Shown here: positions 1 through 64,000 of the stretch, in pieces
How positions within the stretch are numbered: position 1 is the stretch's first letter
Layout: every line of letters begins with the position of its first letter
Source: Tubiluchus corallicola
Lineage: Eukaryota; Animalia; Priapulida
DNA: 64,000 nucleotides
Direction: 5' to 3'
Assembly (NCBI GenBank): GCA_030141605.1
Contig: JAQGDQ010000506.1
Span: 1-64,000 of the forward strand
Program-made: the position numbers and the translations under genes
Notes under the pieces: model-generated
Databases searched by the model: none
Told to the model about the DNA's origin: nothing
What the model saw: only the letters and a program-made list of their open reading frames with translations

Positions 1-169
1 GAGCTTTCTTATTGTAGTTAGTTAATTTTTATTATTTATTTCTGTTATTATTTTTATTATTATCATTAGACAAAAGCACCGTTACAGTTACACACAAAGT
101 TATTATACATACAACAGCACAAATTGAAAATAAAATTACTACAAATCATATGAGTAATTAATTAGTGAA

Positions 170-3100
170 AAATTAATATGAAATAAGAGCAATAGGTAAA
201 ACCTAAACATTAAACACTCTCAGTCCAAAAAGCTAATAAATTGATTGTTTGATTATTGAAAAAATGTTGATTATTGCTATACTACGTACAGCCAGCACAC
301 CACAAACAGTTAATTAACCTTCCACTACGAAAGGCGGCACACTGTCACCGCCTACATTTTTCTTGAAAGGAATGGAGGGTGACAGACAGCCGCACGAACT
401 CAACACCAAGCTCAGTTTACCTGTTTTATCCCAGGCCTGTTTTACCTGCCGTAGGTTTCACTGCTACGGACATGAAAAAACATCGTAGAAAATTTTAGCA
501 GCCATGTGATTGGGGTTCCTTCGCAACAAGTAACGCTAATTATCCGATCAGCGACTGAAGCCAGGTGCATTTGCACTGTATAGTACGTTCTGTTGCAAAA
601 TTGCTTGTTGATAGTAGGTAAAACGTGCTTAGTTGATTGTTCTGCATTCTTATAAAATAATGGATTAAGGATTAGTAATGCGACTTTTGTAAAAATTGGC
701 TTCTACATATAAGTATGTGCTTATTTGTGTGTGTGTGTGCACGTGCGTGCATGCATGAATGCATATACGTGTGTGGGGATGTGTACATGTGTATACATAA
801 AACTAATATTAGTGTTTAATAACAAATGGCTATTTGTTAATTTACAAGATTCTGTTTTAGTAACACACTGTGCAAAAGTCAATGCGGTCCTGTTAAAAAG
901 CGTAATGAAAGGGTTAAAATGTTGCACTACTTACTAGTACACCACAAACAGTTAGCTTAGATGTGCCAATTCTAGTCAGCACACCACAAACAGTTAATTT
1001 ACATGTTTCACTTCTAGCCAGCACGCCACAAACACTTATATAACCACTCTGTATGGGTATAAATATTTGTGAAGTGCAGTGAATGATGAATAAAAGTAAC
1101 GTTGGAAGACCGAATGTGTCTCTTCAATCTTTCTGCAATTTGACTTCTCCGTAATTCATTTTTGCTCCGCAAACAAACTATGTAAAAATTTCAGCTTAAC
1201 AATCGAACTCTTTTCATGGTGTGTTAATTTCATTTTTAAATTAACTAAATGGTGGCACAAAAAAAGCAGAAATCTGCTTCATCTTTGCATTAGGAACTTA
1301 AAATTATTGAAATCTTGGAGCAATGAAAGAGCAGTAACGCCACCGTAGTTTCGTCACGAGTGATTTCTTACATTTTGCGCGAGCATGTTTAATCTTCTAC
1401 TACAACGTCTGACAACGACTACAATATTAGGGCGCAAACTTTTGAATGGAGTATTCTACGAGGAAGTGGTGCTGACAAGCCTTAGGCACAGCCGCGTCTA
1501 ATTGTTTGCCGGATGACTGCTGTGTTTACCTGTCTTGAAGGTGGTATTCTTTTATTTTAAATTATTCCTACCCAATGTCTACAGTAAAAATAACGGGCAC
1601 ACGATGACAATGTACAGTGGAGGGGGAGATTGATAAATTTCTCGAGCCGTTTTGGCAATCCCAAATCAAGATGTTAGGCCTCCTAAAGTGGTCTTAAAGG
1701 AGCACAATGGCGGTAGCAAGGGGGCTGCTATAGAGTCCTCAGCGGGGTGCAGGAATTCATGGTGATCTCACGAGCCAATTCTGTGACAGAATCAGGTTGC
1801 AGCTGATTACCAGAGCCATGTTTCTTATGCTCATTTCCAATCTGCTCTTGGTGCTGCTTTATTTTTATTTTTATTATTGTTTTTATCATTATTACACAAA
1901 AAACCCCTACAGTTTCACACAACGTTAAGTTACATACAATTGCACAAAGTGAAAACAAAATTAGCACAATTCGTTATCAAGTGAGTAATGAATTAGTGCG
2001 CAACTAATGAAAGTGAATACAGTGCCATCATTTCTTTTTTTTGCGTGCAGTCAGATGTTGTAGTAGAAGATTAGGTGTGCTCATGAAAAATGCATGAAAT
2101 CACTCACGACAAAACTAAGATGGCATTATGCTCAAAACCGTAAGTTTCCAATAATTTTAAGATCCTGACTAAAAGACCCGAAGATGATATTAAAAGTAGA
2201 AAGGAACAAGCAATGCATGCTTTTCTTCAGCACAAGAATGTATTAGCTAGCAAGAAATTAAGACTTCGATTACTTAATGCTTACCTTACCAGCATATTTA
2301 TGTACAACAGTGAAGCTCAGGGTGTAACGATCACTCAAGAAAAGCAGATTGACTCATTTCATAGAAGTCTTCTTCTATGAAAGTTTTAAAGATAAGATAA
2401 TCAAAAACGAAGACTTATCCACCAGAACGAAAGAGATTTCTTGCATTTCCTAAGATTCTTCATACATCTTCTAAGATTATCAACTGAAGCACCAGTAAAA
2501 ATTGCCTTACAGGAAGCCGTAAGGCTTTGCAAGAAACCACCCGGCAAACCAAAAACAACTTGGATAGCTAAGATGAACAAAGATGTTCAACAACTTCAAT
2601 CAAATCTATCTTTAGGAGAGAAACGTACCCTGTTAATAGCAGATAGAAGTAGCTGGAATACTCTAATAAATGTTGATACCTCAGTGTTTACAGCAGGTGG
2701 AATGAGATTTTGAAAAACATGGACGGAAGAAGAAAATGAATCGTTTTTTTGCCTCCATTTTGTTCATTTAAAAACGGAATTAACACACCATGAAAAGAGT
2801 TCAATTGTTATCCTAAAGTTTTCACATAGTTTGTTTGGGGAGCAAAAATTGTAATTTCTAAACTTAATTCTGGGAAGACTGAAGAACCCCATGCCTTAGT
2901 ATAAATGTTACTGTTATTCATTAATGACTGTACTTGACAAGTATTTATACCCATACGATGTGTTAAATAAGTGTTTGTGGCGTGTTGGCTAGGAATGGAA
3001 CATTTGATTTAACTGTTTGTGGCGCGTTGACTAAGAATGTAACATTTAGTTAACTGTTTGTGGCGCGCTGGCTAGGAACGGAACATTTAGTTTAACTGTT

Positions 3101-3420
3101 TGTGGCGCGCTGGCTAGGAACGGAACATTTAGATCAAATGTTTGTGGGGTGCTGGTAAGAAGGACAACGTTTTAACCAACTGTTTGTGCTGGGTTATTTA
3201 TTTATTTATTTATATATTGAACAAAACAAATTACAAGAAACAAAGAAAAACGACTTAAAAAACATTATACGTCGAAACAAAATAACCACACATAGGTGAT
3301 ATTAATGGTGGTATAACAATTTTCAACGATTTTTCAATAATTAAACCATAATCAAGTTATTTACGTTTGGACACAGAGTGTTTAATGTTTAGGTTTGTCT
3401 TACTGCTCTTAATTAAATAC
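170..3420. repeat. Large degenerate inverted repeat (arms ~170-1410 and ~2050-3420)
   Basis: Reverse-complement matches by eye: ~1160-1260 with ~2745-2850, ~1295-1410 with ~2050-2165, ~940-1100 with ~2900-3190, ~170-270 with ~3320-3420. The right arm is interrupted by a LINE fragment. Confidence 0.7.
2170..2713 (+). mobile_element. Degenerate non-LTR retrotransposon (RTE-like) fragment, C-terminal part of ORF2
   Basis: Translates to LRLLNAYLTSIFMYNSEA..IDSFHR and LRFFIHLLRL..EAPVKIAL..KKPPGKPKTTW, typical of the RTE-clade post-RT region; contains frameshifts and stops. Confidence 0.75.
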
Positions 3421-3714
3421 TTAAATGTTAACCAATTTTTAAACATGATAAGAGCCGATATTTTAATCATACTAGAATTTAACATATAAATTATTATGCC
3501 TTGTTCACCATGAAGAAAATGGTAAAATATGTTTTAGTGCTTGACTTGAAAATTGATACTAATTTTTATAGTTGAAATACAGCATAATATCCCTCTTCCT
3601 TATTTAGAAAAGAAGCGGGGAGAGTATGACAGTTAGAACTGCATAGAAGCAATTTATGTTGGTCAGCCATCTAGTTACTGAGAAAATTCAATGTTGTTCA
3701 ACTTGAGCCATTAT

Positions 3715-3757
3715 GCACACACACGCACACACACACACTCATGCATGCACGCACACA

Positions 3758-3830
<73 letters not shown>

Positions 3831-3843
3831 GCACGCACGCACT
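3715..3843. repeat. (CA)n microsatellite
   Basis: Seen directly. Confidence 0.95.
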
Positions 3844-5193
3844 CAGTGAGCAATCAAGAGAGTAAATCTGCCTTCAAAAATAAATGCATTGATGAAATCT
3901 AAGCCAAACTATTTGCCTTTGTCAGACATTGTGTAATTTCTATTAAACAGTGAACCTGTACTGACAACACAAATATTGCTTACATAATACAAACCTCAGT
4001 ATGTCTTTGAAATATTTCATCTGCGTAATTCGTTATGCTAATGGTCGCCGTGGTTGCTATGGAAACTGCAGTGTTATTATTTCAGTTTCTGCAAGTTTCT
4101 TGTGTCTAAATGCAAGTATGTTGTCTTGTAAAGTAAGTTTTTCTTGTAAAGTTGAGCTCGCTCACCATTAAACATGTTTTTAACCTATTATTTAAGTGTC
4201 AGAATTATTTTGGTATTATTATAGGTGTTGAAATGTATACTTTTTACCGTACTTCAAAATGGTTGCTATGATGTGATAAATCATTCAGTTTTTCTTTAAA
4301 AATATTTGCTAAAACGTTTTTGGAAACGTTTAACTCTTTTAAAATTTTTCGACACCGTAAAGGTTTTTAATCAGTTTTGTAAAAACCCTACAGGTACTTG
4401 AAAATTAGATTTGAAACCAAAACCGGACCTAATCTTAAACTGTAGGTTAAGACAGTCTACTCTTTAATATATTGCACCATGCAGCATGCCTGTGGAAGCA
4501 TTTTTGCTGTTGAAAATTATGTTAGTTTGTGATGTCATCAATAGTTGGGCTCGCCCGCCATTAATTAAGATTGAATCTCAGAAATGCTTTTCAGGTATTA
4601 CTAGTGCTAAAATGGGTAGTTTTTACCCTACTTCAAAATAGGATAGCATGTTATTATTATATATGATAGTTGTTTTGAAGTAATCACAAACAGTTTTTTT
4701 TAAAATTCAATATTACAGAAAAAGTAAAAAGACGTGGCAATTTCTTCGCTGCCAATGAGTAGACTGAAAAACGTGCTCAATTCTGATTGGCTGACCTACT
4801 AAATGCATATAACGAAGCCAAGTTATACAGGCAGTTCTAAATAAGTACAACTTTAGATTAAAGGGCAAGCAGAGAGAAATCTTCCGAATAATAGTAACAT
4901 ATATAATCTATGATTTATACATCGGATACGGTGTTACAGCGTTAATTATGTTGAAGCGTTTACTTTTTATACGATTTGGGGTAGTACATGAAAAACCGTC
5001 TTTTAAGATAATCAGTTTTGTAAAAACGTTAGAGGTACTTGAAATTTTGGATTGTTTCATTAGTTATTTTATTGATTTTTTTGTTTGACTACTTTTGGTT
5101 TTTTTATCTATAACAAACTCTTAATTGAATAAACTTTGCAGAACTTCTAGTGTAAACCTAAGTATGTCATTATTCGCAATTCGTTGTATTTAG

Positions 5194-5499
5194 CTTGGAA
5201 AACGGCTCGTCATGAATACAGAGGGTGTTGGAATTTCCCATCTACCGTAACTTTTGCAAAGTCGATTCCGGATGTGAAATCAGCTTACGAATGCATCTTT
5301 CGATGCCGAGGATTCAGCAAGACGACTCATCCTCCCGGCGCTTTTGCGGTGATGAGAAAAAGTAGTGAAAGCTACGTCTGCCACTGTGATGATTCCACGG
5401 GCACTGGGAAAGGTACAGCTGGTTTGCAATGTGAAACGTGTCCAGGTGATGATGATGGTTACTGTGGTGTAGATGCGTATGCTGTGTACGACACGGGAG
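5194..5499 (+). CDS. WSC gene exon A1
   Basis: WKTARHEYRGCW...CHCDD...CPGDDDGYCG..AVYDTG; ttag|CT and G|gtaac. Confidence 0.85.
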
Positions 5500-6450
5500 G
5501 TAACGCTTTTATGCTAGTAATGTCATTGTATGTGTGCTTGCATTGTCCATAAATCAGCAATTATTCTTTTCTAGTTATTCACACGTCCTGAATCTCCATT
5601 TCACGAGGATCATTTTGATACCAAGCTCATCGCTCTCTGTTATTTCTAAGCTGAGATAATCCATGTTGAAGTTGAGGTGCAGGCTATGCACAAAAAAATA
5701 TAATCTTGAGAAAATTGTTAAAGTTAGCCACTGCTTTTTGTCTCGTTTCTACAAAGCACTTAGCAACTGTACAAATGTTGGTTGTTCCGGGCTTTGCAAA
5801 AACACAAGTTATGTTTAAATCCAATAGATGACTCTTCCTGATAAAGATCTGGCCTTGGCAGCAGAAAAAGCAAAATGACTGCTTCCATGAGCTATTATTA
5901 GAATTTGAAAATAAGTTTTTTAGAATTGCATCACTAGTTTCTAGACAGAAAAATGAGTAAGGGGTTATAAAATTAGATTTTTAGTATTTATTGAACATTT
6001 TCTTGATAATTTGATGCTAGAAGATAAAACTGCAGTATAATCATCATTTGTTTTTACAAAAACAAAACAAAAAATTGGTTGTTGGTCCAATTTTTGATGC
6101 ATTCTACTTTTGAAGAGTCATAACTCTACATTTTTATTGAGCGACGATCGTTTCGGCTATTGAAGCCATTATCAAACTATAAATGAAGCCAAAAATAAGA
6201 ATAAATAATACATTAGTGATACAAAGACACAAACTGAAACTACAAAAAAACAGATTAGAATTTATTTTATCAAAATAAAGTAGGTTGTAATGGAAGAAAT
6301 TGCAAAGTAATGTGCAAAATTTGACTATGTTCCTCGTGGTCTGTAGTGGTCCTGATGGATTTAGTTGCTTATTGTAGTTCCCACTTGTTGTAAATTGTGC
6401 AAAATGTAGAAGTTGTGTTGCACTCTTCTCATAATAATAATAATAATAAT

Positions 6451-6517
<67 letters not shown>

Positions 6518-6565
6518 GCAACAGCAGCAGCAGCAGCAACCAACAACAACAACGACAACAAAAGC

Positions 6566-6638
<73 letters not shown>

Positions 6639-9600
6639 GCAGCAACCAACAACGACAACAAAAGCAACAACAACAACAACAACAGCAACAACAACAACGA
6701 CAACAACAGCAACAACAACCAACGACGACGACGACAACAACGATAATAATTACTGTGAACAAAATAATAATGCCGACCATCGTTTCGGCTACTGAAGTCA
6801 TTATCAAACTCTAAATGAAGCCAAAGAATAAATGTTACATTAATGACACAAAGGCACAAACTGAAACTACAAAACAACTGACTAGAATTTAACTTATCAA
6901 AGTAAACCAGGTTGTAGTACAAGAAATTGTAGAGAAATGTACAAAATGTTCGCCTAACACAAAAGAACCAAAAGAGAACACAACATTGTAAACAATTAAT
7001 CCAGGGCTACGTAATGAAGAACCACAGCCATAAGCATTATAAGAATAAAACACAACTTCTACATTTTGCACAATTTACAACAAGTGGCAACTACAATAAG
7101 GGAAACCAACAGCATGTCAATGTGAAAGAGACAACAAACTAAATCCACCAGGACCACTACAGACCCCAAGGAATATGATGAAACAAATTTCAAAAACACA
7201 GAAACAGATAGAATGCGACAAGGTGCCACCAGTGGTTAGGGGTGAGCATCGAACGTTCGAGTTCAAACATTCGAATCGAATTCGAACGCTTGAATTCGAT
7301 TCGAACGAGTTTTTTTAGTTCGAACTCGATCCGAATCCAAAACTATAGATTCGAATAATTCAGCACTTCAATCACATATGTTCCTGATCATTAAAACGAT
7401 TGAAACATCATGCAATTAGCATAATTTAGCTGTGATTTCTGCGCACAACTTTAAACAAATTACTAGCCGTTTTATTGCAGAACAAAATCGAGTGATATGC
7501 ATAATCTTTGTAAGACTAATTTTTACTGGTGGTTCGAAAGTCATTCTATCTCAATTCGAATTCGGTTCGAATTCGAAACACTGAAGTTCGGTTCGATTCG
7601 AATTCGAAAGTTACAAATTCGATTCGATTCGAATTCGCTTTCTGGTAGAGAATACTCACCCCTACCAGTGGTAGTTGCGCATTAAGAGTTAGACGGTCCT
7701 TTTTATCATTATTGTGTGACTTGATTTATACTTTGATAATGGTTTCAGTAGTTTGAAACGATCGTCGCTCAGTAAACATGTTGATTGCTGGAAGCTGGCT
7801 CTTTTATACATCAGAACTCTGTTTTAACTATGCTGACTTATGGATGGTTTTGGTTTGCAAGCACACGTGTAGTATTTGTTTGCTATTACAATTTAACATA
7901 CGTTTTAACAATCTTACATATTTAAATATGTGGTATTCTGATTTCTGATTTCTGAATACGTGTTTTCTGATTTTAGCGCCTCACGAATACCAAGGATGTT
8001 TTGCATACTTTAAACCGGAGATATACTTCCCAGTTACGGCTTCATTAGACCAACAGTCGACTACCTTAGATAATGATTGTCTAACAATATGCAGAGATAA
8101 AGGTTATCTATTTGGTAGTATCCATGTCTCGCCATTGACTCAGACGTATGAGTGTGTTTGTGGAAATGGTTTTCCGTTCGACAGGTTTGTCTCGAATTGT
8201 ACGCGCTGCACAAACACGACAATTGGAACTTGCCCTAGAGAAAAGACAGTGTCTGTGTATGCTACTGAAAGTAAGTATGACCTCACTGGTCAGTTTCGGA
8301 TGTGGCGCACTGTTCAGTGCTTTGATATTAAACGTTGGCATTGCAGCGATACACTCGTGTCTCGGTTTGCCGGACCTTTGCTTGGTTCATGCATATCAGA
8401 AGAATCGGAGATAATCTGATCTGTTAAAAAAAGTCTCGCTACTACGGCCGCAGCCCGCTGTTTCGCTAGCTGGCCGCTAGTTGGCGAGCCGTCACTTTGT
8501 TTACATACATCATTAAATCTGTGTAACTACTTGTTTATCTCTGTGTATAAAAATATAGAGTCAATTATGCGGGAGTTATTTGAGTCAGTTACCGACAGTT
8601 TTTATATACTTTTTGCATAGGAGCGGCCTGTGCTAGACATTATTGAGACAATTAGGTGATCGATTCTATATTACCATACTACAGTGCCTCCTGTATTAGC
8701 TTAGTATCAGTAAATGCAGACAATTGGCAAATTCAGGCCGATGTCTCCCCACTTTTGTCCGGCAAACCGAGATATGAGTGCATACATCAGTAATAATTTG
8801 CTTTTGCTTTGCGTGTATGAAAAATCAACTGACTTACGACCTATACAACTTACAACAGTTTTTGACTTTACGATACAACAACAACTTAGCTCATTGTAAA
8901 AAACGAATAATAACTTCCTCCGTTTTAAAGCAAAATAGTTTTAAGACACAATTTGTTTCGATAAAATTATCAGTAGGCGACGCCATATTTAGTGCACAGT
9001 GCAAATAATTTATGCAAAACAATGAAAGTTCTGGAAAGTTCTACAGATTTCTAGTTCTACTAAGTTCTAGAAAGTTCTACAGATTTCTAGTTCTACTAAG
9101 TTCTAGAAAGTTCTAGTTACAGAAAATTCTAGAAGTCTCCAGATACTCATAGTATCAATGCTCCCATATAGTCACATATGGAATTTTATAAATTTTGTGT
9201 TGGGGTGACTTTTTTCAAATACCGAATGGAATTAAACTCATTTTCATTATTTTTAAGCAAAAGTTCATCGATTGATAATACAGGAAATCATTTATATTAT
9301 AAAAAGTTACAAAGACATAACTCTAGTGCACACGCACGCACACACACTCACACAGTTTTGCACGTAGGGTGCACCACTTGACCATATGTGTTCGAGTTGT
9401 TTCGTACCCAAAATGCCGGAACCGATTGTAGTCGTAAGTCGGCGACTACCTGTGATGATCCATAGCAATGCAGCATTACCTTATAAAAAATCTATTCCTT
9501 GTTTTGTGCACATGCACGTCTTTTCATGGTCTTTTCCGTATGTGTATTAATAACGCCCGTTTATTGTTTCTGCGATTGATAATCATCGCAAAAAGATGAA

Positions 9601-12600
9601 AAGACACATTTGTGTTCGCTTGACAACACCTTGACAATGCCTCACAGCCCCTGCTATTGTAACAGTAACAGTTTCAACAGCTAGCTAGAACTTTACCTAG
9701 TTCATTTTTTCTTGTTCCCAAGCAAGATCCTGCTAGTAAATCACTCTGTGCACAGACTAATGCATAGTTAAGTAAAGTCCATGTAAAACAACTGAAGTTA
9801 CTGGCCGACGGCTTTGCTTTACCCATGCCACATTACAATTGTTATCTATTATTTATCCACTTGCATCAGTACCAATGTTGCACCATGAACTCTGTGATGA
9901 GATATTACGCTTATTGTTTAACAGAATAAGCCTTTTCACAGTTCCAGTGATTGACGATGATCGTGAAAAGATGAAAGATTAACTGTACCAGACAGCGCGT
10001 TTGTATATAACGCGTCGCAGCCCATGCTGTTGAGATACTAAAAGTTTTAACAGCTAGCAAGAACCTTACCTAGTTCATTTTTCGTTAGCAACATCCTGCT
10101 TGTAAATCAATCTACGCACAGACTAATGCATAGTTAAGTAAAGTCCATGTAAAACAACTGAAGTTACTGAACTGATGTGGCAGACGGTTTTGCTTTATAT
10201 TGTTGTCAAGCAAGATCCTGCTAGTAAATCACTCTACACACAGACTAATGCATAATTAAGTGAAGACCAAGCAAAATAACTGAAGCTACTGAACTGATGC
10301 CGGCAGACGGCTTTGTTTTACACACACTTCAAGTGCGGTTGTTGTTAAGACACTGCTGTGGTACACATGACCTTTGACCTACAGCAACTGCGCATGCACA
10401 CAGTGAAACTACAAAAAACCTTGTTAACAATCATTTTGCTGTTTTCCAATCTTCTCATTCTAGATTTTGCGATGGACTCCGACATCTTGGGCTGTTGGGC
10501 TGACAAATTTCCTAATGCATCAAATCCTGAAGATGCTGGAGAAAGAGACATGTCGTACTTGAATGACACAATCACAGATTTGACACCAGATAAATGCAGG
10601 GCACATTGCCTGGAACTTAATTATGCTTATGCTGGCCTACAAGCTGGGACAGAGTGCTGGTGTGGAAACACATACGGACAATACGGACCGGCCAGAAACC
10701 CCTGCAACTATAAATGTGGTGGAAGTGGGGATGAACAATGCAACTTGTATGATGCATCTTGCGATTCTTGTGGTGGAGACTTGGCTCTGCAAGTTTATCC
10801 TACAAATGGTAAGAATTAGTTTACTTCACTGCCGGTAATGAGTTTGACAAACAAAATGTCTAAAAAAATGGGTTACTGGTATATTTTTATGATATACATT
10901 CGCATACATTCATATACACACATTCACATATTAAGCTTTGCTTCTTCACATTTTTTAAATGAGTTGCGTTGCGTTCAGTTGTGTGGGTATCGTATGGCAC
11001 AAGTAGAACATGAGTAGGAAAGGAGTTGCGTTGCATTCAGTTGTGTGGATATCGTATGGCACAAGTAGAGCATGAGTAGAAAATGAGTTGTGTTCCATTC
11101 AGTTGTGTGGATATCGTATGGCACAAGTAGAGCATGAGTAGGACATGAGTTGAGTTGCATTCAGTTGAGTGGATATCGTATGGCACAAGTAGAGCATGAG
11201 TAGGAAATGAGTTGTGATGCATTCAGTTGTGTGGATATCGTATGGCACAAGTAGAGCATGAGTAGGAAATGAGTTGCGATGCATTCAGTTGTGTGGATAT
11301 CGCATGGCACAAGTAGAGCATGAGTAGGAAATGAGTTGAGTTGCATTCAGTTGAGTGGATATCGTATGGCACAAGTAGAGCATGAGTAGGAAATGAGTTG
11401 AGTTGCATTCAGTTGAGTGGATATCGTATGGCACAAGTAGAGCATGAGTAGGAAATGAGTTGAGTTGCATTCAGTTGAGTGGATATCGTATGGCACAAGT
11501 AGAGCATGAGTAGAACATGAGTTGTGTTGCGTTCAGTTGGGTGGATATCGTATGCCACAAGTAGAGCATGAGTAGGAAATGAGTTGCATTGCATTCAGTT
11601 GTGTGGATATCGTATGGCACAAGTAGAGCATGAATAGAACATGAGTTGTGTTGCATTCAGTTGTGTGGATATCGTATGGCACAAGTAGAACATGAGTAGG
11701 AAATGAGTTGAGTTGCATTCAGTTATGTGGATATCGTATGGCACAAGTAAAGCATGAGTAGGAAATGAGTTGAGTTGCATTCAGTTGGGTGGATATCGTA
11801 TGGCACAAGTAGAGCATGAGAATGAAATGAGTTGCGTTGCATTCAGTTGTGTGGATATCGTATGGCACAAGTAGAGCATGAGTAGGAAATGAGTTGAGTT
11901 GCATTCAGTTGAGTGGATATCATATGGCACAAGTAGAGCATGAGTACACGGTAGTGAGTTATTTTCTAGACACTCAACATAAGTGATGGCATAAGTATAT
12001 CAAAATGGCAGTGTAGCCATTACTATCACTTGCTTTGTATTGGACTGTGTCTTCTGTGAATGACAAAATAATAAGTGACAGTTTAAATTTTGTATCCGTC
12101 ATTTAATCTCAAACTTAATTTTTGAACTTTTGTTTGTTTAAGTGCTGGTTCCGGGAGGGGAACTTCTAACCGGTTGCCTCAAGGTGGCTCAGGAATTCCC
12201 GAATTCTATTGTAATAAGACGAACGTCTATGACAGCTACAATGTGCATCCATTTTTGCTATGAATTGGGTATGACGTGTTTATTAACTAAATAATACTGT
12301 AACTCGTAGCTTTAGAAGCAACCAAAGCAGTTCAAAAAGTGTGACTTTTTTGGCAGATTTTAGAGCTTCGACCTTTACGGTCGTTTAGAAAATGATACTA
12401 ATTGTTCACACTGTCGGTACGCGTTGTGAACGCATTGCTACACATCCGTAATTGTTCTTATTTGCAGTAGCCTTGGAAATTTTATCATACCACAACACTT
12501 TCATTTACTAGTTGCTGGTTGCTATAGTAACAGGTTGCAAGTAGAATTCCAGCGCACAAAGTTTGTTCACAGGTCTCACTTGATAGAAACAGCAGCTAGT

Positions 12601-14572
12601 ATAGTAGTCAGTCGGGAAGCAAAAACATGTATAATAATTGCTCAGTTTGTGTTATTAATGCACTTTTAAACCAGGATAATGCAATATATGTCAGTCTAAT
12701 GCTTCAAAATAAGCAAATATGTTGTTTAAGTTGTTGATAAAATGAAAATTGGTTTTCAGCAAAGTAAAAAAAACATCATTAAAATGAACCATTGCGTCGT
12801 TAAGTGAAAAAGAGGTGTCACATGTGCAGTGTCGGTAATATGAAACGTCGCTAAATGGGGAGTCATTAAACGAGGAACTGCTGTAATTTAAAACAGCCTT
12901 TTCTTTCCCTTTAAGCAGGAAGCAAAAAGCTAATCTGAAAATATCTAATGCTGCTGAGTTGAGCTTAATGGTCTATTTTTTGCCTTTAGTTCGTGCTCTT
13001 AATTTTTTTACCTTTCAGGTGAAGATATTGCTGTATTAAGCAACCACGATGAATGCACATGTACAGGATGCGTATCACCTCAGACAGTGCATGAGCAAAT
13101 GTACTGCGCTACTTGTGCCGGAGCTTTTACCGGCCGTAGTAATTATTTGGACCTGTGCGGGTCAAACGTAACAGGCTATAGTAGCGTTCAGAGAGTTTAT
13201 TCTGGTGAGCAATATTGATTTTTAATTTTGACGCAAAATGCTTCGTGTCAGAGGCATAGCATAGTAAAGTGTGGACGACAGGGTGCAATCGTCCCTGGGT
13301 GAGAGGGTGCAATTGTCCCCGGGTGAGAGGGTGCAAAATTCTTCAAGAGTTTGATGACTGTTGATTATCGTATATATTAATTTTGTTGGTATGTTACATA
13401 TCTATATATATATATATATATAGCATTCGAGGCTACAGCTCCGACAGCGGCACCATTTGCAGCAATCTATATGTCAAACGAAAGCCCTCGATCTAGTGTC
13501 GTGCCATTGGGGGTTTATTTTTCTAATCAGGCCCACTGGGAGGAACTGGGGGCGAAAAACCTCCAAAAATGGCCATTTTCGGCCGTTTTTTTGCAAAAAT
13601 TATACCTCTTATTTCTGAAGAACGGGAACAGGTCGAAGATGGTGCTAGTGGGTGTAGTAGGAATATTTAGAATTTGCAGGAGGGCCACGGCTTCCCGTAA
13701 CGGACGCTTTCCTGGACCCAATTGCCGATTTTTTCGAAATTTTGGTCAAACAGCCTGTAGAAAAAACGTTCTAGCGGCGCCTGGTGGGACTCTCGGAAGA
13801 AGATATATAGCTGTTTAGAAAGAGGAGGAACGGGGCTACTCGATGATGAGGTCTGTATTTTAGGACGTCTCCACCCTTTGAAGCTGTGATGAGTTAATTA
13901 GAGGTTCCATTTTTGGCAATTTTCGCTTGGAAAACAGCTGACACAAAGCCATTGTTGTGACGTCATCCATTATACTCTGCCTATAACCTTATAACTTTAA
14001 TTCAGTAAAAACTGCTGCTGCTGACTTTGCTTTTTCCCCGTTTTCGTTACGCTTTACAATAATTTGTTATGTTTAGTGTGGAAAAGAGCTCGCCATGACT
14101 ACAGGGGATGCTGGATGCTTCCCGTCGACGTCACGTTTGCAAAGTCGTTTACCAATGTGAATTTAACCGCTTACGAGTGCATCGCTCAGTGCCGGGCATT
14201 TAGCAAAACGTCGCAATCTCTCGGCAGTTTTGCACTGATGGAAAAAAGTACTTTCAACTACACCGAAAGTTACATCTGTCACTGCGACGATACCGTGGGG
14301 ACGGCAAGAGCCGTTACGGCTGCGGATTGTGGCTTCCTTCCATCGTCTATCATAGGCGCTCAATCTGAGCCGTGTTCCAAATGTCCGGGCGGAAATGATG
14401 GTTTCTGTGGTGGAGATGCATATGCTTATGCAGTATATGATACGGGAGGTTAGAGATTTGCTTCATTACTTATGGCGTAGTATTTGTCTTGCATCATTTT
14501 TGTAACCTAACATTTATTATGCTAACATCAAGAAGGTGTCTTAGCATGTCTTTTGCAGAAATTTTACTTAAT

Positions 14573-14671
<99 letters not shown>

Positions 14672-17600
14672 TAACACTGATCATGTAGAAACTAGGTTAA
14701 TAGTATTACTAATACACCACAAGTAATTACTTCATCTGTTTGGCATATAATCATAAATTCGCTATGACAGTTGGGCGGTACTTATCTATCAGCTTAGGGC
14801 ATCGTGAAGTTTGATACGCCCCTGCTTCATAACTCACAATCATGTTCAAAACCAGGTGGTAATAAATTTCATTTTGATGTATAAAAATTGATTCTGATTT
14901 TAGCGCCTCACGAATATCAAGGATGTTTCGTATACTTTAAACCGGAGATATATTTCCCAGTTACGGCTTCATTAGAACAACAGTCGACTACCTTAGATAA
15001 TGATTGTCTAGCAATATGCAGAGATAAAGGTTATTTCTTCGGCAGCATCTATTCTTCGCCGCTGACCGACGCGTACGAGTGTCTTTGCGGAAACGGGTTT
15101 CCGTTCGACAAGTTTTCGTTGAGTTGTGCAAGTTGTACAAAGACAGCAACTGGGACTTGTCCGGGGAAAAATGCGGTGTCTGTTTATGCTACTGAAAGTG
15201 AGTATTGCTTATTATGTAATGTAATAAACCTTTTCACAGTTTCGTTGTGCACACGCGCAGTTGCTGTAGGTCTAAGTTTGAGTGTACCGTAGTGACGCGT
15301 CTTAAGTACTACCATCGTGTAACATTTGGTTAAAGCAAAGCCGTCTGTCACATCGATTCAGTAAATTCTGTTGTTTAATATCGACTTTACTTAATCATGC
15401 ATTAGTCTGTGCATTCAATGATTTACTAGCAGAATCTTGCTTGGGAACAAGAAAAATGAACTAAGTAAGGTTCTAGCTAGCTGTTAAAACTGTTACTATT
15501 ACATCAGCATGGGCTGCGAAGCATTGTTACATGTAAACAAATGCGTTGTCTGGTACACTTTGACTTTTTCGCGATCATCGTCAGTCGCTGGAACTGTGAA
15601 AAGGCTTATTGTTATAGTTAGTTTAGCATTGGTGGTGATAGTGTTTCTGTGGTGACGTTGGTAGCCATTTTCCTTTAGACAGATGTGCTTACAACAGCAG
15701 TGGTTTAGCAACAATGACAACATTAGTAATAACAATGTATGAAAAAAAACATTTGAAAAATTATGCAATCAGCGCTGTTTCTGTGCACAATTTTTAAACA
15801 AATTAATAGTGTTTTTGCTGCAGAACAAAATCAAGTAATATGCATTATCTTTGTAACACTGCTTTTTGTTAAGGATTCGTAAATGTTTAAAGGAAGATTG
15901 TTTTAAAACTAGACAAGTTTTAAAAAAAACTCGAATTTCAAATTTACCAAATCTGTGCTGTTGAACATGTGCCGCATGAGCCGTTGAACATGTGCAAATC
16001 GTCACAAACTAGCACATCTGCACTGACAGGTACAGCACCGATTTTATATGCAGTGCATTTCCGAAATGTAGGCGCTAGTGCCTGTCTAATCAGCGAAATG
16101 CGAAATGCATGTAACAGCGAAGAGCTAGTTGTGAAAATTGCATGTTTTCTTTCAATATTTTAAAGAGTATATTGTTTTGACCTGCAGTTTGAGATTCGCT
16201 CCAGTTTTGCTTTAAGACTGAATACAAGATCTTAAAGAATTTCAAGATTGAATTCAAAATTTAGTTTACAAGTTTTGAGCTTACAAGTCAAAAATTCGAT
16301 GCGGTTCGATTGAAATTCACAGTCTGATAGAGAACTTTCATCCCTCATGGTAATTTTCTAGCCCACAATGATTTGATAATTAGTTTATTGGATAATGTAC
16401 CGTCTACTATCGTCTTCTTCTTCCCAGCTTTTCCCTATGCGGGGTCGCCGTTGTGAATAAGTCTTCTCCATGCATTCCTTTTGTTGACCATCTCTTCATT
16501 TATGTTCTTCCCTCATTCATAAAAAGGTTTTGGCGCAGTTTTTACAGGCGGATGCCCTTCCTGACCCTAACCCTCCCTATTTATCCGGGCTTGGGACCGG
16601 CACTGAGTTGGGCTAGCTTGCCCCCCCCCCCCAGTGGCTAGGTTACACGTCTACTATAATCATCTTATTATTTCTCATATATTTTCCAGATTTTGCAGTT
16701 ACATCAGATGCTTTAGGCTGCTGGGAAGATAAAGACCCTCTTGCACAGCAGCCACACAGTGGAGAGAGAGACATGCCATATAAGGCTAGAATGACTAACG
16801 TCACCCCAGACAAGTGTATTGAACATTGTTCAGAGCTTAATTATGCTTATGCTGGTTTGGAAAATGGAACAGATTGCTATTGTGGGAATATTTATGGACG
16901 ATACCTGCCCGCAAGGAACCCCTGCAACCTCAAGTGTGGCAGCCAGCATGAAACATGTAATTTATATGACAAGTCTTGTTCTACGTGTGGTGGTAACTGG
17001 GCATTAGAGGTTTACCGTACAAATGGTTAGTATCTTGTAGGTTCATTTTAGACGTTGAAATTTACAGCTTGGCGAGTTCGATTTTAATAAGCCTCTTCAC
17101 AGTTCCAGCGATTGACGATGATCGCGAAAAGGTCAAAGGTACCAGACAACGCATTTGTGTACACTTGACAATGCCTTGCAGCCTATCTTGTTGTAATAGT
17201 AAAAGTTTTAACAGCTAGCTAGACCCTTACCTAGTTTGCTTTTCCTTGTTCCTAAGCAAGATCTTCCTAGTAAATCATCCTACGCACACACTAATGCACA
17301 ATTAATTAAAGTCCACATAAAACAACGGACTTTACTAACTGATGTTTTGCATTGCCCACATATCACGTGACAATTGCAGTTAAGACGCATTTATGTGGTA
17401 CACTTAACCTTTGACCTTTTCGCGATCATCATCAGTTGCTGGAAATGTGAAAGGGTTTAAACTTTCGCCTGGTTATGTAAAACAACTGAAGTTACTGAAC
17501 TGACATAGCAGACAATGTAGGTCACACGATCATGCAAGTGTACACCAGACTAAGCTACTCGATTGGCTACGTTGTAGGGCCTGAAAAGGACGTATTTTTC

Positions 17601-20600
17601 TTAATTTTGTCCAATTAAATCGCTTATAAATGTTTAAACAAATAGCAAGATTGGATAGCCAAAGTTCTGCACAATAGAACAGTACCAAATTTGTAATCAT
17701 TTACTATTGTTTCTGCTCATACAGCAGCAGGAAAGTTCTAGGTCTTATAAGACATATTTCAAGTGGTGCTGTCCAGAAGGAGTTAAGACGAACATATTTT
17801 GATAGTGAAGTTGAACGCGCTACGTCCAAGAAAAAGAAGGAAGTTATAAATATTGACACTTTAAATAATAGTTTTGGTGACGCATAATAAATATTTATTT
17901 TTTGTGCAAGTGTATGTACCAGGAGGGCGATTTCAATCCGGCTGCTTCAAACTTGTCCAGAAATTTCCGAATTCTACTGTAATAAAACTGGCATCAATGA
18001 CAGCTACAATGTGCATCCATTTTTGCTATGAAGTGGGTATGGTATATTTATCGTTTATATTAATTTTGGTGGTATGTTTAGAATCTGCGTGACGACCACG
18101 GCATCCTGTAATGGGCGTTTTCCCGTAACTCATTTGCCGATTTTTTTGAAATTTGTCTGTTCTAGAAAAAGCTGTTCTAGTGGCGCTTAGTGTGACTCTC
18201 CGAAGGAGGTATATAGCTTTTTAGAAAGAGGAAGAACAGGGCTATATGATTATGTGAGCAGCATTTTAGGAAACCTCCACTGTGAGGAGCTGTGACGAGT
18301 TGGTTGGAGATTCCGTTTCCGGAGATTTTCGCTTTGAAAATTGCTGAGGCAAAGCCATTGTTGTGACGTTATCCATTGTACTCTGCCTATAACCTTATAA
18401 CTTTAATTCAGTAAAAGCTGGCTTGGTAAATAAACGAACACTAGGTAGAATGTGCGCGCATTGTTGATTATAAGTGGATTTTGCTAGTTAAATAAATAAT
18501 ACTGCATTTCACGTGTTTTAGGAGCAGACATTCAAAGAATTGTTCTTTTTTTGCCAACTTTTGAACCCGTGGTCATCATTACACGCGCTTGCTATTTAAG
18601 TTATTCATCGATTCGAAAGTTAAAGTAACTTATCATTTTCATGAACTCGATCGACAAACACCATACAAATTTTTAATGACCATGAACTCAAGTCTTTAAG
18701 CTTTTTATATGTATTCATATGTGATATATAAATATATATATAGCGAGCTATACTGGATGCTTAAGAATCACAACCTTGGCTTTAATAACAGCAAAATAAA
18801 ACTTATTTACATAACCTTTATATGTGTATTCATGTGTGATATATGAATATATATATAGTTAGCTATACTGGATGGCTAAGAATCATATACCCGGCTTTAA
18901 TAACAGTAAAATAAAACTTGTTTACATAACCTTTTAACAGTTTAACCTTCTCTAAGCTTATTATTATGATTTTAACAACTAACATACATGTAAGTTTTGT
19001 TTTATGTTCAAGTTGTTACTCATTAAATGCATCAAAATAGTATATGATTATTCATAATATGCAATTTTAATATAGCCATGTGTGGGTCATGATTAATCAT
19101 CCTCGCTCAACCAAAAAATTCATTTCAGTGCAAGAGATATGCATTTGAATGTAACAAACAACAAATTCAGCAAACACAATAGAAAAATGAAAAGAAAAAT
19201 AAAAACTTCAAAGGAACGATATTTTTAACAACAAACTCAATGCAATTAAAAAAGTTTACAGGCAAAAATGGAAAACGAAATCAACATTTAAAAAAACTGT
19301 TCAAAAGTTCTAAAATTGAAATTCTAAGAATGTTTTTCTTTTCATAACTTTAAACTAGGGAACTGCCACATGAGTCAGGTAGCAAGGCTGAGAAACCACA
19401 AACTTCTAGTGAAGACAAATTCATAATTAAACTTTTTTGCCATTTACTATTTCCTTGCGCATGTACCGTACCATACCTGCTAGCACCGTAGAGGGTGGTA
19501 CTTGTTTACAGGGCGCATCTATCTATAGGCAGACTAAGCTGTAATTTAGGGCACCAAATTTTGAGGGGCGCCAGAAGGGTTTTGGGACCCAGTGTAAGAA
19601 ATTCTCCACAGGAAATGCGTATTCTTTCATCTAAAACACGTATTTCATAATTCACTTAGTTTCAGAAGCCGTTTTTATATAAGTGTTATAATAGCAAACA
19701 AAGTTTCAATTCAAAAATGGTAGTACACCACGAGCAGTTGTTCAGCCTGCTTTGGATATAAGCATTGTCTAAGTACATGTCATTCACAACAACCACATAG
19801 GTAATACTGATAAATTACAACTTAATTTTGTACTGCGCTTCATGATATAGATAACCATAAATCCGTAAGAGAGATGTGCAGGCTGATATGTCAGCTAAGG
19901 GTGTCATAACGTTGTGATTTGCCTTTACATACAGCAATTATTGTGAAATATTTTACCAAGTTGTATGAAGAGTGCAGTTGCAATATATATGGCCTCCAAT
20001 CAATTGTAATGCTATTTTAATATAGTTGTATGTAAATAAAACACACTGTGGTCATTTCTTCTCCTTCTTCCTATCCCTAATCTTACTCTCTTTTTCCATT
20101 TCATCGTGTCTACTGACCCTAACCATTTTTTCATTCACTCATTTCTGCTACCTTAACAAGGTAAGCTTTCAAGGTGTCATACAGATCTTTTATTTGGTAG
20201 CTGTTACCCATTGTTGTTGTTACTGTATTGTTACCAATTGTTGTTGTTACTGTACTGTTACCCATTGTTGTTGTTACTGTATTGTTACCCATTGTTGTTG
20301 TTACTGTATTGTTACCCATTGTTGTTGTTACTCTATTGTTACCCATTGTTGTTGTTACGGTATTGTTACCCATTGTTGTTGTTACTGTACTGTTACCCAT
20401 TGTTGTTGTTACTCTATTTTTACCCATTGTTGTTGTTACTCTATTGTTACCCATTGTTGTTGTTACTGTACTGCTACCCATTGTTGTTGTTATTGTACTG
20501 TTACCCAGTAAGAGATTATGTACCTCAATATTTTATGCCTCTAGATTTTTCCTTCGTTCATCACTTTTGAATTCGTGTTTTCAGGTGAAGATTTTGCCGT

Positions 20601-23600
20601 GTTAAACAATTATGATGAATGCACGTGTACAAGTTACATAACACCAGTGACTGAACATGACCAAGTCCATTGTGCTACTTGTGCCGGAGCTTTTACGGGC
20701 CGTAATAATTATTTTGACCTGTGCGGGTCAAACGTAACAGGCTATAGTAGCGTTCATAGAGTTTATTCTGGTGAGTGGTAGGCATTATTGATTTTTAATT
20801 TTGATACAAAAGACTTTGTTTAAACATGTCACAGTAGAGGTTACCATTTCATTCTGAAAGTGTTGATGTGTCCTTTAACTAATAGACATGAGTTATTAGC
20901 TTCACTTACAGTCATATCTCGCTATGCCTTCGCCAAACCTGTTTACCGTTTGCAAAATGACCAGGAGCGAAATGGTTGTATTCAACTTTATATAAAAATG
21001 ACCCGTTATACTGACCCGTTATTATTCCTGCTAAATTTTTAAGTGTGGTAAAGAAGCATTGCGGTGCGTGTGGTGGCGCTTTTACTGGACGTAATAATCA
21101 CTTTGATCGGTGTGGAAGTAAGATTGAAGTTCAAGCCAGCATTTACAGGGTGTATACTGGTGAGGAATTGTTTCTTTAAAAGTTCCTAATCTCGATATTA
21201 AGTACAATCAACTAATTTCTACTATGCGATTATTATTTATTTATTCGTGTTAATAATACGCAAGAAAGTATTGAGCTGTCTGCTGATCGGGAAGGACTGG
21301 CAAATGTTTACTTGTATAGCAAAATCATCCATAAGTTGGCAATTAAGCTTCTCTAGTCAGTCACGAAGTGATATCCTGAATTTTCATTTCACGAGGATCA
21401 TTTTGATACCAAGTTCATCGCTCTATGTTATTTCTAAGCTGAAATAATCCACGTTGAAGTTGAGATGCAGGCTAGGCAGTGGAAAACTTAATCTTGAGAA
21501 AATGTTAAAGTTGGCCATTGTTTTTTGATGTGTTTCAAACGGCAGCAACAACAACAACAACCACCACCTCCTCCTCCTCCTCATCATCATCATCATCATC
21601 ATCACCATCACCTCCTCCTCCTCCTCCTCCTCTTCCTCATCATCATCATCATCATCATCATCACCACCACCACCACCATCACCATCATCACCATCAGCAG
21701 CAAAAGCAGCAGCAGCAACAACAGCAAGAGCAGCAACAAGAGCAGCAACAATAACAACAGCAGCAAGAGCAGCAAGAGCAACAACAATGATAACAATAAT
21801 AATGAGCAATACTGGTAATGGTTTGTGAGAGGTTTATATAATTTAGAATCGTTGTAAACGTGTAAAAATCATGTTAGTAATTAAAAGAAAAAAGTGATTA
21901 ATGGGACTTTAATCGGACGTGATAAAATTTCAACGAGGTTTATAAGCCAACGGTTCTACATGTACCTGTGTTTTGTCTTCACAGAGTGGAAAGATTCTCG
22001 TCCAGAGTACAGAGGATGCTGGAAATTTCCAACTCATATCACCTTTGCGGAAACATCTAATGTGAAGTCAGCTTATGAGTGTGTGTCTCGCTGCATGGTT
22101 TTTAGTAACACAAGTAGATCTTCTGGCAGTTTTGCTTTGCTCGAACGGAAGGACGCAAGCTACATTTGTCACTGTGATAATACCGTTGGTACCGGAAGTG
22201 CTACAGTTGCCGCTGAGCAGCCGTGTGAAAAATGTGACGGTGACAATAACGGCTACTGCGGTAGTGGTGCTGGTCTTTACGCCGTGTACGACACTGGAGG
22301 TAATACCGGTCACAGTTTAATGTTTCTACTTCAATTCAAGTACAGTTTATTGTTGTTCAGTAGACATGTAATGTTCTGCAATACTTTGGAGTCTTCATCA
22401 TGGAGTCACGTGACTTTATCTCATTCTATCCTACGAATGATTATGTATCCTACCTTTTGTGATAATATGATGTTATACTAACTTATGTCATGATAGCATC
22501 GTCCCTATTTACAAGTCTGAGTGAACATAAGCATCTTCTTTCAACTAATCCTCATTTTATCTTTCTGTATAGCACCACACAAGTATCAAGGATGTTTTCC
22601 ATATTATAAGCCTGAGACATACTTTCCACATACGGAACGCCTGATGCAACGATCCAATGATTTAGATCAAAAATGCACGGAAACGTGCGGAAATGAAGGA
22701 TATTTGTTTGGCAGCCTCCATTACGCACTAAGCGATGAATTCGTCTGCAAATGCGGCAACGGATTTCCGTTTGACAAGTTTTCGTTGAACTGTAAAAATT
22801 GTACAAGTACAGTCACTGGAACCTGTCCAGGAAAAAATACTGTTTCCGTTTATGCCACTGAAAGTAAGTCAACGTTTAATCAGCGCCTTTTCTTTCCCAC
22901 TAGCAGGGCCCTTTATTATCCGGAAATTATCCGGCCCTTCGGAGAAGTCTTCCTCAATTCCCCCACACCTATCTTGAATAACTTGTGACGTATTTTAGCA
23001 ACAGTTACAAAGCTTGAAGCAAACTTTTTGCGAATTTTTTAAACGAACTAGAATAGCTATCTTTCGTTTGTCACTAAAAATATTCTTTAAGAAATGCCAC
23101 TATTTTACTATTTATTGCAAATGAAATTATTGCATATTTAAAAACAACCGTATTGAAAAACAGATTTTTAGCAAATGTTACAAAGCTTGTGAGGTTCTAG
23201 GCTGCAGCCTATACTAGCCTATAGGATAACTTGCCTCTGCTCACTGGTCTTTAGCAGTAATAAGTCTCACTTCTTAATGCCATAATTTGACTATGAATAA
23301 CCTAAATTGCCGCACTTCGGGAATATGCTGGTACCCAGTTTTAAGCATATGACAACTGACAACAAACTGTGTGAGCGACTGTACTTTCTCTACCTAGCAG
23401 CAGATGCCAGCAGTGCGGCGTACACCGGGTTATCTCAAACATGTGGGCATGGCCTCATGCACACAACAGCTAAACATACCAGTGTGCTGGGCTGGGAAGC
23501 AAACAGTACTATTCTCACCTGCTTTGGACCGTACAAGTATAAAGAAAGGACTAAAGAAAAGGACTTATTATATTGAATATTATCAACAATATTGAAATAA

Positions 23601-26600
23601 ATTAGGGGGTGATGCAATTCCACAGTATCTATACACGAGCCATCACTGACAGAACATGTGCTTAGCTGGTAATCGCACCTGCCCGGTTTACCTTCTGAAT
23701 TGATGAGGCCATGATGGTTTTATACCTGCTATTCAACGCCGCTATACAATGGCTTCGCATGGACAAGTCTCTCCCAGTGGGGAAGGGGAAGGTCGAATAT
23801 CAATCACATTTCGCTCTGTAACGATACCTTTGCCTGCACAGCAGAGTCCACACTCCATCGTGTCTACCGCATTAAGAGATTTCATAAATGCATGACAGGG
23901 CGTTTTTGGTATTTTCATTATTTTTTCTCTTTCTACTTTTCCATCTTCTAGATTTTGCACTCGAGTCAGAAATCTTGGGTTGCTGGGAAGATAGAGATCC
24001 AAGAGCAGGACGACCTCATAAAGGAACGAGAGACATGCCACACAGGACGAGATTTCGATATTTAACACCGGAAAAATGCAAGCGGCATTGTTTGAAATTT
24101 GGCTTCGCGTTTGCTGGCTTACAGTATGGAACAGAGTGTCACTGCGGCCACTCGTATGGAAGGTATTCGTCTGCCAGAAACCCTTGTAACTTCAAATGTG
24201 GCAGTACCCGTGAACAATGTAATATACATGACTCGTCTTGCTTAGCTTGTGGTGGTGAATGGGCAATGCTGGTCTATCCTACAGCTGGTGAGTAAATTTT
24301 GAAATTAAACGGGTTCTTCAAGTTAAATTCATATTGTGTGTAACAGTCGCATACGACTGCAAATAATGCAATTACGCGCTTACATTGTTTTTTCACCTCC
24401 CCCTAGATGGCAGTCAAGTACGACTGTAGATAATGCAATTACGCGCTTGCATTGTTTTTTCACCTCCCTCTAGATGGCAGTCAAGTATGACTGCAAATAA
24501 TGCAATTACGCGCTTGCATTGTTTTTTCACCTCCCTCTAGATGGCAGTCAAGTACGACTGTAGATAATGCAATTACGCGCTTGCATTGTTTTTTCACCTC
24601 CCTCTAGATGGCAGTCAAGTATGACTGCAAATAATGCAATTACGCGCTTGCATTGTTTTTTCACCTCCCCCTAGATGGCAGTCAAGTACGACTGCAAATA
24701 ATGCAATTATACGTTTGCATTGTTTTTTCAGCTCCCCCTAGATGGCAGTCAAGTACGACTGCAAATAATGCAATTACGCGCTTGCATTGTTTTTTCATCT
24801 CCCCCTAGATGGCAGACAAAAAATTTCTCAGTCATCATAGCAACGCCAACTTTAGCAATGCCCATTCGTGCAGCGTGATGTTAGAAGTTACAGCAGGACA
24901 ATGAACATGGCGGCTGCATGTCACAAACACAATGGTAACCTTTTGTTTCAGTTAAGCTGTGGCTTTCTGCTGTGTGAAATTTTACACAATTTTTCTATAC
25001 AAATATCATTAGCGCACAAAAAGTTCATGTCCCTCATTTGCATAAATAACATATTCCATTTGGATATTTCATTAGCTATTTGAAGATGTTGGCTGTTTTT
25101 GTCTAAGTGGGCAAATAATTTAACCATTTGAGAAAAATCCTCTGCTACCCCATGAAAAATTCTTCATTTAGTGAACAAGACAGCATAAAACACTTAATAA
25201 ATTTACCGAAAACGTAAACGAATACAAAGGAAAACGTATTTTGCAGAACCGAAAAATGATCTTGACACAAAAATGTGTTCATTACAAAGCTTAAGAACCT
25301 CCCTTAATAGATCCGTTGGTTGTTTGTACCTGGAAATACTCATTGTAACACAATTAATGCACATTGTGTAAAAAGTGAAATTTCTCATTGGTCAGCAAGT
25401 TAATCAGGCACAACAATGAAACTTGTAATTGCATTATTTGCAGTCGCATGTGTTGTCACACATTAGAGAAATGCTGTAGAGACTTGTCACAAACAGAACC
25501 TGATCTAGAGCGTGTTTAGCTGTGCTTGCTTTCAAGTGAAACTTGCATTTCACAACTTCGAAATGTTTACATCTTTTTGGAGAAGATTCTCATTTGCTAA
25601 CAGAGTTGTAAACTTTGAATGCTCTGGATTCTCATGTAGTTGATGCCACCAGTTTGTCAGTTTTCAGTAAAAGATTAACTAACGTTAATTTCCCGTGACT
25701 TTATCCGAAACGTGACAATGTCATTAGCCTAATTGCTTATCTCCGTGCCATATTTTTGTAAATAACGTCTTGTATAGAGTCTATAATTTATGCTATATAA
25801 TGTATATGACATGTGTAATGGGATGTAATGAAGTTTAGTGTTTTGGTTCTATATAGATTTTATTTTTGTGTGTCGTTTCATGTTTTCTAAAATCCAGCGT
25901 AAGTGCATTTGCACCTGCTATGTTATATTTCTTTTTTATACTATTTTAATGTATGTGTGCAGGAATGAGAATATTCTGCGGATACGCGGAATTCTGAGTT
26001 TTTGGAAGACCAGTAGTGCCATTTTTGTAAATCGCGTAAATTCGTTGAGAAAATTTTTACGGACCCAGTACATTATTTCACAAGCTGACTGCTAGATGGC
26101 AGGCCGTCACTTTGTTTACGTCACGTACATCAGTGTAACCACGTGTATATCTCTATGTATAAAATTATAGAATCAATTGTGCGGAGTTATTTGAGTCAAT
26201 TGCAGACAGTTTTTATATACTTTTGCATAGGAGCGGCCATTACTTAGGCGTTTTTGAGACAATTAGGTATCATGTATCCTTGATTGTTGGGTATTTTAAA
26301 TTATGCATGAAACAAGGTAAGTGATATTTTAAGTCCACTTAGAGGCTCTCTATGGTCACAAAATTGTAATTTGTTGCTGGCTCCAAGGGGGCTTTGCCCC
26401 TCAGCCACATTGGGGCCTAGGTGGCCTCAAAACCCCCAGCATGTTTCAGAGTTTTTTGCAGTTTGTCCTGATGTATGAATGTCAATAATAAACAAAGGCA
26501 TGTTTAGAATTATTTCTGCTGATTCAAATTGCTTATGTTTTTTATACAAGGATTTCCTTTGGGGGAGAAACTAGGAACTGGTTGCTATAGAAAAAGTGAA

Positions 26601-29600
26601 GAAGACACATTTGGAGAGTCAACTGTCTTGAAAAGACAAAGCATGTCACCAAAAATGTGTGTGAGTCATTGCCACGTATTGGGTATGTTTTATTTGCATT
26701 GTTTTAATTACTTTGGATAAAACTGTAAATGCAAGGATATCTTTTGTGATTTAGAGAAAAAAACCTTTAAACTCTTTTAATGAAGTATCAGTTCGTGCAT
26801 GTCCAAACTTGAACACTACATCTAGATACAACAGTTCATGCATGTCCAAACTTGAACACTACACCTAGATACAACAGTTCATTCATGTCCAAACTTGAAC
26901 ACTACACCTGGATACAACAGTTTATGCATGTCCAAACTCGAACACTACATCTGGATACAACAGTTCATTCATGTCCAAACTTGAACACTGCACCTAGATA
27001 CAACAGTTCATTCATGTCCAAACTTGAACACTACACCTAGATACAACAGTTCATGCATGTCCAAACTTGAACACTACACCTAGATACAACAGTTCATGCA
27101 TGTCCAAACTTGAACACTACACCTGGATACAACAGTTCATGCATGTCCAAACTTGAACACTACATCTGGATACAACAGTTCATGCATGTCCAAACTTGAG
27201 TCCTACACCTAGATACAACAGTTCGTGCATGTCCAAACTTGAACACTACACCTGGATACAACAGTTCATGCATTTTCAAACTTGAACACTACACCTAGAT
27301 ACAACAGTTCATGCATGTCCAAACTTGAGTCCTACACCTGGATACAACAGTTCATGCATGTCCAAACTTGAACACTACACCTGGATACAACAGTTCATGC
27401 ATGTCCAAACTTGAACACTACATCTGGATACAACAGTTCATGCATGTCCAAACTTGAACACTACACCTGGATACAACAGTTCATGCATGTCCAAACTTGA
27501 ACACTACACCTAGATACAACAGTTCATGCATGTTCAAACTTGAACACTACACCTAGGTACAACAGTTCATGCATGTCCAAACTTGAACACTACACCTAGA
27601 TACAACAGTTCATGCATGTCCAAACTTGAGTCCTACACCTAGGTACAACAGTTCATGTATGTTCAAACTTGAGCCCTACACCTAGATACAACAGTTCATG
27701 CATGTCCAAACTTGAACACTACACCTAGATACAACAGTTCATGCATGTCCAAACTTGAACACTACACCTAGGTACAACAGTTCGTGCATGTCCAAACTTG
27801 AACACTACACCTAGATACAACAGTTCATGCATGTCCAAACTTGAACACTACACCTAGATACAACAGTTCATGCATGTCCAAACTTGAACACTACACCTAG
27901 GTACAACAGTTCATGCATGTCCAAACTTGAGTCCTACACCTGGATACAACAGTTCATGCATGTCCAAACTTGAACACTACACCTGGATACAACAGTTCAT
28001 GCATGTCCAAACTTGAACACTACATCTGGATACAACAGTTCATGCATGTCCAAACTTGAACACTACATCTGGGTACAACAGTTCATGCATGTCCAAACTT
28101 GAGTCCTACACCTGGATACAACAGTTCATGCATGTCCAAACTTGAACACTACACCTGGATACAACAGTTCATGCATGTCCAAACTTGAACACTACATCTG
28201 GATACAACAGTTCATGCATGTCCAAACTTGAACACTACACCTGGATACAACAGTTCATGCATGTCCAAACTTGAACACTACACCTAGATACAACAGTTCA
28301 TGCATGTTCAAACTTGAACACTACACCTAGGTACAACAGTTCATGCATGTCCAAACTTGAACACTACACCTAGATACAACAGTTCATGCATGTCCAAACT
28401 TGAACACTACACCTAGGTACAACAGTTCATGTATGTTCAAACTTGAGCCCTACACCTAGATACAACAGTTCATGCATGTCCAAACTTGAACACTACACCT
28501 AGATACAACAGTTCATGCATGTCCAAACTTGAACACTACACCTAGGTACAACAGTTCGTGCATGTCCAAACTTGAACACTACACCTAGATACAACAGTTC
28601 ATGCATGTCCAAACTTGAACACTACACCTAGATACAACAGTTCATGCATGTCCAAACTTGAACACTACACCTAGATACAACAGTTCATGCATGTTCAAAC
28701 TTGAACACTACACCTAGATACAACAGTTCATTCATGTCCAAACTTGAACACTACACCTAGATACAACAGTTCATGCATGTTCAAACTTGAACACTACACC
28801 TAGATACAACAGTTCATGCATGTCCAAACTTGAACACTACATCTGGATACAACAGTTCATGTATGTCCAAACTTGAACACTACATCTAGATACAACAGTT
28901 CATGCATGTCCAAACTTGAACACTACACCTAGATACAACAGTTCATGCATTTTCAAACTTGAACACTACATCTGGATACAACAGTTCATGTATGTCCAAA
29001 CTTGAACACTACATCTAGATACAAAAGTTCATGCATGTCCAAACTTGAACACTACACCTAGATACAACAGTTCATTCATGTCCAAACTTGAACACTACAC
29101 CTAGATACAACAGTTCGTGCATGTTCAAACTTGAACACTACACCTGGGTACAACAGTTCATGCATGTCCAAACTTGAACACTACACCTGGATACAACAGT
29201 TCATGCATGTCCAAACTTGAACACTACACCTAGATACAACAGTTCGTGCATGTTCAAACTTGAACACTACACCTGGATACAACAGTTCATGCATGTCCAA
29301 ACTTGAACACTACACCTGGATACAACAGTTCGTGCATGTTCAAACTTGAACACTACACCTGGGTACAACAGTTCATGCATGTCCAAACTTGAACACTACA
29401 CCTGGATACAACAGTTCATGCATGTCCAAACTTGAACACTACACCTAGATACAACAGTTCGTGCATGTTCAAACTTGAACACTACACCTAGATACAACAG
29501 TTCGTGCATGTTCAAACTTGAACACTACACCTGGGTACAACAGTTCATGCATGTCCAAACTTGAACACTACACCTGGATACAACAGTTCATGCATGTCCA

Positions 29601-31360
29601 AACTTGAACACTACACCTGGATACAACAGTTCATGCATGTCCAAACTTGAACACTACACCTAGATACAACAGTTCATGCATGTCCAAACTTGAACACTAC
29701 ACCTAGATACAACAGTTCGTGCATGTTCAAACTTGAACACTACACCTGGGTACAACAGTTCATGCATGTCCAAACTTGAACACTACACCTGGATACAACA
29801 GTTCATGCATGTCCAAACTTGAACACTACACCTAGATACAACAGTTCGTGCATGTTCAAACTTGAACACTACACCTGGATACAACAGTTCATGCATGTCC
29901 AAACTTGAACACTACACCTGGATACAACAGTTCGTGCATGTTCAAACTTGAACACTACACCTAGATACAACAGTTCATGCATGTTCAAACTTGAACACTA
30001 CACCTAGATACAACAGTTCATTCATGTCCAAACTTGAACACTACACCTAGATACAACAGTTCATTCATGTCCAAACTTGAGTCCTACACCTAGATACAAC
30101 AGTTCATGCATGTCCAAACTTGAACACTACACCTAGATACAACAGTTCATGCATTTTCAAACTTGAACACTACATCTGGATACAACAGTTCATGTATGTC
30201 CAAACTTGAACACTACATCTAGATACAACAGTTCATGCATGTCCAAACTTGAACACTACACCTAGATACAACAGTTCATGCATTTTCAAACTTGAACACT
30301 ACATCTGGATACAACAGTTCATGTATGTCCAAACTTGAACACTACATCTAGATACAACAGTTCATGCATGTCCAAACTTGAACACTACACCTAGATACAA
30401 CAGTTCATGCATGTCCAAACTTGAGCCCTACACCTGGATACAACAGTTCATTCATGTCCAAACTTGAACACTACACCTGGATACAACAGTTCATGCATGT
30501 CCAAACTTGAACACTACACCTAGATACAACAGTTCATGCATGTCCAAACTTGAACACTACACCTAGATACAACAGTTCATGCATGTCCAAACTTGAACAC
30601 TACACCTAGATACAACAGTTCATGCATGTCCAAACTTGAACACTACATCTGGATACAACAGTTCATGCATGTCCCAACTTGTTTTATTTATTTATTAAAT
30701 ATATCCTCAACGATCATTACAGCATTGTACATAAAAGTATTTAATAACATATTTATTATTATGTGCACAAGATGCCAAGCCGCAAATAACCCGTGTAGTA
30801 CTCAAGAAGTAATTACTTGTTTAGAGTACCCCAAATGAATGTGGACTGAGTGTAATAGAAATGAGCAGTAAACAATAGGCCTATTGATTTCCTTGCTGGT
30901 AACGAAATATGGCGATGAATAGTTGTAACTAGATCATGGAGTTGGACCTACTTTTTCACTCAAAGTAGTGGCCAAAAACATGTCTTTGATTCAGCTTTTT
31001 CTTTCATATTTATTTCAGCTTTACTTTATTTCGTATTTCACGAATTCATACAGCAAACGCCTTATTTTTTATGCAGAACACAATTTTGCTGTGCTGACTA
31101 ATTACGATGAATGCAAATGCACAAACAGCCGAAACTTTGAAGATGAAGTCGACTCTTATCACTGCGCAGCATGCGGAGGTGCTTGGAATGGTAGAAGTAA
31201 TAACAATGGTCTTTGCGGGAGAAAAAATTATGTTGGCATATACAGGCTCTATTTTATTAGCTACTCGAATTGCTTAAAACAAACAGCAGAATTTATCATT
31301 ATTGGTTTGGTGATGAGCATAGTGTTCGGAAGATTTCTCTCTGCTTGCCCTTTAATCTAA
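5194..31360 (+). CDS. Multi-exon poly-WSC-domain protein (3' portion, 15 exons, ~12 WSC-like domains, hydrophobic C-terminus)
   Basis: Exons with AG/GT boundaries, all phase 1: 5194-5499, 7977-8270, 10464-10808, 12143-12268, 13019-13204, 14077-14448, 14904-15197, 16690-17025, 17911-18036, 20585-20770, 21985-22299, 22573-22863, 23952-24287, 26551-26682, 31077-31360(stop). WSC motifs: Y/LGCW/F, C..HC....YAYAGLQ.G.EC.CG, C...C.G....CGG....VY. The start lies upstream of the first exon seen. Confidence 0.85.
6430..6748. repeat. Compound (TAA/CAA/CAG)n trinucleotide microsatellite
   Basis: Seen directly; flanked by a local direct duplication (~6145-6320 and ~6778-6950). Confidence 0.95.
7237..7664. 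mobile_element. hAT-type MITE with 8-bp target-site duplication
   Basis: TIRs TAGGGGTGAGCAT / ATACTCACCCCTA; perfect TSD CCAGTGGT at 7229-7236 and 7665-7672; subterminal TTCGA repeats. Confidence 0.85.
7977..8270 (+). CDS. WSC gene exon B1
   Basis: PHEYQGCFAYFKPE...CRDKGYLFGS...YECVCGNGFPFD...VSVYATE; canonical splice sites. Confidence 0.85.
9580..10390. repeat. Dispersed repeat family, tandemly duplicated here; other copies at ~15290-15610 (reverse) and ~17090-17520
   Basis: Shared blocks acagctagctagaac..acctagttcatttt, caagatcctgctagtaaatca and gactaatgcatagttaagtaaagtcc. Confidence 0.7.
10464..10808 (+). CDS. WSC gene exon C1 (canonical WSC domain)
   Basis: ILGCWAD...LTPDKCRAHCLELNYAYAGLQAGTECWCGN...CGGDLALQVY. 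Confidence 0.9.
10958..11946. repeat. 62-bp minisatellite, ~16 copies
   Basis: Unit gagtaggaaatgagttgagttgcattcagttgtgtggatatcgtatggcacaagtagagcat. Confidence 0.95.
12143..12268 (+). CDS. WSC gene exon D1 (N-half of a split WSC domain)
   Basis: LVPGGELLTGCLKVAQEFPNSIVIRRTSMTATMCIHFCYEL; paralogous to 17911-18036. Confidence 0.8.
13019..13204 (+). CDS. WSC gene exon E1 (C-half of a split WSC domain)
   Basis: EDIAVLSNHDECTCTG...CATCAGAFTGRSNYLDLCGSNVTGYSSVQRVYS. Confidence 0.8.
13420..14025 (+). mobile_element. Non-autonomous dispersed element; copies at ~18090-18420, ~43430-43750 and ~47390-47840 (reverse)
   Basis: Shared sequence ..caaagccattgttgtgacgtcatccattatactctg..ataactttaattcagtaaaa(a/g)ctgctg; class not determined. 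Confidence 0.75.
14077..14448 (+). CDS. WSC gene exon A2
   Basis: WKRARHDYRGCW...YICHCDD...CPGGNDGFCGGDAYAYAVYDTG. Confidence 0.85.
14904..15197 (+). CDS. WSC gene exon B2
   Basis: PHEYQGCFVYFKPE...VSVYATE; close paralog of B1. Confidence 0.85.
16411..16647 (-). mobile_element. Short non-LTR retroelement (SINE or RTE-derived) with 10-bp TSD
   Basis: Flanking direct repeat CGTCTACTAT (16401-16410, 16648-16657); short (GAA)n-like tail on the minus strand; GGATGCCCTTCCTGA motif reminiscent of RTE-related elements. Confidence 0.6.
16690..17025 (+). CDS. WSC gene exon C2
   Basis: ALGCWED...VTPDKCIEHCSELNYAYAGLENGTDCYCGN...CGGNWALEVY. Confidence 0.9.
17911..18036 (+). CDS. WSC gene exon D2
   Basis: YVPGGRFQSGCFKLVQKFPNS...MTATMCIHFCYEV. 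Confidence 0.8.
20200..20507. repeat. 27-bp minisatellite, ~11 copies
   Basis: Unit tgttacccattgttgttgttactgtat. Confidence 0.95.
20585..20770 (+). CDS. WSC gene exon E2
   Basis: EDFAVLNNYDECTCTS...HCATCAGAFTGRNNYFDLCGSNVTGYSSVHRVYS. Confidence 0.8.
21044..21159 (+). pseudogene. Relic partial duplicate of WSC exon E
   Basis: KHCGACGGAFTGRNNHFDRCGSKIEVQASIYRVYT followed by G|gtgag donor; 5' half missing and no phase-1 acceptor found. Confidence 0.65.
21541..21806. repeat. Compound trinucleotide microsatellite (CAA/CCT/CAT/CAC/CAG)
   Basis: Seen directly. Confidence 0.95.
21985..22299 (+). CDS. WSC gene exon A3
   Basis: WKDSRPEYRGCW...YICHCDN...CDGDNNGYCGSGAGLYAVYDTG. Confidence 0.85.
22573..22863 (+). 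CDS. WSC gene exon B3
   Basis: PHKYQGCFPYYKPE...CKCGNGFPFD...VSVYATE. Confidence 0.85.
23952..24287 (+). CDS. WSC gene exon C3
   Basis: ILGCWED...LTPEKCKRHCLKFGFAFAGLQYGTECHCG...CGGEWAMLVY. Confidence 0.9.
24352..24815. repeat. 67-bp minisatellite, ~7 copies
   Basis: TAGATGGCAG recurs at 24404, 24471 and onward (period 67). Confidence 0.95.
26551..26682 (+). CDS. WSC gene exon D3
   Basis: FPLGEKLGTGCYRKSEE...MSPKMCVSHCHVL. Confidence 0.75.
26789..30679. repeat. 43-bp intronic satellite array, ~90 copies (~3.9 kb)
   Basis: Unit cagttcatgcatgtccaaacttgaacactacacctagatacaa; no unique spacers. Confidence 0.97.
31077..31360 (+). CDS. WSC gene terminal exon E3 with hydrophobic (GPI-signal or TM-like) tail
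   Basis: HNFAVLTNYDECKC...HCAACGGAWNGRSNNNGLCG...YRLY then AEFIIIGLVMSIVFGRFLSACPLI*. Confidence 0.75.
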
Positions 31361-31541
31361 AGTTGTACTTATTTAGAATTGCCTGTAAAACTTGGCTTCG
31401 TTATATGCATTTAGTAGGTCAACCAATCAGAATTGAGCACGTTTTTTAGTCTACTCATTGGAAGCGAAGAAATCGCCACGTATTTGATTTGTTCTGTAAT
31501 ATTGAATTTAAAATAAAAGTTTTTGGGATTTACTTCAAAAC
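31325..31541. repeat. Dispersed repeat; reverse-complement copy at ~4672-4889
   Basis: ttcggaagatttctctctgcttgccctttaatctaaagttgtacttatttagaa is the reverse complement of ~4835-4889, and the similarity continues for ~215 bp. Confidence 0.85.
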
Positions 31542-32017
31542 ACATAGTTTATCATTGTTGATGATTTCTTGTGATGATTAAGTTATTGTTGTTAATTAAA
31601 TGAATCTCTTTGTTAATTAAAAGAATAGACTTCATTTATAATATCATTAATTATGCATTACAAAACTTCCCATCATAAGAGAGTGCTGACTACATATGAG
31701 TTTTATAAAAACGGTGATAATGTCGTTCATAATTATACACTTAATGGTGTTTGATAACTTCTAGATCATGCATTTCCTTATTATTGTTCTGTACTTACTG
31801 TACCAGCCGTGTTTCGGCTGGGTGTTGCGTGTTTGTCTGACCAGTCAGTGTCCTGTTTAAAATTAGTAAATATTCAAAATGAGATGCTGTAAGCTTGCTT
31901 TTTATTTGTGCGGTTATTTCGCACACATCGTACCAATAGCGCTATGACATGTCATGCAGTGCAGTCTTTGCTGCTGTACCCCATATTACCTTTCCTTAAG
32001 TGAAAGCAGGTCCCTTC

Positions 32018-32350
32018 TTAAACCATGGTGCCATGTGATCTAACCATGGTGCAAAATGATCTAACCGTTGTGAGATCAAAATGCCAAAATGGTCTAACCT
32101 GGTGCAAATTGATCTAATCATTGGTGCCAAATGATCTAGCCATGGTGCAAAATGATCTAACCGTGGTGAGAAATGACCTAACCACGGGCCAAAATGGTCT
32201 AACCTGGTGCAAATTGATCTAATCATTGGTGCCAAATGATCTAACCATGGTGAAAAATGACCTAATCGTTGGTGCGAAATGATCGAACCATGGTGAAAAA
32301 TGATCTAACCATGGTGCAAAATGATCTAACCGTGGTGAAAAATGATCTAA
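32018..32350. repeat. Degenerate ~21-22-bp tandem repeat (aaatgatctaaccatggtgca)
   Basis: Seen directly. Confidence 0.85.
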
Positions 32351-33696
32351 TATATATATATATATATAATATATTCTTTTAGAAATGGCTTACATGAAAG
32401 AAAAGAATTATTACCATAAAAGTTAAATTTCGCGTTTGCGCTGTTTGGTTTGGCTGTTGCACGTATCTATACGAGCGCACTGGTTTCGCCGTTCACTAGT
32501 TAGATGAGCAACAGAGCCTAAATCTCGTGATGTAGAGAAATAGATGCTGTACCTGATTGTAAGAAATAAGAACACATTTTAGTTTTGACGTGAAATTACA
32601 GAGGTAAACTTGAAATTTCAGAAAGTTCAATTTTTGTAAAAAAACTTTTATGCTTTTGCCGGAAATTGACAGTGTGCTGTTTTTCTGCAGCTAATGAATG
32701 ACGTCACTGGTGGAAGAAAAGGCGTGATTTTACTAATTACACGAAGCACTTTTATTACCAAGTCCTTAATATTACTAATATTTTTCGTGAACATTAAAAA
32801 CTTCCCAGAAGTCTCGGACTTTCAAGTCAAAGCTTAGTGAATGAATGGATTAGTTTGACTGATAACTGGACCAACTGTTAAAGTGAAGGTCAAAACAATC
32901 TACCCTTTAAAATATTGAAAGGAAACATTTTTTTCAAAAATGACTTACGTGAAAGAATTATTACCACGCAAACAATTGCGCCACTAGTTCTTCGTTGTTT
33001 AGACGGGCACTACTGCCTGCATTTTGGAAAGGCATTGCAAAAAAACAGGTGATGTACCTCTCAGCTCCAGATATGCTAGTTTCTGATGAGCTACACACGT
33101 TCGACAGCTCATGCGTGAGCACAGTGGTGAATTTCAAAATTGAATTTTTATCTTAAATCTTACCTAGTTTTAGTACAACACACTGAATATCTTTCAGTAG
33201 CACTGTACTTAATTTTTGCGTTCACAAACACATGCAACACACTCATGGAATATTTTTGCTGTTGAAAATTATGTTAGTTTGTGATGTCATCACCAGTTGG
33301 GCTTGCCTGCTGTTAATTAAGTTTTTAATCTATTATCTAATTATCTGAAATATTAATCGTGTTAAAATGTATACTTTTTATCAGACTTAAAATGGGATAG
33401 TATATGAAAAATCATCTTTCTTCCTTTAAATGACTACTCTACTAAGCAGACCCTGCTGTTAGGACTAACCAGAGGAAATCAGAAGCCTTGAGTTCGTTTC
33501 CTAGTGCAGGTGCAGAACTTTTTGATGCTTTTAGTTTACTTGGCCTATATTGCGTTCGTGTGTTTATTGGATCAAAAACAAAATTAAAGCTGGAAAGAAC
33601 GCAAGTAGTAATGATTGTCGTCATCATCAGTAATTCAACATTACAATCAGTATCATCATCATCAGTAATTCAACATTACAATCAGTATCATCATCA

Positions 33697-35597
33697 TCAG
33701 TGTTTGTCGCAACGCCAAGGTTGGTTCTGGATGTGGATTCTCTCCTTGCAATGTGATTCTAACAACTGCCAACCTAAAACGGAATTTGTATACATGTACA
33801 CCTGCAGGTTGTGTTTTTAAATTGTTTACAGGTGTTTGCTATCGATAAGGAAGTGATAAACAAGTTACGAATATATAAACACAGATTTTAGCGACTTTAA
33901 GACATGCTAGCTCTTTAATAATAAAAAATCTATTGCTTAATTAAGAGATGAACATGAAATTTAAATTGATTTAATTAAAAATTTTACATAGTAAATTTCG
34001 ACTTCTTAAAATGAATTGAATGTGTGACGTCATTTAAAGAGGAACTCGAAATATTGTATTGTAAAATTTTAAATGAGTTCATTTAAATTTTTTATCCACG
34101 TCTTAAGCCGTTATTTTTATTATTATGAGCACTGCAATCCCTGTGATTTTCCCAAGAGTGCCATATCCCATGGGAAAGTCATGGAAATCCCTTCCTACCG
34201 GTTTCTGCTATTCTTGGCAAGCAACTTTTTATTTGTTTCTAAAAGCCAAAGTTCTCCTACCTTTTTCATGGTCATTGTGGTACTTCTGCGTCCAAGCATC
34301 TAGTAGTAAGTTACTGTATCGTTTTTCTTCAAAATACTTCAAGTACTTGTGAGATGTAGGACTGGGAAAGATTCTTTGGAAACTTCCTCTCCTGGAAAAT
34401 TCGTCTTCAGCTTCTACAAGTTCACGAACATCTGCTGGTGTTAGCTCATCTAGGATGTGAGTTTGTATCTCCTGGAAAAATCAAATTCAAGTGCATAACA
34501 AACTGCCAATCGCAAATCTTCGAGGTAAGAAAAGATTAGGTGATATTAACCATCAGCCAGTCAGATTTGGTGTATTAACCATCAGCCAATCAAATGTAGT
34601 TGTTTTAGGCATCAGGCAGTCAGATTTGGTGTATTAACCATCAGCCAATCAGATGTAGTTGTTTTAGGCATATTCATGTCACATAAGAAAATATTGTTGG
34701 CCCAAGTCATTGACTGTGGTTTTGACACCTCACCATTGATTTGACCTTTGACCTTATATAAGCTGCTATCTAAATACATACTTAGGTCAAACTCGACTCC
34801 TGGACTGAACTCAGTGTGAAAAGACCGCATTAATCAATTAGTTAATCCAGGTAGTTTAGTTGACATACCTCTTCAGATGCAGCCGTCGTGAAATATAACC
34901 GTTTTGCTTTCTCTTCTGCCGAAAGTCCACAGTCCAGAAGTGACTTTGGCAGCATCGGACCTGCTTCTGGGAGACATGAGGAATTGCTAAATAAAAAAGT
35001 TGTTAAATAACAAAGAACTCTAGCTACTTACTGCATAGAAAATACTTTGGCCTTACAAGCAGGCAAACAAGCACCCAAACGCAACCCATACTCGATCCAC
35101 AAATATCCGATTTCAGTCAGTAAGTTATATTGTAAAGTTGTAAAATTCTTAAAATTTACGTTTCCTACAGGTAAGCATTAAAACTTGAGTGCTTACAGAA
35201 TATGTACCGTCTTGGCTACATTTGTAACTTTGTTAGAAACTTTATAGAAGATTTAACATTAATCTTTCTTCCTTATTAATCTGTTTATTCACAAAGACTG
35301 CTGCCATGATAAGTCTAGAGAATGTAACGCCTCGTGGCTTGCCCGCTAAAAACAGTGAGAGGAAACCTTAGTGAGCACAAACATAAAAATATAAACCATA
35401 AATAACAACACGTCACAGAATATAAGTAAAATTTCTTGCTCCCCAGAAAACAGAAGTCTTTTAAAGTCTTTTACCTTTGGCGAGAACGCAGAGGTTGCGA
35501 TTTTTTGTGGGTTGACCTTACAGGTATTCGAAATCCTGCCATATTGAAAGCGTCCTGAACAATTTGTCCGTTACTCACGTCATCCGCAGGATAGAAA
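33697..35597 (-). CDS. TTLL4: TTLL4-like tubulin glutamylase, 3' exons only (possibly a truncated copy)
   Basis: Exons 35475-35597 (GQIVQDAFNMAGFRIP), 34869-34986 (LSAEEKAKRLYF), 34261-34471 (ILDELTPADVRELVEAEDEFSRRGSFQRIFPSPTSHKYLKYFEEKRYSNLLLDAWTQKY) and 33697-33773 (GWQLLESHCKERIH..*); splice phases are consistent and the peptides match the region after the TTL core of TTLL4. Confidence 0.8.
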
Positions 35598-36235
35598 CTA
35601 AAAACACAAGTTTCAACTTGAGAGCTTAGCAATCATAGTTGTTTCAGTTATAGTTAAAATAGAATATCAGTTAGAAAAAATATGAGGTTGAGTATGAAAA
35701 CGCACAGTGGGCAAATGATGGTGACCACTAACAGATTTTTTATTGTCTTCAATATGTTATTGTTCGGCCATTTTGATTTTTATTTTATTTATTTTATTCA
35801 CACCCAGTAGTAAAATACAGTGTAAAATAAAAACAGTATAATATAAAACACGTTGGCAGAAAACATACAAATACAATATTTGCAAGAGTGTGGTAAAGAC
35901 ACAAACAGATTAACTGCTTACACATGTCTATTGTGTACATTTTGTGCAGTTACGGATTGGCGAATTTATAACATTTTCTTCAAAAGGTACAAATCACACG
36001 TGTTGATTGTGTTGATGTAACAAAGTTATCCTGGTGCTATGATTTAAACGATAGTAGGCACTAATATGCCATGTCCAATTTCATAAAATTTCGACAAATT
36101 TGAGCGTCTTGGCAATAAGATTCTTTGAATGCCCAAAAAAGTCATTTCTTAACTAAGAAGTTTCGCTGCATAAAAGTAATACTTGACAGATCTCTTCTTT
36201 TATCAGGCTTGAATTAAAATAGGAAGCTGGATCAT

Positions 36236-36529
<294 letters not shown>

Positions 36530-36693
36530 TACACGTAATTAACAATGACCATATAGAAACTAGGTTAATAGTATTACTAATACACCACAAGTAATTGTCG
36601 AATCTGTCCAGTACATAATCAATCATAAATTCACAATAGAGATGGGCGGGGCAGATCTATCAGCCTGGGGCGTCGTAAAGTGTTGATACGCCT

Positions 36694-36872
36694 CTGATTA
36701 TTGGGGACATTGAGAAGACCTTTTTGAATGTTGGTCTGCAAGTTGCTGATAGGGTCGTTACTCGTTTCCTCCGGGTAAAAAGTCTGACTTCGTTACAGCA
36801 CCCAATAATAGATGAGTCAAACTTAGCGATTCACCGGAGTTCCGTTTAGTGTTGTTACTAGCCGTTTTAATT
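36694..36872 (+). mobile_element. BEL/Pao LTR-retrotransposon RT fragment
   Basis: LIIGDIEKTFLNVGLQVADRVVTRFLRVK...NLAIHR / VPFSVVTS resembles the BEL/Pao pattern DIEKAFLQ..L...DR..TRFLW...RVPFG. Confidence 0.7.
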
Positions 36873-36975
36873 ATGATTTGCATTTATTGTGTGAATTATG
36901 AAGCAGGCCATGTGTAAAAACCCAAATTCGTTAATCGTAAGGCGAGTCAAGCCACCCCATAGTGGTCACTTAAAC

Positions 36976-37377
36976 CTGTGGTCACCTGGCATTCACTGCC
37001 CAGCCATGGCATGGTTTCATCACACATCTCTCTGTGGTCACCTGGCATTCACTGCCCAGCTATGGCGTGCTTTCACCACACATCTCACTGTGGTCACCTG
37101 GCATTCACTGCCCAGCCATGGCGTGCTTTTGCCACACATCTCACTGTGGTCACCTGGCATTCACTGCCTGGCCATGGCGTGGTTTCACTACAATCTCACT
37201 GTGGCCACCCGGCATTCACTGCCCAGCCATGGCGTGCTTTCACCACACATCTCACTGTGGTCACTTGGCATTCACTGCCCAGCCATGGCGTGCTTTTGCC
37301 ACGCACCTCACTGTGGTCACCTGGCATTCATTGCCCAGCCATGGCCTGGTTTCACCACACATCTCACTGTGGTCACC
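36976..37377. repeat. 56-bp minisatellite, ~7 copies, abutting the left palindrome arm
   Basis: Unit ctgtggtcacctggcattcactgcccagccatggcgtgctttcaccacacatctca. Confidence 0.95.
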
Positions 37378-37900
37378 AGTGTGAAAGCGCATGAAAGCGT
37401 GTGAAAGTGCGTGAAAGTGTGTGAAACGAGGTAAAAAGCGCCTCAAACGAAGAAAAAGGGAGAAGTGGAGTTCCCGCCGAGGACTAATTAGTGCTAATTG
37501 GCGCTAATTGGGGAGCCCCTGCCATCCCTCCGCCGCATGCAAACGTCCGTCCCGGGGGTCGGGGACCCCCCCTGCAACCCACCCCTCCGTCGCGTGGAAT
37601 CGTCCACTGCAGGCAATGAGGGAAATCTTTTTCCCGCCACTCGCGCAGTGCCGGCCCTTTTCCGCGACCACTTCTCTCTCTCTCGGGTGCCCTCCCTTTT
37701 CCGCGACCACTTCTCTCGCGGGTTTAGATGTGTGTGTGTGTGTGTGTGTGTGCGTGTGTGTGTGCTTGTGGAGATTTATTTCAAACGCCAAAGTTCGATA
37801 AATGCATTTTCACAAATCTTTTTTATTGATGGATTACAAAAATTTTTTTTACATTTTTTATGCAAAATACATACGTGCTAAAACTAGATTATTATTATTA

Positions 37901-38629
37901 TTATGGTGACATGATAGTTCTACATTTTACGTTTTTTTCGCAAATTACACAAATTATGCAAATTACAGTAAAATACACTAATGACGACGAGCGAGTACAT
38001 GGATTGTCGTCGTCGTCGTCGATGTGATACAGACAAACGTTATTGTTGTTAAAAACGAATTCGTTAAATTTGCGGAAAACGCGAGAGAAATCCTCGACCT
38101 TTGTCCCGCCCATCATTATTATGCTTTCGGTGTGAAAAATGTTCAGAGTAATTTGCTCGCATTTGCAAGTTAGTTTGGGAAATAGTTCCACTTCGTAAAA
38201 CACTTCTCTAAAAGAATGCGTCGAAGGACGAACGAGTTCTTCGTACAGTGCACCCAGTTTCAATCTGCAGTGAATTTTGGCTCTGGCGGTGATGGTGCGA
38301 ATTGCGATCCCGTCGGCGGGCGTCAGTCCGAGACCTTTCGAGAGTTCTTCGATCGCATTGCGTAGTACTTTTTCCTCCGAAAAACCGTTGGCCACCACGG
38401 AGCCGGAGGCAAAAATCATCAGTGTCCCGCCCAGTCGCTTTAGCAGAAGCATTTGCGGTTTTCTTTCGTAGCGTCTTCCGCCCGTTCTCCGCCGGAGTTC
38501 GTTCAGATCGAAGCGCTGCGAGAACGAAGCCGTGGCGACGATGTTGACCGTTTGGACTGACACGTTAGAACGTAGTTGGCAATCGTTTCGGACGCCCGAA
38601 CCGCTCTGCCTCGTCCGTTGCTCTGCCAA
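37901..38629 (-). CDS. Divergent TBP-fold protein, left-arm copy (no ATG; G>E in the IFxxG motif)
   Basis: VNIVATA..FDL, TLMIFASGSVVANG, YEVELFPKL and TLNIFHTESIIMMG match the two TBP repeats. Confidence 0.7.
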   Translation of the reverse strand: MAEQRTRQSGSGVRNDCQLRSNVSVQTVNIVATASFSQRFDLNELRRRTGGRRYERKPQMLLLKRLGGTLMIFASGSVVANGFSEEKVLRNAIEELSKGLGLTPADGIAIRTITARAKIHCRLKLGALYEELVRPSTHSFREVFYEVELFPKLTCKCEQITLNIFHTESIIMMGGTKVEDFSRVFRKFNEFVFNNNNVCLYHIDDDDDNPCTRSSSLVYFTVICIICVICEKNVKCRTIMSP

Positions 38630-38925
38630 CGTATGGCGGGCGGCGGGTGCTCACTTTCCAGATCCTCTACGCGTATGACCACGCGATTTTTGGGGAGATG
38701 TTTTTTGACGAAATCGTACATCTCTGCTCCCTTGACGTAGGTGATCCTGCCTCTGGTGGTCTGTCGTAGAATGTTTTCCAATTCTGCGTACTCGATCATT
38801 CCCTCCTCCCACGAGATGCCGTGTATGTGTCTGATTAGGTAGTTGTAGGTGGATCGCTTGTGCTGGGGAACGCGATTCCAAACAAGTTTTGGTATTTGAA
38901 ATGCTAGAAAATTAATAATGAAAAT
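38503..38925 (-). pseudogene. 5'-truncated DEDD/RNase H-fold exonuclease-like ORF of the Polinton/large-DNA-virus type
   Basis: Open frame FQIPKLVWNRVPQHKRSTYNYLIRHIHGISWEEGMIEYAELENILRQ...ITYVKGAEMYDFVKKHL...VIRVEDL; the HGxxWxxG.I.Y..L..IL and YVKG.E pattern is recalled from Polinton-associated exonuclease-like proteins; N-terminus missing. Confidence 0.5.
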
Positions 38926-38953
38926 TTAATCAGCTGATACACCTCGTGTGAGG

Positions 38954-39760
38954 ATGGAAGCGATGTTGGAAAATCGTGTGTCAGCGGATCACCTACGTCA
39001 AGGGAGCAGAGATGTACGATTTCGTCAAAAAACATCTCCCCAAAAATCGCGTGGTCATACGCGTAGAGGATCTGGAAAGCGACCACCCGCCGCCCGCCAT
39101 ACGTTGGCAGAGCAACGGACGAGGCAGAGCGGTTCGGGCGTCCGAAACGATTGCCAACTATGTTCTAACGTGTCAGTCCAAACGGTCAACATCGTCGCCA
39201 CGGCTTCGTTCTCGCAGCGCTTCGATCTGAACGAACTCCGGCGGAGAACGGGCGGAAGACGCTACGAAAGAAAACCGCAAATGCTTCTGCTAAAGCGACT
39301 GGGCGGGACGCTGATGATTTTTGCCTCCGGCTCCGTGGTGGCCAACGGTTTTTCGGAGGAAAAAGTACTACGCAATGCGATCGAAGAACTCTCGAAAGGT
39401 CTCGGACTGACGCCCGCCGACGGGATCGCAATTCGCACCATCACCGCCAGAGCCAAAATTCGCTGCAGATTGAAACTGGGTGCACTGTACGAAGAACTCG
39501 TTCGTCCTTCGACGCATTCTTTTAGAGAAGTGTTTTACGAAGTGGAACTATTTCCCAAACTAACTTGCAAATGCGAGCAAATTACTCTGAACATTTTTCA
39601 CACCGGAAGCATAATAATGATGGGCGGGACAAAGGTCGAGGATTTCTCTCGCGTTTTCCGCAAATTTAACGAATTCGTTTTTAACAACAATAACGTTTGT
39701 CTGTATCACATCGACGACGACGACGACAATCCATGTACTCGCTCGTCGTCATTAGTGTAG
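38954..39760 (+). CDS. Divergent TBP-fold protein, right-arm copy (open frame; core begins near GTG 39170)
   Basis: In-frame ATG at 38954; core VNIVATASFSQRFDLNEL..TLMIFASGSVVANG..YEVELFPKL..TLNIFHTGSIIMMG; intronless; AATAAA at 39905. Confidence 0.8.
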   Translation: MEAMLENRVSADHLRQGSRDVRFRQKTSPQKSRGHTRRGSGKRPPAARHTLAEQRTRQSGSGVRNDCQLCSNVSVQTVNIVATASFSQRFDLNELRRRTGGRRYERKPQMLLLKRLGGTLMIFASGSVVANGFSEEKVLRNAIEELSKGLGLTPADGIAIRTITARAKIRCRLKLGALYEELVRPSTHSFREVFYEVELFPKLTCKCEQITLNIFHTGSIIMMGGTKVEDFSRVFRKFNEFVFNNNNVCLYHIDDDDDNPCTRSSSLV

Positions 39761-39962
39761 TTTTACTGTAATTTGCATAATTTGTGTAATTTGCGAAAAA
39801 AACGTAAAATGTAGAACTATCATGTCACCATAATAATAATAATCTAGTTTTAGCACGTATGTATTTTGCATAAAAAATGTAAAAAAAATTTTTTGTAATC
39901 CATCAATAAAAAAGATTTGTGAAAATGCATTTATCGAACTTTGGCGTTTGAAATAAATCTCC

Positions 39963-40006
<44 letters not shown>

Positions 40007-41960
40007 CTAAACCCGCGAGAGAAGTGGTCGCGGAAAAGGGAGGGCACCCGAGAGAGAGAAGTGGTCGCGGAAAAGGGCCGGCACTGCGCGAGTGGGGGGG
40101 GGAAGATTTCCCTCATTGCCTGCAATGGACGATTCCACGCGACGGAGGGGTGGGTTGCAGGGGGGGTCCCCGACCCCCGGGACGGACGTTTGCATGCGGC
40201 GGAGGGGTGGCAGGGGCTCCCCAATTAGCGCCAATTAGCACTAATTAGTCCTCGGCGGGAACTCCACTTCTCCCTTTTTCTTCGTTTGAGGCGCTTTTTA
40301 CCACGTTTCACACACTTTCACACACTTTCGTGCACTTTCACACACTTTCACGTGCTTTCACACACTTTCACATGCTTTCGCGCGGTTTTGCGCGGTTTAA
40401 AATGGGGTGTCAAAAAAGAAGCCATCCAGGGGTCAATGAACTTTGGTCACGTGACCTAGAGTTCAAGGTCATTCGATCCAAATGAAGCCATGCGGGTGGG
40501 AAAAACTGCAAAATTTTTACCTCGTTTCACACGCCTTTTCTTCGTTTTTCTTTGTTTTTCGCGCTTTTTCGTCGATTTCGGTCACGTGCGCACTTTCACA
40601 CGGGTTTTCACACTTTTTTAGGGGTTTTCGCGGATTTTCGCACTTTTTTAGGGGTGTTTTTCCCCACCCCCCCGGGCAGCCAAAGGGGGGGGGGGTGGGG
40701 AAATCGGCCAGAGGCAAAACATCTATACTACTTGGGTGAAATGCAGAAGCTTGTTATGGCTTGCTATTTTGAGACATAGACACATATATAAATAATACTT
40801 ACAAATTATATTTTTGAGAAAACAGTCATTTTCTACTGTTCTAAGTCTTTAGTACTGTGACGCATATCTAAAGTTGTCTTAGTTTCACCAGCTTTGAAAA
40901 CTGATCAAACTAAAAAAAGCCTCTTATTTGTTAAACTTAGCAGAGCAATTTTTCTGGTAAAAATGTTTTCTTGGAAAAATTTTTCCTGTTAAACGATTGT
41001 CAACCGAAGCTGTCCAAATGTTCTTGTGTGCCGCATTCATTGTGTCCAAATGTCCATTGCATTAAAATGTCCTTCTGTCCAAATGTCCTAAGTGTCAAAA
41101 TGTCCCATGTGTCCAAATATCCAAATGCTCTTGTGTCGAAATGTATTATGTTTAAATTTTAAACATGTCTAAATCGCCTTGTGTCCACATGACTTATGTG
41201 ACCAAATGTCTTGTGTCGAAAAGACACAGGTGTCGAAATAGCCTTGTGTCCAACGTCCCTTGTCTCCAAGTGACCTATGTGTCCCAATGTATTGGGGCGA
41301 ATTGTCCTGTGACGAAATATCTGGTTTGAAATGCTTAAATATATACAGTTCGGTATGGTGTTACCGACGATAGTTAGCTGTTTAGTGGTGCTTCATAAGT
41401 TACAAGACCTTTGCTATCTTTACATTCTGCATATATCTTGTACTGTGCAAGATGTTAAATACAGAATCAAAGCCATTTCAGTCACCTCCACATTCGGTAT
41501 GTTGAGGGTCAAGCTGAGATGCGCCCCAATTCTAGTACAAAAATGATATTTTGTCAAACAAAAGCTTGGCTGTAATGTCTAAGAAGATCCTTCATCACTG
41601 GAAAATTTAGAAAAAAATGTAAATCATACAAGCTAGACGGAGACAAACAACAAAAACAAAACAAAAAAGTAACTTAAAACTCACGTTGAACTTACATTTG
41701 ACTCTTTTTTGTTGGACTCGTTTTTTGTATTTTCTTGCCAATGTGATGCTACTAAACATAGCTTTTGGCAAGCAACTTAATTTAAATCCTGGTAGCCATT
41801 ATATAAGCTACATCAGTTCTTATATCAAAGCTGTTTGTGCTAAATATTTTTCGTTTCCACCATGTCAACTATTTACTTCATTCGCTTCTTTCAGTTTGCT
41901 TCTCAACCTTTGAGGTTCGTTAAGTCGCTATTCTAGCTCAAAGAAATACATTCTGTTTAG

Positions 41961-44479
41961 GCTTCACAGGTGATTAGCCATCCTGATTATAGATCAGGCA
42001 CATCGGAGTATGACATTGCTCTCTTAAGACTTGAGTATCCCGTTGATTTGAAAGACTCTAGAGTTGATACAGTAAAGTTACCCACTGGAGATTATCTTTA
42101 TGAGTGGCAAGATGCTCGTGTAACGGGATTTGGAAAAATGCAAAGTAAGTAGAAATAATATAGTAAAATATAAGCACATTTCTAAAAACAATTACGAAGT
42201 GGTAATTAATAAGTCTTAGCATGAGATCTTCTTAAATCTGTAATATCGAAACAATTTTATTTGTAATTTGTAATTTATTATCACTTCAGCATGTATTTTA
42301 CATTACAATTTGCATTATTATCTTTAGCTATTATGCCCTATAACTAGAAAATGAAATATAGTTACAATAATTGTAACAGAACTACATTCGTAAACTATAG
42401 CATAATAATATAATATAATATACTATAATATAGTGTAATGTGATGTGATGTGATGTGATGTGATGTGATGTGATGTGATGTGATGTGATGTAATGTAATG
42501 TAATGTAATGTAATGTAATGTAATGTAATGTAATGTAATGTAATGTAATATAATATAATATAACATAATATAATATAATATAATATAATATAATATAATA
42601 TAATATAATATAATATAATATAATATAATATAATATAATATAATATAATATAATATAATATAATATAATATAATATAATATAATATAATATAATATAATA
42701 TAATATAATATAATAACAACGAAAGACCAACGAAAGATTGGATAGCTACCATTTAGGTTAGTATTAATCTAGTATTAATTTATGTACTGTGTACAGTACT
42801 TATACTGTTAGTCATAAAGCTATTGATAATACAAAGCAAGAGAAGGATAAGAGTAGGCAATTAAATAGCGAAAAATACGTCCGGGCTCAATAGATTGTAG
42901 TCATAATATACTAACTTAATTAATGACGTCAAAATTAATTTTACCCCATTACAACCACAATAGAATTTGCCAAAACCTTGCAGTATGTTGAAGGATATAC
43001 TGTCAGTGCTCAGTTTTTTGATGTTATTCTGGCCTTTTGATAACGTAATAAAAGGTCCGCTAACCGAACGCTTTTATTTTATTTTTTTAAGGTGGGAATG
43101 TAGCAGATGTTCTTCAGACAGTTGTTGTGAAAGTAGTGCCCAATGGTGAGCATTCAATGTGGATCTTAGCTGGAAACTTGGTAGACAAGACAGGATCATG
43201 CTCTGTTAGTAAACATTCTTTATATCATTGTCATTTATTCAGAAAGTTTTTTTTCCATTAAATCAAAATCATTTTTGCTGTCTCAGCTTCATAAATAAGT
43301 TGCACTGTCCCAGCCAGCACACAATATTGTCATCATATGATCACGACCTCGAAAAAATATGTTCCGAAAATATTTTTACCATGTTAATACAGAATTGCAT
43401 ATTTTTGTTGTCGTCCCATATTAGTAGAACATTGGGTCCCGTAACGGGCGTTTAACCATACCCAACTCGCGATTTTTTCGAAATTTCACCAAACAGCTAG
43501 TGGCGCCTAATGGGACTCTCGAAAAGAGATATATAGCTCTTTAGATAGACGAAGAACAGGGCTACACGATGATATGGTCTATATGTTAGTGCAGGTCCAC
43601 CAAAAGGAGTAGCGACGAGTTAATTAGATGTTCTATTTTTGGCAATTTTCGCTTGGAAAACTGCTGACGCAAAGCCATTGTTTTGACGTCATCCATTATA
43701 CTCTGCTTATAACTTTAATTCAGTAAAAGCTGCTGCTGGCTTTGCGTTGTAAATGAGGACTATGTAGGATGTTCGCGCATTTTTGATTATAAGTTTATTT
43801 ATAAGCAAATTTTTTTGCGGGGTCTTTGCTAGTAGAATATAATTTCAGAAAATATTGCTACAACATTGGTACAATATTGTCATGCCCCCTGAGTTAACCC
43901 TAATTACTGAATAATTGTATTGTTTTGTGTAGATTTTGGTATCCAACTTTATAATTTTTTGTTTTGTTTTCATTTCTTTTCGGTTAATTTGTATCATTTA
44001 TACTGTTTTTATTTGTATTTTTCTCATTTCTTTTTGTTTTTGTTATGTGCAGCATCACCGTCAATTTTTAATATGACTAATCTATTTATAAGAAAGGGCA
44101 GGAGACTAGATGACCCTATGGTCCTTCCCAGCCCTGCTCCATGATTATAATTATTTAATATTTAAAAAAACTTTTGATGTTAAACTAATTGGAGAAAGTA
44201 AATGTTCTATGTCTATGTCTATGTCTATAAGTGTAATCGGCTGTTATAATTGGTATCATATTTTTACAATCATGTAACAAAACGTTTTTTCTTTCAGGGT
44301 GATTCAGGTGGCCCATTGGTTGCAGAAGCAACAGGAGAACTCATAGGGATAGCTTCCTGGGTAACGAGCTGTTATGAGGGATCTGACCCAGGCGGGTACA
44401 CTCGTGTGACGTTCTTCCTGGATTGGATCTTAGATATTATGTATAAATATGGGATAATATGGGGTGAAATAGATAATAA
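41961..44479 (+). CDS. S1-family serine protease domain 1 (His57 exon not found)
   Basis: Exons 41961-42144 (HPDY..YDIALLRL..VTGFG), 43092-43204 (LQTVVVKVV..KTGSCS) and 44298-44479 (GDSGGPLV..GIASW..PGGYTRV..WI); unspliced stop at 44522. Confidence 0.8.
42400..42714. repeat. Pentanucleotide microsatellite (GTGAT/GTAAT/ATAAT)n
   Basis: Seen directly. Confidence 0.95.
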
Positions 44480-44811
44480 GTATGAATTTGGGATGGTATT
44501 TGGTAATATGGTCAACAGATAATTACTGGGAAAGGAAAGTAACTTTTCTCAGCAAGCAAGGAACGCCCGACACTGAAGTAGAAATCTTTGGAAAAAAATC
44601 ACAAAAATCAGCAATTATTATTTATGCTTGTCGGGAAATTTTTGAATTCGGTGTAGCTCCTTATATGCAAGAATTGCTTTGTTTGTATTGTTTGAGATTT
44701 AATCAGGCAATGATACCGAAAAGCATTAATAGATCTATGTTAAAATAGCACAGTAAAACTGATACTGAACTAATTTATTAATCTTAGTCAAATAAGCGTT
44801 TATAATTTTAA

Positions 44812-45297
44812 TATGTAATAGCAAGCTTGCTTATGTCTTGGTTTATTATGTAAAAACAAGCTTGCTTATGTCTTGGTTTATTATGTAATAACAAGCTTGC
44901 TTATGTATTGGTTTATTATGTAATAACAAGCTTGCTTATCTCTTGGTTTATTATGTAATAACAAGCTTGCTTATGTATTGGTTTATTATGTAATAACAAG
45001 CTTGCTTATGTATTGGTTTATTATGTAATAACAAGCTTGCTTATCTCTTGGTTTATTATGTAATAACAAGCTTGCTTATGTATTGGTTTATTATGTAATA
45101 ACAAGCTTGCTTATGTATTGGTTTATTATGTAATAACAAGCTTGCTTATCTCTTGGTTTATTATGTAATAACAAGCTTGCTTATGTATTGGTTTATTATG
45201 TAATAACAAGCTTGCTTATGTATTGGTTTATTGTGTAATAGCAGACTTGCTTACGTCTTGGTTTATTATGTAATAGCAAGCTTGCTTATGTCTTGGT
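44812..45297. repeat. 35-bp minisatellite, ~13-14 copies
   Basis: Unit aagcttgcttatgtattggtttattatgtaataac. Confidence 0.95.
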
Positions 45298-48200
45298 GAG
45301 CAGCTCAAGATATTTGTCAGCATTGCGGTGTCTTCGTTTCAGCTCTAGGGTGATCTATGGACTGACTGAAAAATAAATTCTCACTAATTAATAAGTTATT
45401 GTGTTGCGTGTCAGTTATTTTAAGCTTCATACACGTATGTATTGGTGAAAGGTAGAAGTGCTTGATGGAAAATAAATAAAGCAACGAGCAATCTGCTATA
45501 TAATAATGTTGTTGTACTTTGATGTATAAGTAAACATTACAAAAAGTGACTGAAATACAGGTTTTTGAAATACAGGTTTCTTGCCACGAACATCATCAAC
45601 ACCACCAATACCAACACCACCAAAACCACCACCACCAACACCACCACCACCACCACCGCCACCACCACCACCACCACCACCACCATACTTAAGAGCAGCC
45701 GGAGGTCCGGAAAAATCGTTGGAGGAAATAATGTACGGCCAGGAGAGATTCCTTATCAGGTATTACAATTATTTGAATTCGTGAGTGTAATGAAAACAGA
45801 GTTACGTATAATTGTATCAGATCAATGGCTCTGCTTGGCTTGTTCCATCTAGATTGGAATTCAGACGAGATCTGGTATTTTGTGTCCTGAAAGCACACCA
45901 GGTTCAAATCTTAATTTCGTCCGCCATTAGCAGGGTTTTTCATTTACAACATAGGTCTGCTGTAAGGTTCTTACACATAGCTAAACTAGATCTTGCTGTA
46001 GTATAGTCTGTGGGAAGGGCTTCCTACCTATCACCCCTCCTTTCATAATATACTATAACCTATCCATACATAACATGATCTTGGAAAGTACATGACACAA
46101 ATATCCAGGAGAGTACAGTGTAACTGCTGAATCTGAAAGCAGCCAAAAATGCTTTAACTTTTAACTTTAACTTTACTTTACGAAAATGGTTAGAATCCTA
46201 ATCTTGGTTGTAAGAGTCTCTGATAATGACCTGTTCTAATTTATCTAAACAGAGTAAAAAGTGAATAAAAATAGAAAACATAATCATAATCTTTTCCTCC
46301 ATTTCATATAAGATTTTGTTGTTGGAATGTTCGAAATATATGTATGTCATGGTCAACATGGAAAACCATAATGCCTAAATAAACCCCCGTAAAACGTAAC
46401 ATCAAGCCTTAGACACGCTGGTTTTTCAAGTGAGCCCTTCGACACCTCTCTAAAGACATATTAATTATACCTGTGTCGTTGAATTTTTGGTTCATATGCC
46501 TTGCTGCCCTCTGGAAAATTGTAGGACAACAACCGCCCACGTATGTTGCACAACCCTTTTATTGTGAATAAAATATGAGGCTACAGGTTAGTCAGATTTG
46601 TGGATGAGTTGGGAGGTAAAGAGTTGCACCCCCACCGTACAAATCTACTAGCTCCCAACACCTGCATTCTACTGGGTTTGAAATTAAGTCTTTCATTATC
46701 AACATGAATTTCTTCACTCGGTCGTCAGTTTATGCCATTAAGTTCATTCACTAAATCTGAACCTCTGCGTATGAGCTTGAGTGCTTAAACATGGAGCAAC
46801 TTCAAGCATGATTAAATGATATTCACAGATGTTCAAACACTGAACGTTTTGCCAACAGGTGGCGCTTGTCGTCCACGATAGTTTCCGATGTGGAGGATCT
46901 TTGATTAGCAAAGAGTGGGTAATGACAGCTGCACATTGCATGCCAAGTTATTTCAGTCGGTGAGTATTTGGGCGGCTTTTCAAGAAGGTTTTCCTAATTA
47001 GACTTTCAAAATTCAATTATATGCTAATTCGGAATGTGAAGCAACGATGGCTATTCTCTTGCAGCACACATGCGCATTTACGTTTTGCTTGCACGTGCTT
47101 GTAAACGTGCAAACCTTAATAACATGCTACGTTTCACGTGACGTGATCCTTCCGTGTCATTCTAAATAAGTGCCTTATTGTGTACAGTCTAGAAAATAGT
47201 TAATATAGTAATTAAAATACTGTATTTATTTCACTTTGATTCTACTGAAGTATCGTGACGTGCATCTGTAATTACAAACATGAAACAGACGCTATTTTAA
47301 TTGAAAATGCAGAAGGCCCCGCAAAAAAATTTGTGTATAAAATACACATATAATCAAAAATACGCAAGCATCCTACATAGTCCTCATTTATATAGCAAAG
47401 TCAGTAGCAGCAGCTTTTACTGAATTAAAGCTATAAGTTTATAAACAGAGTATAATGGATGACGTCACAACAATGGCTTTGCCTCAGCAGTTTTCCAAGC
47501 GAAAATTGCCGAAAATAGAACATGTAATTAACTCGTCGATACTCCTTTCGGTGGACGTGTCCTAAAATATAGCCTACACCATCTTGTAGCCCTGTTCTTG
47601 CTCTTTCTAAAGAGCCCCATATCTCTTTCCGAAAGTCCCACCAGGCGCCGCTAGAACGTTTTTCTGCATGCTGTTTGGTCAAAATTTCGAAAAAATCGCG
47701 ACGTGGGTCCGGGAAAACGCCCGTTACTGGACGTGTGGCCCTCTCGGGAATTCTAAATATGCCTATGACACCCACCGCTGAACGGGCTATTCATCCATGA
47801 CCAGCACCACCCATGGCCCGTTCCCGTTCTTCAGATCTCAGGCGTATATACGATGCAGAAGACTGCAGCATTTCAATTAAAATCTTGCCTACATTCTTGT
47901 TTACAATTTACAGATGCATCTGACAACGTCACGATTAATTTAGTTATATTTTCTATTTATTTAAGTATAACTATTTTATGAACTAGTTAAGCTGGAGGTA
48001 GATTTGAATACGAAAGTACAAAAAAGAAAGCAAATTGAAGTTATAAAAATAAATCTAACCGAATTTGACTTTTTGTCACAGAGATTATATGAAAATCTAT
48101 CTTGGAGATACTAAATTGATGCGATACAGAAAAGAGAGAAAAGTAAGTAACTCTTTGCTTTGTTATTCTCTCAATAACGATAATGACGGTAGTGATCATG

Positions 48201-48391
48201 CTGATGATGGCTACAATCCTGATGGTAACTAAGTCTCTAATCAGTTGATAATGGATTCGATGATGATGACAATGATGACGAATGTGGTGATAATTTTGAG
48301 GATTGAACATATTTGGAATTCATAGGATGGTGAAGGCACGACAATTAACACATTCAGTTCTTAAGTAGAGCAGAATTATATTTATCACAAC

Positions 48392-48401
48392 TTTCTCTCT
48401 T

Positions 48402-48458
<57 letters not shown>

Positions 48459-48585
48459 GTCACACTCTCTCTCTCTGTCTCTCTCTGTCTCTCTCTCTCT
48501 CTTTCTCTCTCTCTCTTTCTCTCTCTCTCTCCCTTTTTCTCTCTCTCTCGCTCTCTTGCTTTCTCTCTCGCTCTTTCTTTCTCTC

Positions 48586-48616
<31 letters not shown>

Positions 48617-48780
48617 TTCTCCCTTTTTCTCTCTCTCTCTCGCTCTCTTGCTCTCTCTCTCTCGCTCTTTCTTTCTCTCTCTCTCTCTCTTACTCTCTTT
48701 CTCTCTCTTCCTCTCTCTCTCTCTCCTCTCCTCTTCTCTCTCTCTCTCTCGCTCTCTTGCTCTCTCTCTCGCTCTTTCTT

Positions 48781-48812
<32 letters not shown>

Positions 48813-49000
48813 TCTTTCTCTCTCTCTCCCTTTTTCTCTCTCTCTCTCGCTCTCTTGCTCTCTCTCTCTCTCGCTCTTTCTTTCTCTCTCTCTCTCTCTT
48901 ACTCTCTTTCTCTCTCTTCCTCTCTCTCTCTCTCTCTCCTCTCCTCTTCTCTCTCTCTCTCTCTGTCTCTCTCTGTCTCTCTTTCTCTCGCTCTCGCTCT
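48392..49000. repeat. Long CT-rich polypyrimidine microsatellite with higher-order repeats
   Basis: Seen directly. Confidence 0.95.
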
Positions 49001-50279
49001 CGACGCAAAGCCTTCAGCAGCTTTACTGAATTAAAGTTATTTTTTGCAACCTCTTTACAGGTGGTTGAATAAGCAATACATCCAAACTACAACATCAGTG
49101 GGCACGAGGAAAACGATATAGCTTTATTAAAACTGAATTTCCCAGTGACTTATGATGGTAACATTCAACCGGTCACATTACCGGATCTTGATGAAACGAA
49201 TACGTATGAGGGAGATACCGCTCTAGTCTCAGGTTGGGGATTGTTAAGTTATGGTTGTTACATATTTTGTCAGATTTTTTATCTCTAGCAAGTCTTTTAA
49301 ACATATCTGAACAAAATTTTAAAAAACGGTTCTGATAATAACTAAAAGAAACATAATTGAAAATAAGCATCGAAGTGTAATGATTAAAACAGGGTGAAAT
49401 GGGTTTGCGTGTTGAAGGTAAGAGATTACTGTTTGGTGTAGAGATATTGAGTTGTGGTGTGGTGGTTGGGGTGTTGTGTGTTGCAGTGTGTTTGTGGTGT
49501 GATGTAAGAGTAGTGGGTTGTGTTCTGGTGTTGTGTGGCATTGTGTGATGTGTTCTGGTGTGGTGTGGCATGGTATTTTGTGTTCTGATGTGGTGTGGCA
49601 TGGTGTATTGTGTTCTGATGTGGTGTGGCATGGTGTGTTGTGTTCTGATTTTGTGTAGCATGGTGTGATGTGTTCTGGTGTAGTTTGTTTGCGTCTTACA
49701 GAGTGCAAGATATCTTAACAAATTTTTGCAAAGTTTTTGACGTAATTCTGTTTTGCTTGGGAAGTCCTTTGGTCAATTCAACGTTTTTTGTTACTCATCT
49801 GCGAACAATGTATTTTTAAAAAGTGCAGATTTTGTGTAATTTTGACGGACAGTCCGTAGTACTCTTAAGATAAAAAAAAACTTGAAAATTTTGCACTGAT
49901 TTTATTAAATTTCTTGGCTTTCTTCTTATTGAGATCGGATTCCAAAGTTACATTTCCCCAAAGACGGTTTTTTGGTTTTGCTTGTAGAGCCTCTGAACAT
50001 AGCAGGCTACACCAGCATCCTGGCAACGGGTTCCTTCTATAATGCTTCGTTTATGTGAATTTGTAAATGCTGAAGCTGACGCTGCCATAACAGACGCATT
50101 TTTCACGCTGGCGTCAGCAAATAAACAAAATGCACCAAATTAAGTCACCGACTTTCTTTTGAAATGACACCTTCGCACCCAAATTGCACTTATATAAAGA
50201 AGTTAACCAAGAAAAAGCTAAGTTAGAGCTCTTTTTGTAAAAGTGAAATTTCATACTGTACTCTGTATTTCACCTTTAA

Positions 50280-50626
50280 CCCTTTCAGTTCCAAATTATT
50301 TTTTTAATAAGAAAAAAATTTTCTGCTTGGTACTTTTGTTCAATATGTCCGTCTTGTTTAAACATAATAATTTTTTTTGTAACTGTGTCCGTGTGCTAAA
50401 TATAGCCCGTATCCCTGTAGCCTGTATACATTGGGATTAAATGGTTGCTAAACATGATAAAATGCAAATGCTGTAGATTTGGAAATCTGAAGTTTATTCA
50501 ATACATTTAATAAAGTCCTGGAATTTTAACTATTAACAGATCAAATAACGGTCAGTTTTAACATTTTATTAATTTAAAGGCAGAAAATATTCTTGTGTCC
50601 CACGGGATACAATGGGTATGAAAGGG
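50280..50626. mobile_element. Possible piggyBac-type MITE
   Basis: TTAA|CCCTTTCA ... TGAAAGGG|TTGA (imperfect TTAA TSD). Confidence 0.4.
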
Positions 50627-53600
50627 TTGATAGATAATACAAGCACCTACCAAGAATTTAAAGTATTCTTTAAAGATTTCTAACTTTGTTATCGTTTTAC
50701 TAGGTGGCGATATGTCATCTATTCTACAGAAAGTTAAAGTTCCAGTAATTTCTAACAGCGACTGCAGCGCTGCTTATTCAAGATTTGGGCGGACTATTTT
50801 TGACAGCATGATATGTGCTGGAGATGTGGAGAATGGTGGCATCGACTCTTGACAAGTTAGTCAATATTCTACCAAACATTATCAATAACTGCCAAAATAA
50901 TAGTGGATATTAATAATATTACAATTTTATTTAAATTTTCAGTTGCTGTTTTCGTTGTCGTTCTTAATTATTATTCGCTGTAGCTGTTCTTATGATGCCG
51001 TTATTGACGAAAAAATGTTCATATTTCAAAAGTTTAACAAGCATGGCTATTTATTATTGTTGTTATCCTATAAAGATTGTTGCTGCTTTTGAAAGCTGTT
51101 GCTGTACAAATTTTTACTGTTGCAGAGATGAAACTGCAGAACAATAGATTTGTAGATTTGCAAAGATATGTTCCTTTATTTCTATATAAGGGGTCTCTGG
51201 TAAAAATATATTTTGTGATTGATTTAAGTAAGACCGGATGATTGTTTAGACTCATCTTATTTTAATTAAGTGTCCAAAATACATTTTCTTGCTAAATAAA
51301 AGTTAATAATTAGTTAATTAACGACAACCGAACACAGCTATTGCTTACGTAAGAAACTAACTACAGTTTGCGTCAGGCACATTTGCATAGGTGTTACAGT
51401 AGCTTTGAAAGTTTAACGAAATTTGAGTATCCGAGGTAATTATTATTTAATCTAAGCTTTGATTTACAATAATCTATTGTAGTTTTCAATATTTTAGAGC
51501 ATTCTTTATTCTGAACTCGTGTTTACACAATCATCCGGTTTTCCTTTAAATGTGTCTTGTAGTAAGTCTGTCATCTTTGTAAGGATAGCTCAATAAACAA
51601 TCTATATGTTCGAATATTTGTAAGAAAAGACTTCAAAGTGGGTTAGAAAAATGTTACTGCGACAAATAACAGGCTGAAATTTGATTTGTCGAAGATCTTC
51701 TCTGTTAAAGTGAAAACTGTTCCACAGTAAAGCCAGTTTGCCGCTCTAATAGAATTTAACTACTGTCTTTAGCTCTTTTTCTTGTATACAAGTAAAAAAT
51801 AGCAAGTTGAGTTAGGAACTGGCCGTAAGAATTAACAAATAACTTTTCAAAACGGCAGCATAAATATGAAAAACATAAATATTGAAAAACAAACACTAGT
51901 ACTCACGTCATATCAACATAAATTTGAAGGTCACGTGCTAAACATCCAAAAACTAAATTAATAAAACTAAAGAAACATTTTATTCACAATTTTGCTTCAA
52001 TCAACGTTAAAATCTTAGACCAACTAAAGGGGATGAATCGCATGGGAAAACTTAGCTTGTCTTATTAAAGTTGAAATGTTACTTTGAGTAAAATTTAGGA
52101 GTTACGTTTATGAGCTGTGTCGTATAGTGGTAGTACTTGTTGGTGGATTATTGAGGAGGCCGCAGCCGTTTATTGACGTGAGGTGATGACAAAGCTATAA
52201 GATCTGGATTGATGAGCGACTAACACATTTATTTCACAATAATATATTACATGGTAAAATACATATCATAGCTCTGCCAGACCGCCCATGACCTGTTCTT
52301 GCTTCCTCGAGATCCCCCGTGATCTAACCGTCTCATTCCACTTGGCTTCCTTCAGCTTTTTGGACTCACAGCGCATGCGTTATAATTGTTGCCAGTCTGA
52401 CAATTCAGACGGGCAATGTCCATATTTGGAACTCTCAGTCACATGACAGCCGCACCTAAAATCATGGCTTCATTTCTACATATCTCTCATATCCCCTTTA
52501 TAGAGTCATTTCATTACTGAACTACTAATACTAATCATACAATTATCATCTTCTCTTTACTCTTTGCTTAAATACAGCTAAATTGTAACGACTTCAGAAC
52601 TAACAAGTCAGCTTAGATATAGACTGTTTAAAAGCAATACACGTGAAGCTGTGGGCATATAATGTTTGGGGCGCCGAGAATAGGAAAAAATGCAATTTTA
52701 CATTTCTTGAACATATTTACTGTAATATTTTAAGCATAACGGTTTAGTAGTGTACTTGATGGATACTATGGCTAGTAAGAACAGCATAGCTCTAAAAATT
52801 AGTTTGGAGAAAGAAGGTCAATGGATTAGGTTTACATATCATAGTTTTAGTTTTTTGAGAGGTGATTGTATTCTCATTTTTGTAGGAGTGTAATTATAAT
52901 CATAAAAGAGTTTGTATTGATGGAGAGAAATTTTGTATATGTATAGTTATAATATTTTTCAAGGAATATGTTATGAAAGGAGTAAGGAAGACAAAAAACA
53001 AGATTTTGGAGTCGTCAGGATGAACTTGAGAGTCGAGTGTCATCTGCTGAACTCAGTTACTTATTTTAACTGTAATGTTTTTAGCACAACCGTTTATTAG
53101 TGTACTTGATGAATTCTTATGCTAACATCTATTGCAAACATTCTTAATAGCGAATCTGTATCATAGCGCCATCTGATGAAAATAAATGGAGATTTCTGCG
53201 CTCTAGAGACTGATGATTCTTGAAAACTGAAAAATAATAATTGTTACAATTAAGTGCTGTAGTAAAGAGGACCTGTTAAACTATGTTGAAAGCATTAGAT
53301 TAAGATAGATAATTAGGTTGAGGAATGCTGGCATGAAGCCGATTAAGGAATTGTGTCACGTGACTAAGTGATTCAGAATCGAGCTCCGCGCAGGATATAT
53401 AAGCCGTGCGATGCGCCCAGCTCGTGGGATTGATATTAGATTGAGTCTGGGAGCCAGAACAGAGAGGCTAGATCAGGGGCTTGGCATTACGATCTATTAT
53501 ATTTATTGTGTTTGATGTTTAATAAACGTGTAGTTTTATAATCAGACTCTTCATAGTTTTGCCATTCCTAAAGCACCAATTATCAGCTATACACAACCAG

Positions 53601-53638
53601 TACAACAAATTATTTTTACTGTTGTTAATTATGACTTC

Positions 53639-53758
<120 letters not shown>

Positions 53759-53811
53759 ATAATGATTAAAACTAAGTGTTGTTAATTATGACGTATTATC
53801 ATTATCATTAA

Positions 53812-53964
<153 letters not shown>

Positions 53965-55828
53965 TAACCCTGCTCTTGTGTGTGTAAACATGACTGCAAA
54001 TTAGGGGAGTATCCAGATGCGTACGCTGAAATGAACTTACCTTAAGCTAACAAAAGCGTAAAATATCACTCTTTACTACTGATATGGCTTTAATTTTTGA
54101 TGGCATCATTATTCGTCACTTCTATAATTCTACAATACCTTTGTATTTGTTTACTAATATGGTAATACTACTTACTTAGCAGTTGTAGTATTGAAAAAAT
54201 GCTAGTTGCTATGGGCTTTGCATGATCAAATTGAAGTTATGTTTATATCCAGTGTATGTGCTTGTTAATTCGTTAGTTAAGTCAGGCGTCATCCTGCCAA
54301 CGTTACTGCACTTCTTTGAAAAATTGGATAATAATTATGTGATCATATCATTTTGCATTTTGTGCAGCTATCACCTTTATTTGTTCCTTAACAATATTTG
54401 TTTAGTTTTTCAGTAATTTTTTTCTAAGAAAATTGTAAAACATCAATATTCTTGTTCTTGAAAATGTATGCATTTTTGTGCATTAGAATAGGATGATGAA
54501 ATCTCCACAGAACAGAGTCCTAGATATAACTGAAAAAAGTGTTTGCATAGAATAAATGAAATAGGCCCATAGACGGATACTGTAATAAGAAACTGATATC
54601 TGAAAGCATTAAAAGATGCATATCGAACTGCGCATAAAAATGTCTAAAAGAGAACGTGGAAACAGAAAAATTATTTTCATAATTTGGTAAATGCATTTGC
54701 TGTAATTTATCTTTAAAAATCGATTCATGCATAAAATTGTTGACCTTTTATAGCTAATGTCACAGTAGTTTGTCTGCATAAATTATGTATAATTTCTTAT
54801 AATTTTTGCTACCATATATACAGAGTTTTCAGTGTAATTCAGTTTGTTACCTTGACATGTTTCATCTACTGGTTACCTTTTCCAACAGAGATCATTGGAT
54901 ATTATAAATGTTCGAAAGCTGAGGGCGAATTATTTAAGTTAACTGGAAAATAAAGCAATTATATAATTTATGTATGGATGACAATTAGGTGTTTGACTTT
55001 TTTATTTAAAATCACTATTTAAAATGGCTTTCCTTTACTCCTCCCTTCATAATAAAGAAAGTTCTCCGTGGTAGGGCTGGTTAACTCTGAACCAAAATAA
55101 TTTACTAATGCGTATATACTACATAAATAAATATTAAATACGCAAAGTTATATATTTAATTCGACAAAGTGCTTATCATATATGGTTAGATACACAGGAT
55201 TAACTGTTTTACTTCGACAACACGGTAAATCATAACACGTATAGAAACGAAACGTATACGTATGTGGTGCCATCTGTTGCACCTTGACATAACTAATTAT
55301 CGTAGGACTGAATACGCCAGTTTCAAAATATTATAAACTGAAAATATGTTAGGTTTTAAAATATCACACAATGACTATGCAATGTCGATGGCTAACGATT
55401 ATACAAACAATTATGCGTAAAACAAACAACTGATACTAATTATATTAAGCTAGATTGTAATGGATTCAAAATATAAAGTATTTTGCACTGAACAAGTCAC
55501 ACCATTGATCGAGGAAAATTTCCATCCTAAAATACTGTAATTAGCATGCTTGTTTAAAATAAAATTCCACTAATTGATTAATAGTTTAATTCGTGTAAAA
55601 TAAAATTTATCTGGTAAAATTTATCTCATTAACATTGGTCTTTAACATGTTTAATGTGTTTAAAGTGATCACGTGATCACAGAGATATGACGTCGATCCA
55701 GACTTGATCAGCCTTGTTGCCTTGGTGATGTCCTGCTTGACTCTGGCTTAGGCTCAGGTTAAAGGTGAATACGATGCTGCTGCATAAAATTCTTCTGGCG
55801 TGACTAAACTTTTATCTCTTCCAAACAG

Positions 55829-58169
55829 AGAAAAAACCTGATATTAGTTTCGAAGTTATTAATAGATTGTGGTGCGAATGTAAATAAGGTTGATAAATAT
55901 GGATGTTCTCCACTTTCTGCTGTCTTTGTGAAATTTGACACACACAGTGAAATGATTGTAAAGTTATTAATTGATAAGGGTGCCAGTGTAAATCAGGTTA
56001 ATAAATCTGGAGATTCTCCACTAGGTGAGGCAGTCGTTCGATCTAACAAAGCGATTGTGAAGTTGATAATGGTGCCAATGTACATCAGGTTAATAAATCT
56101 GGAGATTCTCCACTAACTATGGCGTTCAAATAATGCAGTGCAGAGATTGAGAAGTTATTAATTGATAATGGTGCCGATGTAAACCATGTTGATGGACATG
56201 GGAATTCTCCACTAGGTAAAGCAGTCAAACGATCTAATGAAGAGATTGTTAAGTTATTAATTGATAATGGTGCCAATGTAAATCAGGTTGATAAATATGG
56301 AATTTCTCCACTAGGTGAGGCATTCAGGCGATTCAACCAAGCGATTGTGAAGTTATTAACTCATAATGGTGCCAATGTAAACCACGTTGAAAGATTTGGA
56401 GATTCTCCACTAGCTCTGGGATTCAAAAAACGCAGTGAGGTGATTGTGAAGTTATTAATTAATAGTGGTGCCACTGAAAATTTCAACAAATTGTTACATG
56501 AGATCCAAGAAAAATCACATTATATACTAAAAGATTTCATTGAGGGATCTAAACCTCTTATGAATAAAAACAATGATATTCTGAGGTTACAAGCACGAAC
56601 ACAGTTGTTCATACGCAAAAGTGCGGATTTTAATAATGCAGATGGGTGTGGAACATCAGTGGAATATGCATTTCTCAATTTTCTTCTTCTAATGGCACTG
56701 TTTTTAAATGGCCAGAGAAACAAAAATGTGCTTTTTGCGGTTTATGCCGTTTTGAAGACAATACTAGAACTATTATTACATAACAAATTTGAAGATGTAG
56801 CTGATAAGAGTCACTCTCTTCTTCACCAACTTTGTTATTCACTTGAAACAGCAGCATCTGTAGTATTTAAGACAGACACCTGTAGGATTCAGGAAAGCAC
56901 AGAAGTTCTACCACCAACAGAGTTAGCATTTGATTTCTATTTGGAAATGTTGGCACAATTAATTATTACACACGCAGATGATGAAAGGCATTCTTCACCA
57001 TATTTGATTCTTCAAAGCACTCAGGACATAATAGCAAAGTTACTCACCGATAAAGGTGTCGATGTATTTGATGAAAACAAAAAAGACGAATATTTGTTGT
57101 AATCACAAGATGCTCAAAGTTATGAAACAAAAGCAAATAAATTAAAAACTGAAAATGGTTTCTTTATCACTGCGGGGTTTCACCAAGCTGAATATAAGTC
57201 TTTGCATTCAACATTTTGCCTTTCACTTAAGATAATAATGTTGATGTTCTTTGACAAAGTGGCAGGAGAAAATCTTTGTGACGTGAATGGGAAATCGCTG
57301 CAGGATTTTGCAGTTAGTTTTTACTTTAAAGTAAAAATTTTTCTGGCTAACCAGGATGAAGACCAGAGGGGTAACGTAAAGTGTTTTTTCAGTTCTGAAA
57401 GTAAAACACAAGCAAAATTGCCAAGTCAAATAAGAGAAAACAGTGAAAGAATCCTAAGTCAGGCATCTCAGCATTCACTAGATGAAAATACACGTCATGG
57501 AGTGAGCAGTAAAGAAGAGAAAACAGGCATATTTGCAGCTCTGCTTCAACAAGCCAATCTTTTGAACTTCTTACTCAATAAAAGGGCGCGTTTTGTTGAC
57601 GTTTTAACTCTGCACACTGTACACAGTCCAGTTATGAATGTATTAACTCTGCGCACTGTACACAGTCCAGTTATGAATGTATTAACTCTGCTCAGCAAGA
57701 ATGACAATAGAAGAATACCGAATTGGCAAGACCTGTATGGCTCTCTGGGAGTTTTATTAAAAAACCAACGGGGTCTCGATACTAATCAATTTAGTTACCA
57801 GTGACGGAAAAACTGCTTTCAGCTTTCTTTTTAGGCAACTCCTTCAGTACACAAAGAGTAACCGGAGTTTTTGTAATTCTGTGTTGATGCAAATTTACAA
57901 GTTGTTCCTGGAACATGGCTTGCACCCTGATGCTGAAGGACATAAGGGAATGACTAACTATGAGATGCTGAAAGAACTCATGCACCATTTTGGTTCACTT
58001 AGCGATCTAACTAAAATCAGGAGCGACATTATAAATGAAATGGAGACTCGAGCTGAAATGTTGTTGTGCAAGAATCATAGCTGCTAATAATGTTGATTAC
58101 AGGAGTCTTCCCAGTAGTTTGAAAAGTTTTGTGGGGATTCATCAGAAACGTTCTCTATTCGGATTCTGA
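55829..58169 (+). pseudogene. Ankyrin-repeat, FEM1-like protein with a C-terminal VHL/BC-box-like motif; disrupted
   Basis: About 6-7 repeats of IVKLLIDNGANVNQVDKYGxSPL; stops at 56131 and 57100 plus frameshifts; C-terminal LEHGLHPDAEGHKGMT and ELKCCCARIIAANNVDYRSLPSSLKSFVGIH resemble the FEM1 C-terminus. Confidence 0.7.
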
Positions 58170-59249
58170 TTCAGATTGGTTTTATATTTTAGTTTCATTA
58201 TGCTTCTCTACCTGGTTATCGTAACAAAACAGAGCCGTTATCACTTAAGCAGACTCATTGTCAACAGTGATGCAAATTGTACATGAAGTCTAATAGTAAC
58301 AGGAGACACTCCCATGTGATTTCTAGCCACCATAAGTAGTTCAATGAAGATTAGTGGTAAGGTAGGAAAAGCTAGAATGATTGCATAAAAGCTACTGATA
58401 AATACTGTACTGTCATTTACTTATGCCCCACTTTTATGTATATATTATCAATATTTCAAATATTAATCTTTTTTTTTAAGATTTCCACGTATAGTTTAGC
58501 CTGTCAAGCTATGCTTTTAGGCTCAAACTGTATGCATCAAAATTATTCTGTAATGTAATTTGCACATGTATATGCTGCATTTTGTAATTTCTCTAAAAAA
58601 TTTCTCTCTATGCATAAGTAACAAATAATTTATAATTTTACTTGGTGTCGTGAATATTTGTAAGTGATTAGTGTAAAATTACCTGTATGTAATTTACATA
58701 TGTGAACATTAATTGATTTTACCGATTATACTATAGTTAGCAAAAATTCAGAATCTCGGTGCTGCGGAAGTAAAAAACTAATATTTTTAAATATTAAAAC
58801 TAAAGTTACAGTTAAAATTACAGTTACTTGCTAAATAGTTTTGAAAGCCATATTTAGCAGAATGTTGAACTTGAAAAGTTTTTGCAATATTGTATTGAAT
58901 GTATAATTTATTGAATTATATTATTAATATTAATGTATATTAATGTATTAATATAATGTATAATCTAAATTCAAATGTATTGAATTAGACTTCACTAGGT
59001 AACTCCAGATGTGTAGATTTGTACCTATATGAGGTAGAATAAAAAGTTAGAACCTGCCTTAATCACAAAGAATTGAATTAATAAGTGTAATGTTGTAATC
59101 TCTAGGTATCTTGTTTGAATCCAAACTGAGCTCTATGTTTTTAACAACATCCTTGATTAATGAGTTTTTAATTATATATGCTGTTCAACCCACTTCTAGA
59201 CATACTTCTACCGACCTAGTGGCATTATGTATAATGTATGCATGTATAC

Positions 59250-59880
59250 ATTAGTATGAATCTGTACAATGCAATGCAATATAATCTGAAGTAATTACAC
59301 TATGTAGAGCGTTAGTATCAACCTGTAAAATGTAATGCAGTGTAATCTCATGTAACTGCGTTGTGTGTACAGCATTGGCATGAACCAGTGCACTGTAATG
59401 CAGTGTAATTTCACGTACTTGTACTGTATAAACCAATAGTATGAACCTGTACAATGTAATGGAGTGTAATTTTACGTATTCACACTAAATAACGCATTAG
59501 TACGAATCAGTACAATGTAATGCAGTGCAATGTCACGTAATTGCACGATGTAGGCAATTAGTAGGTATCAGTAGAATACAATGCGTGTAATTTCGCGTAT
59601 TTGCACTGTGTCGAGCAATAGTATGAATCAGTACAATGTAATGCAATATAATCTTATGTAATTGCACTGTACAGAACGTTTGTATGAATCAGTACAATAT
59701 GATACAGTGTAATCTTACGTTATTGCACTGTATAGAGCATTTGTAGGTATCAGTAGAATTCAATGCAGTGTAATTTCGCGTATTTGCACTGTATAAAGCA
59801 ACAGTATGAACCAGTACAATGTAATGCAGTGTAATTTCACGTAATTGCACTGTGTGGAGCATTGGTAGGGATCAGTACGC
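59250..59880. repeat. Degenerate ~60-bp tandem repeat
   Basis: Recurrent agtatgaatcagtacaatgtaatgcagtgtaatttcacgtaattgcactgt. Confidence 0.85.
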
Positions 59881-60034
59881 TAACGCCTTTTTGTCCTGCT
59901 TTTTGGTACAATCAGCGTCTTCTGTTAAAAATGCCATTTTCAAAGTGAATCGTTGTGAATTAGATTTTTAAATAATTAAATAATCATTGCGTTTATTTCT
60001 CTTTCTTAGACACAATTTAATTATGTATATAAAT

Positions 60035-60376
60035 TTACTCACTCACTCACCTACTTACTTACCTATCTATATCTATTCGTCCACCCAACTACTTTCCTAC
60101 CTACCTAGTTACTTGCCTACCTGCGTGCTCTATGTCTGCCTGTCTACCTACCTTGCTACATGCCTACCTACCTACTTCCTTGCCTACGGGCGTGCCTACC
60201 TACCTTGTCAGCTATATGACTACCTGCGTGCTGTCTGCTTGCCTCGCAACCTACCTTGCCACCTACCTAACTACCTGCCTGCCTGCCTGCCTACCTGTGT
60301 GCCCACCTACCTTGCCAACTACCTACCTACCTAACTACTTAACTACCTGTCTACCTGCCTGCCTGCTTGCCTACTT
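60035..60376. repeat. Degenerate (CCTA/CCTG)n repeat
   Basis: Seen directly. Confidence 0.85.
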
Positions 60377-62238
60377 AAGTTTTGTTTACTTTCACGTTTA
60401 GTAGGCCTAAAATAATTCTTTGTAGTTACTAGTTATGACAGTTAAAATATATTTTTTACTTAATGCAATTGCATTATACATTGGATTTTTGCTGTTGGCA
60501 AGCCCAGATCTTCATCAGAAAGAGCCATCTACTGGATTTAAACATAACCTCAATGTGTTCTTGCAAAGTCCATAGCAACCAACATTTGTGCGGTTACGTT
60601 GCATTTCGGAAGAAAAAAAGTTACAAAACAACGCTGGTAGAGTACGCCACATGCTGGCACCAACAGATGTTGGAAAATGGCGCACATTGAGGAAATTCAC
60701 CCGAAGCTCTTTTGAACTTTCGTGTAAGTTCACAATTTGGTTCTTTCTTTGTGAAGAGATTTCCTTTTAGGTTGTGGCACAGCAGTAGATAAAAATATTA
60801 CTGTCTGCTAACTTACAAATGAAAATATTTCATGAAATCATTCAATCTTAGTCAATTCTCGCAATGGTAACAGTAAGTTGTTATAAATATGAAATATGTT
60901 TATCTTTTCTTTACATCAGTGTGCAGATAAAGGATGCATCTTTCTGCTTTCAGCGGTATTTCTCATTTAGGTGATGTGAAAGTGCTTTAAAAAAGAACCA
61001 CCTAAACTGCAATCTACCCTTACAGAAAAACACAGGTGGCGCTCTTTTAGAATTCAAGTCCCACTTGACTTACGCTGAGTGATTGCCGATTTTGATATAA
61101 TTGCTCAGCACAATATGACATTCTGCTCTGCGCATATGATACGATGATTCATCAGCCCGAGTTTCACTTATGGTGGAATAAGTTTATGAAATAATACTAT
61201 TAATAGAATATAAACATCCATTAAGTTTAGCATTTGTAACAAAAATTGACATTAGACCCAGTTTTTGATGCATTCTGTCGCATCAAATGCATTTTAACCC
61301 GAATAAATAATGAAATTACTGCAAGCGGTGTTAAGAATTTTTGTTTTGAGAAATGTGTTCATGCTGAAATAGCTAAGTAATTTTTCATAACAACAATTAT
61401 TATTATTATTCGGCATTATTATTAATAACTAAGCGCGTAACAGTTATCTTAATTTTCACAGCCAGCCATCATTTTAATAAACGTTTCATTTACGTAACTT
61501 TGAAGACTTCATATCTAATTTTTAATGTTAAGCTCCCAGTCATTTTTAAGCCACCCGCATTGTCTTGCACAGCAGCTTATTTACATTAAACTTTAGCCGA
61601 GAGGTGGACTGATTACATACAATATAATACATAATAAGTAAATTTACATTAATGGAAGCGACGGAAAAAAACGTTAAAATGCAAATTTTTCCTGACAAAT
61701 TTTAGTCGACGTGGGCTGGATACAAATTAAAACAATTATATCGCAAATTAATTTAAGCTAAGAAAGAAAACGGGAAAATACTTTCACAAATTATTGCTAG
61801 TCTGGAAAAAACAGCTAATGCAAAATCCTCCATGATTTGTAGTAGCAATATGAAAAGTCTTTGCAGATGCACCGCAGCTGTAAGAGTGGCTCGTACTATA
61901 ATTTCTGTTTCTTATTACGGCTTCTACGTTCAAAAATGTCATGAAAACGCGATTCGGCGCATTAGATGTAAACATTAAAGTGCACACCAAACAGAATAAA
62001 AAATATAAATAATTATTATGAAACTTTTAATAACCTTCTTGAGGGGAAGTGCGGACATTCGTTAATGGTGAAATACATGTAGTTCTAAAATGTCTCATTT
62101 ATCTAAAATAAAAAAATTATTATCAAATTTATCTTTATCTATAATGTAAAAGCTAATTAATTTACATATTTATTTACAGACAAAATTTTAAAATATTGTA
62201 AATATTCGTGCAGGACCAGTATGTAATCTAAACATTGC

Positions 62239-62604
62239 CTGAGCAAATAGTTCCTGTAGCATTTGATTCAGTCACATCAACTGCGTCTCCAATGCACTGA
62301 CAAGTAAAACTTCCATCAATCATTGATTCACAATCATGAGTTTGGTTACTAGCATCGCATTCATTCACTTCTGCAAATGCAATTTTTTGAGTTTTGAAAA
62401 TTGCAAACTGCTGTTCAGCAATTTTAAAACCAGCTGTTTACCTGAATCTTTTACCTGAGCAAATAAACCCTGTAGCATTTGATTTGCTGATATCAATTGC
62501 TCCACTGATACACTGACAAATGAAACTTCCATCAGTATTTGTGCTGTTTGTAAGGATTGGATCTCAGTCATTAATTGTATTATTTGCATCACATTCATTC
62601 ACGT
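62239..62604 (-). pseudogene. Two degenerate calcium-binding EGF-like exons (62455-62604 and 62239-62370)
   Basis: DVNECDANNTIND*DPILTNSTNTDGSFICQC..GFICS (TGA at 62564-62566) and EVNECDASNQTHDCESMIDGSFTCQC..GTICS (one Cys missing, GC donor); phase-1 exons; weak CUB-like peptides nearby (61784-61990, 63478-63603). Confidence 0.7.
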
Positions 62605-62801
62605 CTGCAAAATACAATTTGCCAAAGTATTATAAATATAACGTACTATTTAAAAACTGTAACTGTGTAGCTGTATTTTTATTGTGTTGATGATATTCCT
62701 AATTCTATTGCAGTAAAAAAATATAGAGCAATATTCAAATTTATAATGAATATTTTAATCTTTAGTGAAACTAATCTTGCCAGGTGTTGCATTTACAAGT
62801 A

Positions 62802-63254
62802 CAGTGTTCCCTCACTTATTGCGGTTGTTCCATTCCTGGCCCATCAGCGATAAGTGAATTTCCGCGAAGTAGGGAGGCTATACTTATTTTATGCTTATTC
62901 TATAATCAACCAATCGTGTGTTGTGTACAATCTCACGTCGACAAGTAGCATCTCAAGCGGGCGCAAGTACTACACTTCATTTTTGGTATGTATTCATCCG
63001 CCGAATAAATACACTATTTACTGTAAATGGTAATTTTTTTATGATTTAGAATATTCTCTTAATGTTAAAATTAATATTTTTAATATATTTTTATACATTT
63101 TGTGATTTTTTTACGCAAAATTTAACCAAATCTCTACTTTCTGTACAAATCATACTACGAATGTGCAAAAATATTTTAGACGGAGTACCGAAAAAACCCA
63201 CGAAACGGCGAAACTACTGCGATAAACGAACCGGGAAGTAGCGAGGGAACACTG
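62802..63254. mobile_element. Tc1/pogo(Tigger)-type MITE
   Basis: TA|CAGTGTTCCCTC ... GAGGGAACACTG|TA. Confidence 0.8.
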
Positions 63255-64000
63255 TAAGGGTGCTTCTCTGAATGTTGTTTTCCTTTGTTTACCTTCCTTC
63301 TGCTTGTGCAACAATACAAAATCTTTTGCTGGCTATGCTGTACTCACACATATGTACATTTTCTGTTTCTTCTCTTTCTTCCAGTAAACTAGAATTCTTT
63401 GTCTAAACTAACAAAGTTACATATCAGAATTCGCTTCCACATGAACTGATGCAATTTCCTTATAGAGAAAGTGGTACGTGTGAGATAAAGCTGGCGGTAA
63501 ATCCATGTTCGTGACCCTGTGGTGGAGAAAGTGGGATGGATCGAATTGTTATGTATAACATAAAAGATCGAGTGGGTACAACTGAAGTTACTTTAGTGAT
63601 TTGTAGTACATACAAGTAACACATAAACAACACATTGCATGATTCCTTGTAGGCTATAAACATTCTGTATAGATCACTAGGAAGTTCTAATCGTTTTTAT
63701 TGTTATAAACCATTCACAATCATCCACAAGCAAAATGTGATTTTATAGTGTTTGTTTGAAAATGAATAAACACTTCTGTAGCTCTATTCACGGTAATAAC
63801 ATGTGAAAGGTTGAGAAATAGGTAAAGAAGAAGGGCCAAAAATTTTACTGGAAATGATTCATTTATTTGCTGCAGTGAACAGATAGGATATCCTGCTGTT
63901 TGCTACAATCAGTGTCTTCAGTTAAAAATGCCATTTTAAAAGTGAATCATTGTTAATTAAATTTTTAATAATTAAATAATCATTGCGTTTATTTCTCTTT

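Follow-up and report, generated by a model that had tools for sequence, protein, structure and literature searches.

Organization of the locus

The window analyzed here, a stretch of 64,000 nucleotides from the priapulid Tubiluchus corallicola (contig JAQGDQ010000506.1), harbors an island with 48% GC and a CpG observed/expected ratio of 1.34, compared with 33-35% and 0.66-0.72 for the flanking DNA. A first-pass annotation of the sequence had described this GC-rich island in AT-rich DNA, with two outward-facing open reading frames (ORFs) that contain both repeats of the TATA-binding protein (TBP) and overlap an exonuclease-like ORF, and our analysis bears out each of these observations. The features are listed in Table 1. 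Two inverted arms, 97.3% alike and each with a TBP frame, form a 1.37-kb inverted duplication (37379-38747 and 38986-40363). AATAAA occurs in the right arm at 39905 and 39952, and a CA microsatellite and subterminal repeats of 37 and 10 bp are also found there. A profile search with the ORFs of Maverick loci matched solely the TBP and exonuclease-like frames and found no polymerase, integrase, ATPase or capsid gene in the window. The host genome also contains intron-bearing trypsin genes.

Table 1. Features of the island and its left border (positions in the window)
Feature	Position	Strand	Remarks
56-bp minisatellite, 7.2 copies	36976..37377	+	occupies the expected place of the left terminus
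Left arm	37379..38747	-	inverted duplicate of the right arm, outer end cut off
TBP frame, left copy	37901..38650	-	decayed: stop upstream of the core, invariant glycine changed
Exonuclease-like gene, 3' part	38503..38880 (ORF 38503-38925)	-	overlaps the TBP frame, cut at the 5' side
Foreign middle piece	38886..38989	.	high contig depth; contigs have loose ends at 38886 and 38989, and X3 has one at 38986
Right arm	38986..40363	+	3' part of the exonuclease-like gene, TBP gene, AATAAA, CA microsatellite, subterminal repeats
TBP core, right copy	39182..39700	+	frame open from 38930 to 39760
Single surviving terminal region	40364..40732	.	ends in (ACT)2, the Maverick-type end motif, at 40727-40732

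The island had been proposed to end in ACTACT, as expected of a Maverick/Polinton terminus. The hexamer occurs 13 times in the window and so is by itself no evidence of a terminus. At the right end of the island, however, contig depth drops at the motif, and in two contigs from one sample (X1 and X2) 114 unrelated letters precede a match whose first base is exactly 40733, so that this edge of the proposal stands. An (ACT)2 end motif is described for Mavericks (PMC8097293). The expected pair of termini, AGTAGT...ACTACT, is only half present, with one precise right end and no second terminus, as the left arm lacks its outer 369 bp and adjoins the minisatellite. The six bases to the right of the terminus are nowhere in the window followed by AGT, the left end of the element being missing, and the terminal 20-mer had no match in a scan of viral contigs. 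Loose contig ends lie before 40611 in X2 and X3, and the true terminal repeat may comprise only about 40611-40732.

The element family stands at high contig depth in two studies. The middle piece probably comes from another high-depth sequence, likely elsewhere in the same family, and the minisatellite, at a depth below that of the element, is probably not part of it. The window copy is a defective, derived, non-autonomous fragment of a repeated family, not an autonomous member of the Mavericks/Polintons.

A compact TBP and its exonuclease-like neighbor

Both TBP frames match PF00352 in two stretches, the plus copy with an E value of 1.5e-21 (76.5 bits) and the minus copy with 7.1e-19 (67.9 bits), where the curated cut-off is 22.9 bits. 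The predicted model has the saddle fold over the whole core (pLDDT 91), matches yeast TBP (E 4e-11) and superimposes on 1tbp_A with a TM score of 0.85 and an rmsd of 2.1, a result that answers the suggestion to compare the translation with TBP by structure and profile. By profile and predicted fold, the ORF is a real TBP, compact and two-lobed. The motifs read in both frames by the first-pass annotation are confirmed as regards the two repeats, but IFHTG is restricted to the plus copy; the minus copy has a change at an invariant glycine directly after that motif, as well as a stop codon in frame before the core begins.

The core has no internal intron. An ATG where the TBP core starts is missing from both copies and also from the commonest type of contig in the second study. 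The in-frame methionine codons of the plus frame, at 38954 and 38963, both come from the foreign middle piece, and the next one, at 39281, falls within the fold. An overprinted N-terminal extension across the exonuclease-like gene has one stop in 106 codons in the left arm, and the probability of at most one is 0.10-0.12 in synonymous shuffles.

The exonuclease-like ORF matches its family profile with an E value of 4.9e-5, and a relative of the family, L021, has a DEDD/DnaQ fold by fold search (Z 11.7). The family lies beside TBP in 7 of 35 loci, and profile and modeled fold identify ORF 38503-38925 as a member of this putative DEDD/DnaQ-fold exonuclease-like family found beside Maverick TBP genes. 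The gene is cut at 38880, where X1, X2 and X3 all have loose ends. The fragment had no homolog in the word index and no Pfam family, and the family profile had no PDB match by sequence. Innexin look-alikes of the fragment in the Atlas all scored below 0.9 and were rejected as noise.

Relatives of the TBP in Maverick loci

To place the window TBP, we compared it with compact TBPs from 35 metagenome loci. At least one Maverick core gene is present in 25 of these and some Maverick-associated marker in 31. Locus L001 contains pPolB, PLA2, TBP, ATPase, an rve-chromo integrase and a capsid-like gene, with pPolB and rve above the cut-off and the ATPase and capsid as weak Pfam matches (E 0.003 and 0.007). 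An AGTAGT near the start of L001 was rejected as a terminus, as it lies within the polymerase frame.

In a tree of 58 rows the window TBP falls in a clade of 27 that includes 10 Maverick-locus TBPs (support 99/95), and in a tree of 30 rows in a clade of 13 (98/88), both trees being built without animal TBP or TRF2 rows. Its identity to Maverick-locus TBPs (19-25%) is no closer than that to cellular TBPs (20-28%), and long-branch attraction is therefore possible. The nearest relatives, P0001 (60%) and P0002 (35%), are known as proteins alone. Viral-contig scans with the window TBP, P0142, P0111 and P0002 found no relative, and the A2 scan found only two giant-virus-like contigs, L036 and L037. 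Searching the Atlas with the window TBP led to generic TBP clusters, which are uninformative on range.

The locus TBPs consist of the bare core, 161-179 amino acids long. Their genes are under purifying selection: pN is below pS in all 210 pairs of 21 genes, and dN/dS is 0.10-0.50 in the 30 unsaturated pairs.

Residues of the DNA and TFIIB interfaces

Canonical cellular TBP has four intercalating Phe residues and paired Asn residues. The clade of the window TBP departs from this, the first N-lobe Phe being absent and the C-lobe Asn replaced. Aligned on the conserved Pro, 0 of 37 sequences have that Phe; an automatic column count gave an aromatic residue in 4 of 38, versus 21 of 21 cellular TBPs. 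The N-lobe Arg is replaced as well. All 21 locus TBPs retain both L5.1 Phe residues, the C-lobe stirrup Phe and the N-lobe Asn, and in the clade of the window TBP the L5.1 Phe is present in both lobes together with two TFIIB-binding glutamates (residue positions as defined in PMC7221094). As read from these alignments, the clade has lost one putative TATA-intercalating Phe and retains the predicted TFIIB-binding glutamates. A Pfam scan of 31 locus ORFs had no match to TFIIB.

A recurrent word before genes of the relatives

Motif counts were made after removal of the near-duplicate loci L004, L006, L008, L023 and L025, and come from loci that are related, not independent. Sense ATAAAC lies within 100 nt of the ATG of 63 of the 65 genes other than TBP and polymerase, and before only 1 of 23 TBP genes and neither of 2 pPolB genes. 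Most of the sites (50/69) are 33-57 nt upstream, and in 111.6 kb of loci there are 158 sense against 17 antisense occurrences. The word suggests a late promoter that would be read by the element's TBP. The word is found as well close to the 3' end of 61 of 90 genes, and for 20 of 63 genes its TAA serves as the stop codon of the gene upstream, so that it could alternatively be a 3'-end signal. The ends of upstream genes have it in 0/4 cases for pPolB, 0/3 for the putative minor capsid and 3/13 for small ORFs, and it tracks downstream starts better than upstream ends. The window element has no ATAAAC site, and for its family the promoter model is a prediction from the relatives.

Discussion

We favor, with moderate confidence, the reading that the island is a defective, rearranged end fragment of a likely Maverick/Polinton-class element, whose compact TBP is the predicted late-gene switch of intact elements. 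That TBP travels as cargo of a Maverick/Polinton-derived element, as first proposed, is supported by the end motif, which sits at a precise boundary, by the relatives in Maverick loci and by the common exonuclease-like neighbor. The locus shows that a GC-rich branch of the Maverick TBP clade spread recently in the host genome, with the window copy as a damaged witness.

In intact elements, the TBP encoded by the subterminal gene would bind ATAAAC before the capsid, packaging and integrase genes and would then recruit host TFIIB and polymerase II. The TBP and polymerase genes themselves would be early genes, read by host TBP. That ATAAAC is a promoter, that the element TBP reads it and that the window family works alike are all inferred. 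The earlier suggestion that the protein redirects host Pol II to element promoters gains indirect backing from the relatives, through selection, ATAAAC and residues. More tentatively, with doubt slightly outweighing conviction, the proposal may be widened: a broad lineage of Mavericks, with animal members among them, would possess its own early-to-late switch in the form of a single 165-amino-acid TBP whose rewired N-lobe reads TATAAAC-type boxes that host TBP handles poorly, and which plugs into host TFIIB.

An alternative we consider rather unlikely keeps the Maverick origin of the element but has the TBP act on host transcription as a decoy or modulator, for instance through TFIIB binding, with ATAAAC read by a host factor or serving as a 3'-end signal. 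The word fits the Forkhead consensus and is frequent near gene ends, and both TFIIB glutamates are kept while the first N-lobe Phe, N-lobe Arg and C-lobe Asn have changed. Against this, both L5.1 Phe, the stirrup Phe of the C-lobe and the Asn of the N-lobe are kept throughout the locus TBPs, and ATAAAC follows downstream starts and avoids the TBP gene itself.

The doubling of the TBP calls for a separate explanation. The view that TBP lies within each of the terminal inverted repeats of a complete element is not supported; the duplication resembles a fold-back that arose locally in a defective copy. We rejected the arms as terminal inverted repeats because at 38986 second-study contigs read on into the exonuclease-like gene, and each of the three runs exits the window at 38880; the inverted duplication is probably not the terminal repeat of the element. 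Most likely, the doubling of the TBP took place by fold-back (template switching) within this single copy, and the copy subsequently decayed. The arms differ by 18 substitutions and 19 gap columns, and at only 6 sites across the 775 bp of coding part that they share; each has private differences, and 14 of the 18 substitutions are transitions, a pattern that fits an ageing real duplicate. There is a lesser chance that two separate copies were joined head to head, or that the assembly is a chimera of a high-copy family. A pair of young copies would be just as similar, the high depth of the family is compatible with either event, and none of the contigs listed reaches across the whole stretch or over the middle junctions.

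We see only a slim chance that the fragment belongs to some other DNA virus or element that shares the TBP and exonuclease-like genes with Mavericks. Such an origin would accord with the lack of a core gene in cis in the window and of a second terminus or target duplication, with a GC content of 48% where the 35 loci have 29-47%, and with the low identity of the window TBP to locus TBPs. It is opposed by the (ACT)2 motif exactly at the insertion edge, by the relatives of the TBP and exonuclease-like genes side by side in Maverick loci, and by L036 and L037, the giant-virus-like contigs, which carry canonical-type TBPs and no Maverick marker. A recent origin of the ORF by retrocopying or capture of a host TBP/TRF gene, the case named at the outset as fatal to a viral origin, is barely credible: the core has no intron and the trees have no animal TBP or TRF2 sequence, but identity to human TBP chains is 21-23%, nesting among 8 cellular eukaryote-like TBPs is rejected by the AU test (p=0.001), and the N-lobe L5.1 residue is Phe, where TBPL1 has Trp (PMC7221094).

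Were the wider proposal true, it would describe a minimal orthogonal promoter-recognition system and give evidence of staged viral replication in elements that have long been regarded as transposons. A dedicated TBP together with a uniform word offers a small direct test, with one protein, one hexamer and one reporter, of the timing of capsid genes in Mavericks and of a possible virus phase in animal ones. The protein would be a natural altered-specificity TBP that retains the host TFIIB interface, unlike the described giant-virus TBPs.

Comparison with known systems

The window element has in common with Mavericks, Polintons and adintoviruses the (ACT)2 end motif (PMC8502044, PMC8097293). The loci of its relatives resemble Mavericks in pPolB, rve integrase, packaging ATPase and a capsid-like gene, and also in a PLA2 of parvovirus type, which marks Alpha-class virion modules (PMC8502044). 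The window copy is unlike them in being a non-autonomous fragment without core genes, and TBP is absent from the named core genes of vertebrate Mavericks and from the accessory genes of section 3.2 (PMC8502044, PMC8097293). TBP in a Polinton-class element is not wholly new, since viral TBPs are known and a TBP-like gene is labelled in the Fig. 5 legend on MELD virus, in the section on non-animal data sets (PMC8502044; bioRxiv 10.1101/697771). There it is just an abbreviation, and the accompanying text offers no analysis of family, selection, residues or promoter.

TBP-like proteins of large dsDNA viruses are described as two-lobed saddles that keep the L5.1 Phe and have been proposed to control the viruses' own genes; they have diverged at TFIIB-binding positions, and several of these viruses encode their own TFIIB (PMC7221094). 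The Maverick clade differs in keeping both TFIIB glutamates. ORF24, the TBP mimic of beta- and gammaherpesviruses, belongs to a set of six viral late-gene factors and contacts the Pol II CTD by means of an N-terminal domain (PMC7498053). If our model holds, the likeness is that a virus-encoded protein with the TBP fold sends host Pol II to late promoters; unlike ORF24, the Maverick-locus TBPs, as bare cores with no CTD-binding N-terminal domain, would do so through host TFIIB.

Results

The island described in the first-pass annotation as GC-rich within AT-rich DNA has a GC content of 48% and a CpG observed/expected ratio of 1.34, against 33-35% and 0.66-0.72 in its flanks. Its two inverted arms are 97.3% identical; 18 substitutions, of which 14 are transitions, and 19 gap columns separate them. 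Each arm carries a TBP frame, as claimed, but the arrangement is lopsided, with one terminus only (at the right end) and a left arm that is missing its outer 369 bp and adjoins a minisatellite. The proposed ACTACT end stands as a precise edge rather than as a motif. The hexamer occurs 13 times within the window and is by itself weak evidence, whereas the summed contig depth of X2 drops at 40732 from hundreds or thousands to 7.5, and in X1 and X2, sequencing runs of the same sample, one contig each begins to match the window exactly at 40733, preceded by 114 unrelated letters. The most frequent end motif of vertebrate Mavericks is (AGT)2//(ACT)2, according to a part of PMC8097293. The 6 bp flanking the terminus on its right occur nowhere in the window with AGT directly after them, so a target duplication is unreadable. 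Loose ends of X2 and X3 contigs before 40611 hint at a terminal repeat proper of only about 120 bp.

Coordinates of features in the window and in related metagenome loci
Feature	Position	Strand	Remarks
Tandem array	26660 to about 30900		Long; 43-bp period
Three exon-like ORFs	34229-35027	-	No Pfam match; presumably tubulin glutamylase-like
Short repeat	36612-36696		Very high contig depth, many different flanks; likely a small non-autonomous element
Minisatellite	36976-37377		56-bp unit; by eye, holds a word like the element's 10-bp subterminal repeat, oriented opposite to the adjoining arm, which may bear on loss of the left end
Island	37379-40732
Left arm	37379-38747	-
Exonuclease-like ORF, best profile match	38506-38925	-
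Foreign middle piece	38886-38989		Loose contig ends at both sides
Fusion frame	38954-39760	+	Open, 268 codons, basic N-terminal extension
Right arm	38986-40363	+
G/C inverted pair	40659-40703		Perfect, 15 bp, 30 bp from terminus; could be a hairpin near a replication origin
Trypsin-family protease exons	41961-42149, 44250-44519	+	Pfam PF00089
Proline-rich exon ending in IVGG	near 45496-45762		May mark a further protease gene
Pyrimidine-rich stretches ending in AG, before TBP starts	L003:5977, L021:1491, L022:94, L024:1566, L026:1721		Look like splice acceptors in sequence
Two tandem exonuclease-fold genes directly 3' of TBP	L021:2078-3034, L024:2161-3129, L026:2341-3330, L022		Conserved Cys/His tail, lacking in the window's fragment
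KilA-N + DUF3627 genes in TBP-carrying loci	L007:218-1216, L031:4459-5433

The TBP fold predicted for the two ORFs is borne out. Both arm frames contain two PF00352 repeats well over the cut-off, and the AlphaFold model of the right copy (mean pLDDT 91) matches yeast TBP (E 4e-11, rmsd 2.1); identity to human TBP chains is 21-23%. As expected from decay, the left copy has an in-frame stop ahead of the core and a substitution at an invariant glycine, and of the 6 sites at which the arms differ in their common coding part, 5 alter the protein of the TBP frame. The core starts without ATG in both copies, its earliest Met being residue 40. Through the rearrangement, ATGs from the foreign middle piece now lie in the reading frame of the core, and the resulting fusion frame is probably a product of chance. 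The gene call of P0001, the nearest relative (60% identity), likewise runs from a Met inside the first lobe; in this sub-branch TBP may begin at a non-AUG codon or have its start reached by splicing; alternatively, the call on the P0001 contig may be partial.

Scanning metagenomes with A2, an alignment of 20 sequences from one TBP sub-branch, yielded 35 loci, some near-duplicate and most on short contigs. A Maverick core gene is present in 25 and some associated marker in 31: ATPase in 23/35, PLA2 in 19/35, integrase in 11/35, an exonuclease-like gene in 7/35, pPolB in 4/35, and a capsid-like gene in 2/35. One locus (L001) reads pPolB, PLA2, TBP, ATPase, zinc finger, rve-chromo integrase, putative minor capsid, and capsid-like gene, with pPolB, PLA2, TBP, and rve over Pfam cut-offs and weak matches for ATPase and capsid. 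The ORF at 38503-38925 (-), which overlaps the TBP frame, had been called exonuclease-like, rightly so: a profile of 9 such locus ORFs ranks it first of all six-frame ORFs in the window (E 4.9e-5), and the structure modelled for one relative resembles DEDD/DnaQ exonucleases (Z 11.7 to 10). Thus, both genes of the fragment have counterparts in Mavericks. All 21 of 21 locus TBP genes are open, pN is below pS in 210/210 pairs, and dN/dS is 0.10-0.50 in the 30 unsaturated pairs.

ATAAAC is the most enriched 6-mer upstream of 92 starts in these loci (59 observed versus 8 expected), although the loci are mutually related and the counts therefore non-independent. It lies within 100 nt of the ATG in 63 of 65 PLA2, ATPase, integrase, capsid, exonuclease-like, and small-ORF genes, and in 1 of 23 TBP and 0 of 2 pPolB genes; canonical TATAWAW accompanies 10/23 TBP genes versus 14/65 others. 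The word sits 33-57 nt upstream at 50 of 69 sites, preceded by T or C at 64 and followed by A or G at 68. The window's element has no ATAAAC site and, among genes preceded by the word in relatives, retains only the cut exonuclease-like gene; the strength of the case rests on relatives rather than on this copy. Two giant-virus-like contigs with canonical-type TBPs (L036 and L037) have sense/antisense counts of 10/11 and 8/2 in 20 kb each.

Two TBP glutamates bind TFIIB, as stated in a part of PMC7221094. Both are conserved in the window protein, as they are in 20-21 of the 21 locus TBPs, and so are both L5.1 Phe, the C-lobe stirrup Phe, and the N-lobe Asn. At the first N-lobe Phe position, placed by eye against the conserved Pro, none of 37 clade rows has Phe and 30 have Lys or Arg; an automatic count of the column gives aromatic residues in 4/38 clade versus 21/21 cellular rows. 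The N-lobe Arg and C-lobe Asn are replaced too. The N-lobe of TBP contacts the TATA box in its downstream half, and the C of ATAAAC presumably falls there; we infer from this that the N-lobe change and the word fit each other. For host TBP, TATAAAC is a poor site; a literature search on this point found nothing, and one PDB title among the structure matches of the window model names a C(-25) variant.

Discussion

On balance, we lean toward a model that joins an early/late switch worked by the element's TBP to a remnant history of the window's copy. In intact elements, the polymerase and TBP genes would be transcribed early, most likely by host TBP; the element's TBP would then bind ATAAAC boxes and recruit host TFIIB and Pol II, thereby turning on packaging, capsid, and integrase genes. 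It is less likely, though conceivable, that the TBP is a decoy and the word is read by the host or is a 3'-end signal. ATAAAC does lie near 61 of 90 gene ends, as follows from tight gene packing, but it is missing at pPolB (0/4), minor-capsid (0/3), and most small-ORF (3/13) ends, so its distribution is better matched by a promoter than by a 3' signal.

The window's copy is a non-autonomous remnant. Most likely, a template switch doubled its end region, a further piece of the element family became enclosed between the arms, the left end disappeared, and decay of both TBP copies set in. Contigs of X1, X2, and a further run, X3, depart from the window sequence at 38880, the middle piece has loose ends, and X3 contigs continue into the exonuclease-like gene at 38986. 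The family's usual form therefore runs from the exonuclease-like gene through TBP and the subterminal repeats to the terminus, with doubling of the TBP region peculiar to this copy. Among the matches listed, no contig bridges the middle junctions, and an assembly chimera is accordingly a candidate, albeit an improbable one that bears on the doubling only. At least half of the sequence words are present in 4 of 6 runs among those listed (two studies). In X3, a 753-bp contig of depth 536 spans the TBP gene and differs from it at 3 positions, beside a flank contig at depth 106, contig depth being taken as "repeated" only and not as copy number. Run X5, with the same species label, is without a close element; its 2447-bp contig with short TBP-gene matches is a more distant family member.

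We consider it highly probable that the fragment is Maverick-derived and its TBP of the Maverick clade. The proposal of a Maverick-class element with TBP as cargo is upheld by related TBPs in Maverick loci and by the edge at 40732, but the window's copy is a remnant. With these counterparts, a non-Maverick source for the fragment seems quite unlikely. Among 122 HMMER matches to the window's TBP, the top two, P0001 (60%) and P0002 (35%), come from short contigs. A 58-row tree places the window protein within a 27-row compact-TBP group (support 99/95), 10 members of which are TBPs from the fetched loci, separate from 12 cellular eukaryote-like and 9 archaeal-like rows (labels assigned in this analysis); a 30-row tree gives the same grouping (98/88). 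Both trees group it so on long branches and in a row set without animal TBP or TRF2. Identity is no higher to locus TBPs (19-25%) than to cellular ones (20-28%). A host retrocopy is scarcely credible, as nesting among 8 eukaryote-like TBPs is rejected by the AU test (p=0.001).

A literature search on TBPs and promoters of Mavericks and Polintons, with subscription journals mostly uncovered, found Starrett et al. as the sole relevant work; a figure legend there on MELD viruses includes a TBP label, and the searchable part of one of its supplements holds no TBP term. Term searches likewise found neither TBP nor TATA in the available main text of PMC11071296, PMC11071308, 10.64898/2026.10.13.758929, PMC11131425, and 10.1101/2023.08.22.554363, nor TATA in that of PMC8097293. 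As far as the available parts of these papers go, it is established that large dsDNA viruses encode TBPs (PMC7221094), and in beta- and gamma-herpesviruses a TBP mimic drives late genes (PMC7498053). If our model holds, the element's TBP would resemble both in its working; unlike them, it is a bare TBP core, belongs to a small integrating element, and has kept the host TFIIB interface.
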